A stretch of 64,000 nt of DNA from an uncultured Alphaproteobacteria bacterium. Its GTDB lineage: Bacteria > Pseudomonadota > Alphaproteobacteria > Bin95. Below, in pieces: positions 1 through 64,000 of the stretch. Made by a program: the position numbers and the translations under genes. Within the stretch, counting starts at the first letter, position 1. Every line of letters starts with the position of its first letter. Where the stretch lies: positions 56,308-120,307 of the forward strand of contig CALAHN010000089.1 in NCBI GenBank assembly GCA_937891825.1, read 5' to 3'. Below the pieces are notes generated by a model, which saw only the letters and a program-made list of their open reading frames with translations, was not told the origin of the DNA and did not search any database.

Positions 1-252
1 TTCCTCGATGAAGGTCTCAGGCGTCTGGCTGACCCGCTCGATCGCGGCATAGGCGAAAGCTGTCATCGGCATCGTCGCCATGTCGAGCTTGTCGCCCTGG
101 CCGTTCCATTCGGCCGCCGAGGCCGCCGCGAGCGCGGCCGTCGGCAGGATCATCTCCATCCGGCCCGGCGTCCGGACCGGCCGCCCGTCGAGGCAAACGC
201 GATATCCGCTTTCGGCCGCCTCGACCGCAGCTTCCTTGAAGAACCGCTTCAT
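1..252 (-). CDS. ATP12 family ATPase assembly chaperone (5' part; runs off window edge)
   Basis: Manual translation MKRFFKEAAVEAAESGYRVCLDGRPVRTPGR...AAEWNGQGDKLDMATMPMT; KRF, LDGRPVRTP and EW..Q..MP motifs; ATG overlaps HAD stop (ATGA). Confidence 0.88.
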   Translation of the reverse strand, partial: MKRFFKEAAVEAAESGYRVCLDGRPVRTPGRMEMILPTAALAAASAAEWNGQGDKLDMATMPMTAFAYAAIERVSQTPETFIEE

Positions 253-923
253 CGCGCTTTCCCTATCAGCGTCAGCACGGCGGGCGCCACTTCGTCATAG
301 CGATGCAAAACAGCCTTGGCGCCATGCAGGGTCAATTCCTCCGGCGGATGATAACCCCAGGCGACGCCGAGGGCGTGCGCCCCGGCAGACCGCGCCATCG
401 CCATGTCATAGGCGGTGTCGCCCAGGACGACCGTGGTTTCAGGCGAAGCGGCCATTTCGGCGATGGCGTCGTTCAGAATGTGCGGGCTTGGCTTGCTCGG
501 TCCGTCATCCGCGGTTTTGAGGATCGCGAAATGGCCTTTGAGGCCGTGACGCTCCAACGTCTTCGCCAGACCGCGGCGGCCTTTGCCGGTTGCGACGCCG
601 AGCCTGATATCCGCCGCGGCCAGGTCCTCTAGCGCGGCGATGACGCCGGGGTAGAGCGGCTCCTCGAAGGCCGCGTCATGGGAGAATTCCAGAAACGCCG
701 TGCGGAAGCCGTCCACCAGCAGCGCCAGAAGCGCCGGCGACGCGGCGGGCGCCAGCGCCTGGAGGGCGTGCGGCAGGGCGAGGCCGACCGTTCGCCGGAT
801 CGCTTCGTCGTCCGGCCGCGGCAGCCCCTGCGCCCGCCACGATGCATCGACGGCGGCGATGATCCGGCGCTGGCTGTCGACCAGGGTGCCGTCGCAGTCG
901 AATATGGCGAGCCGCGTGCTCAT
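249..923 (-). CDS. HAD-IA family hydrolase (phosphoglycolate phosphatase-like)
   Basis: FDCDGTLVDS motif I, ATGK, SKPSP, GDTAYD. Confidence 0.9.
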   Translation of the reverse strand: MSTRLAIFDCDGTLVDSQRRIIAAVDASWRAQGLPRPDDEAIRRTVGLALPHALQALAPAASPALLALLVDGFRTAFLEFSHDAAFEEPLYPGVIAALEDLAAADIRLGVATGKGRRGLAKTLERHGLKGHFAILKTADDGPSKPSPHILNDAIAEMAASPETTVVLGDTAYDMAMARSAGAHALGVAWGYHPPEELTLHGAKAVLHRYDEVAPAVLTLIGKAR

Positions 924-1912
924 CGACCGGCCGCGAGGAACGGATCGGGCAGAGCGGCCGGGTCGAAGCCGAATGCGTCGAGCGCCGCCTTGAAAGCGTC
1001 GGACGGCTCCGCTTCGACAAAGAGGCGTCCCTTGCCGGAAGGGTGCGGCAGGTCGAGGCTGCGGGCATGCAGCAGCATCGCCTTGGGCAGTTCGAAACCT
1101 GGCAGGTAGGCGTCCTGGCCGCCGTATTTGCCGTCGCCCAGGATGGGATGGCCGATGGCCGCCATGTGCGCCCGTAACTGATGCGTGCGGCCCGTCAGCG
1201 GCAGGAGCGCCACGAGCGCCGCGAAGCGGCCGGCGCGCTCCAGCACCGCATAGTCGGTGATCGCGCGGTCGCCGTCGGGGTTGTCCCAGACCATGCGCTC
1301 GTGGCCCTTGCCGCCGCCCTTGGCGAGCGGCAGATCGATCGTGCCGGCAAGCGGGTTTGGCAGGCCGGCGACGATGGCCCAGTAGACCTTGCGGGCCGTT
1401 CGGTCCCGGAAGGCTTTCGCCAAGGCCGCCGCGCTCGCCGCTGTCTTGCCAAGCGCCAAAACGCCGGACGTATCCCGGTCCAGCCGGTGAACCAGCCGGG
1501 GCTTTTCGCTGTCCCCGGCCATCGCCGCCAGCAGACCGTCGACATGGCGCGTCGTGCCGCTGCCGCCCTGGCTCGCGAGGCCTTCGGGCTTGTTCAGCAC
1601 CAGGGCATAGTCGTCCTCGAAGATGATCGAACGCCGGATCAGCGCCGCATCGGCCTCCGAGATCGCCGGTTTCGGCCGCGGTTTCGGCGCGCTCTCCGGG
1701 TTGGGAGCGCCCAGGGGCGGGACGCGCACGCTCTGGCCGGCTTCAAGCCGGTCGGCGGGCTTCGCGCGCTTGCCGTCGATGCGCACCTGGCCGGAGCGGG
1801 TCAGTTTCTGCAGCCGGGATTGCGGCAGGGCGGGGTAATGCCGCTTGAACCAGCGGTCGAGCCGGACCCCAGCTTCATCCTCGTTGACTTGAACCGTCGT
1901 AACGCCTGTCAT
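920..1912 (-). CDS. RluA/RluC family pseudouridine synthase with S4 domain
   Basis: RLDRWF S4 start, NKPEGLASQGG, VHRLDRDTSG catalytic motif, TGRTHQLR; start moved to ATG 1912, overlapping crcB stop. Confidence 0.93.
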   Translation of the reverse strand: MTGVTTVQVNEDEAGVRLDRWFKRHYPALPQSRLQKLTRSGQVRIDGKRAKPADRLEAGQSVRVPPLGAPNPESAPKPRPKPAISEADAALIRRSIIFEDDYALVLNKPEGLASQGGSGTTRHVDGLLAAMAGDSEKPRLVHRLDRDTSGVLALGKTAASAAALAKAFRDRTARKVYWAIVAGLPNPLAGTIDLPLAKGGGKGHERMVWDNPDGDRAITDYAVLERAGRFAALVALLPLTGRTHQLRAHMAAIGHPILGDGKYGGQDAYLPGFELPKAMLLHARSLDLPHPSGKGRLFVEAEPSDAFKAALDAFGFDPAALPDPFLAAGR

Positions 1913-2298
1913 GCAAACCCCCGGGCCACGCGGAGGCCAATCAAGAAACCCGCGAACGCGATGACGACCGACGCCATGACATAACCGAAGGCGGCCAAAA
2001 GGTCGCCCCGCTGCCAGAGCGCGATCGCATCCAGTGAAAATGTCGAAAAGGTCGTGAAGCCGCCAAGCACGCCGACGCCGAGCAACAGCCGCGCATTCTC
2101 CGCCTGGCGCCCGTCGCCCAGGAGCCCGTGCGCCATGGCGCCGACCAGGAGGCCCATGGCGAGCGATCCCGCGACATTGCAGAGCAACGTGCCCCAGGGG
2201 AAGCCAAGCCCCAGCAAGCGGCTGGCCGCCAGCCCGACGCCATAGCGGAGCCCGGCCCCGAGCCCGCCGCCAGCCATCACCAGGAGAACGCCGGTCAT
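1909..2298 (-). CDS. crcB: Fluoride efflux channel CrcB/FluC
   Basis: GGGLGAGLRY, FPWGTL..N, GGFTTFSTF. Confidence 0.95.
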   Translation of the reverse strand: MTGVLLVMAGGGLGAGLRYGVGLAASRLLGLGFPWGTLLCNVAGSLAMGLLVGAMAHGLLGDGRQAENARLLLGVGVLGGFTTFSTFSLDAIALWQRGDLLAAFGYVMASVVIAFAGFLIGLRVARGFA

Positions 2299-3611
2299 GC
2301 GCCTGAACCGCCCGCGCGCTCGGAGCGGAGCTTCGCCCAATAGGCCAGGCGCTTCTGGGCCTCGCGCTCGAAGCCGCGTTCGACGGGGCGATAGAACTGT
2401 TCGCGCGCCATGCCGTCGGGGAAATAGTTCTGACCGGAGAAGCCGTCCTCAGTGCTATGGTCGTAGGCATAGCCGTCGCTATAGCCAAGGTCTTTCATGA
2501 GCTTCGTCGGCGCGTTCAGGATGTGCTTGGGCGGCATCAGGGAGCCGGTTTGCTTGGCGGCGCGCATCGCTTCGCCGAACGCCTTGTAGACCGCATTGGA
2601 TTTCGGCGCGATGGCGAGATAGACCACGGCCTCGGCGATGGCGAGTTCGCCCTCGGGCGATCCGATCCGCTCGAAATGCTCCCAGGCCGCGAGCGCCAGC
2701 GGCAGCGCCTGCGGATCGGCGAGGCCGACGTCTTCAGCGGCGAAGCGCGCGACCCGTCTTGCGATATAGCGGGGGTCTTCGCCGCCGGTCAGCATTCGCG
2801 CCAGCCAGTAGAGCGCGGCGTCGGGGTCGGAGCCGCGCATCGATTTGTGCAGGGCCGAAATCAGATTGTAGTGCCCTTCCTGGGCCTTGTCGTAGATCGG
2901 CGCGCGCTTTTGCGCGACCACGGAAAGGGCCGCGACATCCAGCACCGGCTCCGCCGGCATGCGGACCAGTTCGTCCGCCAGGTTCAGGAGATAGCGCCCG
3001 TCGCCGTCCGCCATCGCCTTCAGCGCCTGACGGGCGCCGGCATCGAGCGGCAGCGGCCGGCCGGCGTCCGCTTCCGCGCGCGCGATCAGGCGCTCCAGCG
3101 CCGCGTCGTCCAGGCGCGACAGCACCAGCACCTGACAGCGGGAGAGCAGGGCGGCGTTCAACTCGAACGACGGGTTCTCGGTCGTCGCGCCGACCAGAAC
3201 GACGACGCCTTCCTCGACATAGGGCAGGAAGCCGTCCTGCTGCGCCCTGTTGAAGCGATGGATTTCGTCGACGAACAGCAATGTGCCGCGCCCCATCTCC
3301 CGGCGGCGCTTGGCTTCCTCGAAGGCTTTGCGCAAATCCGCGACCCCGGAGAAGACCGCCGACAGGGATACGAACTCCAGATCGACGGCGCCGGCGAGCA
3401 GGCGGGCGATCGTCGTCTTGCCGCAACCGGGCGGGCCCCAGAGGATCAGCGACGCGAGGCGGCGTTCCTGGAGCATGCGGCGGAGCGGCGCGGCCGGCCC
3501 GAGCACGCCATCCTGGCCGACGACCTCGTCCAGGGTCTTCGGGCGAAGCCGGTCCGCGAGCGGCCGCGGCGCGGCTTTCTCCAGTCCGGCTGCTTCAAAT
3601 AATGAGGCCAT
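2295..3611 (-). CDS. rarA: Replication-associated recombination protein A (AAA+)
   Basis: PLADRLRP, GPPGCGKTT, DEIHRFN, ATTENPSF, SALHKSMRGSD. Confidence 0.96.
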   Translation of the reverse strand: MASLFEAAGLEKAAPRPLADRLRPKTLDEVVGQDGVLGPAAPLRRMLQERRLASLILWGPPGCGKTTIARLLAGAVDLEFVSLSAVFSGVADLRKAFEEAKRRREMGRGTLLFVDEIHRFNRAQQDGFLPYVEEGVVVLVGATTENPSFELNAALLSRCQVLVLSRLDDAALERLIARAEADAGRPLPLDAGARQALKAMADGDGRYLLNLADELVRMPAEPVLDVAALSVVAQKRAPIYDKAQEGHYNLISALHKSMRGSDPDAALYWLARMLTGGEDPRYIARRVARFAAEDVGLADPQALPLALAAWEHFERIGSPEGELAIAEAVVYLAIAPKSNAVYKAFGEAMRAAKQTGSLMPPKHILNAPTKLMKDLGYSDGYAYDHSTEDGFSGQNYFPDGMAREQFYRPVERGFEREAQKRLAYWAKLRSERAGGSGA

Positions 3612-5026
3612 CAGCCGATTTCGAGCGCCAGGCGCCGGTCGCCGCGAAGGACGACGATCTTCCAGCGCCGCGGCCGCTCATCGATGGCCCTGAGCGCATC
3701 GTCGACCAGGCTGATCTCCCGCCCGTTGATAGTCTCGATCACGTCGCCGGGCCTAAGCCCGAGGCGGCGGGCGTAGCCGTTGGCTTTCAGGCGGAGGACC
3801 ACGACCCCGTCGCCCTTGATCTCCATGCCCAGTTCTTCCTTCAGGGCCGGGGAGAGGTTGGCGATTTCCGCCCCGTCGAGCGGCGATTCGGCGTCGATCT
3901 GCGTCGTATTGCGCGGCGGGATCTCCGGCGGCGGCTCCAGGAGCGGGGCGGCCCGATAGATCCGTCCGTTCCGCCAGTACTCGATGCCGACCCGGTCGCC
4001 GATGGTCTTGGTGGAGACGCGGAAGCGCAATTCCAACGGATCGCCGACGGGGCGGCCATCGACCGCCAGCACGACGTCGCCTTGCTTCAGGCCAGCTTCC
4101 GCCAATGCGCCATTCGGATCGACCCCATCCAGCAGGACGCCGCGCGGCGGCGAAAGCCCGAGCGCCGCCCCCAGATCCGCCGTCACTTCCTGGCCGTGCG
4201 CGCCGAGCCAGGGACGAACGACGCGCTGGCCGGTCCGGGCCGCTTCGACCATGCGGGCGACGAGGCTGGCGGGGATGGCGAAGCCAATGCCCATGCTGCC
4301 GCCGCTATTGGAGTAGATCGCGGTGTTCACGCCGACGACCTCGCCGTTCATGTCGATCAGGGCGCCGCCGGAATTGCCTGGATTGATGGCGGCGTCGGTC
4401 TGAATGAAGACGCCGAAATCCGTGAGCCCCGGACGCGAGCGCGCCAGGGCCGAGACGATGCCGCTGGTGACGGTCTGGCCGACGCCGAAGGGATTGCCGA
4501 TCGCCAGCACCAGATCGCCGACTTCAACGGAATCCGGCGCCGCGATGACGGCTGATGGAATGCGGGCGCCGGCGGTATCGATCCTCAGAACGGCCAGGTC
4601 GGCGCGATCGTCGGACTGGACGATGGTCGCCTCGAACTCGCGCCGATCGTTCAGAACGACGCGGATCTCGTCGGCGCCTTCGATGACGTGATGGTTGGTG
4701 ACGACGAGCCCGCTTGGATCGACGATGACGCCGGACCCGAGCGAGCTTTCCGTCCGTTCCCGTTCGCCGCCCAGGGCATCGCCGAAGAAGCGCCGGAAAA
4801 ACGGATCGTTGAAGAGCGGCGAGACCCGGCGCTGCCGCACCTTGGTGCGCGTGAAGATGTTGACGATCGCCGGCGCCACGTCGCGCACCAGCGGCGCGAA
4901 GGATAACTGCACCTGTTCCCGGCTTTCGGGCAGGACGCGCGTTTCCGCTTCGACCGGAAGCGGCGCGCCGGTCAGACCGAGCGCTCCGATCATCCAGGCG
5001 ACGGCGCATATGAGGGGACGTTTCAT
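3611..5026 (-). CDS. Do/DegQ family periplasmic serine endoprotease with two PDZ domains
   Basis: Signal peptide, SLGSGVI, TNHHVI, DAAINPGNSGG. Confidence 0.95.
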   Translation of the reverse strand: MKRPLICAVAWMIGALGLTGAPLPVEAETRVLPESREQVQLSFAPLVRDVAPAIVNIFTRTKVRQRRVSPLFNDPFFRRFFGDALGGERERTESSLGSGVIVDPSGLVVTNHHVIEGADEIRVVLNDRREFEATIVQSDDRADLAVLRIDTAGARIPSAVIAAPDSVEVGDLVLAIGNPFGVGQTVTSGIVSALARSRPGLTDFGVFIQTDAAINPGNSGGALIDMNGEVVGVNTAIYSNSGGSMGIGFAIPASLVARMVEAARTGQRVVRPWLGAHGQEVTADLGAALGLSPPRGVLLDGVDPNGALAEAGLKQGDVVLAVDGRPVGDPLELRFRVSTKTIGDRVGIEYWRNGRIYRAAPLLEPPPEIPPRNTTQIDAESPLDGAEIANLSPALKEELGMEIKGDGVVVLRLKANGYARRLGLRPGDVIETINGREISLVDDALRAIDERPRRWKIVVLRGDRRLALEIG

Positions 5027-5083
5027 GGCCTCACCCTATTCGATATTGCATCCGATGGAGATAGGCCCGATTGCGGGACCGCG

Positions 5084-6313
5084 CTACCCGGCAGCGTGCG
5101 CAAGCGGACTCATCGGCTCCGCCTCGATATGTGACGCTCGGAGCGCCGCGACAATCCGGTCCAGATGCTCGCGGCCCTCGGTCTCCAGCACGAAGTCGAT
5201 CTGGGTCGCTTTGATCGGCACGTCGAACGACAGGCGCTCATGCCGGACTTCCAGCACATTGCCGCCTTGCTCGGCGATGATGCGGGTCGTCAGCGCCAGC
5301 GATCCCGGCTGGTCGGGGGCCTCGACCCTGAGACGGACGATCCGTCGCTCGCGGGCCAGGCCGCGCAACAGCGCCTGGGCCAGGATGAAGCTATCGATAT
5401 TGCCGCCGGAAAGGATGAGGCAGACCCGCCTGCCAGTGAAGCGCTCGGGCTCCGCCATCACGGCCGCGAGCGCCGCGGCGCCAGCGCCCTCGGCGACGGT
5501 TTTCTCGATCTCCGCCAGGGTTTCGACCGCAATCTCCAGATGCGCCTCATCGACAAGGACGATCCTGTCGGCGCGGTCCCGGATAATCGGCAGCGTCAGC
5601 TTGCCGGGCGCCTTTACCGCGATGCCTTCCGCGAGCGTCGGCGCCGGCGCCGGCGCCGCGCGGTTTTCCAGCGCCGCCAACATGGACGGATAGTGCGCCG
5701 CCTCAACCCCGGTCAGCCGCGCGGCGGGCATGGCCTCCTGCAAGGCGACAGCGATGCCGGCGAACAGGCCGCCGCCGCCGATCGGGATCACGACGTCATC
5801 GAACGGAACGCCGCGCTCCGCTAGTTCCAGGCCGATCGTGCCCTGGCCGGCGATCACATGGGGATCGTCATAGGGATGGATGAATGTGGCGTTCCGCTCC
5901 TGCTCGAGACGGCGGGCGACGACGCCGGCCTCCTCAAGCGAGGCGCCCTCCAGGATCGCTTCGGCGCCGAAACGCCGGACGCCGGCGACCTTGGTATAGG
6001 GCGTGAATGCCGGCATGACGATCGCCGCCGGCGCCCCAAGGCGGCTGGCATGGTAGGCCACGCCCTGCGCGTGATTGCCGGCCGAGGCCGCGACGACGCC
6101 GCGCTTGCGCGCCGCTTCGGACAGGGAGAGCAGCTTGAACAAGCTGCCGCGGTCCTTGAACGAGGCCGTATATTGCAGGTTCTCGAACTTCAGCCAGATT
6201 TCAGCCCCGAACATCGCGGAGAGCGTGCGCGAGCAGGTCAGCGGCGTGTCGACGATCTGTCCCCGAATCGCCGCCGCGGCTTCACGGACGAAGGCCGGCG
6301 AAATCTCGATCAA
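5084..6313 (-). CDS. ilvA: Threonine ammonia-lyase, medium form with C-terminal ACT domain
   Basis: ENLQYTASFKDRG PLP lysine, SAGNHAQG, GGGGL, SGGNID; DQPGSL ACT; TTG start. Confidence 0.9.
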   Translation of the reverse strand: MIEISPAFVREAAAAIRGQIVDTPLTCSRTLSAMFGAEIWLKFENLQYTASFKDRGSLFKLLSLSEAARKRGVVAASAGNHAQGVAYHASRLGAPAAIVMPAFTPYTKVAGVRRFGAEAILEGASLEEAGVVARRLEQERNATFIHPYDDPHVIAGQGTIGLELAERGVPFDDVVIPIGGGGLFAGIAVALQEAMPAARLTGVEAAHYPSMLAALENRAAPAPAPTLAEGIAVKAPGKLTLPIIRDRADRIVLVDEAHLEIAVETLAEIEKTVAEGAGAAALAAVMAEPERFTGRRVCLILSGGNIDSFILAQALLRGLARERRIVRLRVEAPDQPGSLALTTRIIAEQGGNVLEVRHERLSFDVPIKATQIDFVLETEGREHLDRIVAALRASHIEAEPMSPLAHAAG

Positions 6314-6315
6314 AA

Positions 6316-6672
6316 CTACAGCACCCCCAACAGACGGCCCGGAGCGAGCGCGAACAGAAAGGCGGCGATCAACCCCACACAGGTTCCGAGCATCGCATAT
6401 CGATGGCTGTCGATCTTCCCCTTTCTGACGGCGACGACTGCGTAGACCAGCGAGACTAGGGTAATGACGGATAGAATGTGGATCGGGCTCCAGCGGTCGC
6501 CATTGATTCCGGTGATCCAGAAGCTGGTGGTCGCGACAATGGTCATCAGCCCGACCCAGACTTTGCCCAGCTTGCGATGCAAGCGATCGCCCTTCGGACG
6601 AAATGCCATAATTGCCGCGATTGGCAGCGCGAAACTGGCCGCAGCCAGATGGACCAGGATGATAGGGCTCAT
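6316..6672 (-). CDS. DUF2306-like small membrane protein
   Basis: KGDRLHRKLGKVW, SPIHILS, HRYAM, PGRL; four hydrophobic segments. Confidence 0.75.
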   Translation of the reverse strand: MSPIILVHLAAASFALPIAAIMAFRPKGDRLHRKLGKVWVGLMTIVATTSFWITGINGDRWSPIHILSVITLVSLVYAVVAVRKGKIDSHRYAMLGTCVGLIAAFLFALAPGRLLGVL

Positions 6673-9068
6673 CGTTGCGCCGGACTGGTACGCAGCGTCA
6701 GCCGGTGCGCCGGGGTCTGGAGCGGCGCGAGCGCGCTATACCGGCCGTCCCGCCAGTTCTCCGCCATGCTCGAGCGGTTCGGCGAGAACAGGCGGCCGCT
6801 CTGGCCGGGGCCTGCGATCATCCGGGCGGCTTCCAGGTCGGCCAGATCGAAGATCGCGCGGAAGCTCGGCCCATGGCCCTGGCCGAATGGGTCCGCGCCG
6901 TCGGCGATGCGAAAGGCGGCGCGGTTGACGGTTTCCTGGGCGCCGGGCGCCGGCAGGCGGATATCGAAGATCCGGTTGAGCACGGGAATGAAACCGAAAG
7001 CCATATGCCGAAACCTTGCCTGATGGGCGTCGCCCCAATGCCAGCCTTGCGGGTCGTCGCCATAATTTTTACGAAGCCAGACATGGGCGCGCGTCAGGCT
7101 CTCGGCCAGAGCCGTCGCGCAGGTTTCAACGCTGTCCGTCGCAACGTCGTCGCACCAGACCGGCCGCCTGGTCAGGATACGGGCGAGCGGCTCTGCCCGA
7201 AGGCTGTTCCAGTCCTCGAATGCTTCCTGCATTTCATCGGCGAAGATCGTGCGCATGGCTTCCCGCATCCAGGCGAAGAAGATCAGCGGCTCCGCCGCCG
7301 CCATGGGCGTCGCGCCGTCCCAGGCCCGCAGGGCTGCGGCCAACGGCGCGTCGGCCTGGCGGAGCGGGGCTTCGTCGAGGGTCGCCAGCATGAGCGGCAG
7401 GAGGTCCCGGGCGATCGGCGACGCATTGTCGAACTGCAGGGCCTGCATGGCGTCCGCATCGGCGCCGCCGCCTGCCGCCGCCATGGCCTGGAGGGCTTGC
7501 TCGATCACGGCAAAGCGGCCTGGATAGCCCCATTCCCGACCGAGCGGGATCGGGTAATCGGAAGGCGCGAGCTGGTTATTGGCGTTCGCGACCCACCCTT
7601 GGGCCGGCTGGAAGGTCTGGGGCATCGTGTCGACATCGGCGAAACCGACCCAATCCCCGGCCGCGCCAGCGCCATCGGCGGGCATATAGCCGTCGCCGCT
7701 GCGCCGGATCGGCATCAGGCCGCCGACCGCCATGCCGACGCCGTCCGGCCCGGCGTAGAAGATATTCTGCTGCGGTCCCCGCGTCAGGCGGGCGGCGACG
7801 ATGACGTCCGTCCAGGTCCGCGCCCGATTGATCCGATAGAGCGTTTCCGCCGACCGCTCGCCTTCGAGGAAGCCCGTATGCGCCAATGCCAGCAAGGGCC
7901 CATCGTCGTCGGCCGGCGTGATGATCGGTCCATGGCGGGTCGTCAGGACCGTCAAGGTCCGGTCCGCGCCGAACCGGACGCGAATGGTCTCGGCGCGCCG
8001 TTCGAACGGGCGCGGCCCGTCGGGCGTCAGATACGCGTCTCTGTCCGATGGATCGACGGTCTCGACATAGAGATCACTCGTGTCGGTCGCGGCATTGGTG
8101 AGGCCCCAGGCGACATGGCCGTTGTGGCCCAGCACCATGGCCGGGACGCCGGGCGCCGTCGCGCCGGCGAGCAGCAAGCCGGGCGCTTCAAGCCGCACGA
8201 GATGCCAGACGCCGGGCGTCGTCAGGCCGAGATGCGGATCGTTGGCGAGCAGCGCATGGCCGCTCGCCGACAGCCGCCCGTCGAGGGCCCAGGCGTTAGA
8301 GCCATCCTCTGGATTGACCAGGTCCGCGAGGCCTGCCGCCGCATCGAGCACCGATTGCGGCGGAGCGGGCACGCTGACGGCGAGGCCAGCTTGATCCTCC
8401 GGCCAGAGGTCCGCCAATTGGTCCGGCGTCAGCACCCGCCCAAGCCTGAGGCGCATCAACTCCGATCCCCAATTGCCGACGAGGCGAAGCGCCATCAGCC
8501 GGTTCCAGGCGAGCGAGTCCGGGATGGTCCAGGGTTCGGGTTCGCCCGCCAGCAAGAGCGTAAGTTCGTCGGCGGCGACGCCCTTCCGCGTCTTGAGCCA
8601 GGTGTTCACGCCGTCGCGGTACCGCTCATAGACGGCGCGGACTTCGGGCGGCAGATGGGCGACGTCTCCAGCCGCGAGGCGGGCGAGACCGAGGCGCCGC
8701 ATGCGCTGGTCGATCGCAAGCCCCGGCTTTCCCATGATCTCGGAAAGTCGGCCGCCCGCGATCCGGCGCATGGCGTCCATCTGAAAGAACCGGTCCTGGG
8801 CATGGACGAAGCCTAGCGCGAAATAGGCGTCGCCCTCGCTTTCGGCCTTGATGTGGACAATGCCGAGCGCGTCCCGATCAATCGTCGCGACCGCCTGCAG
8901 GCCCGGCGTCAGGCGTTCGCCATCAAGCTCCGGCTGACCGAGCCAGACCCTGGCGACCAGGACCCCGACAATCAGCGCCGGCGCCAGGACGATCAGGGCG
9001 AGGGCGATGCCCAGATAGCGGGCGATGCGCCAGGGGCGCAAGCGACGGCGGCGGCCCGTCGCCGTCAT
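6669..9068 (-). CDS. Penicillin acylase (peptidase S45, Ntn hydrolase) family protein
   Basis: N-terminal TM anchor, GFVHAQDRFFQMD, GSNAW (nucleophile Ser), ANDPHL, GQSG. Confidence 0.93.
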   Translation of the reverse strand: MTATGRRRRLRPWRIARYLGIALALIVLAPALIVGVLVARVWLGQPELDGERLTPGLQAVATIDRDALGIVHIKAESEGDAYFALGFVHAQDRFFQMDAMRRIAGGRLSEIMGKPGLAIDQRMRRLGLARLAAGDVAHLPPEVRAVYERYRDGVNTWLKTRKGVAADELTLLLAGEPEPWTIPDSLAWNRLMALRLVGNWGSELMRLRLGRVLTPDQLADLWPEDQAGLAVSVPAPPQSVLDAAAGLADLVNPEDGSNAWALDGRLSASGHALLANDPHLGLTTPGVWHLVRLEAPGLLLAGATAPGVPAMVLGHNGHVAWGLTNAATDTSDLYVETVDPSDRDAYLTPDGPRPFERRAETIRVRFGADRTLTVLTTRHGPIITPADDDGPLLALAHTGFLEGERSAETLYRINRARTWTDVIVAARLTRGPQQNIFYAGPDGVGMAVGGLMPIRRSGDGYMPADGAGAAGDWVGFADVDTMPQTFQPAQGWVANANNQLAPSDYPIPLGREWGYPGRFAVIEQALQAMAAAGGGADADAMQALQFDNASPIARDLLPLMLATLDEAPLRQADAPLAAALRAWDGATPMAAAEPLIFFAWMREAMRTIFADEMQEAFEDWNSLRAEPLARILTRRPVWCDDVATDSVETCATALAESLTRAHVWLRKNYGDDPQGWHWGDAHQARFRHMAFGFIPVLNRIFDIRLPAPGAQETVNRAAFRIADGADPFGQGHGPSFRAIFDLADLEAARMIAGPGQSGRLFSPNRSSMAENWRDGRYSALAPLQTPAHRLTLRTSPAQR

Positions 9069-10873
9069 GCGCCGCCGTAAAGCGCCTCGAGGCGGTCCTT
9101 GTAGGCTTCAATGATGAAGCGGCGGCGGATTTTCATGGTCGGCGTCAATTGGCCGTTCGCTGTCGTGAACCGTTCGTCGGCGATGGCGAACCGGCGGACG
9201 CGCTCGTAGGTCGCAAGCTTTGCATTCGCCTCATCGACGGCTTTCTGGAGCACGGCCCGGAACTCGGCATTGTCCCGCAACGCCTCGACCTCGACGCCAT
9301 GGTCGCGCGCCCAGGCTTCGGCGAACGCCGGATCAGGATTGATCAGCGCCACCAGATGCGGCTGCCGGTCGCCGTAAACCATGGCGTGCTCGATCGCCTC
9401 CGAAAGCGCCAACACGCCCTCGACCTTCTGGGGGGCCACATTGTCGCCGCCGGCATTCACGATCAGATCTTTCTTGCGGTCCGTAATCATCAGGCGGTCT
9501 TGCGCATCGAAGACGCCGACATCGCCGGTATGCAGCCAGCCATCGACGATGGTCCCGGCCGTATCCTCAGGCTGGCCCCAATAGCCGTCCATCAGCATGT
9601 CGCCCCGGACCAGAATTTCTCCGTCTTCGGCAAGCTTGATCTCGACGCCAAGCAATTTCGGGCCGACGGTGCGCAAATCGACGATGCCCGGCCGGTTGCA
9701 GGAAATCACCGGCGCCGCTTCGGTCTGCCCATAGCCTTGCAGCACACGAAGCCCAAGCGCCGAAAAGAAGATGCCGACTTCGTAATTCAAGGGCGCGCCG
9801 CCGGAGATCAAGGCTTTCAGGCGCCCGCCGAACCGATCCCGCACTTTCGACCGGACCAGGAGATCGAGCGTCGCATTCTCGATCGTCTCGAACAGGCCGA
9901 GGCTGCCGGACTCGATCCGCTTCCGGCCAAGCGCCAGGGCCCGATGAAACATGCGTTGCTTGTAATCCGCTTCCTTCTTCAGGCCCTGCAGGATGCGCGC
10001 ATACAAGCTTTCATAGAGCCGGGGGACCGCGGTCATGATGGTCGGCCGCGCCTCGGTCAGGTTCTTCGCAAGGCGGTCGATGCCCTCGGCATAGTAGATC
10101 TGGCACCCGGCGGACAGCGGGAAGAACTGACCGGCTGTCCGCTCATAGGCATGGGAGAGCGGGAGGAAGCTCAGGAAGGCTTCCTGCTTTGGGTCGTCGA
10201 CCTCCTGCAGGTCGAAAACCAGATCCATGGCGCTTTTGCAGTTCGTGAAGATGGCGCGATGCGACAGCATCACGCCCTTGGGCGCGCCGCCGGTGCCAGA
10301 GGTGTAGATCAGGCTGGAGAGATCGTTCCGGGTAAGGGCGTCAAGCGTTGACGGCGGCGCCGTCGCGTCGCCGGCGACGGCTTCCTCGAAGGAGATGTCC
10401 GCGCCGCTATCGCTGTCGAAGCCGAGGGTGAAGCGGACATTCGCCGCCTGCGCCGCCTTGAGTGCGGGCGCCGCGACCTTGCCGCCGGAAACGATCGCGC
10501 CGACCGCGCCCGAATCCGAGAGGACATGGGCATGGTCCGCCACGGAATTGGTCGTGTAGGCCGGCACGGTGACGCCGCCCGCCAGCATCACCGCCACGTC
10601 CGCGACCAGCCATTCCGGTCGGTTCTCGGACGCCAGCAGCACCCGTTCGCCTGGCTTCAGCCCAAGCGCGATCAGCTTGTGGGCGAGGGCGACGATCTGC
10701 CGGCGGATTTCGGCGTGGCTGATCGGGGCATAGTCCCCGGCGCGGGTCGGCTTGTGCCACAGCAACGGCCGGTCGCCGCCGGCCTCCAGCATTTCGAGCG
10801 CCATGGCGGGCAAGCTCGGCCAGACGTCATAGCGGGCGAGCAGCGTCTCTCGTTCGCTGAGGGGCAGGGCCAT
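9065..10873 (-). CDS. Long-chain fatty-acid-CoA ligase (AMP-binding)
   Basis: YTSGTGGAPKG, LPLSHAYE, QGYGQTE, GWLHTGD, DRKKD, TPTMK. Confidence 0.93.
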   Translation of the reverse strand: MALPLSERETLLARYDVWPSLPAMALEMLEAGGDRPLLWHKPTRAGDYAPISHAEIRRQIVALAHKLIALGLKPGERVLLASENRPEWLVADVAVMLAGGVTVPAYTTNSVADHAHVLSDSGAVGAIVSGGKVAAPALKAAQAANVRFTLGFDSDSGADISFEEAVAGDATAPPSTLDALTRNDLSSLIYTSGTGGAPKGVMLSHRAIFTNCKSAMDLVFDLQEVDDPKQEAFLSFLPLSHAYERTAGQFFPLSAGCQIYYAEGIDRLAKNLTEARPTIMTAVPRLYESLYARILQGLKKEADYKQRMFHRALALGRKRIESGSLGLFETIENATLDLLVRSKVRDRFGGRLKALISGGAPLNYEVGIFFSALGLRVLQGYGQTEAAPVISCNRPGIVDLRTVGPKLLGVEIKLAEDGEILVRGDMLMDGYWGQPEDTAGTIVDGWLHTGDVGVFDAQDRLMITDRKKDLIVNAGGDNVAPQKVEGVLALSEAIEHAMVYGDRQPHLVALINPDPAFAEAWARDHGVEVEALRDNAEFRAVLQKAVDEANAKLATYERVRRFAIADERFTTANGQLTPTMKIRRRFIIEAYKDRLEALYGGA

Positions 10874-11757
10874 CAGGCGGCCTCGACGATGGCGCCGTCT
10901 CTGACCGTCGGTCCGAAATCGGAAATGGTTGTGCGGATCATGATCCGTCGGTCTCCGGTTTCGTCATAGGGGGTCGCGCGATGCATGGTCGCGCGGTTGT
11001 CCCAGATGATCGCGTCGTGGGGCGACCAGCGGTGGCGATAAATCCTGTCCGGCGCCGTCGCCCGCTCGAGCCAGGCGTCATGTAATGCCTGACCCTCGGC
11101 ATCGCTCATGCCTTCGAAGCCCATGACGTGACTGGCGATATGCAGGGATTTCCGGCCGGTCATCGGGTTTGTCCGAACCAGCGCCTGGGGGACGGGCGGC
11201 AGCCGACGCCGCTGTTCTTCCGAGGATGCGCCCGGCGCGAATTTTTCCCGCGACCAGGCGATCGAGTGAATGGCGATCAGCCGGTCGGCCAGCGCCTGTT
11301 CGTCCGGGGAGAGGGCGTCATAGGCGGCCGCGGTCGAGACGAACTCCGTGTCGCCGCCGCCGGCGCGGGGCAGTTCGCGGGCGGAGAGCATCGAATATTT
11401 CGCAGGCGTCGCCTTGAACGACGAATCCGTGTGCCAGAGGAAATTGGCGCGGGTGAACAGCGCTTGCTGGCTGTCGGGGTCCTTCAGCGTGCCGTCCGGC
11501 AGCACGTTCGCGACCCGGACGATCTTCGAGCCGGCGCCGACCGCGCCGACCAGGGTTTCTTCCAGGGGACCGAGCCGTTCGCTGAACGCGACCTGAGCCT
11601 CGTCATCCAGCGGCTGGTCCGGCATGACCAGAACGCCATAGGCGTTCAGCGCCAGTTCGATGTCGCGAAAATCGCTCTCGGACAAGCCGTCGCGAATGCT
11701 GAATCCGGTCGCGCTCGCGCCGAAGCCCTCGGTCAGGGGGGAGATATAGACAGCCAT
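10873..11757 (-). CDS. TauD/TfdA family 2OG-Fe(II) dioxygenase (TfdA-like)
   Basis: WHTDSSF, KYSMLSA, GGDTEF, WDNRATMHR. Confidence 0.92.
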   Translation of the reverse strand: MAVYISPLTEGFGASATGFSIRDGLSESDFRDIELALNAYGVLVMPDQPLDDEAQVAFSERLGPLEETLVGAVGAGSKIVRVANVLPDGTLKDPDSQQALFTRANFLWHTDSSFKATPAKYSMLSARELPRAGGGDTEFVSTAAAYDALSPDEQALADRLIAIHSIAWSREKFAPGASSEEQRRRLPPVPQALVRTNPMTGRKSLHIASHVMGFEGMSDAEGQALHDAWLERATAPDRIYRHRWSPHDAIIWDNRATMHRATPYDETGDRRIMIRTTISDFGPTVRDGAIVEAA

Positions 11758-11761
11758 GCTG

Positions 11762-12316
11762 TCAGATCGTGGCGGATGGGCGCTTGACGACGGCGTCAGA
11801 CCCGGGGACCGTCACGGCAGGCGCGCTATTCGCCGGAGGCACCCCGCCCCCGGTTTGGGCGTCGACCGGGGCCGGCACGATGCGGATGTGGTCGCCGTAG
11901 ACCAGCATGACCTTCGTGCCCGGCGGCAATTGCGTCTCGCCCTTCGGCTGCACGACCGCGACCGTGTCGCCATCGGCGCGCCGGACGAGATATTCGATGC
12001 CGTCGCTGCCAGTGATCGCGTCCTCCGCCACGGCGCCGACGACGGCGCCGACGACGGCGCCCGCGATCGCGCCAAGAATGCCGGCGCGGCCGCTGCCTGC
12101 CCAACTGCCTCCGACGCCGCCGGCCGCCGCGCCGATGCCGCCGCCGATATTGCTGCGCGTGCCTTCGATCCGGACATCCCGAACGGAGAGCACCACGCCA
12201 TCCTCGATCTGCACGGCCGAGCCGACTTCGCCGCGGCTATATACGTCCGGCGACAGGCTTTTCGCGCAGCCGGTCAGCGCCAGGCCGGCGATGATGATTG
12301 CTATTGCTGTCCGCAT
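11762..12316 (-). CDS. SlyB/Pcp-like glycine-zipper outer-membrane lipoprotein
   Basis: Lipobox LTGC, glycine zipper GAAAGGVGG/GAVVGAVVG, C-terminal VVQ beta region. Confidence 0.85.
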   Translation of the reverse strand: MRTAIAIIIAGLALTGCAKSLSPDVYSRGEVGSAVQIEDGVVLSVRDVRIEGTRSNIGGGIGAAAGGVGGSWAGSGRAGILGAIAGAVVGAVVGAVAEDAITGSDGIEYLVRRADGDTVAVVQPKGETQLPPGTKVMLVYGDHIRIVPAPVDAQTGGGVPPANSAPAVTVPGSDAVVKRPSATI

Positions 12317-12492
12317 GACTTGGCTCTCCGCAAGGGTTCAGGATCACATGATTCAGCAAACTGCGTGACTGTCCCTCGGCCCTTAATATATGCAGCGGGA
12401 AGGCGCACGGCAATTATCGGGGTTGCATCATTCTGTGATCCATATGACAACACTCGTCTGACGATCCGATTTACGAGCAGAATGAGGCAAAC

Positions 12493-13248
12493 TTGAGGCG
12501 TTTTCTCTTGATGGCGCTCGCGCTTCTGACGGCGTCTTTCGCACTCGGACAGCCGGCCGAAGCCGCCCACACCCGCATCGACGCGAGCTTCAAGTTTGCG
12601 GGCCGCAATGTCCGGCTTGAGATTTTCAAGCCAGCCACGCCGGGCCCCGCGCCGGCGGCGTTGGTTTTGCACGGCGCCTCCGGGATCGGCAGCGGCTGGT
12701 TTGTGTATCCGTTCGCGCAAGCGATGGCCGACAAGGGCGTCGCGGCGGTCGTCGTGCATTACTACGACGGTCTCGGCAAACGCGGCGGCAAGGCCAGCCC
12801 GAGTATTTTCCGAACGCGCGACGCAATCCTGGAAGCCGCGATCAAGTATGTCCTGTCGCGGCCGGACATTCGGTCCGACGGGCTTGGAATATATGGCATG
12901 TCGCTTGGCGGCTTCCATGCGCTGTCGCTTGGCGTCGGCGACGAGCGGGTTCGCGCCGTCGTCAGCTTGGGCGGCGCGCTGTCGGGGCATATCCCACGGC
13001 GGTCGACGGCGGCGCTGCCGCCAACCTTGCTGCTGCATGGCGACAAGGATGCCGTCGTGCCGTTTCGGCGCGCGGTCGCAACATCCAAGGCGATCGAGCA
13101 AGGCGGCGCCCTGGTCGATCTCAAGGTCTATCGCGGCGAAGGGCATTCCCTGTCGCAGCGCGCCCATAGCGATGCTGTGCGCGCAACAGCGAGATTTATG
13201 GCCAATGCCTTGCGGCCCGGCCGCGTCCTCGCCGATAGCCGCCGCTGA
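12493..13248 (+). CDS. Exported alpha/beta hydrolase (dienelactone hydrolase-like, Ser nucleophile)
   Basis: Signal peptide, LHGASG, GMSLGG, HGDKDAVVP, GEGH; TTG start. Confidence 0.82.
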   Translation: MRRFLLMALALLTASFALGQPAEAAHTRIDASFKFAGRNVRLEIFKPATPGPAPAALVLHGASGIGSGWFVYPFAQAMADKGVAAVVVHYYDGLGKRGGKASPSIFRTRDAILEAAIKYVLSRPDIRSDGLGIYGMSLGGFHALSLGVGDERVRAVVSLGGALSGHIPRRSTAALPPTLLLHGDKDAVVPFRRAVATSKAIEQGGALVDLKVYRGEGHSLSQRAHSDAVRATARFMANALRPGRVLADSRR

Positions 13249-13329
13249 TCGCTCTGGCGTCGCGCCAGCTTGCCGCGCGCCCTGCTTCAGGATGGCCAGC
13301 CGCAAACCAGCCAGAGGATACGCTAACGG

Positions 13330-13749
13330 ATGACCGGCGCGCCGCCAGATTTTCCGGAGAGCTTTGTCGTTAGCGATCCGGACGACCCCCATGAAACCTT
13401 GACCGGCTTGTTCTACATGCGAAAAGGCGGCCCGATCGGCGAGGTGTATCTGCTGGCCGAGCGCAAGCACTGCAATACCGGGGGCAGCGTCCATGGCGGG
13501 CTGCTGATGACGATGGCCGACCTCGCGCTCTGCGCCGCATGCCGGGAAGGGCTAGTCGGCGAGCGGGCGATTACGGTATCCTTGAACGCGGAATTTCTGT
13601 CTGCGGGCCTGGAGGGCGACTTCATTGAAGCGAAAGCGGAATTGACCCGTCGCGGCCGATCCATGGCGTTCGCACGCTGCGTCATCAGCGCTGGCGAGCG
13701 GAAGCTCATGACGGCGAGCATCGTGACCAAGCGCGTGCCGCGGGGGTGA
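13330..13749 (+). CDS. PaaI family hot-dog thioesterase
   Basis: HCNTGGSVHGGLLMTMAD, TVSLNAEFL. Confidence 0.9.
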   Translation: MTGAPPDFPESFVVSDPDDPHETLTGLFYMRKGGPIGEVYLLAERKHCNTGGSVHGGLLMTMADLALCAACREGLVGERAITVSLNAEFLSAGLEGDFIEAKAELTRRGRSMAFARCVISAGERKLMTASIVTKRVPRG

Positions 13750-14165
13750 AATTCCTCCTCGCCCTGCTTCTGCTCGCGCTGATCGCGGCCGGCGGGTTCG
13801 CCGATGCGCCCGCGCGCGCCGGCGGCCTGGACGGGCCGGAGATTACGGATTACCGGGTCTGGCGCTCGAACCGGTGCTACAAGCCGTCGCCGCCGCCGGT
13901 CAGGATCGCGGACGCCTTGAGCTACAACCTCGCCGTCGACGCCTTCAATCGCTATTTCGAACAGATGAAAACCTTCATGGATTGCGTCGGCGCCGAAGCC
14001 AACCAGGACTACGAGGCGCTGCGCAAGGTGATGGAGGCAGGCCTCGCCCGCGCCCGCTCGGAGGCGCTCGACGATCTGGAGCGGTCCAGGGCGGAGATCG
14101 AACGCTATCGCGGCGCCTATGCCGGCCCAGCCCTCAACGCGGAGCGGCCGCAACAGCAACGCTGA
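13746..14165 (+). CDS. Hypothetical exported protein
   Basis: Signal-like N-terminus, GTG overlaps upstream stop, helical C-terminal half; family not recognised. Confidence 0.6.
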   Translation: MKFLLALLLLALIAAGGFADAPARAGGLDGPEITDYRVWRSNRCYKPSPPPVRIADALSYNLAVDAFNRYFEQMKTFMDCVGAEANQDYEALRKVMEAGLARARSEALDDLERSRAEIERYRGAYAGPALNAERPQQQR

Positions 14166-14251
14166 CGCCTGGACCGCGTCGCCTTGCGCGTCGCCTTGCG
14201 CGGACGCACACTTGCCCCAACCCCTTAGCCCGTATCAATCAGGATCGCCGA

Positions 14252-15217
14252 ATGCACGCTGACTTCGCAAAGAAACTCGCCGACGTCGACGCCATTACTT
14301 CCGGCTTCGGCGATCTCGGCTACATCTGCTCGAATCCGATCGCGACGGCGTTGTTCATCGCGGGCAACCTGGAAAAGCCCCTGCTTGTCGAAGGGCCTGC
14401 TGGCGTCGGGAAGACCGAACTTGCGAATACCATGGCCGCATATATGGGCCTGCCGATGATCCGCCTTCAGTGTTACGAGGGCCTGGACGAGGCGAAGGCG
14501 CTCTATGAATGGCGCTATGCCAAGCAATTGCTTTATACCCAGATCTTGCGGGACAAGATCAGCGAAGTTCTGGGCGATGCCGCGAACCTGAAAGAATCGA
14601 TGGCGAAGCTACATGCCCATTCGGACCTGTTCTTCTCCGAGCAGTTCGTCGCGCCGCGCCCGCTCCTGAAAGCGCTTCGGGAAGAACATGGCTGCGTCCT
14701 GTTGATCGACGAGATCGACAAGGCGGATCACGAATTCGAAGCTTTCCTGCTCGAAATCCTTTCAGAATATCAGGTCTCGATCCCGGAGCTTGGCACGATC
14801 AAGGCGATACGGAAGCCGATTGTCTTCCTGACCTCGAACAACACGCGGGAACTCTCCGACGCCTTGAAGCGCCGCTGCCTGCATCTCTATGTGCCGTTCC
14901 CGGAAGCGAAGCTCGAGCGTCAGATTCTGCGCGCGCGGGTGCCGGACATTACCGAACATCTGATGCGCCAGCTCGTCGCGTTCGTGCAGAACGTGCGCGA
15001 GCTCGACCTGAAGAAGCATCCCTCCGTCAGCGAAACCATCGATTGGGCGCGGGCGCTGATGCTGCTGAACGCATCGGAGCTTGACGGCGACCTTGTGCGG
15101 CGAACGCTGAACGTCATCCTGAAATTCGAGGAAGACATTACCGCCGTCGACCGGCAGGCGCTGGAATTGGTCAGGCAGGCCGAAAAAGCGACGCCGCCGC
15201 CGGCGATCGTAAAGTAG
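14252..15217 (+). CDS. MoxR/CoxD-like AAA+ ATPase
   Basis: EGPAGVGKTE, RLQCYEGLD, LIDEIDKAD, TSNNTRELSDALKRRC; start moved to ATG 14252. Confidence 0.92.
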   Translation: MHADFAKKLADVDAITSGFGDLGYICSNPIATALFIAGNLEKPLLVEGPAGVGKTELANTMAAYMGLPMIRLQCYEGLDEAKALYEWRYAKQLLYTQILRDKISEVLGDAANLKESMAKLHAHSDLFFSEQFVAPRPLLKALREEHGCVLLIDEIDKADHEFEAFLLEILSEYQVSIPELGTIKAIRKPIVFLTSNNTRELSDALKRRCLHLYVPFPEAKLERQILRARVPDITEHLMRQLVAFVQNVRELDLKKHPSVSETIDWARALMLLNASELDGDLVRRTLNVILKFEEDITAVDRQALELVRQAEKATPPPAIVK

Positions 15218-15229
15218 CGCTGGCAGACC

Positions 15230-16642
15230 ATGGCCGAAACGAAAGGCGAAATCGACCGGACGATCGTCAACTTCCTGAAAGCCGTGCGCGGCGCGGACGT
15301 CCGGGTTTCGGTCGCGGAATCCCTGGACGCGGTGCGCGTCGCGGACTTCGTCGGCTGGGAAAACCGTGAGGTCCTGAAGCAGGGCCTCAGCCTGGCGCTT
15401 GCCAAGACGACCGAGGAAAAAGGCCGCTTCGACGCCTGTTTCGAAGCGTTCTTCACCGCCGTCGCCGAACGGAGCCCAGCCGAGGACGAGAACGAGGCGA
15501 CCGACGATTGGGACGGCGACACGGCAGGCGTCAATAACGAGCTGGCGCAGATGCTGCTGGAAGGCGATCAGGCCGAAATCGCCGCCGCGATGGAGGAAGC
15601 TGCGGCCGAAGTCGGCCTCGAGAACATCAAGTTCTTCACCCAGCGCGGCCTCTATACCCAGCGCATTCTCCGCCAGATGGGCCTGGAAGGCCTCGACGCT
15701 GCGATCCGTGAGGCGCAGGCCAATACCGGCATGGGCGAAGGCGAGGGCCAGGGGCAGGGCTCCGGCGGCGGCGGCCAGCCGGGGCAGGCGGCGGCCCTGG
15801 AGGTCGCGCGCAAGCGCCTCTTCGAGACCGCGCGCAATCTCGTGGAGCGGCGGCTCTCGCTTTATGGCGCGGAGACCACCCGCGATCTCCGCGAAGGCCG
15901 ATTGCGCCGCAGCCGTCTTGGCAATCTGGACCGCCGCGATCAGGAAGAAATGCGCAAGCTGGTCGCCCGCATCGCCAAACGCCTGGCGGCGCTACATTCC
16001 CGCAAGCCGAAGAGGCGGAACCGCGGCATGCTCGATCTCCGGCAGACCATGCGCCGGAATTATGCCAATGACGGCATCATGTTCGACCTGATCTGGAAGC
16101 GGAAAAAGATTTCGAAGCCCAGGGTCATGGCGATCTGCGACGTGTCGGGCTCCGTCGCCTCCGTCGCGCGCTTTCTGCTGCAGTTCCTCTATGCGCTGCA
16201 TGACGTGCTGAACGATGTCCGCAGCTTCGCCTTTTCAGGTAAGTTGATCGAAACCAGCCAGTTCTTCGCAGCCCATGACGTCGACGCCGCCGTCGATCAG
16301 ATCATGAACGCGGTCGGCTACATGCCGACCGACTATGGCAAGAGCCTGGAAGACTTCCGCGAAGGCTTCCTGGATCAGGTCGACAAGCGGACGACCGTCG
16401 TCATCCTGGGCGATGGGCGGAGCAACAATACCGACCCGCGCAGCGATATCCTGAAGGAAATCTCTGAGCGGTCGAAGCGCGTCCTCTGGCTGAACCCGGA
16501 GCCGCCGCCGCTCTGGGGAACGGGCGATTCGGAGATTTTCCGCTATCGGCCCTATTGCAGCCTGATGCGCGAGGTGAACACGCTGCAGCATCTGGAGCGT
16601 GTCGTGAACGACCTGGTGCGAGTCGTCAAAGCCGCCTCGTAA
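15230..16642 (+). CDS. CoxE-like VWA domain protein
   Basis: MIDAS CDVSGSV, TDYG, ILGDGRSN, WLNPE..WGTGDS. Confidence 0.9.
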   Translation: MAETKGEIDRTIVNFLKAVRGADVRVSVAESLDAVRVADFVGWENREVLKQGLSLALAKTTEEKGRFDACFEAFFTAVAERSPAEDENEATDDWDGDTAGVNNELAQMLLEGDQAEIAAAMEEAAAEVGLENIKFFTQRGLYTQRILRQMGLEGLDAAIREAQANTGMGEGEGQGQGSGGGGQPGQAAALEVARKRLFETARNLVERRLSLYGAETTRDLREGRLRRSRLGNLDRRDQEEMRKLVARIAKRLAALHSRKPKRRNRGMLDLRQTMRRNYANDGIMFDLIWKRKKISKPRVMAICDVSGSVASVARFLLQFLYALHDVLNDVRSFAFSGKLIETSQFFAAHDVDAAVDQIMNAVGYMPTDYGKSLEDFREGFLDQVDKRTTVVILGDGRSNNTDPRSDILKEISERSKRVLWLNPEPPPLWGTGDSEIFRYRPYCSLMREVNTLQHLERVVNDLVRVVKAAS

Positions 16643-16646
16643 GCCG

Positions 16647-16937
16647 TTATTTCATCTCGGTTTCGATGAAGATGAATTCGAAGTCATTGGCGTTGATGAC
16701 GTCATGCTCGACGCCGGCGTTCCGGTAATAGGGCACGCCGGTCCTGAGCTCGGCCGTGACGAGGCCGGTCGGCGTCTCCAGGGTCAGCGCCCCCGTCGTG
16801 ATCGGAACGACGACGTAGTCCATGTCATGCCGGTGCCATCCCGTCGCCCCGCCCGGCGGAAAGCGCCACTCCGTGACCCGCACCCTGGCATTATCGATCA
16901 TCACCGTCGGCGTCGCGGCAGGCCGTGTCTCAGGCAT
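16647..16937 (-). CDS. Small cupin domain protein
   Basis: RVRVTEWRF, TGWHRH, GVEHDV cupin motifs. Confidence 0.82.
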   Translation of the reverse strand: MPETRPAATPTVMIDNARVRVTEWRFPPGGATGWHRHDMDYVVVPITTGALTLETPTGLVTAELRTGVPYYRNAGVEHDVINANDFEFIFIETEMK

Positions 16938-16942
16938 CGGCT

Positions 16943-18493
16943 TCACTCCCACTCGATCGTGCCGGGGGGCTTGGAGGTTACGTCGTAGGTGACGCGGTTG
17001 ACGCCGGCGACTTCGTTGATGATGCGGGTTGCGACCTGGCCGAGGAAGGCCATGTCGAAATGGTAGAAATCCGCCGTCATGCCGTCGGTCGAGGTGACGG
17101 CGCGGAGGGCGAGGGCGGACTCATAGGTGCGTTCGTCGCCCATGACGCCGACGGTCGAAACCGGCAGCAGCACCGCAAAGGCCTGCCAGATCGCGTCATA
17201 GAGGCCGGCATTGCGGATTTCGTCCAGATAGACCGCATCGGCCTGGCGGAGGGTGTCGAGCTTGGGCTTGGTGATGGCGCCGGGCACCCGGATCGCCAGG
17301 CCGGGACCAGGGAAGGGGTGGCGGCCGACAAAGGCTTCAGGCAGGCCCAATTCGCGGCCGAGCGCGCGCACCTCATCTTTGAAAAGCTCGCGCAGGGGTT
17401 CGACCAGCTTCAGGTTCATCCGGTCCGGCAAGCCGCCGACATTGTGGTGGCTCTTGATCGTGACGCTTGGGCCGCCCGCGAACGAGACGCTTTCGATGAC
17501 GTCCGGATAGAGCGTGCCCTGGGCCAGGAATTCCGCGCCGCCGATGCGCTTACCCTCGCGCTCGAAGATATCGATGAACAATCCGCCGATGATCTTGCGC
17601 TTGCGTTCGGGATCGCTGACGCCGTCAAGCGCCGTCAGGAAATCCGTTTCCGCTTCAACATGATGCAGCGGAATATTGTAGTGACTTCTAAATAGCGTAA
17701 CCACCTCTTCGGCTTCGCCCAGGCGCAGCATGCCGGTATCGACGAAGATGCACTGAAGCTGGTCGCCGATCGCTTCGTGGATCAGTACGGCGGCGACCGC
17801 GCTGTCGACGCCGCCCGACAGGCCGCAGATCACCCGACCGCTGCCGACCTTGGCGCGAATGCGCGCGATCTCCTCCTCACGGAAGGCGGCCATCGTCCAG
17901 TCCCCGGCGCACCCGGCGATCCGGGTCGCGAAATTCGCGATCAACCGGCCGCCTTCGGGGGTATGGGCGACTTCGGGATGGAACTGCACGCCGTAGAACC
18001 GGCGGTCCTCATCGGCGATGGCGGCAAAGGGCGCGTTTGCCGTGACGGCGATCGGGCTGAAGCCCGGCGGCAGGGCGGTAACGGCGTCGCCGTGGCTCAT
18101 CCAGACCTGGCGGCTGTCGCCGGTCCCCCAGACGCCGTCGAACAAGGGCGAATTGGCCGTGACCGAAACCGTGGCGCGCCCGAATTCCCGCTTGGAGGAG
18201 CTTTCGACCTTGCCGCCCAGTTGCGCCGCCATGGTTTGCTGGCCGTAGCAGATGCCGAGGACCGGCAGACCCAGGTCGAACAAGGCCGCATCCGCCGCCG
18301 GCGACGTCGCGAGCGTGACGCTCGCCGGGCCGCCCGAGAGGATGATGCCCTTCGGATTGAAGTCCGCAACGGCTTTGGCGTCGGTTTTGTTGAACGGCCA
18401 GATTTCGCAATAGACGCCGGCCTCGCGGACCCGCCTCGCGATCAACTGCGTGACCTGGGAGCCGAAGTCGACAATCAGAATGCGATCGTGCAT
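16943..18493 (-). CDS. guaA: GMP synthase (glutamine-hydrolysing)
   Basis: [43 protein letters not shown]. Confidence 0.98.
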
Positions 18494-18501
18494 GGGCGGG
18501 T

Positions 18502-19980
18502 CTAGCTGCCTGTCTGGTAGTTCGGGGCTTCGCGCGTGACGGTGATGTCGTGCACGTGGCTCTCGCGCAGGCCCGCGTTGGTAATGCGGATGAACTCGGC
18601 GTGCTCGCGCATGTCGGCGATGGTGGCGTTGCCGGTATAGCCCATCGCCGCCTTGAGGCCGCCGACAAGCTGATGGAGCACGCCCGCGACCGGGCCCTTG
18701 TATGGCACCTGGCCTTCGACGCCCTCGGGGACGAGCTTCAGGGTATCGTTTACTTCCTGCTGGAAGTAGCGATCCGCCGAGCCGCGCGCCATCGCGCCGA
18801 CGGACCCCATACCGCGATAGGATTTGTAGGAGCGGCCCTGATAGATGAAGACCTCGCCCGGGCTTTCATCGGTTCCGCCGAGCAGCGACCCGATCATCGC
18901 GCATTCTGCCCCGGCGGCGATCGCCTTCGCGAGGTCGCCGGAGGATTTGATGCCGCCGTCGGCGATCGCCGGGACATCGCGCCGCGCGCAGGCGGCCGCG
19001 GTTTCCATGATCGCGGTCAACTGCGGCACCCCGACGCCCGCGACAATGCGGGTCGTGCAGATCGAACCGGGGCCGATGCCGACCTTGATGGCGTCGGCGC
19101 CGGCGTCGATCAGGGCTTCCGCGCCGTCGCCGGTCGCGACATTGCCGGCGATGATCTGCACCTTGTTCGAAATGCGTCGGATCCGTTCGACTGCCTGGAT
19201 CACGCCTTCGGAATTGCCGTGGGCGGTATCGACGACGATCACATCGACGCCAGCGTCCGCCAGCGCCTCGGCGCGCTCGAACCCGGCGTCGCCGACGCCG
19301 GTCGCGGCGGCGCAACGAAGCCGGCCCTGCTCGTCCTTCGCGGCGTCAGGGAAGCGCGCCGCTTTGTCGATGTCCTTCACGGTGATCAGGCCGATGCAGC
19401 GATTGTCGCTATCGACCACCAGCAGCTTTTCGATCCGGTTCTGGTGCAGCAGCCGCTTGGCTTCCTCCGGCGTGACGTTCTCCGGCGCGGTGATGACGGC
19501 CTGGGTCATCAGTTCGCGGATCGGTTGACGCGGATCGGTCGCGAAACGGACGTCGCGGTTCGTCAGGATGCCGGCCAGGCGGCCATCGGCGATGGAGACG
19601 ACCGGAATGCCCGAAATATTGTGGTCTTTCATCAGGGCGAGGGCGTCGGCGAGGCGGGCATCCGGCGCGATCGTCACAGGATCGACGACCATGCCGGATT
19701 CGAATTTCTTCACCTTCCGGACTTCGCCCGCCTGCTGGATGATCGTCAGGTTCTTGTGGATCACGCCCATGCCGCCGGCCTGGGCCATCGCAATGGCCAT
19801 GGCCGATTCGGTCACCGTGTCCATCGCAGACGCAATGATCGGGATATTCAGACGGATTTCCCGCGTGACGCGCGTATCCGTCCGGGCTGCGGTTGGCAGA
19901 ACGGCCGAATGTGCGGGCCGGAGCAGCACATCATCGAAGGTAAGCGCGAGAGGTATCGTCGCGGTGTCGCGAGGCGCCAT
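18502..19980 (-). CDS. guaB: IMP dehydrogenase
   Basis: [11 protein letters not shown] pair, [23 protein letters not shown]. Confidence 0.98.
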
Positions 19981-20032
19981 GTCATCCCCTTTGGACGATG
20001 CTGGAATGACGCCGCTCTATACACGCCCGTCG

Positions 20033-20737
20033 TTAGGAGTCCAATGGCGCCGATTGTGGACGCCTGAACCCAGTCGCGACCAGATACATCTCAGCGGAAT
20101 CCGAGCGGCTCGCCGGCGGCTTCGCATGGCGGACTGTCGCGAAATCCTGCTTCAGGTTTTCCAGCAATTCCGGCGGCGCGCCGCCCTGAAAAACCTTGAC
20201 GACAAAGGTTCCGCCGGGGGCCAGCAGGCGATGGGCGACATCGTAGGCGGCTTCCGCGATGGCGGCGATCCGCAGTTGATCGGTGCGTTTGTGGCCGGTC
20301 GTCGACGGCGCCATGTCGGAGAGCACGATATCGGCCTCGGTCCCGCCGAGCGCGTCGGTGATCTGGCGAATCGCATCTTCGGCGAAAATATCGAGCTTCA
20401 GCACCTCCGACCCGTCGATCGGGTCCATGCTCAGGATATCGATGCCGACGATTCGGCCGCTTCGCGTGCGCTCGGCCGCAACCTGCGTCCATCCGCCGGG
20501 CGCGGCGCCCAGATCGACGATGCGGGAATTCGGCTTCAGGATTTGAAACCGGTCATCCAGTTCGATCAGCTTGAACGCGGCGCGGCTGCGGTAGCCCGCC
20601 GCATTAGCCTTCACGACATAGGGGTCGTTCAACTGGCGTTGCAGCCAGCGGGTCGAGCCATTGGCGCGGCCGCGCGCTGTCTTGACCCGTGTCGCCATCA
20701 TGCGGCTGCCGTCGCCGCGCTTGCTCCCGCGCGCCAT
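20033..20737 (-). CDS. rlmE: 23S rRNA Um2552 methyltransferase
   Basis: WLQRQLNDPYV, GYRSRAAFKL, DLGAAPGGW, SDMAP, KPPASR..SAE; start moved to ATG 20737. Confidence 0.96.
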   Translation of the reverse strand: MARGSKRGDGSRMMATRVKTARGRANGSTRWLQRQLNDPYVVKANAAGYRSRAAFKLIELDDRFQILKPNSRIVDLGAAPGGWTQVAAERTRSGRIVGIDILSMDPIDGSEVLKLDIFAEDAIRQITDALGGTEADIVLSDMAPSTTGHKRTDQLRIAAIAEAAYDVAHRLLAPGGTFVVKVFQGGAPPELLENLKQDFATVRHAKPPASRSDSAEMYLVATGFRRPQSAPLDS

Positions 20738-20739
20738 CG

Positions 20740-21792
20740 TCAGCGCCTGCGCCGGCGATCGCGCGCCATCAGGGATAGCAGAATACCCTCCCTGACGCCG
20801 CGATCCGCGACCCTGAGACGGCCGACCGGCCATTGATCCCGGATCGCATCCAATATGGCGCAGCCCGGCAGCACCAGGTCGGCCCGCTCCGGACCGACGC
20901 AAGGGTTCGCCCGTCGCCCGTCGGGGCCGACGGCGAAGAGTTCATCCGTGACGGCGTCGATCTCGGAGAATTTCAGCATTGCGCCATCGACGATGTCCCT
21001 GCGGTAGCGGCTCAGGCGTTTGTGGATGCCTGCGACTGTCGTCACGGTGCCGGACGCGCCCAACATCTGCACCCGGCCGCCGCGCACTTTCGCGCTGATG
21101 CCGTGGCGCTGGTCGAACGCGAGCAGCGGCGCCCGAGCTTCAGCTTTTAGCGCGGCATAGAGATCGGGCGTGATGTCGCGGCCTTTCAGCCGGTCCGCCG
21201 CCGTTACGACGCCAAGCGGGATCGAAATCGTATCGAGCACGGCAAGCGATTCGCCCCGGCGCGACCCCATCCAAACCACTTCGGTCGAGCCGCCGCCAAT
21301 ATCGAACACAATACCGAAGGCGCGGTTGCTTGTCAGCAAGGGGCCGCAGCCGCGCGCCGCGAGGCTTGCTTCCTCGCCGGGGCTGATGATCTCGAGCTGC
21401 ACGCCGGTTTCCGCAAAAGCCCGGCGGAGGAAGGCGTCGCAATTGACGGCCTGGCGGCAGGCCTCGGTCGCGACGAACCGGCCATGGCGGACGTTCCAGC
21501 GCCGGAGCTTGCCCGCACAGATCCTGAGGCAGGCGATCGCCCGTTCGATCGCGGCGTCCGACAGCCTGCCGGTTTCGGCAAGGCCTTCGCCAAGCCGGAT
21601 GATTCGGGAAAACGAATCGATTACCGTGAACGCGCCGCCCGCCGGCCGGGCGACCAGCAGACGGCAATTGTTCGTCCCAAGATCGATCGCCGCGTATGCC
21701 GGCGGCGGGGGATGGGGCAAGCCCGACGCGCGCTGCGCCGGGCCGACGATTACCGTCGGCTCCAGTCGATCGCGCTCACTCTCGAAATCCAA
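20740..21792 (-). CDS. Ppx/GppA family phosphatase
   Basis: AAIDLGTNNCRL, ATEACR, DIGGGSTE, ERADL, DRGVREG; start uncertain. Confidence 0.92.
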   Translation of the reverse strand: MDFESERDRLEPTVIVGPAQRASGLPHPPPPAYAAIDLGTNNCRLLVARPAGGAFTVIDSFSRIIRLGEGLAETGRLSDAAIERAIACLRICAGKLRRWNVRHGRFVATEACRQAVNCDAFLRRAFAETGVQLEIISPGEEASLAARGCGPLLTSNRAFGIVFDIGGGSTEVVWMGSRRGESLAVLDTISIPLGVVTAADRLKGRDITPDLYAALKAEARAPLLAFDQRHGISAKVRGGRVQMLGASGTVTTVAGIHKRLSRYRRDIVDGAMLKFSEIDAVTDELFAVGPDGRRANPCVGPERADLVLPGCAILDAIRDQWPVGRLRVADRGVREGILLSLMARDRRRRR

Positions 21793-21909
21793 CTCCGTGC
21801 TCCGATCGTCGGCGTCTGCTTCTGTGGCGACTGCCGATAAGCCTTCTGTTCACATTGCAGGATAGAGGCGAATGCCAGTCCGCGGCAACCATGTTCCGCA
21901 ATTCCCTCG

Positions 21910-21940
21910 TTGACAGAAACATTGGCGGCATGGCTAATAG
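21910..21940 (+). promoter_or_regulatory. Housekeeping sigma70 promoter for the riboswitch-metZ transcript
   Basis: TTGACA (21910-21915), 17 nt spacer, GCTAATAG; lies directly 5' of the aptamer. Confidence 0.7.
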
Positions 21941-21942
21941 AG

Positions 21943-22000
21943 CTCGTGGTGATTTGAGCGACCAGCTTGCGGGCCACGTAAAATAAACCGCTAAAGAGGT
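21943..22000 (+). ncRNA. SAM-II (SAM-alpha) riboswitch aptamer
   Basis: CGTGGTGATTTG...GCTTGCgGGCCACGTAAAATAAACCGCTAAAGAGG; P1 CGTGG/CCACG, pseudoknot TTTGAGCG/CGCTAAA; upstream of metZ. Confidence 0.9.
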
Positions 22001-22008
22001 CGGCGAGC

Positions 22009-22038
22009 AGCCCGGCCTATGCGTCGGGCTATTTTTTT
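22009..22038 (+). terminator. Intrinsic terminator in the metZ leader
   Basis: AGCCCGG-loop-TCGGGCT stem followed by ATTTTTTT. Confidence 0.8.
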
Positions 22039-22089
22039 GCCCTGTGCATAGCGTCAGCCTCTCCGACCGGATGTGCAAACGGGGAGAGT

Positions 22090-23286
22090 ATGATGGCGTT
22101 GGATTATCGAAACCTGCCGGCGGACGTATCCGCCAGGACCGCCGCGATCCATGCGGGGCAATTACCGAGCCCGTACATGGAGAACGCCGAGGCGATCTAC
22201 ATGACCTCCGGCTTTACCTATGCCTCGGCCGAGGAAGCGGAGGCGGCGTTCAAGGGCGACATCGAGCGCTATGTCTATTCCCGCTACGCCAATCCGACGG
22301 TTTCGATGTTCGAGGAGCGGTTGCGGCTTCTGGAAGGCGCCGAAGCTTGTATGGCGACCGGGTCAGGCATGGCGGCGGTCTTCGCCGCGCTCGCTTGTCA
22401 GATCAGCGCTGGCGAACGCCTGGTCGCCAGTCGGGCGCTTTTCAGCTCCTGCCATGTGATCGCGACCCAGATTCTGCCGCGCTTCGGCGTCGAGACGGAG
22501 CTGGTCGACGGAACCGATCTGGCCGCCTGGGAGCGGGCGCTGTCGCGGCCGGCGAAGCTGACATTCCTGGAGACGCCCTCCAACCCGATGCTCGATATCA
22601 TCGATCTCAAGGCGGTCGCGGAGATGTCACATCGGGCGGGCGCGATGCTGGTGGTGGACAATGTGTTCGCGACGCCGGTTTTCCAGCGGCCGCTGGAGTT
22701 CGGCGCGGATGTCGTGACCTATTCGACGACCAAGCACATCGACGGTCAGGGCCGCAGCCTTGGCGGCGCGGTACTGGGCAGCCAGGAATTCGTGACCGAG
22801 AAGCTGTTGCCGTTTCTCCGCCATACCGGGCCGGCGCTCAGCCCTTTCAACGCCTGGATCGCCTTGAAGGGGCTGGAGACCCTGGAGCTTCGCGTCCGCG
22901 CCGCGGCCGAAAGCGCCGCACGGGTCGCGGATTTCCTGGCGGCCCATCCAAAGGTCGCCCAGACGATCTACCCCGGCCGCACGGACTGCGCCGGGCACGA
23001 CCTGGCGAAGCGGCAGATGTCCGGGTTCGGCACCCTGACGACGTTCCGGCTGAAGGGCGGGAAGGCGGCCTGCTTCAAGGCCTTGAATGCGCTCCAGACG
23101 ATCCGGATTTCGAATAATCTAGGCGACGCGAAGAGCTTGATCTGTCATCCTGACACGACGACCCATGCGAAAGTGCCGGCGGAGGACAAGCGACTGCTTG
23201 GGATCGACGACAGCATGCTTCGGCTGTCGGTCGGGCTCGAAAGCGCCGACGATCTGATCGCCGATCTCGATCGCGCCTTTGCTTGA
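22090..23286 (+). CDS. metZ: O-succinylhomoserine sulfhydrylase family (Cys/Met metabolism PLP enzyme)
   Basis: YSRYANPTV, SGMAA, ETPSNP, DNVFATP, YSTTKHIDGQGR, NNLGDAKSL; SAM riboswitch upstream. Confidence 0.93.
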   Translation: MMALDYRNLPADVSARTAAIHAGQLPSPYMENAEAIYMTSGFTYASAEEAEAAFKGDIERYVYSRYANPTVSMFEERLRLLEGAEACMATGSGMAAVFAALACQISAGERLVASRALFSSCHVIATQILPRFGVETELVDGTDLAAWERALSRPAKLTFLETPSNPMLDIIDLKAVAEMSHRAGAMLVVDNVFATPVFQRPLEFGADVVTYSTTKHIDGQGRSLGGAVLGSQEFVTEKLLPFLRHTGPALSPFNAWIALKGLETLELRVRAAAESAARVADFLAAHPKVAQTIYPGRTDCAGHDLAKRQMSGFGTLTTFRLKGGKAACFKALNALQTIRISNNLGDAKSLICHPDTTTHAKVPAEDKRLLGIDDSMLRLSVGLESADDLIADLDRAFA

Positions 23287-23406
23287 CCTGCGGTTAAGCC
23301 AATTGGGTCAAGTCGTTAACATTGCGTGTTTGTAATGTGCCGCCTATCGTTCGGCATCTCGGAGGGAATTATAGTGCCTGAACTTGGCGTGGGGCCTGAA
23401 AAGCAG

Positions 23407-23799
23407 ATGTATTCACAGCGGACACAGGATCTCACCGTGACCGTCGTGCCGGAGTTCCTTGCGGAACATTCCCGTCCGGCCGAGGGTCATTATGTCTGGG
23501 CCTACCATATCACAATTCGCAATCAAAGAGCGACGCGGGTGCAGTTGATCAACCGCTATTGGAAGATCATCGACGCGCAAGGCCGCGTGCAGGAAGTGCG
23601 CGGCGTCGGCGTCGTAGGCGAGCAGCCGGTGCTCGGGCCGGGCGAGGAATATTCCTACACCAGCGGCTGTCCCTTGCGCACGCCGTCCGGCGTCATGCTC
23701 GGCGCCTTCGAGATGTCGACGGACGACGGCGAACGCTTCGACGTGTCGGTGCCGGTCTTTTCGCTCGACTCGCCAGACGCCGTCGGGGCTGTCCACTAG
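23407..23799 (+). CDS. apaG: ApaG protein
   Basis: YVWAYHITIRN, QLINRYWKI, GVGVVGEQP, YTSGCPLRTPSG. Confidence 0.95.
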   Translation: MYSQRTQDLTVTVVPEFLAEHSRPAEGHYVWAYHITIRNQRATRVQLINRYWKIIDAQGRVQEVRGVGVVGEQPVLGPGEEYSYTSGCPLRTPSGVMLGAFEMSTDDGERFDVSVPVFSLDSPDAVGAVH

Positions 23800-23931
23800 T
23801 TCGAGCCCTGCCCGAAATCCGGCTTTCGCCGCGCCCCTCCGCGACGCTGACTTTAATTCGCAGCGAATTCCGGTATTCTCCGGCGATGTACGGCGGGCGG
23901 CTGATCTGCCGCGACTGGGACAATCGCGCTC

Positions 23932-25383
23932 ATGAATTTCCGGCCGGTGGCGTTTCTGACAGGGCTTTTGTTGTCGGGCTTGGCCATCGCCATGATCCCG
24001 CCTGTGATCGCCGATCTTCTCCACGGCAACAAGAACTGGCTGGTGTTTGTCGCGGCGGCTGGCCTGACGCTGTTTGTCGGCGTCGGGCTTAGCGTTTCCT
24101 GTTGGCCCGGCGCCGGCAAGTTCCGCATCACCACCCGGGAGACCTTCGTCTTCACGGCGAGCAACTGGGCGACGCTGGCGGCCTTCGCGGCCTTGCCGTT
24201 TGTCTTCGCCGACCTGGGGCTCGACTATACCGACGCCTATTTCGAAGCGATGTCGGGCCTGACCACGACCGGCTCGACGGTCATCGTCGGCCTGGATTTC
24301 GCGGCGCCGGGACTGCTGCTCTGGCGGGCGCTCCTGCAGTGGATCGGCGGCATCGGCATTGTCGTGACCGCGATCGCCATTCTTCCGGCGCTGCAGGTCG
24401 GCGGCATGCAGCTCTTCCGGGCCGAGGCCCTGGAGCAGCACGAGAAGGTCCTGCCGCGCGCCGCCCAGATCGCCGTCGGCATCGGCGGCGTTTATCTGAC
24501 CTGCACCATCATCGTCGCCGCCGGCTATTGGCTGGTCGGCATGAATACCTTCGATGCGATCACCCATGCGATGACGACGATATCGACCGGCGGTTATGCG
24601 AACTACGATTCCTCCTTCGGAAATTTCGAAGGATCGCCTGTCCTGTTTATCGCGACATTCGGCATGATCCTCGGCTCCCTGCCGTTCATCATGTATCTGA
24701 AGGCGATCCGCGTATCGGTTCGCGTCGCGCTGCGGGATCCGCAAGCGCGCGGCTTCATGGTCGCGGCCCTGGGTTTCGTCGTGTTCGCCGTCGCCATGCG
24801 CAATTGGGACGACGCGGAATCCGGCGTCATGCTGGTCGCGGACACCGCCTTCAATGTCGTTTCGATCATGACCGGCACCGGCTATGCGAACGAGAATTTC
24901 GAGCTTTGGGGCGCATTCGCGACGCCGTTTTTCTTCATCCTGATGTTCATTGGCGGCTGTGCGGGCTCGACGACCTGCGCGATCAAGATCTTTCGCTTCC
25001 AGGTGCTGTTCGCATTCGCCGCGGCGCAATTGCGGCGCCTGGCGCGGCCCCATCGCGTGGCGCGGGCGCGCTATGCCGGCAAGGCTCTCCTGCCGGAGAC
25101 CATCGATTCCGTGATGGCGTTCTTCTTCCTCTACATGGTGTGCTTCGTGCTGCTGGCGCTTGGCCTTGGCATGTGCGGGGCGGATGCGATGACGGCGCTT
25201 TCGGGCGCCGCGACGGCGATTTCCAACGTCGGGCCGGGGCTTGGGGCGGAGATCGGCCCCGAAGGCAATTTCGCCGGTCTGCCCGACGCCGCCAAATGGC
25301 TTCTGGCGGCCGGCATGCTGCTCGGACGGCTGGAATTGTTCACCGTCCTGATTCTGCTGATGCCCCGCTTCTGGCGGAGTTGA
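23932..25383 (+). CDS. trkH: TrkH potassium uptake permease
   Basis: FEAMSGLTTTGST, WRALLQWIGGIG, STGGY, TGTGY, NVGPG, GRLE. Confidence 0.95.
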   Translation: MNFRPVAFLTGLLLSGLAIAMIPPVIADLLHGNKNWLVFVAAAGLTLFVGVGLSVSCWPGAGKFRITTRETFVFTASNWATLAAFAALPFVFADLGLDYTDAYFEAMSGLTTTGSTVIVGLDFAAPGLLLWRALLQWIGGIGIVVTAIAILPALQVGGMQLFRAEALEQHEKVLPRAAQIAVGIGGVYLTCTIIVAAGYWLVGMNTFDAITHAMTTISTGGYANYDSSFGNFEGSPVLFIATFGMILGSLPFIMYLKAIRVSVRVALRDPQARGFMVAALGFVVFAVAMRNWDDAESGVMLVADTAFNVVSIMTGTGYANENFELWGAFATPFFFILMFIGGCAGSTTCAIKIFRFQVLFAFAAAQLRRLARPHRVARARYAGKALLPETIDSVMAFFFLYMVCFVLLALGLGMCGADAMTALSGAATAISNVGPGLGAEIGPEGNFAGLPDAAKWLLAAGMLLGRLELFTVLILLMPRFWRS

Positions 25384-25402
25384 GCGCGGCCCGGGCTGCG
25401 GT

Positions 25403-27304
25403 TCAGCTCGGCCGGGCGTACCCCGCAAGCTGCAAGGCCGCCTCGATCTCCGCCAGGATCGCCGGATCGTCGATCGTTGCCGGCATCTTGAAGGTCTGGC
25501 TGTCGGCGATTTTCTGCATGGCGCCGCGCAGCACCTTGCCCGAGCGGGTCTTCGGCAGCCGATCGACGACAATCGCGGTCTTGAAGGCCGCGACCGGGCC
25601 GATCCTGTCGCGGATCAGGCGCACGCATTCGGCCGCAATTTCTGCGTGCGGGCGATTGACGCCGGACGACAGCACCAGGAAGCCGATCGGCGCCTGGCCC
25701 TTGAGGGGGTCCTGGACGCCGACGACAGCGCATTCCGCGACGTCGGCATGGCTGGCCAAAACTTCCTCCATCGCGCCGGTCGAAAGCCGATGGCCCGCGA
25801 CATTGATGATGTCGTCGGTGCGCGCCATAACGTAGATGTAGCCGTCGGCGTCGATATAGCCCGCGTCCGCCGTCTCGTAATAGCCGGGAAAGCGCTTGAA
25901 ATAGGCGGCTTGGTAGCGCTCATGGGCGTTCCAGAGCGTCGGAAAGGCGCTTGGCGGCAAGGGCAGCTTCGCGACCAGGGCGCCGATGCCGCCGGGCGCG
26001 ACTTCCTTGCCGTCGTCATCGAGCGCGCGGATATCCCAGCCCGGCGCCGCCTTGGCGGGCGAGCCTGGCTTGATCGGCAGAAGCTCGATGCCCGGATAGT
26101 TCGCCGCGATCGACCAGCCGGTCTCGGTCTGCCACCAGTGGTCGATGACGGGCACGCCCAGTTGGCTTTCCGCCCAGCCAAGCGTATCGGGATCGGACCG
26201 TTCGCCGGCCAGATAGAGCGCGCGCAAGCTGGACAGGTTGTACTGCCTGAACAGCCTGCCCTCCGGATCGTCGCGCCGGATCGCCCGGAAGGCCGTCGGC
26301 GCCGTGAAGAGGGCCTTCACGTCATATTCCTCGACGATCCGCCAGAAGACCCCGGCATCCGGGGTCCCGACCGGCTTGCCTTCGAACAACACCGTCGCGC
26401 AGCCATGGATCAGGGGCGCATAGACGATATAGCTGTGGCCGACGACCCAACCGACGTCCGAGGCCGCCCAGAATGTCTCCCCGGGCGCCATGCCGTAAAT
26501 GTTCGGCATCGACCAGGCGAGCGCCACCAGATGTCCCCCATTGTCGCGCACGACGCCCTTCGGCTCCCCGGTCGTGCCGGAGGTATAGAGGATATAAAGC
26601 GGGTCGGTCGCCTTGACCGGCACGCAAGGCTGGGGCGTCGCCGTGGCCATGGCCTCGGTCCAGTCGATGTCGCGGCCGGGGGTCATTGCGGCTTTGGCCT
26701 GGCGGCGCTGCAGGATCACCGTATGGGCGGGTTTGTTCTTGGCGGTCGCGATGGCGCTATCGAGCAGGGGCTTGTAGGCGACGACCCGGCCCGGCTCGAT
26801 CCCGCAGGAGGCTGCGACCACGACCTTGGCGCGGCTGTCGTCGATCCTGACCGCGAGTTCGTTGGCCGCGAACCCGCCGAACACCACGGAATGCACGGCG
26901 CCGATCCGCGCGCAGGCCAGCATGGCGATGATCGTTTCCGGGATCATCGGCATATAGATCACCACCCGGTCGCCCTTCGTGACGCCGAGGCCCTTGAGGA
27001 CGCCGGCGAAGCGGGCTGTCTGGTCCATGAGGTCGCTATAGGTCAGGCGGGCTTTGGCGCCGGTGATCGGGCTGTCGTAATAGACGGCGACCGCATCGCC
27101 GCGGCCGGCCAGAACATGGCGGTCGACAGCGTTATGGCAGGTGTTGGTCTCGGCCCCGACGAACCAGCGGCGCGGAAATTCGCCTTCGGGGGAGAGGACG
27201 CGATCCCAGGGCTTGAACCAGTCGATGGCGCTGGCGGCCTCGCCCCAGAAGCCTTCCGGGTCCGCCAGGGAACGGCGGTGCAGGTCATCGTAGCTCTGGC
27301 GCAT
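25403..27304 (-). CDS. prpE: Propionyl-CoA synthetase
   Basis: YTSGTTGEPKGVVRDNGGH, SDVGWVVGHSY, DHWWQTE, LPKTRSGK; start moved to ATG 27304 (GGAGGAG RBS). Confidence 0.88.
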   Translation of the reverse strand: MRQSYDDLHRRSLADPEGFWGEAASAIDWFKPWDRVLSPEGEFPRRWFVGAETNTCHNAVDRHVLAGRGDAVAVYYDSPITGAKARLTYSDLMDQTARFAGVLKGLGVTKGDRVVIYMPMIPETIIAMLACARIGAVHSVVFGGFAANELAVRIDDSRAKVVVAASCGIEPGRVVAYKPLLDSAIATAKNKPAHTVILQRRQAKAAMTPGRDIDWTEAMATATPQPCVPVKATDPLYILYTSGTTGEPKGVVRDNGGHLVALAWSMPNIYGMAPGETFWAASDVGWVVGHSYIVYAPLIHGCATVLFEGKPVGTPDAGVFWRIVEEYDVKALFTAPTAFRAIRRDDPEGRLFRQYNLSSLRALYLAGERSDPDTLGWAESQLGVPVIDHWWQTETGWSIAANYPGIELLPIKPGSPAKAAPGWDIRALDDDGKEVAPGGIGALVAKLPLPPSAFPTLWNAHERYQAAYFKRFPGYYETADAGYIDADGYIYVMARTDDIINVAGHRLSTGAMEEVLASHADVAECAVVGVQDPLKGQAPIGFLVLSSGVNRPHAEIAAECVRLIRDRIGPVAAFKTAIVVDRLPKTRSGKVLRGAMQKIADSQTFKMPATIDDPAILAEIEAALQLAGYARPS

Positions 27305-27461
27305 CGGGCGGCTCCTCCGGAAACTATTAATGCGGCATTCTGGTCCAGGGGCTGGGCGCGCGACGGGCGATCCGTCACGCGGTCCCTGGCTTGCCGTTCT
27401 CTTGGGCGTTGGGTCAGGATATACCCTCGGCACTGTGTCTTAAAATAGGGAATGGCGGGCT

Positions 27462-28376
27462 ATGGGGATTCTGGACGGCAAGGTCGCATTGGTGACCGGG
27501 GCAGGGCGCGGCATCGGCCGGGCGATCGCGTTCGATATGGCGAAGGCGGGCGCGAAGGTCGTCGTCAATGACCTGGGCGCGGCCCTGGGCGGCGGCGAGG
27601 GCGACGAAGGCCCGGCGCAGCAGACGGCGAGCGACCTTCGCAAGGCAGGCTATGAGGCGGCATACAACACCGACAGCGTCGCCGAGGAATCCGGCGGCCG
27701 CCGCATGGTCGAAACCGCGATGGACACGTTCGGCGGCATCGATTGCGTCGTCAATGTCGCGGGCATCCTGCGCGACGGCATGCTGCACAAGATGAGCGCG
27801 CAGGAATGGCGCGCCGTCATCGACGTCCACCTCAACGGCTGCTTCAACGTCTCCCGCGCCGCGATTGAGCATATGCGCGAGAAGGGCTCCGGCGCGTTCG
27901 TGCATTTCACGTCGACCTCCGGCCTGGTCGGCCAGATCGGGCAGGCGAACTACGGCGCGGCCAAGATGGGCATTGTCGGCTTGAGCCGCATTCTGGCGAT
28001 GGAGGGCGCGGCCAAGGGCGTGCGCTCGAACGCCCTCGCGCCGTTCGCCTGGACGCGCATGATCGAATCGATCCCGATCAAGAGCGACGAGCAAGCCCGC
28101 GCATTCGAAGCGTTCCGGACAGGCGCGACGCCGGAGCATGTGGCGCCGGTCGTCAGTTACCTCTGCAGCGACGCGGCGTCGGGCGTGAACGGCCAAGTAT
28201 TCGGCGTCCGCGGCAACGAAATTTACCTGTTCAGCCAACCCCGCCCGGTCAAGACGCTCCACAACGGCGCCGGCTGGACCCATGCAAGCCTGGCCGCGAT
28301 GGTCGAGCCGTCGATCCGGAACGAAATGACCAGCCTGGAAGGCACGGGCGAATATTTCAGTTGGGACCCGATTTAA
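27462..28376 (+). CDS. SDR family oxidoreductase (hydroxyacyl-CoA dehydrogenase-like)
   Basis: TGAGRGIG, VVVNDLG, AGILRD, NYGAAK. Confidence 0.92.
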   Translation: MGILDGKVALVTGAGRGIGRAIAFDMAKAGAKVVVNDLGAALGGGEGDEGPAQQTASDLRKAGYEAAYNTDSVAEESGGRRMVETAMDTFGGIDCVVNVAGILRDGMLHKMSAQEWRAVIDVHLNGCFNVSRAAIEHMREKGSGAFVHFTSTSGLVGQIGQANYGAAKMGIVGLSRILAMEGAAKGVRSNALAPFAWTRMIESIPIKSDEQARAFEAFRTGATPEHVAPVVSYLCSDAASGVNGQVFGVRGNEIYLFSQPRPVKTLHNGAGWTHASLAAMVEPSIRNEMTSLEGTGEYFSWDPI

Positions 28377-28388
28377 GGACCGATCGCC

Positions 28389-29531
28389 ATGGCCCTCCGG
28401 CACCCGATCTATGACGCTGATTCCGAACTGATCCGGGATCAGATCCGGCGCTTTATCGCGTCGGAGATCGAGCCTTACGGCGAAGCCTGGGAAGAAGAGG
28501 GCGCCTTTCCCCGTGAGCTTTACCGGAAAGCGGGAGACGCCGGCTTACTTGGGTTGGGCTTCGAGGAGGAGTATGGCGGCTCGGGCGGCGGGCTGCTGTA
28601 CTATTGCCTCGCGCGGGAAGAATTCGCGGCGTCGGGGTTTTCAGGCGTTCGGGTCGGCCTTATGGCCCATGGCATCGGGTTGCCGCCGATCCTGAAACTA
28701 GGGTCCGAGGCGCTCCGACAGGAGATCGCGCCGGCTGTCCTGGCGGGCGACAAGATCATTTGCCTCGCGATTTCCGAGCCCGACGCCGGGTCCGATGTCG
28801 CGAGCATTCGGACGACGGCGCGTCGTGACGGCGACAGCTACATTGTCAATGGCGCGAAGTGTTTCATTTCAAACGGCGTTCGCGCCGACTACATGACGGT
28901 CGCGGTGCGCACAGGCGGCCCAGGCATGGCCGGGGTTTCCTTGCTGGTCATACCGGGCGATGCGCCGGGCGTTTCGCGGACCGCCATGAAGAAGGTCGGT
29001 TGGTGGACATCCGACACCGCGGAAATCGCCTTCGCGGACGTTCGCGTGCCGGCGGCGAACTTGCTGGGCGCTGAGAATGCCGGGTTCCGCGGCATCATGA
29101 ATAATTTCAACCTCGAGCGGTTAGGCATCGCGGCGTCGTTGATCGGCATCAGCCGGTGCGCCTATGACGAAACCGTGCGGTACGCCCATGAGCGGAAGAC
29201 CTTCGGCAAGGCGTTAGCGGAGCATCAGGTCGTGCGCCACAAGCTTGTCGACATGCGCGCCGGGATTGAAGCTTTGCAGGCGATGATGGATACGCTGATC
29301 TGGCGCGTTCAACAGGGCGAGGCATGCATCGCTGAAATTGCGATGCTGAAGGCGTTCGGCGGCGAAATTCAAGAGAAGGTCGCAGCCGAAGCGGCGCAGA
29401 TTTTTGGCGGTGCTGGCATGATCCGCGGGCACAAAGTCGAGCGGATTTTTCGTGAGTCGAAAATCCTGTCCATCGGCGGCGGCAGCGCCGAGGTCATGAA
29501 GGACTTGGCCAGCCGGCAACTCGGCTGGTAG
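28389..29531 (+). CDS. Acyl-CoA dehydrogenase
   Basis: AISEPDAGSD, NGAKCFISNG, FNLERL, RKTFGK, IGGGSAEVMK. Confidence 0.94.
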   Translation: MALRHPIYDADSELIRDQIRRFIASEIEPYGEAWEEEGAFPRELYRKAGDAGLLGLGFEEEYGGSGGGLLYYCLAREEFAASGFSGVRVGLMAHGIGLPPILKLGSEALRQEIAPAVLAGDKIICLAISEPDAGSDVASIRTTARRDGDSYIVNGAKCFISNGVRADYMTVAVRTGGPGMAGVSLLVIPGDAPGVSRTAMKKVGWWTSDTAEIAFADVRVPAANLLGAENAGFRGIMNNFNLERLGIAASLIGISRCAYDETVRYAHERKTFGKALAEHQVVRHKLVDMRAGIEALQAMMDTLIWRVQQGEACIAEIAMLKAFGGEIQEKVAAEAAQIFGGAGMIRGHKVERIFRESKILSIGGGSAEVMKDLASRQLGW

Positions 29532-29558
29532 GGGCGCTGGCCGTCGGCGCAGCGCCCC
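29531..29558. terminator. GC hairpin between convergent genes
   Basis: GGGGCGCTG...CAGCGCCCC 9-bp stem directly after the acyl-CoA dehydrogenase stop; no long U tract. Confidence 0.45.
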
Positions 29559-29587
29559 GTTCCATCGACTGGTAAGCCAGCGGCCGG

Positions 29588-29731
29588 CTATTTCGCCTTT
29601 TTGCCGGCGCCGGTCTTCGGCGCTGTCGGGCGGGCGATGTTGAGCGGGGTTGCTGCTGGCGCGGCTTTCGGCTTCTCCTGCTTCGGTTTCTTGGTTTCCC
29701 GATTGCCGGTTCTATTATTTCCTTTAGCCAT
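29588..29731 (-). CDS. Small Lys-rich hypothetical protein (47 aa)
   Basis: MAKGNNRTGNRETKKPKQEKPK...; GGAG 6 nt upstream of ATG; fills an otherwise empty gap. Confidence 0.65.
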   Translation of the reverse strand: MAKGNNRTGNRETKKPKQEKPKAAPAATPLNIARPTAPKTGAGKKAK

Positions 29732-29935
29732 GATACGCTCCGTCAGGTAAGGGACCGCCGCCGGCAGGCCGGGCAGGGTCTCAGGGGGTTGGAAGACGCA
29801 AGCAATGACTGCGGGGCGCGTCGCTTCCGGCGCGGAGCGCAGACCTTTCAAGGCAAGCTGCGTAGTATTACAGCAATTCCGCGGCGGCCGTAATGATCTT
29901 CTTTGACGGTTCGCAGCTTGCTTGAGCGCCATTCA

Positions 29936-30712
29936 CTACCGGCAGCCGCCGTCGACCCGGATGATGGCGGCCGTCGTGAAGCTGGCATGGTCGGAGGCGA
30001 GATACAGCGCCGCGCCCACGATCTCCTCCGGCGCGCCGCCGCGTTTCATGGCGATCAGGGCGTCGGCGCGCGCCTGAAACGCCGCCGCGTCCCAGGCCTT
30101 CGAAACGTCGGTCAGGAACGGGCCGGGCATGATGCAATTGACCCGAACTTTCGGCCCAAGCGCGTCGGCCAGGGCTTCGGTCATGGCGTTGAGGCCGGCC
30201 TTCGCCGCCGCATAGGTCACGACATGCTTCTGGGGGCGAATCGCGGCCAGGCTGGAAATATTGACGATCGACCCGCCAGCGCCCGCCGCCATGCGTTCGC
30301 CGATCACGGCCGACAACCGGAATGGGCCTTTCAGGTTGAGATCGAGCACGGCGTCGTAGAGCCGCTCGTCGATGCTTGTCAGGCTTTCGTAGAGCGGCGA
30401 CTTGCCAGCATTGTTCACCAGAATATCGACCCGTCCGAAGCGGTCGTAGGCGGCGTCGATCAGGGCGTCGCAGCCATCCCAGCGGCTGACATTGGCGGCG
30501 ACGGGCAGGGCCTGGCGGCCGAGGGCCGCAATCTCCGCCGCGACGGCCTGGCAGGCGTCCAGCTTGCGGGAGGCGACGACGATGTCCGCGCCAGCTTCGG
30601 CATAGGCCAGCGCGATCGCCCGACCGAGGCCCCGACTGCCGCCGGTGATCAAGGCGACCTTGCCGGAGAGGTCGATGACATGGCGGCCGGGCAATGGGGA
30701 TGAATTGGCCAT
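29936..30712 (-). CDS. SDR family oxidoreductase
   Basis: TGGSRGLG, NNAG, YAAAK. Confidence 0.92.
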   Translation of the reverse strand: MANSSPLPGRHVIDLSGKVALITGGSRGLGRAIALAYAEAGADIVVASRKLDACQAVAAEIAALGRQALPVAANVSRWDGCDALIDAAYDRFGRVDILVNNAGKSPLYESLTSIDERLYDAVLDLNLKGPFRLSAVIGERMAAGAGGSIVNISSLAAIRPQKHVVTYAAAKAGLNAMTEALADALGPKVRVNCIMPGPFLTDVSKAWDAAAFQARADALIAMKRGGAPEEIVGAALYLASDHASFTTAAIIRVDGGCR

Positions 30713-30715
30713 CGG

Positions 30716-31162
30716 TCAAATCCCTTCGCGGATGAACTGGGGCACGTTCATGCCCTTGCCGCGCGCTTCGAAGACGCAGCGGACGGCGTCGCCGATGGCG
30801 ACTGCTAGCGCGCCCGGACCGACGATACTGGCCAGCATCCGCGGGCCCTCGGCCAGGTCGATCAGCGCGATCGGGTAGGGCGCGCGAGCTTGAAAGACCG
30901 GGTCGGGCGCGCGGCGGACGATGGAGAAGCTGTAGACGACGCCCCGGCCCGACGCCTCGAACCATTCCACGTCCGCCTGGTCCCCGCCTGCCCGTTCCCC
31001 CCTCGCAGGCGACATCTGGCGGGGATAATGCCAGACCGCGCCGGATGTCCGGCAGCGCTGCAGCATCAGCCGACCCTCTGCCGCCGCCGCCCAATAGGGC
31101 GCGGTCGCGGCGGTCGGCAGCGGCAGCGGCAGGGCAAGGTCGAGGGCGCCGTCGTCCGGCAT
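30716..31162 (-). CDS. DUF35/ChsH2-like Zn-ribbon plus OB-fold protein
   Basis: APYW..AAEGRLMLQRC, SGRGVVYSFS, DLAEGPRM. Confidence 0.85.
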   Translation of the reverse strand: MPDDGALDLALPLPLPTAATAPYWAAAAEGRLMLQRCRTSGAVWHYPRQMSPARGERAGGDQADVEWFEASGRGVVYSFSIVRRAPDPVFQARAPYPIALIDLAEGPRMLASIVGPGALAVAIGDAVRCVFEARGKGMNVPQFIREGI

Positions 31163-31165
31163 GGC

Positions 31166-32938
31166 TCAGGCGCCGTCGAGGGGATAGGCCAGCACGGCCT
31201 CCGCCTCATCGTCCATTGTGCCCGCGAGCGCCAGCGCCGGCGGCAGCATGCGCTTGGCGAAATAGCGGGCGGCGGCGACGCGCTTGTCGGCGAAGCGCAC
31301 ATCGTCGCCGGCCCATGCCGGGGCGCTGGCCGCGCCCTTGGCGAGGAGCCATGCGGAGACGACCCGGCCGGTCAGGGTCAGGAAATCGACGGCGGCGACG
31401 GCGGCGGCGGCCTGGTTCGCGGCGAAGCGAGCCAATTGCGCCGCGGTCGCGGCCTCCAGCCCGTCGACGGCTTGCGCCACAGCGTCCGCGATATCGGCAA
31501 GCGGGCCGCCTTCGAGCGGCGCCAAGTCCGCCCGCATCAGCGCGACCAGTTCCGCCATGGCGGCGCCATTGTCGCGGACGAGCTTGCGGCCGAGCAGGTC
31601 CATCGCCTGAATGCCGTTGGTGCCCTCATAAATCGGCGCGATCCGCGAATCGCGCAGAATCTGGGCGGCGCCGGTTTCCTCGATAAAGCCCATGCCGCCA
31701 TGCACCTGGACGTTGGTCGAAGCGACTTCCATGCCTCGGTCCGTGCAATAGGCTTTCACAACCGGGATCAACAGGTCGAGCAGCCGTTGGGCCGCGGCGC
31801 GCCGGTCCGCGTCCGCCGACCGCCGCGCCTCGTCCATCCTGGCGGCGGCCCAATAACACAGGGCGCGCATGGCTTCGGTCTCGGCCTGCATGACCAGCAG
31901 CATGCGTTTCACGTCCGGATGCCGGTCGATCGGGGCGTTGAATTCGCCCGTCGCCATGTCGCGGCCCTGGCGGCGTTCGGCGGCGAAACTGCGCGCCTGC
32001 TGCAAGGCCCGTTCCGCGACGGACAGGCCCTGCAGCCCGACGCCGAGCCGGGCATTGTTCATCATGGTGAACATGGCCTGGATGCCGCCGTTTTCATTGC
32101 CGACCAGCCAGCCGGTCGCGCCCTCGTCATCGCCGTAGGACATGACGCAGGTGGGGCTGCCGTGAATGCCGAGCTTATGCTCCAGCGACACAGGCCTGAG
32201 ATCGTTGCGGGCGCCCAGGCTGCCGTCGGCGTTTACCAGGAACTTCGGCACGACAAACAGCGACACGCCGCGAATGCCGTCCGGCGCGCCCTCGATCCGG
32301 GCGAGGACCATGTGGACGATGTTGTCCGTCATGTCGTGGTCGCCATAACTGATAAAGATTTTCTGCCCAAAAATACGATAGGCGTCGCCGTCCCGCACGG
32401 CCTTCGTGCGCAGGGCGCCGACATCGGACCCTGCCTGTGGTTCGGTCAGGTTCATGGTGCCGGTCCATTCGCCGGAGACCATCCTTTCCAGATACAGCGC
32501 CTTCTGCTCCGGTTTGCCATGCGCTTCCAGCAAATCGATGGCGCCCTGGGTCAGCAGCGGTCCGAGGGAGAAGGAGAGGCAGGCCGAGCCCCACATTTCA
32601 CTGAGCGCGGTTGAAACCGCCCAGGGCAAGCCGCCGCCGCCGATATCAGGATCGAACGCCGGACCGTTCCAGCCGCTGGCCGTATATTGCTTGTAAGCGT
32701 CGATCCAGCCGGGCGAGGTCCGGACGACGCCGTTTTCGATACGCGGCGGGGATGTGTCTCCGACCCGCTGAAGCGGCGCCAGGACATCGGCCGCGAGCTT
32801 GCCTGCTTCCTCCAGCGCCGCCCTGACGAGGTCGGGCTGCGCGTCTTCGAGGCCGGGCAGCGTCGCCAGCGTTTTCAACCCGGCGACGGCTTCCAGGGCA
32901 AACTGCATTTCCTTCAGCGGCGCGACATATCCAGTCAT
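31166..32938 (-). CDS. Long-type acyl-CoA dehydrogenase (DmdC/FadE5-like)
   Basis: GTMNLTEPQAGSD, KIFISYGDHD, EHKLGIHGSPTC, MMNNARL, IYEGTNGIQA. Confidence 0.92.
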   Translation of the reverse strand: MTGYVAPLKEMQFALEAVAGLKTLATLPGLEDAQPDLVRAALEEAGKLAADVLAPLQRVGDTSPPRIENGVVRTSPGWIDAYKQYTASGWNGPAFDPDIGGGGLPWAVSTALSEMWGSACLSFSLGPLLTQGAIDLLEAHGKPEQKALYLERMVSGEWTGTMNLTEPQAGSDVGALRTKAVRDGDAYRIFGQKIFISYGDHDMTDNIVHMVLARIEGAPDGIRGVSLFVVPKFLVNADGSLGARNDLRPVSLEHKLGIHGSPTCVMSYGDDEGATGWLVGNENGGIQAMFTMMNNARLGVGLQGLSVAERALQQARSFAAERRQGRDMATGEFNAPIDRHPDVKRMLLVMQAETEAMRALCYWAAARMDEARRSADADRRAAAQRLLDLLIPVVKAYCTDRGMEVASTNVQVHGGMGFIEETGAAQILRDSRIAPIYEGTNGIQAMDLLGRKLVRDNGAAMAELVALMRADLAPLEGGPLADIADAVAQAVDGLEAATAAQLARFAANQAAAAVAAVDFLTLTGRVVSAWLLAKGAASAPAWAGDDVRFADKRVAAARYFAKRMLPPALALAGTMDDEAEAVLAYPLDGA

Positions 32939-33028
32939 TCCGTCCTCGTACGTTCTGATTTGTGCCGGTCAGGGTGTCGCGCGAACCGCGCCAAAGGTAA
33001 AGCGCGGTTCCTGGCGTTGGCGCGCATG

Positions 33029-34198
33029 TCAGGTCATCGCCTGCAAGCGTTCGACCGCGAGCCGCGCCCGTTCCGGGGCGATATTGCCGAAGGCGAACCG
33101 GATCGCGCGCTCCTGGCCCGGCCCGAAGGCGGACCCAGGCATCGCCATGATCGCGGCTTCATCCGCGAGCCGCTTCGCCGCCGCCATGGCGTCGTCGCCG
33201 AAGGGGTGGCGGCAATAGGCGAAAAACCCGCCCGCTGAAATGATCGGGAACCGGTCCGCGAGGGGCGCCATGGCTTCGCGGAAGGCTGCAAGCCGCGCCT
33301 GCATCTCTGCCGCGCGCTCCCGCCGCCAGGACCCCAGGCGCTCCAGGCCGTAGAGGGCGGCCGCCTGTCCCGGCTGGCAGGCGCAGATCGCAATCGAATC
33401 CAACGCCTTCTGGATGGCGGCGATCGTCGGCGCGCCCGCCACGACCGCGCCGACCCGGAGGCCCGGCATCGCGTAGGCTTTCGAGAAACTGTAAAGCTGG
33501 ACGACGGTCTCGCTCCAGGCAGGGTCGCGGAGCAGGGCGTGGGGCGGTCCCTCGCTCGGAATGAAATCCCGGTAGGTCTCGTCGACGATCAGGGCGAGGC
33601 CGCGGGCCGCCGCCAGGTCGTGAAACGCCTGCAGGATGGCGGCTGGATAGATCGCGCCGGTCGGATTGTTGGGCGTCACCAGAACGATGGCCCGGGTCCG
33701 GGGCGTGATCAGGCGGGCGGCCGCATCCGGGTCGGGGACCATGGCGTTTTCCGGGCGGCAGGGCAGCATCGCCGCCTCGATCCCCAGCATGTCGAGCGTC
33801 ATTTTGTGATTGAAGTACCAGGGCGCCGGCAGAATGACCTGATCGCCGGCCCGCGCCAGCGCCATGATGGCGACGACATAAGCTTGATTGCAGCCGCTCG
33901 TGATCGCGGTTTCTTCGGCTTTGACGGACGCGCCGTAGACCCGGTTGGTCTCATTGGCGAGCGCAGCGCGGAGCGCCGAGGTTCCAAGGATCGGCTGGTA
34001 ACGCCCAGCTTCCGGCTCCATCAGCTTTGTGGCGGCATGCTGGGCCAGGTCCGTCGCCATCGGCCAGCCGGGGGCCGCCTGAGCCAGGTCGAGCAAGGGC
34101 CGGTCTTCCGGGAAGTTGCGGCCGGCCGTCCAGCTTTGCACCAGCGCGACGGGCGGTGCTTCGACGGCGTCGAGCAATGGGTTCAGGGCGGAAGCCAT
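33029..34198 (-). CDS. Class I/II PLP-dependent aminotransferase
   Basis: VTPNNPTG, DETY, SFSKAY...GLRVG. Confidence 0.92.
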   Translation of the reverse strand: MASALNPLLDAVEAPPVALVQSWTAGRNFPEDRPLLDLAQAAPGWPMATDLAQHAATKLMEPEAGRYQPILGTSALRAALANETNRVYGASVKAEETAITSGCNQAYVVAIMALARAGDQVILPAPWYFNHKMTLDMLGIEAAMLPCRPENAMVPDPDAAARLITPRTRAIVLVTPNNPTGAIYPAAILQAFHDLAAARGLALIVDETYRDFIPSEGPPHALLRDPAWSETVVQLYSFSKAYAMPGLRVGAVVAGAPTIAAIQKALDSIAICACQPGQAAALYGLERLGSWRRERAAEMQARLAAFREAMAPLADRFPIISAGGFFAYCRHPFGDDAMAAAKRLADEAAIMAMPGSAFGPGQERAIRFAFGNIAPERARLAVERLQAMT

Positions 34199-35040
34199 CA
34201 GTTCAACCGGTTCCGCAATTCCTGCAACAGCGCCGCCGCCTTGTGGCGCAGGCTCTCATTCGGCTCCAGCGCCAGATAGCGCTCGAAATTCCGGATGGCG
34301 TCGCCGATATTCTCCAGCCGCATGTGCATCATCGCGATTTCCCGATGCAGGTCGCCGATGGCGGGCGCGAAGGCCGCCATCGCTTCCGCGACTTTCAGCG
34401 CGCCGGCGATGTCGCCGCCGCGCAGCCGCCGGAGCTTGATGTTGTTCTGGAGGCGCAGCAGGACGTCGCGGTCGGATACCGGCTGGTAGCAAGCCGCCGT
34501 CAATTCGGCATGTTCGCCTTGCACGGCCTTCAGAATGCGCCGCATGTCGGGCGCGGTCAGCACGGCCGCATTGTCGAAGGGATCGAGCGGCAGGCGCTGG
34601 CCTTCATCCTCCAGGCATAGCAGGAAATGGCCGGGGAAGCCCAAGCCGATCATGCGCCAGCCCAGGCGATGCGCGATGCTCATGTGCAGGATGCCGAGCG
34701 CGACCGGCAGGCCCTTCTTCCGGTCGATGACCCGGATCAGGCTGGCGTTCTGCATGTCGTCATAGGTCTGGGCGTCGCCGGTATAGCCGTGGGACATATG
34801 GACGACTTCAGCCAGCGCCGCCGCGCGGGCCTGAATGTCCGCTGGGGCGAACGCCGCGGTTTCGCCGGCCAGCGCATCCAGATGGGCGAGATAGCGGCCG
34901 AGCGCCGCCCGCGGGCGCTCCAGCGCGGCAAACGCGAGCGCCGCGGCGCCGGGGTCGAAACCGTCGTCCGGGCCCTGGCCAAGCTGGGTCAGGTAGTCGA
35001 GCGGGGCGTCGGCCCAGGGCGGATCGTCGTCACGGCGCAT
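34198..35040 (-). CDS. SirB1 family transglutaminase-like/TPR protein
   Basis: GYTGD..TYDD, RKKGLPVALGI, FPGHFL, DPFD, RLQNNIK, C-terminal TPR. Confidence 0.88.
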   Translation of the reverse strand: MRRDDDPPWADAPLDYLTQLGQGPDDGFDPGAAALAFAALERPRAALGRYLAHLDALAGETAAFAPADIQARAAALAEVVHMSHGYTGDAQTYDDMQNASLIRVIDRKKGLPVALGILHMSIAHRLGWRMIGLGFPGHFLLCLEDEGQRLPLDPFDNAAVLTAPDMRRILKAVQGEHAELTAACYQPVSDRDVLLRLQNNIKLRRLRGGDIAGALKVAEAMAAFAPAIGDLHREIAMMHMRLENIGDAIRNFERYLALEPNESLRHKAAALLQELRNRLN

Positions 35041-35061
35041 CGCTGCCGTTGTTCCTTCCGG

Positions 35062-35421
35062 TCATGGCCGCCATGCATCGGGCAGGTGGCGGGGCAGCCG
35101 CCAGGGCCGCACCACCACGATATCAAACCTCAGGCGGCGTTTGGCAAGGCTCGGTCGCTGCGCCGCGAGCCATTCCGCCGCCTGCTGCAGGCGGCGGCGT
35201 TGCCTGGGCGTCACGGCGGCGACCCCGCTTTCGAAATCGCGCCGCGCTTTCACTTCGACAATCGCCGCGACATCGCCTTTCAACACGACGAGATCGATCT
35301 CGCCGAAGGGCGTCTTGGCGCGGCGGGCGACGGTTCGATAACCGGCGGCGGCGAGCCGCCACGCCGTCAGGGCTTCCGCGACCCGGCCCAGGCGCTCGCG
35401 GGATTGCCGGCTCGGCCTCAC
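35062..35421 (-). CDS. yraN: YraN (UPF0102) family nuclease-like protein
   Basis: GRVAE, GEIDLV, VEVKAR, RFDIV; GTG start overlapping the rsmI stop. Confidence 0.88.
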   Translation of the reverse strand: MRPSRQSRERLGRVAEALTAWRLAAAGYRTVARRAKTPFGEIDLVVLKGDVAAIVEVKARRDFESGVAAVTPRQRRRLQQAAEWLAAQRPSLAKRRLRFDIVVVRPWRLPRHLPDAWRP

Positions 35422-36284
35422 GCTTCGGCCTTGAGCTGGAGGGCGCGCTGGTAGGCGTCGCGCTGGGACAGGCCCGTGGCGGCGGCGGCGGCCTTTGCGG
35501 CGTCCCTGACCGTCATCTCCCGAAGCAGCGGCCGGAGCGCCGCATCCAGATCGGCGGGGTCGGCGGCGACTGCGAGCGGCGGCGCGACGACGATGGTCGC
35601 CTCGCCCTTCGGCGCGCCGGCCTCGGCATAATGCGCGGCAAGCTCGGCCAGCCCGCCGCGGCGGGCTTCTTCGAAGAGCTTGGTCAACTCGCGGCCGACA
35701 CAAGCTTGCCGGTCGCCCAGAACCGCCGCCATGTCGGCGAGCGAGCCTTCCAGGCGCCTGACGCTCTCGAAGAAGATCAGCGTCGCCGGGATCGCCGCCA
35801 ACTCGCCGAGCCAGCGCTGCCGTTGGCCGGATTTTGTGGGCGGAAATCCTGCAAACAGGAACCGGTCGGAGGGGAGGCCCGCCAGGGTCAGCGCCGCGAG
35901 CGCCGCCGAAGCGCCTGGCACCGGGATGACGCGATATCCTGCGGCGATCGCGGCCTGGACGAGGCGGAATCCGGGGTCGGAGACAAGCGGCGTGCCGGCG
36001 TCCGTCGCGAGCGCGATAGCTTCGCCGGCGCCGAGCCGCTCGAGCAGCTGCGGTTCGGCGCGGGCGGCGGCATGCTCGTCATAGCGGATCAAGGTGGGGG
36101 CGGATATTCCGTGGATATCCAGAAGCTTCCGGGTGACGCGTGTATCCTCGGACGCGATTGCATTGGCCGCGCCCAGTACGTCCAACGCCCGAAGGGTAAT
36201 GTCGCGCGCATTGCCGATGGGGGTGGCGACGATGTATAGCCCTGGCTCTAGGCTCTGTTCGGGGCGGGCGAATGAGGCTGGCAA
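35418..36284 (-). CDS. rsmI: 16S rRNA C1402 2'-O-methyltransferase
   Basis: LYIVATPIGN, EDTRVT, DAGTPLVSDPG, RELTKLFEE, KGE. Confidence 0.96.
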   Translation of the reverse strand: MPASFARPEQSLEPGLYIVATPIGNARDITLRALDVLGAANAIASEDTRVTRKLLDIHGISAPTLIRYDEHAAARAEPQLLERLGAGEAIALATDAGTPLVSDPGFRLVQAAIAAGYRVIPVPGASAALAALTLAGLPSDRFLFAGFPPTKSGQRQRWLGELAAIPATLIFFESVRRLEGSLADMAAVLGDRQACVGRELTKLFEEARRGGLAELAAHYAEAGAPKGEATIVVAPPLAVAADPADLDAALRPLLREMTVRDAAKAAAAATGLSQRDAYQRALQLKAEA

Positions 36285-36340
36285 AACGGTTCAGACTCCG
36301 AGGCGCTGCTGATGACCTTCCGTAGACTATGCCACAGTGT

Positions 36341-37531
36341 ATGAGCGGGCGCGGCCACATTCTCGGGCTGGCGGCGGCGGTCCTGCTTGCCGGCTGCTCG
36401 GGCGAGGGCGTCACCCGGACCGACCAGGGGGCGATTGAGCGTCGCTGGTCCGATGGCCAGTTGCCGCGCTATGGCGGGCCGCGGCCGGGCGCGACGAATA
36501 CGGCGCCGCTCAAAGTCGGCTTGCTGCTGCCGCTGACCGGCCGCTATGCCGCCTATGGCCAGAGCTTGTTGAATGCGGCGGCGCTCGCCCTGTTCGATGC
36601 GCCGTCCGAGCGCGCGGTCGACCTGTTGCCGCGGGACACGGGCGGCACGCCGGAAGGCGCGGCCGCCGCGGCTGTCGATGCGGCAGCGGCTGGCGCAGGC
36701 GTCCTGATCGGCCCCGCGCTCGAAGCGTCGGCGGCGGCGGCGCAACGCAGCGTCGGCGCAAGCGGCGCGCCCCTGCTGATGCTTTCGGGCGACCGGCGGC
36801 TGGCGGCGTCGGGGGCGTTTGTCGCCGGTCATGCGCCGGCGGCGCTCGCGACCCAGATCGTGGATTTCGCCTATCGTCGCGGCGTTCGGGTCATCGCGGG
36901 CCTCGGCCCCGACACACGCGCCGCGTCGGAAGCGCTGCTCGGCATGCAGGCGGCGGCGCAGGCGCGGGGCATGACCATCGTGTCGACGGGCGTGCTGCGC
37001 GGGCCGATGGCCGAGCCGGAATTGCATGCGGCCATCGCCCAGGTCTTGCAGGCGATAGGACCGGACGGCGCCCTGTTCCTGCCGTTTCCGGCGGAGAGCC
37101 TGCCGCCGATCGCGCGATCGATCCAGGCCGTCAGCGGCGGCCGGTCGCCGATCCTGCTGGGCCTGGCGGACTGGGACAGCATCGGCCTCGCGACCTTGCC
37201 AAGCTTTGGCCGCGCCTTTTTTGCCGGGCCCGATCCGGCGCAGACGGCGGCGTTTCGGCGCCGATATGCGGCGTTTTTCGGCAGCGCGCCGCCGCGCGAC
37301 GCAGCCCTGGTTTACGATCTCGTGGCGACAGCCCAGGTCGCCGGATCGGCCGCGCCCGGCAGGGGCCTCAGCGCCTATGCCTTGGAAGCCCCTGGCGGTT
37401 TCGTCGGCGTCGAAGGGCCGTTTCGCCTGACGCGGGAAGGGGCCGCGCGCCGGGCCTACAGCATTGTCGGCATCGTCGGCGGACGCCTGCAGGCGATCGA
37501 GCCAGCCTCGGCCGGCCTGCTCGCTAACTGA
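36341..37531 (+). CDS. LppC/LpoA-like penicillin-binding protein activator lipoprotein
   Basis: Lipobox LAGC, KVGLLLPLTG, DTGGTPEGA, IGP, GFVGVEGPFRL; divergent from rsmI as is usual. Confidence 0.8.
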   Translation: MSGRGHILGLAAAVLLAGCSGEGVTRTDQGAIERRWSDGQLPRYGGPRPGATNTAPLKVGLLLPLTGRYAAYGQSLLNAAALALFDAPSERAVDLLPRDTGGTPEGAAAAAVDAAAAGAGVLIGPALEASAAAAQRSVGASGAPLLMLSGDRRLAASGAFVAGHAPAALATQIVDFAYRRGVRVIAGLGPDTRAASEALLGMQAAAQARGMTIVSTGVLRGPMAEPELHAAIAQVLQAIGPDGALFLPFPAESLPPIARSIQAVSGGRSPILLGLADWDSIGLATLPSFGRAFFAGPDPAQTAAFRRRYAAFFGSAPPRDAALVYDLVATAQVAGSAAPGRGLSAYALEAPGGFVGVEGPFRLTREGAARRAYSIVGIVGGRLQAIEPASAGLLAN

Positions 37532-38399
37532 TGACGTAGCCGGACGGCTCGCCGATCAGCGTCGCGCGCAGCATATGCCGGGGCTCGGATTGGTCGAAAT
37601 CCGCGAGCGCCATATGCATGGTCGTGCGATTGTCCCAGCAGACAAGATCGCCTTCCTGCCATTGATGACGGTAGACGTTCTCCGGCTGGGTCGCGTGCTG
37701 GCAGAGGAAATCGATCAGCGGCCGGCTCTCCCGGACCGTCATGCCCGCGAAGTAGGAGACCCGTTCGCTGACATAAAGCGCCCGCCGACCGCTCTTCGCA
37801 TGGGTGCGGACAGCCGGATGGGCGATCGGCGGGTTCAGGCGTTTCACCTCCGCCGTCTTTGCCGGATCGCGGTCGCCGATCCCGGCGGTCAGCGAGATGT
37901 CGTAGACCGCCTCCAGGTCGTCGACGATCGACCGGAGCTTGGGCGACAGCGTTTCGTAGGCCCTCGCCATATTGGCGAACATGGTGTCGCCGCCGACAGG
38001 CGGGCGCGTGTCGCAATAGAGCATCGATCCGCCGGCTGGACGGCTCGTGTAGGAATAGTCGGAATGCCAGTTCCGGCCGGTATTCCGGGTTTCCGAAGGC
38101 TTGCCGTTCTGCTCGCGGTTCGTCACCTGCAGCAGTTCGGGAATTTCCGGATGGCGATAGGCCGGCGTCGAGGCATGGTCGTCGAGCGGGCCGAAGGCGC
38201 TGGCGAAATTCAGGATGCCATTCGGCTCGACGCGCTGGCCCCGAAAGACGATCAGATGATGCTCGTGCCAGAGCGCTTCGATCGCGGCGACCGTCGCCGC
38301 GTCTGGCCGGGTCCGGATATCGACGCCGTCGATCCTGGCGCCCAATGCGTAGCCAAGCGGGGTCGCGGCGATCTGGCTGTTGCGGCGGTCGTCGGACAT
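37524..38399 (-). CDS. TauD/TfdA family 2OG-Fe(II) dioxygenase
   Basis: WHSDYSY, PPVGGDTMF, HPAVRTH, WDNRTTMH. Confidence 0.93.
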   Translation of the reverse strand: MSDDRRNSQIAATPLGYALGARIDGVDIRTRPDAATVAAIEALWHEHHLIVFRGQRVEPNGILNFASAFGPLDDHASTPAYRHPEIPELLQVTNREQNGKPSETRNTGRNWHSDYSYTSRPAGGSMLYCDTRPPVGGDTMFANMARAYETLSPKLRSIVDDLEAVYDISLTAGIGDRDPAKTAEVKRLNPPIAHPAVRTHAKSGRRALYVSERVSYFAGMTVRESRPLIDFLCQHATQPENVYRHQWQEGDLVCWDNRTTMHMALADFDQSEPRHMLRATLIGEPSGYVIS

Positions 38400-38442
38400 C
38401 GTTGAGGCCCTCCCGAGGACATGTTTCCCTTAACGATAACGC

Positions 38443-39444
38443 CTAAAAATCCTGGATGGAAAGCCGGGTCGCGGGCCGAAGGTCGGGCAGCGCGCCGAGC
38501 GCCAGATAATCCCATCCGGCGAGCGCGATCATGGCGCCATTGTCGGTCGCCCATTTGAGCGGCGGCAACGCAAGCGTCACGCCGGCCGCGTCGCAGACCT
38601 CGGCCATCCGCTGCCGCACCTGGGGGCTGGCGGCGACGCCGCCCACGACGACGAGCGCGGCGGCGTCGACGGTCTCCAGCGCCCGGGCGCATTTGACGGC
38701 CAGGACGTCCAGAACGGCGGCGACGAACGATGCGGCGACCGTCGGCGGGTCGATGTCCGGCTGCTCCTGCACCAGGCGGGCGACCGCCGCCTTCAGGCCG
38801 GAAAACGAAAATTCCAGGCCGTCCTTGAGCATCGGCCGGGGGAAGACGATGTCCGGCGTCCCCAGTTTCGCCAGCTTGTCGATGGCGGGGCCGCCGGGAA
38901 AGCCCAGGCCCAGCATGCGCGCGACCTTGTCATAGGCCTCGCCGACGCTGTCGTCGCGGCTTGCCCCCAGGATCGATATGTCCGAAGCGCTGCGCATATG
39001 GGCGAGCATCGTGTGTCCGCCCGAAACAAGCAGCACAAGTGCCGGGAACGGAACGTCGCCGCCTTCGAGCGCGGCGCTCCTGAGATGCCCCCGGAGGTGA
39101 TTGACGCCGATCACCGGCTTGTCCCAGGCCAGGCCCAGGCCAGCCGCCGAATTGACGCCAACCATCAACGGCCCGATCAGGCCGGGGCCGCGGGTGACGG
39201 CGATGGCCCGGATCGCGCTTCGGTCAATATCGGCCAGCGCCAGGGTCTGGCGGATGGTCGGAATGATTTCCGCCGCATGGGCGCGGCTCGCGAGTTCCGG
39301 GAAGACGCCGCCCCATTCGGCATGGATGCGCGTCTGGCTCTGGGTGAGGGCCGCCTTGACGCTGCCGTCGGCCGCAACCAGCGCGACGGCGGTATCGTCG
39401 CAGGAGGATTCGATCCCCAGGATGTAGCGCTCGCGGTCAGCCAT
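38443..39444 (-). CDS. tsaD: TsaD/Kae1 family threonylcarbamoyltransferase homolog (divergent)
   Basis: ILGIESSCDDT, GGVFPELASRAH, GPGL, NHLRGH, VSGGHT, GEAYDK, PGGP, SFSGLK, TDNGAMIA. Confidence 0.92.
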   Translation of the reverse strand: MADRERYILGIESSCDDTAVALVAADGSVKAALTQSQTRIHAEWGGVFPELASRAHAAEIIPTIRQTLALADIDRSAIRAIAVTRGPGLIGPLMVGVNSAAGLGLAWDKPVIGVNHLRGHLRSAALEGGDVPFPALVLLVSGGHTMLAHMRSASDISILGASRDDSVGEAYDKVARMLGLGFPGGPAIDKLAKLGTPDIVFPRPMLKDGLEFSFSGLKAAVARLVQEQPDIDPPTVAASFVAAVLDVLAVKCARALETVDAAALVVVGGVAASPQVRQRMAEVCDAAGVTLALPPLKWATDNGAMIALAGWDYLALGALPDLRPATRLSIQDF

Positions 39445-40036
39445 GGCCCAGTCCAAACTCCGTCAGATCGCAGATCACGCCCCAGCGCAGCACCGTCGGG
39501 GGCGATGTGTTGAAGTTCACGACGGTCGAGGCCGTGCCGCCGAGCCGGCCGGCATCCCAAATGGCGTCCGGCGCGCCGGCAAGGTCCGCCAGGATCGCCG
39601 CCACGGTCGCGCCCGGCGGCTTGCCGTGGGCGTTGGCGCTGGTCGCGAAGAGCGGCCCGGTCTGCGCCAGAACGGCTTGGGCGCGGGGATCGCCGGGAAC
39701 CCGGACGCCGACCTCCTCCCGGTCGGCCAGCCATCCGGGCTTGGCCACCGGGTCGAGCGCCAGGATGAACGTGATCCCCGCCGCCAGCTCGCGCCGACGG
39801 AGCAGCGCCTCGGCAGCTGGGATGACGACGGCGCCGATGGCGGCGGGCGGCAGCCCTTCCGGCAACAGCACCTGGAGATTGAGCGCCGTCGGGCGCTGCT
39901 TCAATTCGAAGATGCGCGGCTTGCCGGTTGCATGGTCCGGATGGCAGACGAGGCCATAGACCGTATCGGTCGGCATCAGCCCAACGCCGCCGCGCTGGAG
40001 GGCTGCCGCCATGGCGTTCGCGTTCGGGTCAGTCAC
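39437..40036 (-). CDS. tsaC: TsaC/YrdC family threonylcarbamoyl-AMP synthase homolog (single domain)
   Basis: PTDTVYGL, KQR, VGVRVP, TSAN, STVV, LRWG; GTG start overlapping the tsaB stop. Confidence 0.88.
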   Translation of the reverse strand: MTDPNANAMAAALQRGGVGLMPTDTVYGLVCHPDHATGKPRIFELKQRPTALNLQVLLPEGLPPAAIGAVVIPAAEALLRRRELAAGITFILALDPVAKPGWLADREEVGVRVPGDPRAQAVLAQTGPLFATSANAHGKPPGATVAAILADLAGAPDAIWDAGRLGGTASTVVNFNTSPPTVLRWGVICDLTEFGLGHG

Positions 40037-40679
40037 GGAGAATCTCCGATTGATCGGTGATTGGTTGGACCGGGGCATAGGGCGTCGCTGGCGTCGCGAG
40101 GCTGATCTGCAGGAAGGTTTCAGCGCGAATCGCGCCGTCCCCGGCGTCGGTCGCCGCAAGCGACGGCGGCAGGCAGGCAGCGTCCGCCGCTGCAAGGCCG
40201 ACGACCGCCGCTTGGCTCAAGCCCGCCGCCGCGGCCGCAAGGGTTTCGGCCAGCGGGCCATGGCGGAGGCGGATGAGCCGGCCGCCGTCGACACGGCCGA
40301 CATAGGCGTTGCCGCCTGCCGATTTATGCACCGTCAGGACGCTCAGCCCAGTCGCGCTGTGAGCCTGAAGTCCGAGGGCGGCGCTCGCGATGACGGGCGT
40401 GACCGGCCGGTCCAGGCCAAAGCCCAGAGCATTGCCGAACGATACGGCCGCGCGGACGGCGCTCAAGCGGCCAGGGCCGATGTCGAGCAGCAGGCGATCG
40501 ATGTCCCCGACCGTCGCGCCGATGGCGGCGAGGCGGGCTTGGGTCATCTCGGTCCAGGTCGCCCCACGGGCCGGATCGGCGACGTCGCTTGTGTCCAGAT
40601 CGTCCAGGGCGACCTTGCCGTCCTGGAGCAGATAGAGCCGAGGCGAGAGTGCCGAAGCGTGAAGACATAAGATCAGCAT
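40029..40679 (-). CDS. tsaB: TsaB/YeaZ-like protein (strongly divergent)
   Basis: DIDRLLLDIGPGRLSAVRAAVSFGNAL aligns with the GPGSFTGxR helix; lies between tsaE and tsaC; 216 aa. Confidence 0.7.
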   Translation of the reverse strand: MLILCLHASALSPRLYLLQDGKVALDDLDTSDVADPARGATWTEMTQARLAAIGATVGDIDRLLLDIGPGRLSAVRAAVSFGNALGFGLDRPVTPVIASAALGLQAHSATGLSVLTVHKSAGGNAYVGRVDGGRLIRLRHGPLAETLAAAAAGLSQAAVVGLAAADAACLPPSLAATDAGDGAIRAETFLQISLATPATPYAPVQPITDQSEILRD

Positions 40680-41170
40680 TGCGCTCTAACGCATTTTAAT
40701 GACGCGGGTAACTCGCACAAGCGATCCTGCCACGCGGCAGCGGTGGACGTGAGCGTCAGGCTTCGGGTCGTCTCGGTTTCGGGCTCCAGTCGGATGTCCA
40801 GCGCAGGCGGTAGGACAGACCTGAACGCCTCGCCCCATTCAACGGCGGTCAGGTGGTCGGCATAGAAATCGTCCAGGCCGAGGTCGGTAAATTCCGCATT
40901 CGATTGAAGCCGGTAGGCGTCGATGTGGAGCAAGGGCAGCCGCGCCGACCGATAGAAATGGGCGAGCGAAAATGTCGGGCTCGTGACGGCGTCAGCGCTC
41001 CCGAGCGCCGCCGCCAGGGCTTGCACGAACGTCGTCTTGCCGGCAGCCAGCGGCCCGGACAGGATAATGACGTCGCCCGGTCGGCTGAGGCGGGCGATGG
41101 CGGCCGCGACGGCGGCGAGACGATCGCGGTCGAGGCCGGGCAAGGCGAGGGATGCTTGAGGGTGTTTCAT
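40673..41170 (-). CDS. tsaE: TsaE/YjeE family ATPase
   Basis: LSGPLAAGKTT, VTSPTF, HIDAYRL, VEWGE; start 41170 or 41221. Confidence 0.93.
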   Translation of the reverse strand: MKHPQASLALPGLDRDRLAAVAAAIARLSRPGDVIILSGPLAAGKTTFVQALAAALGSADAVTSPTFSLAHFYRSARLPLLHIDAYRLQSNAEFTDLGLDDFYADHLTAVEWGEAFRSVLPPALDIRLEPETETTRSLTLTSTAAAWQDRLCELPASLKCVRAQC

Positions 41171-41321
41171 AAGGGCCGATATGGGTGCGGAAGGCGCGGA
41201 AACTAGCGTCTGAGGCTCCATGTGCCAAGGCGGCGGCGTGTTGAGGCATTTGGGGGCGCTGCTTGCAATCAGGCGCCCTGTCCCTATGATCCGCGACCCT
41301 CACAGGCCCGGATTTTCGTCG

Positions 41322-42272
41322 ATGATGAACCTCGAAGCTTTCCGAAATTTGCCGCACGCGATATCGCTGCTCGGCATGTCGGGCGTTGGCAAGACCACGC
41401 TCTCGAAAGCCCTGCGGTCGAGCGCCAACTGGTATCACTATTCCGCCGACTACCGGATCGGGACGCGCTATCTTTCCGAGCCGATTCTCGACAATATCAA
41501 ATACAAGATCATGGCGATGGATGATCAATTCGTCGCCAATCTGCTGCGGTCGGACTCGATCTTCATCGCCCACAATATTTCGGTCGACAATCTGGAGCCG
41601 GTTTCGACCTTCCTTGGCATGTATGGCGATCCGGCGCTCGGCGGCCTGGACAAGGAAGATTTCCTGGAGCGGCAGGAGCTGTATCGTCGGGGCGAAGTGC
41701 AGTCGATGCGGGATGTGCCGCATTTCATCCGGAAAGCCTGGAACATTTACGAGTGCAATTGCTTCGTCAACGATGCGAGCGGGTCGCTCTGCGAAATCGT
41801 GACGCCGGACGATCCGGCGGATCCGGTCATCAAGGCGCTGACCGATCACACCCTGCTGCTCTATATCCAAGCCGACGCGGGCGCCGAGGAAGCTTTGAAA
41901 GAAAGGGCGCGGACCCATCCGAAGCCCTTGTTTTATAATCCGGAATTCATTGAGCCGAAGCTCGCCGGCATGCCGGAAGGCGGCGAAGGCGTCGACCCGA
42001 TCGGCTTCGCGCGCCCGCTCTTCCCAGAACTGCTTGAGTTTCGCAAACCGCGATATAGTTCGATGGCGCAATCCTTCGGCGTATCGATCAAGGCGGCGGA
42101 GCTGTTCGGGCCGAATTCGGACCAGACCCCATCGGCCGATGCGTTCGTCGAGATTGTGCACAGGGCGCTCAGGCGGGAGGTCCAGTGCAATCCCAATGGC
42201 GCCGCCACGTTTGAGCGTTATCTGAAGGCCTGCGCAGGTCGTGCGGCCTACCGGCAGGGCGCGGGAGCTTAG
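41322..42272 (+). CDS. Uncharacterised P-loop protein (kinase-like ATPase)
   Basis: LLGMSGVGKTT Walker A at the N-terminus, YHYSADYRIGTRY, NDASGSLCE, HPKPLFY; start uncertain. Confidence 0.75.
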   Translation: MMNLEAFRNLPHAISLLGMSGVGKTTLSKALRSSANWYHYSADYRIGTRYLSEPILDNIKYKIMAMDDQFVANLLRSDSIFIAHNISVDNLEPVSTFLGMYGDPALGGLDKEDFLERQELYRRGEVQSMRDVPHFIRKAWNIYECNCFVNDASGSLCEIVTPDDPADPVIKALTDHTLLLYIQADAGAEEALKERARTHPKPLFYNPEFIEPKLAGMPEGGEGVDPIGFARPLFPELLEFRKPRYSSMAQSFGVSIKAAELFGPNSDQTPSADAFVEIVHRALRREVQCNPNGAATFERYLKACAGRAAYRQGAGA

Positions 42273-42277
42273 CTGAG

Positions 42278-43180
42278 ATGTCGGTCATTCTACCGGGCGA
42301 ACTGCCCGCATTGGCAGCGCTGCTGGATGAAGGCGTCGACGCGCGTGCTGCGCCGGCGATCGACGCGCCTGGGCGGCGGCTTGAGATCGCAATCTTCAAC
42401 CTGATGCCGAAGAAGCTGGAAACCGAACTTCAACTGGCGCGGATGCTCGGCCGCTCCGCCGGCGCCGTCGCGCTGACCTTCGCCGCTCCGAACGCCTATG
42501 CGGGCAAGAACGCGCCGGATGGCCATCTCGACCGATTTTATCGCCGGTGGCGGGACCTCCGGCATTCGGCGTTCGATGCGGTCATCATCACCGGCGCGCC
42601 GATCGAGACCATGCCGTTCGAAGAGGTGAGCTACTGGGATGAAATCGCCGAAGCCCTGGATTGGATCAAGACGGGCAGGGATGGCGCGCCATTGCCGCTT
42701 TTGAGCCTCTGTTGGGGCGCGCAAGCGGCGCTCTATCGCTATTACGGCGTGCCCAAGCGCGATTTGTCGGCGAAGAAATTCGGGGTCTTTCCCCATGACC
42801 TGGCCGATCCCGCAAGCCCGTTCCTGCAGGCCCTGGACGACCAGCCGACCATGCCCGTTTCACGCTGGACCGAGACCCAGATCGAGGACCTGAAGGCCTT
42901 GCCGCATCTTCGGCCATTGCTGATTTCGAAGGAATCCGGCCTCGGCGCGCTTGTAGATGAGCGCATGGGGCATCTGCATATCTTGAACCACTTCGAATAT
43001 GACGCCTTGACCCTGGACGCGGAATATCGGCGCGACCTCGAAAAGGGCTTGGCGATCAGGCCGCCGGAGCACTATTACCCCGGTGACGATCCATCCAAGC
43101 CGCCGCCGCACACCTGGCGCGCCAATGCGCAGACGTTTTATGGCAATTGGGTGCGCTGGCTGCTGGAGCGGCGAGGTTAG
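42278..43180 (+). CDS. metA: Homoserine O-acyltransferase, MetA family (probably acetyltransferase)
   Basis: NLMPKK..TE, IITGAPIE, LCWGAQA catalytic Cys, SRWTE, HFEYD..TL..EY.RD. Confidence 0.92.
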   Translation: MSVILPGELPALAALLDEGVDARAAPAIDAPGRRLEIAIFNLMPKKLETELQLARMLGRSAGAVALTFAAPNAYAGKNAPDGHLDRFYRRWRDLRHSAFDAVIITGAPIETMPFEEVSYWDEIAEALDWIKTGRDGAPLPLLSLCWGAQAALYRYYGVPKRDLSAKKFGVFPHDLADPASPFLQALDDQPTMPVSRWTETQIEDLKALPHLRPLLISKESGLGALVDERMGHLHILNHFEYDALTLDAEYRRDLEKGLAIRPPEHYYPGDDPSKPPPHTWRANAQTFYGNWVRWLLERRG

Positions 43181-43211
43181 ATCGCTGAAAGCGCTCTTCT
43201 AAGCCGGGCTG

Positions 43212-44006
43212 CTAAATCGGTCTTGGCCGTTCGACGCGCGCGACCGTCAGAACGTCGACGGCGGCCGCCCCGGCTTGTTTCAGGGTGGCGGCCGCGCGCT
43301 CGGCCGTCGCTCCGGTCGTCAGGACGTCATCGATCAACAGCACGCGCTTGCCGGCGAGCATCGCCTGGCGGCGCGGATTTATCTGGAAGGCGCCGGCGAC
43401 ATTCCGACGCCGCTGCCCAGCGGAGAGGCCGCTTTGGCTCGGCCGCGCTTTCGGGCGCAGCAGCAAGTCCGGCGCATAGGCGATCCCCTGGCGCCGGGCG
43501 AGCGCTCTGGCCATCTCCGCCGCCTGATTGAAGCGCCGCCAGAGCAGGCGCCGCCAATGGAGCGGCGTCGGCGCGATAAGGTCCGCATCGGCAATCAGCG
43601 CGCCGCCGGCGCTTTCCAGCCAGCGCACGAAAAGCGGCGTCGCCTCAAGGCGGCCGACATGCTTGAAGGCGAGGATCAGGCTGCTGCTCGCGTCATCATA
43701 GGCAAGCGCCGCCCGGGCGCGGTCGAACCTGGGCGGGCGGCTGAGACACGCGCTGCAGAGGCCGCCTGGCTCAGCCCCCTCCGCCAGCAAGCCCAGGCCG
43801 CAGCGGGCGCATACAGGTTCGACGACGAAGGCGAGGCCGGTCCAACAGGTCGAACAGATGCTGGACGCGGACGCGACTTCGATCCCGCAGCCCAGGCAGC
43901 GCGGCGGGATCAGAAAGTCGAGCGCGCGGTTCGGCCAGCGGCTTAGAAAGCCCGGAAACTGACCAGATCGTCCCGCTCGACTTGCTTGATCAAGTCGATT
44001 TCCCAC
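43212..44006 (-). CDS. comF: ComF family protein (double Zn-ribbon plus PRTase domain)
   Basis: CxxC pairs, PLHWRRL..RRFNQA, RRRNVAGAF, LIDDVLTTGAT; start uncertain. Confidence 0.9.
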   Translation of the reverse strand: MGNRLDQASRAGRSGQFPGFLSRWPNRALDFLIPPRCLGCGIEVASASSICSTCWTGLAFVVEPVCARCGLGLLAEGAEPGGLCSACLSRPPRFDRARAALAYDDASSSLILAFKHVGRLEATPLFVRWLESAGGALIADADLIAPTPLHWRRLLWRRFNQAAEMARALARRQGIAYAPDLLLRPKARPSQSGLSAGQRRRNVAGAFQINPRRQAMLAGKRVLLIDDVLTTGATAERAAATLKQAGAAAVDVLTVARVERPRPI

Positions 44007-45532
44007 GTGAGATACTCTTTCATGAAATCTTCGACGACGCCCTTGCGTTCATAGGGTTTCAGCCAGACATCGTCCGGCTCGTCCGCATGGTTGGTTTCGC
44101 CGGTTTCCAGCACATTGCCCGCGGCTGTCCAGGCTGGCGTCCCCCCGGCGAGCGCCGCCGCCGGTTTGCCCGTCAAGGCCGCCAGTTCTGCCGCCGCATA
44201 GCGCGCGACGACCCCATCTTCCGATGTCGCGATATATCCGGGCGCCGATGGCAGCTTGGCGATCGCCGTATCGAGCCGGGCGCGCGTCGTCCACCAGGCG
44301 CCCGGAATATGGCCAAGGCGGTAGTCCCGGCTGGTCGCGACATCGACCGCGATCCAGCCAAGGTCGAGCTTGGCCTTGACCGCGGCGGCGTCGAGCATCG
44401 TGACGTCCGGCGCGCCAAGCGGCGCCAGCGGGCGCTTGCCGGTCAGGAGGCCGGTCTCGGGCAGCCCGCCCGCCAGGACGTAGACGTCCCAGTGCATCTG
44501 CGTCAGCCAATGGGCGGCCATCGTGGCGCGGACCAGATTGCCATCGTCGACCAGCACCAGGCGCGCGCCGCGCACGCCCGCATAGCGGTCGGTCGCCTGC
44601 ACCAGTTGCCCGCCGGGCGCGGAAATCGACCCGGCCATGTGTCCGGCTTCATATTCGAAGGGATGGCGCACATCGAGCAGGAAGGTCGTGCGCGTCTCAT
44701 CGGCGAGCCATTTCTGCGCATCGGCCAGGGGGACTTCAGCCACATTGAAGCGCTTCGCCACGTTCGACGCCCGCGCGCGGGCCTTGGCGACGGCGGCGGC
44801 GGAGAGCGACAGGCCCGCGAGCTTCTCGTTGCCATGCTCAAGCTGGAAGCCCGAGAGATGCCACCCCATGGTGCCATTGCGGAGCGCCACGACCTTGTTC
44901 TCGACGCCTGCATTGATCAGCGATTGCGCGCCGATGATCGAGCGGGTCCGGCCGGCGCAATTGACGACGATGGTCGTGTCCGGGTCCGGCGCCAGATCCT
45001 GAATGCGATAGACCAGCTCGCCGCCTGGGCAGCAGGACGCGCTCGGGATGTTCATGACGTTGTATTCGTCCATCGGCCGACTATCGACGACGATCATTTT
45101 TTCGCCGCCGTCCATCATCGCCTTCAACTCCTCGGCGCTGACCGAGGGCGTGCCGAAATGATGCTCGACGAATTCGCCGAATGCCTTGGATGGCACATTG
45201 AAGCCGCTGTAGACCTCATAGCCGGCAGCGCCCCAGCCCTTCGTTCCGCCTTCCAGGATCGCGACATCGGAATAGCCGAGCGCTTCAAGGCGGGCGGGGG
45301 CCTTCGCGGCGTAGCCTTCGTCCTGGCCGCCATCGGTCAGGACGACGGTCGTCCCGAGGCGCGGCACGAGATCGCCGATCATCACTTCCAGCCGGCCGAG
45401 GGGAACGGAGATCGCGTGCATCAGATGCCCGTCGGAGAACGCGCGCTCGCCGCGCACGTCGACAACGGCATATTCGGCGGCGCCTGCCGCGATGAGGTCA
45501 TGGAGCGCGCGTGGGGCGATGGTCTTGGTCAT
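43943..45532 (-). CDS. Four-domain rhodanese-like sulfurtransferase
   Basis: Repeated DVR..F..GH / DSRP..EY / DVR..EY.AGH / GHIPGA motifs; CAGRTRS loop in repeat 2. Confidence 0.88.
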   Translation of the reverse strand: MTKTIAPRALHDLIAAGAAEYAVVDVRGERAFSDGHLMHAISVPLGRLEVMIGDLVPRLGTTVVLTDGGQDEGYAAKAPARLEALGYSDVAILEGGTKGWGAAGYEVYSGFNVPSKAFGEFVEHHFGTPSVSAEELKAMMDGGEKMIVVDSRPMDEYNVMNIPSASCCPGGELVYRIQDLAPDPDTTIVVNCAGRTRSIIGAQSLINAGVENKVVALRNGTMGWHLSGFQLEHGNEKLAGLSLSAAAVAKARARASNVAKRFNVAEVPLADAQKWLADETRTTFLLDVRHPFEYEAGHMAGSISAPGGQLVQATDRYAGVRGARLVLVDDGNLVRATMAAHWLTQMHWDVYVLAGGLPETGLLTGKRPLAPLGAPDVTMLDAAAVKAKLDLGWIAVDVATSRDYRLGHIPGAWWTTRARLDTAIAKLPSAPGYIATSEDGVVARYAAAELAALTGKPAAALAGGTPAWTAAGNVLETGETNHADEPDDVWLKPYERKGVVEDFMKEYLTWEIDLIKQVERDDLVSFRAF

Positions 45533-45572
45533 ATGGCGGGTCTCTGCTGTTTCAGGAGCGTTCGGGGCATGC

Positions 45573-45642
45573 TAGATCAAACCGCGCTCAGGCGGAAACG
45601 CCATCGAGCAGACAGTTCGATCGCTCACAATGACGTAGAGCG
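45573..45642. repeat. Partial, degenerate copy of the 105-bp palindromic element
   Basis: TAGATCAAACC..AGGCGGAAACGCC..TTCGATCG..CAAT..GTAGAGC matches the first 70 nt of the 56346 copy. Confidence 0.7.
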
Positions 45643-45673
45643 AGGCCGCTGAAACAACTGCAATGGCGTGATG

Positions 45674-46552
45674 ATGGCCGAGACGCCCCGCATTTTCGAC
45701 CGCGCGCTTGTCCGCCGCCGCCGCGTGCGGCATGCCGCGAGCTTGCCGGACGCCGATTTCCTCCTCCGCGAGATCGCCGAGCGGCTGGCGGAGCGGCTGG
45801 ACGATCTGACAGCGGCGTTTCCGACGGCCGTGGCGCTGGGCGCCCGGGGCGGCATCGCACGGGACGCGCTGGCGGGGCGGGGCGGGATCAGGACCTTGAT
45901 CGAAGCGGACCTGGACGTCCGTGCGCTTGCCCCGGGCGGTCTGCGGCTGGCGGCCGACGCCGAGGCCGCGCCATTCGCCGATCGGTCGCTCGACCTGATT
46001 TTCGCGGCCGCCGACCTGCATGTGACGAACGACCTGCCGGGCGCATTGATCCAGTGCCGCCGGGCGCTCCGCCCGGACGGGCTGTTTCTTGGCGCGATCT
46101 TCGGCCCGGCGACGCTGCTGCCTGTCCGACAAGCATTCCTCGAGGCTGAGGCGGCGCTCGGCGCGCCGTCGTCCCCCCATGTCGCGCCCTATGTCGATAT
46201 CCGGGATGCGGCCGGGCTCTTGCAGAGGGCTGGGTTCGCCCTGCCGGTCGCGGATACCGAGATCATTACCGTCTCCTACGCGGAGCCCTTCAAGGCGCTT
46301 GCCGATCTCAGGCAGATGGGGGAGGCGAACGTGTTGATGGAACGGAGCCGCCGTCCGCTCCGCCGCGATGTCCTGATGGCCGCCATGACGCGGCTCCAGG
46401 CGACCGCGGCGGGCGCCGGCGGCCGCCTCGCGATCCCGTACGAGATTGTGTTCCTGACCGGCTGGGCGCCCGCGCCGACCCAACAGAAGCCGCTGGCGCG
46501 CGGCAGCGGCCAGGTCAGCCTGATCGACGCCTTGAAGCCGAAAGACCAGTAG
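45674..46552 (+). CDS. SAM-dependent methyltransferase (BioC/NDUFAF5-like)
   Basis: IFDR, DFLLREIAERL.ERL, NDLPGAL, LRPDGLF, LLQRAGFALPVAD, GWAP..QQKPL.RGS. Confidence 0.9.
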   Translation: MAETPRIFDRALVRRRRVRHAASLPDADFLLREIAERLAERLDDLTAAFPTAVALGARGGIARDALAGRGGIRTLIEADLDVRALAPGGLRLAADAEAAPFADRSLDLIFAAADLHVTNDLPGALIQCRRALRPDGLFLGAIFGPATLLPVRQAFLEAEAALGAPSSPHVAPYVDIRDAAGLLQRAGFALPVADTEIITVSYAEPFKALADLRQMGEANVLMERSRRPLRRDVLMAAMTRLQATAAGAGGRLAIPYEIVFLTGWAPAPTQQKPLARGSGQVSLIDALKPKDQ

Positions 46553-46556
46553 CCGA

Positions 46557-47270
46557 TCAGGCGGCGCGCATGACCTGACCGTGCAAGGCGCAGCTTGGCA
46601 GCGCCAGTTCGACGATCATCGGCGCGATCGCCTCCGGCCGGCGGAGCGCGCTCGGGTCTTCGCCCGGAAACGCCTCGGCCCGGAGCTCGGTCGCCATTAC
46701 GCCGGGATCCAGCAGATTGACCCGAAGCTGGGTTTGCTTCAGCTCCTCGGCCCAGCAGGAAACCAGGGCTTCGAGCCCTGCCTTGCTCGCGGCATAGGGC
46801 GCCCAATAGGCGAGGCCGCCGGCCGCCGCGCCCGATGTGACGACGATTGCGCGGCCCGCGTCCGACCGGCGCAGCATCGCCTCGAAGTTCCGGATGAGAC
46901 GCCATTGCGCGGATAAATTCGTTTGAATGACCCGGTCGAAAGTCTCGGGGCTGACATGAGAAATCGGCGACAGCGTGCCGAGGATCGCGGCCGTCTGCAC
47001 CAGGATGTCGAGCTTGCCGAAGCGCCCGGCGATGCCGCCCGCGAGCGCGTCGGACTCCGCCGCATTCGTCAGATCGACGGGCGCGATGACCGCCTTGCCG
47101 CCAGCTTTCTCGATTCGGTCGTGCAACGCCTCGAGCGCGCCCTGGGTGCGCGCGGCGACGATCACGGTCGCGCCGGCCGCGGCCAGCGCTTCAGCGGCCG
47201 CGGCGCCAAGGCCACGGGAAGCGCCGGCGACCAGGGCGACCCGGCCGGCCAGGGGTTGCTTGCTCGTCAT
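46557..47270 (-). CDS. YciK-like SDR oxidoreductase
   Basis: GASRGLG, YWAPYAASK, RAEAFPGED; usual position after purF. Confidence 0.88.
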   Translation of the reverse strand: MTSKQPLAGRVALVAGASRGLGAAAAEALAAAGATVIVAARTQGALEALHDRIEKAGGKAVIAPVDLTNAAESDALAGGIAGRFGKLDILVQTAAILGTLSPISHVSPETFDRVIQTNLSAQWRLIRNFEAMLRRSDAGRAIVVTSGAAAGGLAYWAPYAASKAGLEALVSCWAEELKQTQLRVNLLDPGVMATELRAEAFPGEDPSALRRPEAIAPMIVELALPSCALHGQVMRAA

Positions 47271-47276
47271 GGCGGA

Positions 47277-48782
47277 TTATTCGGCTGCTTGTTCGATGGG
47301 CCGGAAGTTCGGGCCGCCGAGCAGGCCCGCCTCCGAATCGACCAGGCGCGTCGGATACTGGCCGGTGAAGCAGGCGTCGCAATATTGCGGCTGGCTGGCC
47401 TTGCGGCCTTCCGCTTCGCCCATGGCGCGGTAGAGGCCGTCCGTCGAGACAAAGGCGAGGCTATCGGCCTTGATCACCGCCGCCATCTCGGCGACGGAGA
47501 AACGGGCCGCGAGCAATTCCGACCGTTCCGGCGTGTCGATCCCATAGAAACAGGGGTTGGTCGTCGGGGGACTGGATATGCGCATATGGACTTCGGCCGC
47601 GCCGGCCCGGCGCACCATGTCGACGATCTTGGCGGAGGTTGTGCCGCGCACGATCGAATCGTCGACCAGAACGACGCGCTTGCCCTTCAGGAGGGCGGCG
47701 TTGGCATTGTGCTTCATACGGACGCCAAGGTCGCGGATCGATTGCGTCGGCTGAATGAATGTCCGCCCGACATAGTGATTGCGGATGATCCCAAGCTCGA
47801 ACGGAACGCCGGATTCCGCCGCGAAACCGATGGCGGCCGGAACGCCTGAATCCGGAACCGGCACGATGATGTCCGCGCCGCCTTCCGGAAAACTTTCGCG
47901 CGCCAATTCCTGGCCGATGCGCTTGCGGGCCTCATAGACCGACTGCCCGGCCATGATGCTGTCGGGGCGGGCAAAATAAATCTGCTCGAAGATGCAGGGC
48001 CGCGGATGCGCTGTCGGGAAGGGGTGCAAGCTCTGCACGCCGGTCTCATCGATGATGACCATCTCGCCGGGATCGAGTTCACGGACGAACTCGGCGCCGA
48101 TCATGTCGAAGGCGCAGCTTTCGGAGGCGAGCGCAAAGGCATCGACGCCGTCGCTCTGGGCCGGCAGCCGGCCAAGCGCCAGCGGGCGCACGCCCATCGG
48201 ATCGCGGATCCCGATCAGGTTCTGACTGGAGAGCGTGACGAGGGAATAAGCGCCTTCCATCTGCCCCAGGGCGTCGACGACCCGCTCCACCAGGGAGGAG
48301 CGCACGCTGCGGGCGATCAGGTGGATGATGACTTCGGTATCGTTCGTGGACTGGAAGATCGATCCGTCATTGACCAGGCGCTGGCGGATCCTGAGGGCGT
48401 TGGTCAGGTTGCCGTTGTGGGCGACCGCGAAGCCGCCGAACGCGAATTCGGCGAACATCGGCTGAATGTTGGCAAGATCGTCGCCGCCGGTCGTCGCGTA
48501 GCGGTTATGGCCGATAGCGCCGCCGCCGCGCAGACCCTCGATACGTTCCGGCGAACCGAACACGCGTTCCACATGCCCGCGGCCCTTGCGGGAGTAGAAC
48601 CGGCCCTCGGACCGGTCATAGGAGACGATGCCGCTTGCCTCCTGGCCGCGATGTTGCAAGGCGTGCAGGCCGAGCGCCGTCAGCTTGGCGGCGCCGGTCG
48701 CATTCCAGACGCCGACGATCGCGCACTCTTCGTGGAGTTTGTCGTCATCGGCATCGTCGTCCAGGCGTGTTAGCGGCTGCAT
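47277..48782 (-). CDS. purF: Amidophosphoribosyltransferase
   Basis: Propeptide ..KLHEE/C, LQHRGQE, GHNRYAT, VPDSG, VDDSIVRGTT, CFYGID. Confidence 0.97.
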   Translation of the reverse strand: MQPLTRLDDDADDDKLHEECAIVGVWNATGAAKLTALGLHALQHRGQEASGIVSYDRSEGRFYSRKGRGHVERVFGSPERIEGLRGGGAIGHNRYATTGGDDLANIQPMFAEFAFGGFAVAHNGNLTNALRIRQRLVNDGSIFQSTNDTEVIIHLIARSVRSSLVERVVDALGQMEGAYSLVTLSSQNLIGIRDPMGVRPLALGRLPAQSDGVDAFALASESCAFDMIGAEFVRELDPGEMVIIDETGVQSLHPFPTAHPRPCIFEQIYFARPDSIMAGQSVYEARKRIGQELARESFPEGGADIIVPVPDSGVPAAIGFAAESGVPFELGIIRNHYVGRTFIQPTQSIRDLGVRMKHNANAALLKGKRVVLVDDSIVRGTTSAKIVDMVRRAGAAEVHMRISSPPTTNPCFYGIDTPERSELLAARFSVAEMAAVIKADSLAFVSTDGLYRAMGEAEGRKASQPQYCDACFTGQYPTRLVDSEAGLLGGPNFRPIEQAAE

Positions 48783-48823
48783 GTTCGGTCTCCAGACCTA
48801 AGGGCGCGGGCGACGGGGCCGCA

Positions 48824-49480
48824 CTATCGCTGATTCTTGATAAGATCGTCGAGCGCTTTGCGTTCTGCGTCATTATACCCGCCAGCGTTGGCCGGCGGCG
48901 TCGATTGCGGCTCAGGCGTATTCAAGCGCCGATATTGATCGGCTTGCCGAGCGATCTCCTCGGCGCTCTGGGCGGCGTCCTGCCCTTTGACCCGCCATGC
49001 CTCCGGCAGGACCTGCTCGATCACACTGGCGAATTCCCGCAGAAACGGCGTCGTCTTCGCATCGGCGATCCAGCTTGGATGATCCCGCGTCGGCACGGTC
49101 CATGACAGCGCAAGATACGCGATCGACATGACCAGGGCGCCGCGCATCAGGCCGAAGAGCAGCCCGAGCGAGCGGTTGATCGGACCCAGCCCATCGGCGC
49201 TTTCGAACGCCCTGCCGACAGCCCGCGCGATAATCGCCAGGATCAGGAAGGCGCCGACGAACAGTAAGGCCCCGGCGGCGATATCCGCGACCAGCGGCGA
49301 CGGGATATAGGCGCCCGCAAGCTCGCGCGCCATCGGGTAGCCCGCGACCGCAATGACGCCAGCGCCGACCCAGGTCGCGATCGACAGAACTTCGCGCACA
49401 AAACCATGCATGAACGCTAAGATCGCGCTCGCCGCGACGACGCCCGCGACGATCAGGTCAAATGTATGCAAGCCGCCCAT
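48824..49480 (-). CDS. cvpA: CvpA family membrane protein
   Basis: GFVREVLS, NRSLG.LFG.MRG; upstream of purF. Confidence 0.92.
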   Translation of the reverse strand: MGGLHTFDLIVAGVVAASAILAFMHGFVREVLSIATWVGAGVIAVAGYPMARELAGAYIPSPLVADIAAGALLFVGAFLILAIIARAVGRAFESADGLGPINRSLGLLFGLMRGALVMSIAYLALSWTVPTRDHPSWIADAKTTPFLREFASVIEQVLPEAWRVKGQDAAQSAEEIARQADQYRRLNTPEPQSTPPANAGGYNDAERKALDDLIKNQR

Positions 49481-49498
49481 GGGACTCCAATGCTCGGT

Positions 49499-50917
49499 TC
49501 AGTCCCAATCTGCCGGTTTCGGCGCGGGAAGCAAGGGCTCTGCGGCGATCAGCGTCACCAGGTCGTCGATCCGCCGGATCGGCTCGGATTTCAGGCCTTT
49601 GACGCGCGCGTCGCCGGGGCCGGCGGCCCGGGCGAAGCCCAGGCGCACCGCTTCGGTCAACCGGGCTTCGGTCTGCGGCGTCGGCCGCGCCTCGCCGGAA
49701 AGCGCAAGCTCGCCGAAGAAGACGCAGTCCATGGGCGCCGGACGTTCGAGCAGCGCCGAGATCAGGGCGGCGGCGGCGGCGAGATCGGCGGCGGGCTCTT
49801 CAAGGCGAAGCCCGCCCGCGACCGAAAGAAATACGTCCCGGCCGGAAAATGGCAACCCCGCCCGGCTTTCCAGGACCGCGAGCGCCATCGCCAGCCTGGC
49901 CGAATCCCATCCGACGACCGCCCGGCGCGGCGAGCCGGGGCCGGGAGCGCCGACAAGCGCCTGCACCTCTACCAGGAGCGGCCGGGCGCCCCTGAAGCCC
50001 GCGAACACGGCCGCGCCGGTCACCGGTTCGCGGCCCTGCCGCTCGGAGAGAAACAGCGTCGACGGGTTGGGGACTTCCCGCAGGCCCGCGCCGGTCATTT
50101 CAAAGACGCCAAGCGCGTCGGCAGGGCCGAAGCGGTTCTTGACCGCTCTGAGGATGCGATAATGCTGGCTGGAATCGCCTTCGAAATACAGAACCGCGTC
50201 GACCATATGCTCCAGCACGCGGGGGCCGGCGATCGCGCCGTCCTTGGTGACGTGGCCGACAAGCACCAAGGCTGCTTCCGATCGCTTCGCCGCCGCGATC
50301 AGGATCTGGGCGGACGCGCGCACCTGGGAGACCGAGCCCGGCGCCGATTCGACGCCCTCCACATACATGGTCTGGATCGAATCGATCACGATCAGCTTCA
50401 AATTCGGCGTGGACTGAATGGTCGCAGCCGCCGCGTCGGCAGAGGTCGCGGCCGCCAGCGCTACCGGCGCATCGGCGAGGCCCAGGCGTTCCGCGCGGCC
50501 GCGGATCTGGTCGACGCCCTCTTCGCCGGACACATAGATCACGGCATGGCCGGCATTGGCGACGCCGCCCATCGCCTGCAGCAACAGCGTCGATTTGCCG
50601 ATGCCCGGATCCCCGCCGACGAGGATCGCGCCGCCTTGCACCAGTCCGCCGCCAAGCGCCCGGTCCAGTTCGGCGATGCCGGTCGCAATTCGGGGCCGCG
50701 GCGGCGTCCCGCCTTTCAGGGGCTCCAGTTCAAGGCCGGGGCCGCGGCTCCGATTGCGCCGGACGCTCGCGGCCTTGGCGCCGCCGACCGGGGCGGCCGT
50801 TGCGCCGGTTTCTTCGACGATCGAATTCCACGCGCCGCAATGATCGCACTTGCCCGCCCAGCGCCGATGTACGCCGCCACAGGACTGACAGATGAATTGG
50901 GAGGCCGATCTCGCCAT
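49499..50917 (-). CDS. radA: DNA repair protein RadA/Sms
   Basis: C4 zinc finger, GDPGIGKST, IDSIQT, KNRFG, EVQAL. Confidence 0.97.
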   Translation of the reverse strand: MARSASQFICQSCGGVHRRWAGKCDHCGAWNSIVEETGATAAPVGGAKAASVRRNRSRGPGLELEPLKGGTPPRPRIATGIAELDRALGGGLVQGGAILVGGDPGIGKSTLLLQAMGGVANAGHAVIYVSGEEGVDQIRGRAERLGLADAPVALAAATSADAAAATIQSTPNLKLIVIDSIQTMYVEGVESAPGSVSQVRASAQILIAAAKRSEAALVLVGHVTKDGAIAGPRVLEHMVDAVLYFEGDSSQHYRILRAVKNRFGPADALGVFEMTGAGLREVPNPSTLFLSERQGREPVTGAAVFAGFRGARPLLVEVQALVGAPGPGSPRRAVVGWDSARLAMALAVLESRAGLPFSGRDVFLSVAGGLRLEEPAADLAAAAALISALLERPAPMDCVFFGELALSGEARPTPQTEARLTEAVRLGFARAAGPGDARVKGLKSEPIRRIDDLVTLIAAEPLLPAPKPADWD

Positions 50918-50926
50918 CCGCGGGCG

Positions 50927-51700
50927 TCAGCGCCGAACCGTCATCTGGATCGGGCCTTCGGCGCGGCCATGCACGAACTGGTCGACATAGGGATTTTCAC
51001 CGGCGTCGAGCTTATCGACCGGACCGTCCCAGACGATCTTGCCGTCGTAGATCATCGCCACTCTATTGGCGATGGTCCGGGCGCTCCGCATGTCATGGGT
51101 GATCGTGATCGCCGTCGCGCCCAGGTCGCGCACGCATTCGACGATCAGGTGATTGATGACGTCGCTCATGATCGGGTCGAGGCCGGTCGTCGGCTCGTCG
51201 AAAAAGATGATTTCCGGCTGGTCGGCGATCGCGCGGGCGAGGGCGACGCGCTTCTGCATGCCGCCCGACAATTCGACCGGCAACAGGTCCGCGACCGCTT
51301 CGTCGAGCCCGACCCGCGCCAGGGTTTCGATCGCTTTCGCCCGCGCGGCCTTGCCCTTCGCGGCGCCGGTCTGGATCAGGCCGAAGGCGACATTCTCCCA
51401 GACGGTCAGGCTGTCGAACAGCGCGCCGCCCTGGAACAGCATGCCGATCCGGTTGTTCAGCGCCTCGCGGTCCCGGCCGCGCGCGCCGACGACATCGACG
51501 CCGTCGACTAGAACCTGGCCGCTATCCGGCGTGGTGATGCCAAGCACGGTCTTGATGAGAACCGACTTGCCGCTGCCCGAACCGCCGATCACGACCAGCG
51601 AATCGCCCTTCTGCACCTCCAGGCCGACGCCCTTCAGCACCTGCTTCGGCCCAAAGGCGAGGTGGACGTCGCGGAAAGCGATTTTCGGAGGGGCGCTCAT
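50927..51700 (-). CDS. mlaF: MlaF-like ABC ATP-binding protein
   Basis: GGSGSGKS, FQGGALFDSL, LSGGMQKR, DEPTTGLDP; start ATG 51700. Confidence 0.9.
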   Translation of the reverse strand: MSAPPKIAFRDVHLAFGPKQVLKGVGLEVQKGDSLVVIGGSGSGKSVLIKTVLGITTPDSGQVLVDGVDVVGARGRDREALNNRIGMLFQGGALFDSLTVWENVAFGLIQTGAAKGKAARAKAIETLARVGLDEAVADLLPVELSGGMQKRVALARAIADQPEIIFFDEPTTGLDPIMSDVINHLIVECVRDLGATAITITHDMRSARTIANRVAMIYDGKIVWDGPVDKLDAGENPYVDQFVHGRAEGPIQMTVRR

Positions 51701-52470
51701 TTCGAGAAGAAGCTTTCGGTCACGAAATAGTTCGCGATCAGGATGAGGATCGCCGAGGAGACGACGGCGTTCGTCGTCGCGACGCCGACCCCCTGGGCGC
51801 CGCCGCGGCTGTTGTAGCCGTGATAGCAACCCATCAGCGTGACGATGAAGCCGAAGATCCCAGCTTTCACCAGGCCAGAGACGACGTCCATCGTTTCGAC
51901 GAAGTTCCAGGTCTGCTGCATGTAGGCGGACGCATTGAAGCCCAGCCGATAGACCCCGACGAGATAGCCGCCGAGCGCGCCGATCACGTCCCCTATCAGC
52001 ACCAGCACCGGCAGCATGGTGACCCCGGCGAAGATGCGCGGCGCCACGAGATATTTCATGGGATGGGTCGAAAGCGTGGCGAGAGCATCGATCTGCTCGG
52101 TCACGCGCATCGTGCCGATTTCGGCGGCCATGGAGGCGCCGATGCGGCCGGCGACCATTAGGCCCGCCAGAACGGGCGCCAGTTCCCGGGTCATCGACAG
52201 CACGACGACATTCGCGACGGCGTCCTCGGCGGAAAAGCGCGCGAAGCCGGTATAGCTCTGCAGCGCCAGGACCATGCCGCTGAACAGCGTCGTCAAGGCG
52301 ACGACGGGCAGGGAATAATAGCCGACGTCGATCAACTGGCGCAGCACCTGGCGCCCGTGAAAGGGCGGCGCAATGCAGTGATAGAGGGCAGAGCCCGCGA
52401 AGATCGCGACGCGCCCGACTGCCTCGAAGAAAGCCAGGACCACCGCGCCGATACGCGCCAAGACGTTCAC
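51697..52470 (-). CDS. mlaE: MlaE-like ABC permease
   Basis: RELAPVL, AAEIGTMRVTEQIDAL, GGAQGVG.ATT. Confidence 0.93.
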   Translation of the reverse strand: MNVLARIGAVVLAFFEAVGRVAIFAGSALYHCIAPPFHGRQVLRQLIDVGYYSLPVVALTTLFSGMVLALQSYTGFARFSAEDAVANVVVLSMTRELAPVLAGLMVAGRIGASMAAEIGTMRVTEQIDALATLSTHPMKYLVAPRIFAGVTMLPVLVLIGDVIGALGGYLVGVYRLGFNASAYMQQTWNFVETMDVVSGLVKAGIFGFIVTLMGCYHGYNSRGGAQGVGVATTNAVVSSAILILIANYFVTESFFSK

Positions 52471-53573
52471 AGCGCTGCGCCTTCGTAACGGCGAAGATAT
52501 CGGTCGCCCAGACTGGTCAGGATTTCATACCCGATGGTGCCCGCGCGGGCGGCAAGGTTATCGGCCGTCTGGCGCGGGCCGATGATTTCCGCGTACTGCG
52601 CCTTCTCCAAAATGCGGTCGGAGACATCCGTTACATCGACTGCAGTCAAATCCATCGATACCCGTCCCAGGATCGGCGCTTTGCGGCCGCCTATGAAGAC
52701 GACCCCATTCTCACTGAGGCACCGATGTAGCCCATCAGCATACCCGGCTGCAATCGTTGCAATCTTCGCGCCGGTCGGCGCGGCGGCCGTCGCGCCATAG
52801 CCGACGGTCTCGGCGTGGGCCAGGGTTCGGACCTGCAGGATACGCGCCTCCAGCATCACCACGGCCTGCATCGGGTTCGGCTTGCTGGGCAGGGGGTTGA
52901 GGCCATAGAGCGCCATGCCGGGCCGTTGGCAGGAGAAATGATAATCCTGGCCGATGAAAATGCCGCTTGAATTGGCGAGACTGAGCCGCAGGGCAGCCGG
53001 CAGCGGCTTCGTCGCCGCCTGGAACCGCCGAAGCTGGGCGCGGTTGGCCGGATGATCCGGAATGTCGGCGCAGGCGAGATGACTGGAAACCTCCACGACG
53101 GCGGCGCGCTCGTTCGGCGTCAGGTCGGACCAGAGGCCGGGAAGCATCGCGTCGTCAAAGCCCAGCCGGGTCATGCCTGTGTCGATGTGCAGGCAGGCCG
53201 GCGCCAGGTCGCCGTGGACGACCGCATCCTTGCGCCACTGCGCCAGGCTCAAGGGATCGTTCAGGGCGAGGATCAGCCTGGACGCGCGCGCCGCCGCCAG
53301 CGCTTCCGGAAAGATCGGCGCCATGACGACGATGTCGGCCTCCGGCAGCCGCCGCCGGAGCGCGGCGCCTTCGGTCGTCTGGGCGACATAGAAGCGCCGC
53401 GCGCCGGCGCGCCAGAGGGCGAGGCTGACCTCCGCCACGCCGAGGCCGTAGGCGTTCGCCTTCACGACGGCCCCGGTCTCGCTGGCGCCTGTCCGGGCAT
53501 TCAAGGCGCGCCAGTTCGTCTGGATAGCTTCCAGATCGATGGTCAGGCGTCCGGAGGCGGCATGGTCAGCCAT
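52467..53573 (-). CDS. alr: Alanine racemase
   Basis: AVVKANAYG, DTGMTRLG, SHLACAD, RPGMALYG, GYADG, GRVSMD, TIGYE. Confidence 0.97.
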   Translation of the reverse strand: MADHAASGRLTIDLEAIQTNWRALNARTGASETGAVVKANAYGLGVAEVSLALWRAGARRFYVAQTTEGAALRRRLPEADIVVMAPIFPEALAAARASRLILALNDPLSLAQWRKDAVVHGDLAPACLHIDTGMTRLGFDDAMLPGLWSDLTPNERAAVVEVSSHLACADIPDHPANRAQLRRFQAATKPLPAALRLSLANSSGIFIGQDYHFSCQRPGMALYGLNPLPSKPNPMQAVVMLEARILQVRTLAHAETVGYGATAAAPTGAKIATIAAGYADGLHRCLSENGVVFIGGRKAPILGRVSMDLTAVDVTDVSDRILEKAQYAEIIGPRQTADNLAARAGTIGYEILTSLGDRYLRRYEGAAL

Positions 53574-55059
53574 AGTCGGGGTAGTCGCCGGAATGTTCTT
53601 CACGGTCGCCGAAGCGGGTGCGGGCGCCCTCGAAGGTCAGCATGACCTTATCCGTCGGGCCGTGTCGTTGCTTGGCGATGATGACCTCGGCCAGGCCATG
53701 CACGCGCTCCATGTCCGCCTGCCACTGGGCGTGGTCGTCGGCGCCCTCCGGCGGCTCCTTGCGCTCAAGGTAATATTCCTCGCGGTAGACGAACATCACG
53801 ACGTCAGCATCCTGTTCGATCGACCCCGATTCGCGCAAATCCGCAAGTTGCGGGCGCTTGTCTTCCCGCTGCTCGACCGCGCGCGAAAGCTGGGAGAGCG
53901 CCAGCACCGGGACATTCAGCTCCTTGGCGATCGCCTTCAGGCCCCGGGTGATCTCGGAGATTTCCTGAACGCGGTTGTCGGTCCGGGCGGTGCGCGGCGG
54001 CTGCATGAGTTGGAGATAGTCGACGACGATGAGATCGAGCCGCTTCTCGGTCCGGAGCAGGCGGCGCGCCCGCGTCCGGAGCGCCGAGACGCTGATCGCC
54101 GGCGTATCGTCGATGAACAGCCGGAGGCGCGCGAGCTCCTCGGAGGCTTCGAAGACCTTGTCGAAATCGTGCTGCTCGATCTGGCCGCGGCGGACGCGAT
54201 CCGAAGGCACGCCCGATTCTTCGGCGAGGATGCGCAACGCCAATTGCTCGGCCGACATTTCGAGCGAGAAGAACGCGACCGAATGGCCGCGTTCGCCGTC
54301 GTCGTCGGAAATCCGGGCTTTCGCGGCGTTGAAGGCCATGTTGGTCGCGAGCGCGGTCTTGCCCATGCCGGGTCGGCCCGCGAGGATCAGCAGGTCGGAT
54401 CGTTGCAGACCGCCCAGAAGGTCGTTCAACCGCTTGAAGCCGGTCGGCGTGCCGGTCAGGCGGCCGTCGCGATTGAACGCGGTCTCCGCCATCTCGATGG
54501 CTTTGTGAAGGGAGGCGCTGAACGGCTGAAAACCCGATTCGACGTTGCCGGACACCGCAAGATCGAACAGCTTCTGCTCGGCATCTTCGATCAGCCCCTC
54601 GGCGTCCATTTCCGGGTCGGCGGAATAGGCGCCGTTGACGGTGCCCGTGCCGATATCGATCAACTGCCGGCGAAGAAACAGGTCCTGGATGAGGCGGGCA
54701 TAGTCGGCCGCGTCGATGATATTGGCGGCGCCGGCGGCCAGTTCGGCCAGATAGCGCGCGCCTCCAAGGTCCTTCAGGCTTTCTTCCTGTTCGAATTGTC
54801 GGCGGAGCGTGGTCGCGGTCGCTTGCCTGCCGCCTTCGATCAGCCGCTGGATCGCCTCGAAAATGCGTTGATGCGCCAGATCGGCGAACGCTTCGGGGCC
54901 GATAAGGTCCGAAACGCGGTCGAAGGCGCTGTTGTTGACGAGCAACGCGCCAAGCAGCGCCATCTCGACGCCGATGTCGGCGGGCGCCTCACGGTGCGGC
55001 GGTCCGCCGTCGCCATGGGCAGCGTCGGGGAAGGGGCGGAGAGGTTCTGGTTCAGCCAT
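53566..55059 (-). CDS. dnaB: Replicative DNA helicase
   Basis: AGRPGMGKT, FSLEMS, VDYLQL, LSQLSR, DLRESGSIEQDAD, KQRHGP; no intein-sized insertion. Confidence 0.98.
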   Translation of the reverse strand: MAEPEPLRPFPDAAHGDGGPPHREAPADIGVEMALLGALLVNNSAFDRVSDLIGPEAFADLAHQRIFEAIQRLIEGGRQATATTLRRQFEQEESLKDLGGARYLAELAAGAANIIDAADYARLIQDLFLRRQLIDIGTGTVNGAYSADPEMDAEGLIEDAEQKLFDLAVSGNVESGFQPFSASLHKAIEMAETAFNRDGRLTGTPTGFKRLNDLLGGLQRSDLLILAGRPGMGKTALATNMAFNAAKARISDDDGERGHSVAFFSLEMSAEQLALRILAEESGVPSDRVRRGQIEQHDFDKVFEASEELARLRLFIDDTPAISVSALRTRARRLLRTEKRLDLIVVDYLQLMQPPRTARTDNRVQEISEITRGLKAIAKELNVPVLALSQLSRAVEQREDKRPQLADLRESGSIEQDADVVMFVYREEYYLERKEPPEGADDHAQWQADMERVHGLAEVIIAKQRHGPTDKVMLTFEGARTRFGDREEHSGDYPDYG

Positions 55060-55304
55060 GGCGGCAATCTACGCCGACTTCATGGCAAACGCACGTTCAA
55101 CCCAGAGCCTTCGGGACGGTCGAGCGTGAATTGCGGGGATCGAATCGCCAAAGCCAGCATAAACCCTTCCATTTCGCGCATGGACACGCCATAACATTTC
55201 TATTCCCACACATTCGGACGCGTCGGTGTGCGGCGGTCGGGCGAAATCCTGGCCACGAGCAGAAACCCGCGATCCGAATTAGAGACCTTGGAGGAGTTCG
55301 CCCC

Positions 55305-55943
55305 ATGTCTGGTCCGCTCATGCCCCAGGCGACCGCCGTCTGGCTGATCGACAACACGACACTGACCTTCGAGCAGGTTGGCGAGTTCTGCGAAATGCAT
55401 CCGCTTGAGGTGCAGGCGTTGGCCGACGGCGATATCGGCCAGGGGATCAAGGGCCGCGACCCGATCACGTCCGGCGAGCTCTCGCGCGATATCATTTCAG
55501 CCTGCGAAGCCGACGCCACGAAATCCTTGAAGCTGTCCAAGCTCTCCGTGCCGCGCGCGGCGGAGCGCACCAAGGGACCGCGCTATACCCCGGTCGCCAA
55601 GCGCCAGGACAAGCCCGATGGCATCGCCTGGCTGGTCCGCAATCATTCCGAGCTTGCCGATTCGCAGATCGTGAAACTGATCGGCACGACCAAGAACACC
55701 ATCGGCGCCGTGCGCGATCGCAGTCACTGGAACAGCGCGAATATTCATGCGCGGCACCCTGTCGATCTTGGCCTCTGCACCTATATGGAGCTTTCGACCG
55801 CTGTCGAGAAAGCGCGTTCGAAGCTGACCGCGGAGCAGCGCGACGCCTTGGAAGCCAAGGACCGGGCGCGCCTGGAAATTGCCGATGCGCCGCCGGAAGA
55901 GAACAAAAGGGCGCCGTCGATCGAAGACTTGTTCCGCCACTAG
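55305..55943 (+). CDS. DUF1013 family protein (cell-cycle regulator TrcR-like)
   Basis: PLMPQATAVWLIDNTTLTF, HPLEV, GPRYTP..KRQDKPD, IGTTK.TI, RSHWN; GGAGG RBS. Confidence 0.88.
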   Translation: MSGPLMPQATAVWLIDNTTLTFEQVGEFCEMHPLEVQALADGDIGQGIKGRDPITSGELSRDIISACEADATKSLKLSKLSVPRAAERTKGPRYTPVAKRQDKPDGIAWLVRNHSELADSQIVKLIGTTKNTIGAVRDRSHWNSANIHARHPVDLGLCTYMELSTAVEKARSKLTAEQRDALEAKDRARLEIADAPPEENKRAPSIEDLFRH

Positions 55944-56045
55944 ATCGAACCAATCTCAGGCTAAATCGCCGAAGATTGGATATTTCGATCGATATCAATA
56001 AGGTAGAGCATGGGCGGCGCGCCTGTCTGGACGCGCCATGCTGTA
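55941..56045. repeat. 105-bp two-hairpin palindromic element, copy 1 (RIME/BRU-RS-like)
   Basis: GATCGAA.CCAATCT...AGATTGG..TTCGATC, linker GATATCAATAAGG, TAGAGCATGG...CCATGCTGTA. Confidence 0.8.
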
Positions 56046-56099
56046 ATCGACCTTACACAGCCGGGCCTACAGCTCTAGGCCTCAGAGGAGAGTGTGACC

Positions 56100-56348
56100 A
56101 TGGGATGGATTGCCTGGATTGTCGTCGGCCTGATCGCCGGCGCGCTCGCCAAGATGGTTATGCCGGGGCGCGATCCCGGCGGCATCATCGTCACGATCGC
56201 TATCGGCATCGCAGGCGCCCTGGTCGGCGGCTTCGTGGGCCGCGAACTGGGAATCGGCGCGGTGACGGGCTTCAATCTCGTGACGGTGCTGACCGCGACA
56301 GGCGGCGCCGTGCTGTTGCTCGCAATCTTCCGCGCGATCAATCGCTAG
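56100..56348 (+). CDS. GlsB/YeaQ/YmgE (transglycosylase-associated) small membrane protein
   Basis: WIVVGLIAGALAK.VMPG.DPGG, GIAGALVGG, ATGGAVLLL; GAGGAG RBS. Confidence 0.93.
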   Translation: MGWIAWIVVGLIAGALAKMVMPGRDPGGIIVTIAIGIAGALVGGFVGRELGIGAVTGFNLVTVLTATGGAVLLLAIFRAINR

Positions 56349-56450
56349 ATCAAACCAGTCTTAGGCGGAAACGCCCGAGACTGGATAATTTGATCGATAT
56401 CAATAAAGTAGAGCATGGACCGCGCGTCCACCTGGACGCGTCATGCTCTA
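56346..56450. repeat. 105-bp two-hairpin palindromic element, copy 2
   Basis: GATCAAA.CCAGTCT...AGACTGG..TTTGATC, linker GATATCAATAAAG, TAGAGCATG...CATGCTCTA. Confidence 0.82.
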
Positions 56451-56463
56451 GAGCGCATCGCGT

Positions 56464-57315
56464 TCACTCGATAATCGGTTGATCGCCTTTGATCTGAGTT
56501 CGGTGCATCAGGCGCCGCGCGCTGGCGTCGAAGGCGTCGCGCCGGTGCAGCACGGCGAGATTGCTCCAGATCAGCAGATCTCCCGCCCGCCAGGAATGGC
56601 GCCAGACATGCTCCGGCCGGGTCGCGGCCGCCCATAGCCGGTCGAGCATGCGCTCGCTTTCCGCGAGTGGCAGGCCGTCGATGTAGGCGTGGGGGCGGCG
56701 TCCGAGGAAGAGCGCGCGGTTTCCGGTTCGGCTGTCCCGGCGGACGATGGGATGCCGGGCGCCGACGGTCTCCGTCGGGTCGGCTGGCTCGACGTGACCG
56801 CGCCTGAGCATCCCGGCGGAATTGTGCGCGGCGTCGTGGACGAGCGTCAGTCCGGCCGTGGCTTCGCGCAAATCCGCATCCAAAGCCTCGAAGGCGCGGA
56901 ACTGATTGGCGAAATAGGTGTCGCCCTGGCCTTCCGGAACCTCGATCGCATAGAGGATCGCTGCTTTCGGCGGCGCCGCGATATAGGTCATGTCCGCATG
57001 CCAGACCGCTTCGCCCGCGCCCAGGTTGCCGACCGGCCGCCCGCCTTCCACGATGTTCGAGATCACGTTGATCATCGGAAACGCCGGCAGGAATGGCGCG
57101 CCATAGGGATTGGGGCCAGGGGGATCCAGTTCGCCAAAGATTTCAGAGAACCTCTGAAGCGTCGGATCGTCGAGCGACTGATTGCGGAGCAGCAGGACGA
57201 GATGCGCGTCGAGCGCATCCCGAAGCGCCGCCTTGGCCGCAGGCGCCAGCGCCATGGCCGCATCGAGCTCGGTGATTTCCGCGCCGAGCGCCGCTTCGAA
57301 GGGGATTATCTGCAC
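56464..57315 (-). CDS. TauD/TfdA family 2OG-Fe(II) dioxygenase
   Basis: LGAEI, WHADMTY, GDTYF, HPIVR, WSNLAVLHRR; GTG start 57315. Confidence 0.9.
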   Translation of the reverse strand: MQIIPFEAALGAEITELDAAMALAPAAKAALRDALDAHLVLLLRNQSLDDPTLQRFSEIFGELDPPGPNPYGAPFLPAFPMINVISNIVEGGRPVGNLGAGEAVWHADMTYIAAPPKAAILYAIEVPEGQGDTYFANQFRAFEALDADLREATAGLTLVHDAAHNSAGMLRRGHVEPADPTETVGARHPIVRRDSRTGNRALFLGRRPHAYIDGLPLAESERMLDRLWAAATRPEHVWRHSWRAGDLLIWSNLAVLHRRDAFDASARRLMHRTQIKGDQPIIE

Positions 57316-57409
57316 GCGCTTCCGCCTCGCTGAAATCGTTGACCCGCCGCCATGAGATGGCGATAGAGTAGCGGACCTTCGTCGCGCCCGGAACCGGACT
57401 GTAAGCCCC

Positions 57410-59047
57410 ATGCCGAAATCGCCAAGCCCCTACGACACGCATCTGGACAAGAACCCTGCGAACTATCAGCCGCTGACCCCGCTGCAGTTCCTGGAAAGGG
57501 CGGCCTGGACCTATCCCGACAGGCTGTCGGTCATTCACGGCGGGCGGCGGATGACGTGGGCGGAAACGCGGGAGCGCTGTCACCGGCTGGCGGATGCGCT
57601 GGCGAAGCGCGGCATCGGCAAGGGCGACACCGTCGCGGTCATGGCCTCCAACACGCCGGAGATGATGGAACTGCATTTCGGCGCGCCGCTGACAGGCGCC
57701 GTGCTCAACACCATCAACACCCGGCTCGACGCGGCGATCGTCGGCTTCATCCTGGACCATGGCGAGGCCGATGTGGTGTTTGTCGACCGCGAGTTCTCCG
57801 GCGTGATGCGAGAAGCGCTGGCAAGCGCCAAGGTCAGGCCAATCGTCATCGACATCGACGATCCCGAATATGACGGCCCCGGCGAACGGATAGGCGAATC
57901 CGATTTCGAGGCCTTCATCGCGGGCGGCGATCCAGGCTTTTCTTACCGCGCGCCCGACGACGAATGGGATGCGATCTCGTTGAATTATACTTCGGGCACG
58001 ACGGGCGACCCGAAGGGCGTCGTGTATCACCATCGCGGCGCCTATCTGAACGCCGCCGCCAACGCGATCACCTGGTCGATGCCGCAGCATCCGGTCTATC
58101 TCTGGACGTTGCCGATGTTCCATTGCAACGGCTGGTGCTTTCCCTGGACCATCGCGCTGCAGGCGGGGACCCATGTCTGCCTGCGCGCCGTCCGCGCCAA
58201 GCCGATCTTCGACGCGATCGCCGATCATAAGGTCGACCATCTCTGCGGGGCGCCGATTGTCCTGAACCTGATCGCGAACGCGGCGCCGGGCGACCGCCGG
58301 GACTTCGATCACACGGTCAAGATCATGACCGCTGCCGCGCCGCCGCCGCCATCGACCCTGGAGAAGATGGAGGCGCAAGGCTTCGATGTGACCCATGTCT
58401 ATGGCTTGACCGAAACCTACGGCCCCAGCGTGGTCTGCGCCTGGCACGAAGCGTGGGACGACCTGCCGCCCGCCGACCGCGCAGCCGTCAAGGCGCGCCA
58501 GGGCGTGCGCTATGCGATGCTGGACGGGCTGGACGTGATCGACCCGGAGAGCATGCAAGCCGCGCCGCGGGACGGCGAAACCATCGCCGAAGTGATGATG
58601 CAGGGCAACATCGTCATGAAAGGCTATCTCAAGAACCCCAAGGCCTCGGACGCGGCGTTCGCCGGCGGCTGGTTCCATTCCGGCGACCTCGGCGTCATGC
58701 ACGAAGACGGCTATGTCGGGATCAAGGACCGGTCGAAGGACATCATCATTTCCGGCGGCGAGAACATCTCCTCGGTCGAGGTCGAGCAGGTGCTTTATCG
58801 GCATCCCGCCGTGTCCGAGGCCGCGGTCGTCGCCAAGGCGGACGAGAAATGGGGCGAGACGCCCTGCGCGTTTCTCGAGATCAAGGACGGCGTCACGGCG
58901 CCGAGCGTCGAGGACATCATTCAGTTCTGCCGGAAGAATCTGGCGAGCTTCAAATGCCCGCGCCATGTGGTGTTCGGCCCCTTGCCGAAGACATCGACAG
59001 GGAAGGTCCAGAAGTTCGTATTGCGTGAGCGGGCGAAGGCGATATAG
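57410..59047 (+). CDS. Medium-chain acyl-CoA synthetase (AMP-binding)
   Basis: [44 protein letters not shown]. Confidence 0.93.
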
Positions 59048-59186
59048 CGCCGCTTTTCGCCGCGCAGAGGCCCCGATACGCCGCTTTGGGTTTGACAGGG
59101 CCCATGCGCGTCTTGTATCTAGCCCCATCGCGCGCCAACCGGACGGTTCGGCGCGTCTTTGTTGTGATGAATTGAAGGCTGGTCCC

Positions 59187-59312
59187 ATGAAGGTCGTGCG
59201 CTCCTTGAAGACGATTAAGAACCGCCATCGCGCGAGCCAGATCGTGCGCCGTCGCGGCCGCATCTACGTCATCAACAAGGAAGTCCGGAAGTTCAAAGCT
59301 CGCCAGGGCTAA
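59187..59312 (+). CDS. rpmJ: 50S ribosomal protein L36, zinc-free type B (YkgO-like)
   Basis: [41 protein letters not shown]; no Cys; TTGACA at 59092 upstream. Confidence 0.95.
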
Positions 59313-59419
59313 GACTGACGGCGCGGCCCGCCCGCTTGGCGGAAAGGCTGCTTGCATAATCTTTGCCGCTCCGGTTACCTCACGCGACGCTCAAGTCCCG
59401 CACGAGGTATCTGGCCTGG

Positions 59420-60715
59420 ATGCAAACGAATTTTACGCTAGCCCAGCTTCAAGACGCGGACGTGGCGGAATCGGAGAAGATTCTGCGAACCTGCGTGCAT
59501 TGCGGCTTCTGCACGGCGACCTGCCCGACATACGTCCTGCTTGGCGATGAACTGGATAGCCCCCGCGGCCGCATCTACCAGATCAAGGACATGCTGGAGA
59601 ACGACCGCCCGGCGACGGCGACGGTCGTCAAGCATCTTGATCGCTGCCTGTCCTGTCTCTCCTGCATGACGACCTGCCCATCGGGCGTGCACTATCAGCA
59701 CCTGATCGACCATGCCCGGCATCACGTCGAGAAGACCTTCAAGCGGCCCTTCCTGGACCGCGCGCTGCGGGCGGCGCTGCCGCATATCCTGCCTTATCCG
59801 AACCGCTTCCGCGCGGCCTTGGCGGCGGCGTGGTTCGCCCGGCCATTCGCCCGGTTCGCTCCCGGCCGGCTGGGGGCGATGCTGCGCCTGACGCCCGCGT
59901 CCATCCCGCCCCGGTCGCCGATCGAGGGGCCTGGCGTGCACCGGGCCGAGGGGACGCGCATCAAGCGCGTCGCGCTGCTCGCCGGCTGCGCCCAGCAAGC
60001 GCTGGACCCGGCCATCAACGAAGCGACGATCCGCCTGCTGCAACGCCACGGCGTCGAGGTGACGGTCGCCAGGGGCGCCGGCTGCTGCGGGGCGCTTGTT
60101 CATCACATGGGCAAGGCCGAGGCCGGCCATGCCGCCGCCCGGCAGAATATCGACGCCTGGACCGCCGAAATGGAGGGCGAGGGGCTGGACGCGATCGTGA
60201 TCAACGCCTCCGGCTGCGGTACGAGCGTCAAGGATTATGGCTTCATGCTGCGCGAAGACCCGGCCTATGCGGCGAAAGCTCAGGCGGTTTCGGCGATCAC
60301 GCGGGACATTGTCGAGGTCATGCTCGAGATCGGCCTCAAAAACCCGCGCCCGCCAGAAATGCTTCGCCTGGCCTATCATTCCGCCTGTTCGATGCAGCAC
60401 GGCCAGCAATTGAAGGACGAGCCGAAAGCCTTGCTGGAGGACGCGGGCTTCCGGGTCATGACCCCGGCGGAGCCGCATCTCTGCTGTGGCTCGGCGGGGG
60501 TCTATAACATTCTGCAGCCGGAAATCGCCGGGCGGCTGAAAGCGCGCAAGGCCGCCAATCTGGCGAAACTGAAGCCGGATGCGATCGCCGCCGGAAACAT
60601 CGGCTGCATGACCCAGTTGCAAGGCGCCGCCGGCGCGCCGGTCGTGCATACGGCGGAACTGCTTGACTGGGCGACTGGCGGGCCGAAACCGAAGAAGCTC
60701 GGAGGGATCGCCTGA
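59420..60715 (+). CDS. glcF: Glycolate oxidase iron-sulfur subunit
   Basis: MQTNF, CVHCGFCTATCPTY, DSPRGRIY, CLSCLSCMTTCPSG, two CCG domains, NIGC. Confidence 0.94.
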   Translation: MQTNFTLAQLQDADVAESEKILRTCVHCGFCTATCPTYVLLGDELDSPRGRIYQIKDMLENDRPATATVVKHLDRCLSCLSCMTTCPSGVHYQHLIDHARHHVEKTFKRPFLDRALRAALPHILPYPNRFRAALAAAWFARPFARFAPGRLGAMLRLTPASIPPRSPIEGPGVHRAEGTRIKRVALLAGCAQQALDPAINEATIRLLQRHGVEVTVARGAGCCGALVHHMGKAEAGHAAARQNIDAWTAEMEGEGLDAIVINASGCGTSVKDYGFMLREDPAYAAKAQAVSAITRDIVEVMLEIGLKNPRPPEMLRLAYHSACSMQHGQQLKDEPKALLEDAGFRVMTPAEPHLCCGSAGVYNILQPEIAGRLKARKAANLAKLKPDAIAAGNIGCMTQLQGAAGAPVVHTAELLDWATGGPKPKKLGGIA

Positions 60716-60748
60716 GCGTCGATAGTCGGTTCGAGATCGCTCGGTCGA

Positions 60749-62299
60749 TCAGGCCTTCGGCTTGCTGCGGCGGCCCATGATGTAGGCGGGAATGAGCGCC
60801 GCCGCGGCGATCGCGGCCGTCAGCATGAATGTGTCCTGAAAGCCTTGCGTGTGGCCCTGAGCGTAAACTGCGTCGCCCAGATAGAGCAGCGCGCCCGCCG
60901 ATGCGTCCGCGGCCGAAACGCCGGCGTCGCGCATCAACCCGGCCGTGATCGCCAGCAATTCCTGACTGGCCGAATTGTCGGGCGTCTGGCTGGCGGCGAT
61001 GGTCTGGACGTGGACCGCCGTGGCGCTTTCCAGAAAGACCACCATCAGGTTGACGCCAGCGGCGCCGCCGAGCGTCCGAACAAAGTTCACCATGCCGGCC
61101 CCCTGGCTGACCTGCTCCGGTCTCAGCGATCGGAGCGCGCCGGTATTCAGCGAGGGAATGATCAGGGAAAGCCCGAAGCGGTTGACCAGCGTGAAGAAGA
61201 CGAAAAGCCAATATGGCGTATTGGCGTCCGAGACCGACATCAAAAGAAAGCCGACGCCGAACCAGAACAGGCCGGCCATGATCAGGATATGGGCCGGGAA
61301 CCGGTCGACCAGGCGCCCGGCCGTCGGGAACATCACGACCATCAGCATCCCGGCCGGGATCAGGGCGACGCCGGCCTTCGTCGCGGAGAAGCCCTGGACC
61401 TGCTGCATGAAGACGGCGATCGCGTAGATCGATCCAAACATCCCGAAGCCGAAGATGATCCCGACGACGGCGGCGGAGGCGAAGCGCGGATTGGCGTAGA
61501 GGCGCAAGTCCAGCATCGGCGCCTTGGCCGTGAGCTGGCGCCAGATGAATATCAGGGTCGAGAGGACGCCAAGCGTCAGCTCAAGCACGATCCGATCCGA
61601 CGACCAGCCGAAACGATGGCCGCTCGCCATGCCGTCCAGCAGCAAGCCAAGGGCGCATGCCATGAAGAACAGGCCGGCCCAATCGAAGCGTCGGGTCATG
61701 GTCGTGCTGCCCGAGGGCAGGAAGGCGCCGCCGGCCAGGGCCGCGCCGAACGCCATGGGCAGCGGCAGCAGGAACACGTAGCGCCAGCCAAGTTCGTCCG
61801 TGACGATGCCGCCAAGCGCGGGGCCGAGGGCCGGGGCGAGGACGACCCCCAGGCTGAACATGCCCATGGCCGCGCCCCGGCGTTCCGGCGGAAACACGGT
61901 GAAGATGATCGCCATGGTGAAGGGCTGGATCAAACCGGCGCAGAAGCCCTGGATGACCCGCGCCACGATGATCGTGTTCATATCCGGCGCGCCAGCCGCC
62001 AGGAACGACCCGCTGACGAAAGCCGCCATGGTCGCCAGGAACACGGCGCGCTGGCCGAAGCGCTGCTGCAGCCAGGACGTCAGCAGCATTGCTCCGGTCA
62101 TGGCGGCGAAATAGGCGGTGGAGAGCCACTGCGCCTGATCCTGGCCGACGCCGAAGGCCCCCATGACGGCGGGCACGGCCGTGTTGACGCTGGTCGACGA
62201 CAGCACCATGGCGATCATGCCGATCAGGCCGGAGCCTGTCATCAGCCAGCGCTCAGTCTCCGTGTAGTGCTGATAGCTTTGGCCGGCGGCAATCGCCAT
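60749..62299 (-). CDS. DHA2 (EmrB-like) MFS efflux permease
   Basis: WL.TAY, RVIQG, FPPERRG.AMG, APALGP.LGG, WRYVF, N..RTLGGA.G. Confidence 0.92.
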   Translation of the reverse strand: MAIAAGQSYQHYTETERWLMTGSGLIGMIAMVLSSTSVNTAVPAVMGAFGVGQDQAQWLSTAYFAAMTGAMLLTSWLQQRFGQRAVFLATMAAFVSGSFLAAGAPDMNTIIVARVIQGFCAGLIQPFTMAIIFTVFPPERRGAAMGMFSLGVVLAPALGPALGGIVTDELGWRYVFLLPLPMAFGAALAGGAFLPSGSTTMTRRFDWAGLFFMACALGLLLDGMASGHRFGWSSDRIVLELTLGVLSTLIFIWRQLTAKAPMLDLRLYANPRFASAAVVGIIFGFGMFGSIYAIAVFMQQVQGFSATKAGVALIPAGMLMVVMFPTAGRLVDRFPAHILIMAGLFWFGVGFLLMSVSDANTPYWLFVFFTLVNRFGLSLIIPSLNTGALRSLRPEQVSQGAGMVNFVRTLGGAAGVNLMVVFLESATAVHVQTIAASQTPDNSASQELLAITAGLMRDAGVSAADASAGALLYLGDAVYAQGHTQGFQDTFMLTAAIAAAALIPAYIMGRRSKPKA

Positions 62300-62305
62300 T
62301 GCAGC

Positions 62306-63469
62306 TTACAAGGCTTCGGCGACGTTGATATCGACCTCGACCATCATGCCTGGCGCAAGCTGGCGGGGCTGCTCGACGAACACGATCTTGACCGGAATGC
62401 GTTGGGTCACCTTGGTGAAATTCCCGCTTGGATTTGGCGTTGGCAGAAGGGCGAAACGCGAGGTCGCCGCCGTGCCGATCCGTGCGACCCGACCGACAAA
62501 CTTGTCGTCGGGGAAGGCGTCGACCGTCACTTCGACCCGCTGGCCGACCTTGAGGCGCCTGACCTGAGTTTCCTTGATGTTCGCTTCGATCCAGACATCC
62601 TCCGGGTCGTGCATCATCAGCAGGCGCCGGCCTTCGCCGACGAATTCCCCTTGCTCGATGAAGACGCGGTCGATGATGCCCGCCTTGGGCGCCCTGACGG
62701 CGCGTTGCTCGATCAGGGCTTCGTGACGGGCGATCTGCGCGCCCAATTGCGCCTCCCGAAAGGCCAGGCTGGCAAGCTCGCGCTCGATTACGGTGAGTTC
62801 GCCTTTGTCCGCTTCCGCTTCCGCCGCCTCGCCGCGAGACGAGGCGATCTCGGCGTCCGCGCGCCGCACTTCGCTCAGCAGGCGGGACACATCCGCTTGC
62901 GCCCGGTCCAGCCGCGCCTTGGCGATGACGCGCCGCTCAAACAGATTTTGGAACCGCGCAAGTTCCTGCTTCGCCAGCGTCAGGTCGGCTGACAGCGAAT
63001 CGCGCCTGGCCTGTTGGGCGCGGACGCTGGTCAAGCGGGTTTGATAGCGGCTGTCGGTCTGACGGGTGACCATATCGGTCTTGGCGGCATATTGCCCGCG
63101 TTCGGTGCGGATGGCGGCAAGCTCGGCGCGGAGCGCTTCAAGTTCGTAGATCTGAATCTTGTCGTCGATCTGCGCCAGAAGTTCGCCAGCTGCGACCGTC
63201 TGTCCGGCATCGACGATCAGTGTCTTCAGCATGCCGTCAACCCGGCTGCCGACAGTGACATGATCGGTCACGACACGGGCGTCATATTCATAGACATGGG
63301 TCATGCGCAGCATGACTTCCCGGGCGGCGAAGCCGATAGCGATAAGGGCCACGAGCCCGATGACCGCATTCCTGAGGAGTTTCGAGCTTTGCCGAAAGCG
63401 GCCGCGGCGCGCAGTGGGCGGCGGCGCGATCTGGGCAGGTTCTTCGGGCTTCGTGGGCGCTTCCGCCAT
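62306..63469 (-). CDS. EmrA/HlyD family periplasmic adaptor
   Basis: WIEANIKETQ, VDAFP, FALLP..N.SGNFTKVTQRIPVKI, PGMMVEV. Confidence 0.93.
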   Translation of the reverse strand: MAEAPTKPEEPAQIAPPPTARRGRFRQSSKLLRNAVIGLVALIAIGFAAREVMLRMTHVYEYDARVVTDHVTVGSRVDGMLKTLIVDAGQTVAAGELLAQIDDKIQIYELEALRAELAAIRTERGQYAAKTDMVTRQTDSRYQTRLTSVRAQQARRDSLSADLTLAKQELARFQNLFERRVIAKARLDRAQADVSRLLSEVRRADAEIASSRGEAAEAEADKGELTVIERELASLAFREAQLGAQIARHEALIEQRAVRAPKAGIIDRVFIEQGEFVGEGRRLLMMHDPEDVWIEANIKETQVRRLKVGQRVEVTVDAFPDDKFVGRVARIGTAATSRFALLPTPNPSGNFTKVTQRIPVKIVFVEQPRQLAPGMMVEVDINVAEAL

Positions 63470-63470
63470 T

Positions 63471-63938
63471 TCAGGCTATCTCCTCTGCCGGCGCTTTCGC
63501 CAGCGTTTCAAACCGCGCGATCAGGCGCCGCGTCAAAGCGTCGGCGGCTTGCAGCTCGGCGGCGTCCGCGTCGCTCAGGACCTCCTGGCGCAACGACGTC
63601 GCGATCTCATCGACGACATGGAACTTGGCTTCCCCCAGCGCCGTCAATCGCACCCGCTTGACCCGCCGGTCCTGTTGGTCCTCCCGGCGGTTGACCAGCC
63701 CCGCTTTCTCAAGCTGGTCGATCTGGCGGACAAGCGTCGGCCCGGTGACGCCGGCGCGTTCCGCCAGGTCCAGCTGCGCCATGCCGTCCTCCGGCGCCTC
63801 GTGCAGATGCACGAGCAGCAGCCAGCGAGCCTGCGACAGCCCTAATGGCCGCAGTCGATTATCGAGCTCGGTTCGCCAGAGACGGGCGAGATGCCCAACC
63901 TGTCGGCCGAAAGAAGGCGGATACGCCATGCCGTCCAT
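63471..63938 (-). CDS. MarR/SlyA family regulator
   Basis: ARLWR..LD.RL.PLGLSQARW, PTLVR.IDQLE..GLV.R, DRRVKR; start uncertain. Confidence 0.92.
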   Translation of the reverse strand: MDGMAYPPSFGRQVGHLARLWRTELDNRLRPLGLSQARWLLLVHLHEAPEDGMAQLDLAERAGVTGPTLVRQIDQLEKAGLVNRREDQQDRRVKRVRLTALGEAKFHVVDEIATSLRQEVLSDADAAELQAADALTRRLIARFETLAKAPAEEIA

Positions 63939-63978
63939 ATCCACTTTACGGGGACGCACATAATTGCGACGCTATATA

Positions 63979-63990
63979 TTAGCATCCTAA
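63979..63990. promoter_or_regulatory. Putative SlyA/MarR operator
   Basis: TTAGCATCCTAA, near-palindrome close to the SlyA box TTAGCAAGCTAA, in AT-rich DNA upstream of the regulator. Confidence 0.55.
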
Positions 63991-64000
63991 CTAAAAAGAT

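What the first reader, a model, noticed from the sequence alone, without database searches (positions are those of the whole stretch)
38443..41170. All four t6A genes (tsaE-tsaB-tsaC-tsaD) in one overlapping operon: candidate second, repurposed aminoacyl-carbamoyl-transfer system
Seen: four consecutive minus-strand ORFs, each overlapping the next by 7-8 nt, with TsaE, TsaB-like, YrdC and TsaD motifs. Known: in Alphaproteobacteria these genes are usually dispersed. tsaE-tsaB-(rimI)-tsaD clusters are typical of Bacillota/Actinomycetota and normally exclude tsaC. Segments such as RDDSVGEAYDKVAR, PGGPAIDKLA and HIDAYRL..VEWGE look more like Gram-positive homologs than alphaproteobacterial ones (recollection, not aligned). 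Inference: a self-contained, probably horizontally acquired paralog module that installs a t6A variant, modifies a different acceptor (other RNA, nucleotide or small molecule), or backs up the core pathway.
Basis: partly seen in the sequence, partly recalled or inferred. Interest (0 to 1): 0.85.

Follow-up and report, generated by a model that had tools for sequence, protein, structure and literature searches.

The report
Horizontally spread four-gene t6A operon
These four overlapping genes are this bacterium's only machinery for the universal tRNA modification t6A, not a second system, but the operon belongs to a lineage that has moved between distant bacteria and replaced their original scattered genes.

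Summary
tsaE, tsaB-like, tsaC and tsaD lie head to tail on the minus strand (38443-41170) and overlap by 7, 8 and 8 nt.

The 99.97%-complete genome has no other TsaD, TsaC, TsaE or TsaB. This operon must therefore be the housekeeping t6A37 pathway. The catalytic motifs are intact, and a TsaB-TsaD interface is predicted.

The horizontal-acquisition part holds. All four proteins group with the same E-B-C-D operon from Rhodobacteraceae, Actinomycetota, Bacteroidota and other hosts, not with the dispersed genes of the organism's own family. An AU test rejects vertical descent (p 0.00028).

The operon type is rare: 8 of 401 Alphaproteobacteria, 2 of 351 Actinomycetota and 1 of 351 Bacteroidota sampled. 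In 16 of 17 carrier genomes checked it supplies the only intact TsaD. Two Bacteroidota MAGs keep a broken canonical tsaD.

Best reading: whole-operon xenologous displacement of an essential, universal pathway. The donor is unknown. Interest is moderate.

The parts
40673..41170 (-). tsaE (165 aa from ATG 41170; an alternative ATG at 41221 gives 182 aa). P-loop ATPase subunit of the t6A transferase complex.
   Evidence: PF02367 114.9 bits and TIGR00150 97.2 bits against a cut-off of 60.1. The Walker A motif GPLAAGKTT is read. The SPTF, HxDxYR and EW motifs align with a solved TsaE, 5mvr (E 2.4e-22). It is the only PF02367 match over the cut-off in the genome.
40029..40679 (-). tsaB-like (216 aa). 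A divergent YeaZ-type partner of TsaD.
   Evidence: TIGR03725 44.1 bits (below the 69.3 cut-off) and PF00814 24.7 bits against 24.8. The best solved relative is YeaZ 3r6m, at only E 2.2e-4. The D-I-G-P-G...R...F-x-N motif is invariant in 12 operon-type TsaB proteins. A complex with TsaD is predicted: ipSAE 0.89 against a best control of 0.00. Its start overlaps the tsaE stop by 7 nt.
39437..40036 (-). tsaC (199 aa from GTG 40036). Single-domain YrdC-type threonylcarbamoyl-AMP synthase with no Sua5 C-terminal domain.
   Evidence: PF01300 104.6 bits on the 199-aa form, with no PF03481. The K-x-R and S-x-N (KRSN) motifs are present here and in 17 of 17 operon-type rows. It aligns with solved YrdC/Sua5 proteins. 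It is the only PF01300 match in the genome. It overlaps the tsaB stop by 8 nt.
38443..39444 (-). tsaD (333 aa from ATG 39444). Catalytic threonylcarbamoyl transferase.
   Evidence: TIGR03723 371 bits against a cut-off of 296.1. It aligns over its full length with solved TsaD 4ydu (E 2.4e-75), keeping H-x3-H and DNGAM. H116, H120 and D301 are invariant in 12 operon-type rows. It is the only TsaD in the genome. It overlaps the tsaC stop by 8 nt.
41171..41321 (.). Divergent intergenic region between tsaE and the P-loop ATPase gene. This is the presumed promoter region of the operon (inferred only).
   Evidence: Position only. The consensus scan found one sigma-70-like site, on the + strand at 41263-41290, and none for the minus strand. 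No transcript data were available.

Best explanation
The locus is the organism's only, housekeeping pathway for N6-threonylcarbamoyladenosine at tRNA position 37. It is encoded as one translationally coupled operon, tsaE-tsaB-tsaC-tsaD.

Inferred mechanism, from the established bacterial pathway: single-domain TsaC makes threonylcarbamoyl-AMP from threonine, bicarbonate and ATP. TsaD, held as a heterodimer with the divergent TsaB, transfers the threonylcarbamoyl group to A37. The ATPase TsaE resets the complex.

The operon is not native. It belongs to a distinct, monophyletic operon lineage that occurs sparsely in several alphaproteobacterial families, Actinomycetota, Bacteroidota and a Bradymonadia MAG. 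An ancestor of this genus acquired it horizontally, and it replaced the ancestral dispersed set (tsaD beside hemC, a two-domain Sua5-type tsaC, and separate tsaE and tsaB).

Transfer as a unit makes sense because TsaD works only with a co-adapted TsaB. A cassette that carries all interacting parts plus the TC-AMP synthase is self-sufficient on arrival.

Shown here: gene content, sole-copy status, clade membership, rejection of vertical descent, and loss of the canonical genes. Inferred: enzymatic activity, co-transcription, and the direction and number of transfers.
For: Sole copy. There is one TsaD, one PF01300, one TsaE and one TsaB-like match in G000, which is 99.97% complete with 0.29% contamination. 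Canonical TsaD, Sua5, TsaB and TsaE from family relatives hit nothing else at E<0.07.

Intact motifs.

Predicted TsaB-TsaD interface. ipSAE is 0.89 against a best control of 0.00. That mark was reached by 58 of 80 solved complexes and 2 of 110 mismatched pairs. Partner pLDDT is at least 88 and contacts agree by at least 98%. Solved TsaBD complexes exist, so this pass may reflect likeness to them.

Identity gap. TsaD is 73-81% identical in 9 of 9 genomes of the genus but only 43-49% in 15 of 15 genomes of the two other genera of the family. It is 54-66% identical to operon-borne TsaD in other taxa.

Gene order. 22 of 28 operon-type loci show E-B-C-D by tblastn. 11 of 12 further loci show B-C-D, plus E where the flank reaches it.

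Trees:
- TsaD: 26 operon-type rows form one clade (SH-aLRT 100, stem 1.04), separate from 20 canonical alphaproteobacterial rows (SH-aLRT 100).
- TsaD again, with 89 rows: SH-aLRT 99.
- TsaC: 17 rows, SH-aLRT 99.
- TsaB: 12 rows, SH-aLRT 99.
- TsaE: 13 canonical alphaproteobacterial rows split off with SH-aLRT 100.

AU test. Holding the genus together with canonical alphaproteobacterial TsaD costs 79.4 lnL, p 0.00028.

Displacement. In 16 of 17 carrier genomes checked, the operon TsaD is the only full-length intact one. The 17th, G044, keeps a canonical tsaD with an in-frame TAA. G662 also keeps a 117-aa remnant that lacks the His motif.

Rarity of the operon type:
- 8 of 401 Alphaproteobacteria.
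- 2 of 151 in the family of G041.
- 3 of 81 in the family of G042.
- 2 of 351 Actinomycetota.
- 1 of 351 Bacteroidota.
- 1 of 41 in the class of G659.

Literature. Passages of PMC4615747 report that B. subtilis ygjD rescues E. coli only together with its own yeaZ, and that only pairs from close relatives form complexes.
Against: No donor was identified. The nearest outgroups of the TsaD clade are unnamed representatives from metagenomes.

There is no signature of a mobile element. 0 of 66 plasmid records and 0 of 21 phage records with a TsaD match reach 60% identity. GC content is not anomalous: 0.69 against a window range of 0.63-0.70. Operon loci match their hosts' GC, from 0.36 to 0.73. The transfers are therefore old and can be inferred only from trees.

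The long stems (1.0-3.2 substitutions per site) could partly reflect accelerated evolution, and long-branch effects are possible.

TsaB and TsaC score below NCBIfam's equivalog cut-offs.

Several host labels come from MAGs and could be binning errors. The isolates Pacificibacter, Celeribacter and Actinomycetospora do not depend on binning.

Nothing is known about activity or expression.

In the large surveys only the 5-6 best first-look candidates per genome were scored.
Confidence: 0.8

Rival explanations
1. First reader's reading. The operon is a second, paralogous aminoacyl-carbamoyl-transfer module that works beside a canonical t6A set. It would modify another acceptor, install a variant, or act as a backup.
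For: The operon is horizontally acquired and self-contained. TsaB and TsaC are divergent and fall below the equivalog cut-offs. One MAG, G044, does hold both an operon-type and a canonical tsaD.
Against: No second copy of any of the four families exists in this genome. None exists in 16 of the 17 carrier genomes checked for TsaD. The one coexisting canonical tsaD carries an in-frame stop. t6A is near-universal, so the only set present has to supply it (established knowledge; PMC4615747 passages).
Confidence: 0.03
2. Vertical descent. The genus inherited its own tsa genes, which were brought together into an operon and then evolved fast. The resemblance to operons in other phyla would be convergence or long-branch attraction.
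For: The operon-type clades have long stems in all four trees. Composition matches the host. No mobile-element context was found. The operon type is commonest in Alphaproteobacteria among the sampled groups.
Against: The AU test rejects grouping with canonical alphaproteobacterial TsaD (p 0.00028). The same gene order and the same single-domain TsaC recur in Actinomycetota, Bacteroidota and three separate alphaproteobacterial groups. TsaD is 54-66% identical across those hosts but only 43-49% identical to the organism's own family. In the 50%-identity representative library the clade collapses to one full-length representative, followed by a gap from 525 to 307 bits.
Confidence: 0.07
3. Same sole-copy operon, but functionally distinct. 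The divergent TsaC/TsaB/TsaD set would make a variant product such as another aminoacyl-carbamoyl adenosine. Alternatively it would be insensitive to some inhibitor of the canonical enzymes, and selection for that property would drive its spread. This reading overlaps with the best explanation.
For: Repeated replacement of an essential pathway in unrelated hosts calls for a driver. TsaB sits about 3 substitutions per site from all canonical TsaB. TsaC has clade-specific signatures around the catalytic motifs: L-K-x-R-P and T-S-A-N, against A-K-G-R-P and P-S-A-N.
Against: The catalytic tetrad of TsaC and the metal ligands of TsaD are unchanged. No accessory gene travels with the operon. Neutral displacement by a self-sufficient cassette is enough to explain the pattern. 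There are no product data.
Confidence: 0.1

Closest known systems
Bacterial TsaC + TsaB-TsaD-TsaE t6A system. Solved complexes include 4ydu and 6n9a; that these come from E. coli and Thermotoga is my recollection, since the tool showed only molecule names.
   Same: The same four protein families with the same catalytic motifs. TsaD aligns over its full length with 4ydu, TsaE with 5mvr and TsaC with YrdC/Sua5 structures. The predicted TsaB-TsaD interface uses the N-terminal helices.
   Different: All four genes sit in one overlapping operon. TsaB is very divergent (E 2e-4 to the nearest solved YeaZ). Each protein falls in a clade of its own.
Bacillota/Actinomycetota tsaE-tsaB-rimI-tsaD operon (ydiBCDE type).
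   Same: The order tsaE-tsaB-X-tsaD on one strand with overlapping genes, as seen in annotated Bacillus thuringiensis and Staphylococcus records and as tsaB-rimI-tsaD in Tsukamurella.
   Different: Position X holds tsaC instead of rimI, so the operon encodes the whole pathway. TsaD and TsaB are not nested in the Bacillota or Actinomycetota clades.
TsaN, a fused TsaD-TsaC-SUA5-TcdA modular enzyme (PMC10484737; I saw the listing, the start of the abstract and two passages).
   Same: It physically links the TC-AMP synthase and the transferase in one genetic unit.
   Different: TsaN is a fusion protein with Sua5 and TcdA domains and without TsaB/TsaE. Here there are four separate small proteins, and no Sua5_C domain.
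Xenologous displacement of essential translation genes, such as aminoacyl-tRNA synthetases (general concept, recalled).
   Same: An essential, universal informational function is taken over by a horizontally acquired version and the native gene is lost.
   Different: Here four interacting genes are replaced together as an operon. My literature searches found no description of this for t6A.

Membership tests
Bacterial t6A37 synthesis system (TsaC + TsaBDE) | TsaD orthologue over the curated equivalog threshold, with the H-x3-H and Asp metal ligands | tested here: met
   TIGR03723 371 bits against 296.1. H116, H120 and D301 are invariant in 12 operon-type rows. Alignment to 4ydu.
Bacterial t6A37 synthesis system (TsaC + TsaBDE) | TsaE P-loop ATPase over the curated threshold | tested here: met
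   TIGR00150 97.2 bits against 60.1. The Walker A, SPTF, HxDxYR and EW motifs align with solved TsaE.
Bacterial t6A37 synthesis system (TsaC + TsaBDE) | TsaB (YeaZ) partner of TsaD | tested here: inconclusive
   The protein is below the curated cut-offs: TIGR03725 44.1 against 69.3, and PF00814 24.7 against 24.8. In its favour are its position, the conserved GPG...R motif and the complex prediction (0.89 against 0.00). That prediction may reflect likeness to solved complexes.
Bacterial t6A37 synthesis system (TsaC + TsaBDE) | TsaC/Sua5 with the KRSN tetrad that separates it from YciO | tested here: met
   K-x-R and S-x-N are present in 17 of 17 operon-type rows and absent in 3 YciO-like actinobacterial paralogues. 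PF01300 is over its cut-off. TIGR00057 at 96.8 bits is below its 123.2 cut-off. The tetrad as a criterion comes from PMC4615747 passages.
Bacterial t6A37 synthesis system (TsaC + TsaBDE) | Produces t6A on ANN-decoding tRNAs | not testable with these tools
   Needs nucleoside LC-MS or reconstitution.
   There is one copy of each family in G000 and no remnants.
Bacillota/Actinomycetota-type tsaE-tsaB-rimI-tsaD operon | rimI between tsaB and tsaD, and proteins branching with Bacillota/Actinomycetota orthologues | tested here: not met
   tsaC occupies that position. The TsaD and TsaB clades lie outside the Bacillus/Staphylococcus and actinobacterial canonical groups.
Operon-type (tsaE-B-C-D) t6A lineage defined here | All four proteins fall in the cross-phylum clades, and the gene order is E-B-C-D with short overlaps | tested here: met

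The most novel reading that the evidence does not exclude
The tsaE-B-C-D cassette is a self-sufficient, mutually co-adapted t6A machine. It is incompatible with host subunits and spreads because it confers a selectable property, not by neutral replacement. That property could be a variant aminoacyl-carbamoyl product made by the divergent single-domain TsaC, or insensitivity to a natural inhibitor of the canonical TsaD/TsaB/TsaE. This would make t6A synthesis a second example, after the aminoacyl-tRNA synthetases, of an essential translation function reshaped by selection-driven transfer.
Probability: 0.1. Interest if true: 0.7.

Novelty: new variant of a known kind. Interest (0 to 1): 0.4.

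Why it matters
t6A synthesis is one of the few functions found in all cells. TsaD (COG0533) is one of the 40 universal marker genes, and one of the ten used by mOTUs2 for metagenomic profiling (PMC6399450, passages). From memory, TsaD and TsaB models are also among GTDB's 120 bacterial markers; I could not verify this (one search found no text).

The results point to a whole essential, multi-subunit pathway that can be swapped as an operon across phyla. That is a clear exception to the expectation that highly connected informational genes resist transfer.

It also gives a practical warning. In about 2% of the Alphaproteobacteria sampled, and in scattered other taxa, these marker genes report the history of the cassette and not that of the host.

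Cultured carriers exist (Pacificibacter, Celeribacter, Actinomycetospora). They make it possible to test TsaB-TsaD co-adaptation and cross-compatibility directly.

Tried and rejected
Donor search. I added 50%-identity representatives to the TsaD tree and then searched the nearest one, P0006, for named relatives. Its relatives are a small unnamed group, followed by a mix of truncated names (Thermaerobacter, 'Deferris...', 'Nit', 'The', 'Del', 'Can'). No donor can be named.

Vector search. No operon-type TsaD occurs on plasmids (0 of 66 matching records reach 60% identity) or on phages (0 of 21). No integrase or other shared neighbour appears across hosts.

Insertion-site reconstruction. TauD has 24-34 paralogues per genome in the family, and only G012 has a 72% orthologue. 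The P-loop ATPase is found in 3 of 5 relatives, at other positions. No empty site could be defined.

TauD as part of the system. I rejected this. TauD is conserved next to the operon only within the genus, and the family is massively paralogous.

Promoter and terminator scan. It found nothing usable on the minus strand.

Expression. No RNA holder was listed, and read laying was not used.

Complex prediction. It passed, but solved TsaBD complexes exist, so it shows likeness rather than proof.

Rows dropped before trees:
- TsaE tree: 5 of 35 loci (L024, L027, L038, L097, L098) had no or only a short tblastn segment.
- TsaC tree: 9 of 41 loci were dropped (L046, L101, L106, L109, L110, L113, L118, L120, L122). 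These include all three canonical rows of the own-family genus g3, so the own family is represented there by g2 only.
- In the TsaC tree, the L036 row labelled 'module' turned out to be a different yrdC gene and fell among the canonical rows.
- TsaD trees: only segments of at least 280 aa were used. Tsukamurella (two segments) and representatives outside 300-400 aa were left out.

Unpublished genomes. G108, G084 and G050 are among the 75 canonical rows. Only that count rests on them.

Supplements. Supplementary files of papers were not consulted. The online table of PMC4615747 may hold clustering data that I could not see.
Full report
**Observation**

The window carries four consecutive minus-strand ORFs. 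Pfam and NCBIfam assign them to TsaE, a TsaB-like protein, YrdC/TsaC and TsaD.

I read the sequence. The most plausible starts are ATG 41170 (tsaE), ATG 40679 (tsaB), GTG 40036 (tsaC) and ATG 39444 (tsaD).

TsaD and TsaE pass NCBIfam's equivalog cut-offs (371 against 296.1, and 97.2 against 60.1). TsaC passes Pfam's cut-off but not TIGR00057's (96.8 against 123.2). The TsaB-like protein is below both of its cut-offs (44.1 against 69.3, and 24.7 against 24.8).

**Is it a second system?**

No. The window lies in a genome of 4.30 Mb in 163 contigs, 99.97% complete with 0.29% contamination. Six-frame HMM searches of that genome find exactly one TsaD, one PF01300 protein and one TsaE over the cut-offs, plus one TsaB-like gene. 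All are in this operon. The same searches ring in the named control genomes.

tblastn with canonical TsaD, Sua5-type TsaC, TsaB and TsaE taken from relatives of the same family finds nothing else in the genome at E<0.07. The operon has to supply ordinary t6A.

**Are the proteins fit for that job?**

- TsaD aligns from end to end with a solved TsaD (4ydu, E 2.4e-75). It keeps the H-x3-H pair and the DNGAM aspartate. These residues are invariant in 12 operon-type TsaD proteins.
- TsaE keeps the Walker A, SPTF, HxDxYR and EW motifs when aligned with a solved TsaE.
- TsaC is a 199-aa single-domain YrdC form without the Sua5 C-terminal domain. It keeps the K-x-R and S-x-N motifs, the KRSN tetrad. 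According to PMC4615747 (passages), that tetrad separates TsaC from the paralogue YciO. The tetrad is present in 17 of 17 operon-type TsaC rows and absent from three YciO-like actinobacterial paralogues.
- TsaB is remote from solved YeaZ proteins (E 2e-4) but keeps the GPG...R...F-x-N core.
- A complex prediction with my own 12-row alignments gave ipSAE 0.89 against a best control of 0.00. That mark was reached by 58 of 80 solved complexes and 2 of 110 mismatched pairs. Partner pLDDT was at least 88 and the runs agreed in at least 98% of contacts. TsaB-TsaD complexes have been solved, so this shows likeness to them and not proof of binding.

**Is it native?**

No.

TsaD is 73-81% identical in all 9 other genomes of the genus. 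In one of them it comes in two pieces. It is only 43-49% identical in the 15 genomes of the two other genera of the same family, no closer than in other families of the class. In those relatives the genes are dispersed. Their tsaD sits divergently next to hemC and their tsaC is the two-domain Sua5 type. In this genome the hemC neighbourhood holds no tsaD and no remnant.

A scan of one genome per prokaryotic species returned 31 loci. Of these, 28 carry a TsaD 54-81% identical to ours. Nine come from this genus. The other 19 come from:
- Pacificibacter and Celeribacter isolates and MAGs.
- Other Rhodobacteraceae MAGs.
- A Brevundimonas MAG.
- An alphaproteobacterial chromosome-level MAG.
- Actinomycetospora sp. 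NBRC 106378.
- A Streptosporangiaceae MAG.
- Three Bacteroidota MAGs.
- A Bradymonadia MAG.

In 22 of the 28 loci, tblastn finds all four genes in the order E-B-C-D. The six exceptions are:
- L019 and L027, which are cut by contig ends.
- L039, where TsaB is seen only as an ORF.
- L024, where the operon is split into tsaC-tsaD and tsaE-tsaB pairs.
- L036 and L046, which lack the operon-type tsaC. L046 has a long Sua5 gene just downstream.

In twelve further loci from later surveys, eleven show B-C-D, with E where the flank reaches it. Across hosts only these four genes are conserved, and the junctions are again 1-8 nt overlaps.

**Trees**

- TsaD, 52 rows: the 26 operon-type rows form one clade (SH-aLRT 100, stem 1.04). 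They are apart from a clade of 20 canonical alphaproteobacterial rows that includes the organism's own family and Rhodobacteraceae (SH-aLRT 100).
- TsaD, 89 rows: with named Bacillus, Staphylococcus, Streptomyces and Klebsiella sequences and 50%-identity representatives added, the clade holds (SH-aLRT 99). It is nested in none of the named groups.
- AU test: holding the genus together with canonical alphaproteobacterial TsaD costs 79.4 log-likelihood units (p-AU 0.00028).
- TsaC: the operon-type rows form a clade (17 rows, SH-aLRT 99, stem 1.15).
- TsaB: the operon-type rows form a clade (12 rows, SH-aLRT 99). It lies about 3 substitutions per site from canonical alphaproteobacterial, Bacillus, Staphylococcus and Tsukamurella TsaB.
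- TsaE: the 13 canonical alphaproteobacterial rows split off (SH-aLRT 100). The operon-type rows lie on the other side together with the single actinobacterial row.

All trees are quick searches with SH-aLRT support only.

In the 50%-identity library of 1.84 billion proteins, the clade is one full-length representative (525 bits), followed by a drop to 307 bits. In the 90%-identity collection, all 120 best hits are at least 58% identical, and those that carry a name are called plain TsaD. The clade is therefore sizeable in nature but tight and isolated.

**Distribution and displacement**

At E<=1e-100, a threshold that separates the two types cleanly, the operon type occurs in:
- 8 of 401 sampled Alphaproteobacteria, in 6 genera and 6 families.
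- 2 of 401 sampled Pseudomonadota, both alphaproteobacterial.
- 2 of 351 Actinomycetota.
- 1 of 351 Bacteroidota, the centre genome only.
- 1 of 41 genomes of the Bradymonadia MAG's class, the centre only.

At E<=1e-30, the split is as follows:
- Family of Actinomycetospora: 3 of 81 operon-type, 75 canonical, 3 with no match.
- Family of Pacificibacter: 2 of 151 operon-type, 144 canonical, 5 with no match.
- No genome in these two samples has both types.

I checked seventeen carrier genomes for a second TsaD with family models. In sixteen of them the operon copy is the only full-length intact one.

In five carriers (Pacificibacter maritimus, Celeribacter arenosi, the Brevundimonas MAG, the alphaproteobacterial chromosome, and this genome) the operon genes are also the only TsaC, TsaE and TsaB. 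Actinomycetospora has extra PF01300 genes.

Two Bacteroidota MAGs look like intermediates. G044 keeps a canonical tsaD interrupted by an in-frame TAA near codon 35, on a contig of the same low GC as the operon contig. G662 keeps a 117-residue N-terminal remnant in which the His motif is gone. Both are MAGs, so binning error cannot be excluded.

Operon loci match the composition of their hosts, from 0.36 to 0.73 GC. Here the operon is 0.69 GC in a window that ranges from 0.63 to 0.70. The transfers are therefore old.

No operon-type TsaD is on a plasmid or phage record. The donor is unknown.

Within the clade, hosts group coherently: the genus with one alphaproteobacterial MAG, Rhodobacteraceae, Bacteroidota, and Actinomycetota. 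This suggests a few transfers, each followed by vertical descent. Alphaproteobacterial hosts are the most frequent carriers and are paraphyletic within the clade.

**Interpretation**

The best-supported reading is whole-operon xenologous displacement. A self-sufficient cassette that encodes the TC-AMP synthase and the three interacting transferase subunits entered an ancestor of this genus, and the ancestral dispersed genes were lost.

The reason for transfer as a unit is inferred from the literature. [quoted passage not shown]

Literature searches for a description of such an operon or of horizontal transfer of the t6A genes found none. PMC5335608 treats the actinobacterial alr-groEL1 operon, which contains tsaE/B/D; I saw only its listing and the start of its abstract. 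PMC10484737 describes a fused TsaD-TsaC-SUA5-TcdA enzyme (passages).

**Verdict**

The claim of a second, repurposed system is refuted for this genome. The claim of horizontal acquisition is supported and extended to a cross-phylum operon lineage that displaces the canonical genes.

This is a new variant of a known system and is of moderate interest. The interest is mainly evolutionary, with a practical side: TsaD (COG0533) is a standard universal marker gene (PMC6399450, passages).

Noticed in passing
window 41322-42272 (+): An uncharacterised P-loop protein of about 316 aa lies divergent from tsaE and directly upstream of metA (42278-43180). It has only weak AAA_18 and homoserine-kinase P-loop hits. 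Its protein-atlas neighbours are 'ATPase' clusters without a Pfam family. It is 72-80% identical across the genus and 68-69% identical in 3 of 5 family relatives, at other positions.
   Followed up: partly
window 37524-38399 (-): A TauD/TfdA-family dioxygenase starts 43 nt downstream of tsaD on the same strand and is possibly co-transcribed. It is conserved there only within the genus. Relatives of the family carry 24-34 paralogues per genome. It is most likely unrelated to t6A.
   Followed up: partly
window 21936-22015 (+): A SAM_alpha riboswitch (RF00521, 70.7 bits), consistent with an alphaproteobacterial host.
   Followed up: no
L141 (G044:C434) about 3067-4092; L140 (G662:C307) about 2085-2429: Two Bacteroidota MAGs that carry the operon also hold a damaged canonical tsaD. 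One has an in-frame TAA near codon 35. The other is a 117-aa N-terminal remnant without the His motif. These are possible snapshots of displacement, but both are MAGs.
   Followed up: partly
L025 3057-3785 and 3798-4412; L026 2593-3237; L046 6065-7021: Variants of the operon occur in other hosts. The Mariniphaga MAG has an extra YrdC-like gene and a 204-aa ORF without a Pfam match between tsaB and tsaC. Actinomycetospora has a second yrdC upstream of tsaE. The Saprospiraceae MAG lacks the short tsaC and has a two-domain Sua5 gene just after tsaD.
   Followed up: partly
L124 (NZ_CP016083.1, Streptomyces sp. SAT1 plasmid) 3986-8293: An 840-kb linear plasmid carries a canonical-type tsaD followed by a GNAT acetyltransferase gene and alaS, near gamma-butyrolactone regulator genes. 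I did not check whether this is an extra copy of translation genes.
   Followed up: no
L125 (MT880872.1, 'Staphylococcus phage PhiSepi-HH3') 1-7008: A record filed as a phage genome carries tsaE-tsaB-rimI-tsaD flanked by ilvD and mutS. This looks like host chromosomal DNA within the record.
   Followed up: no
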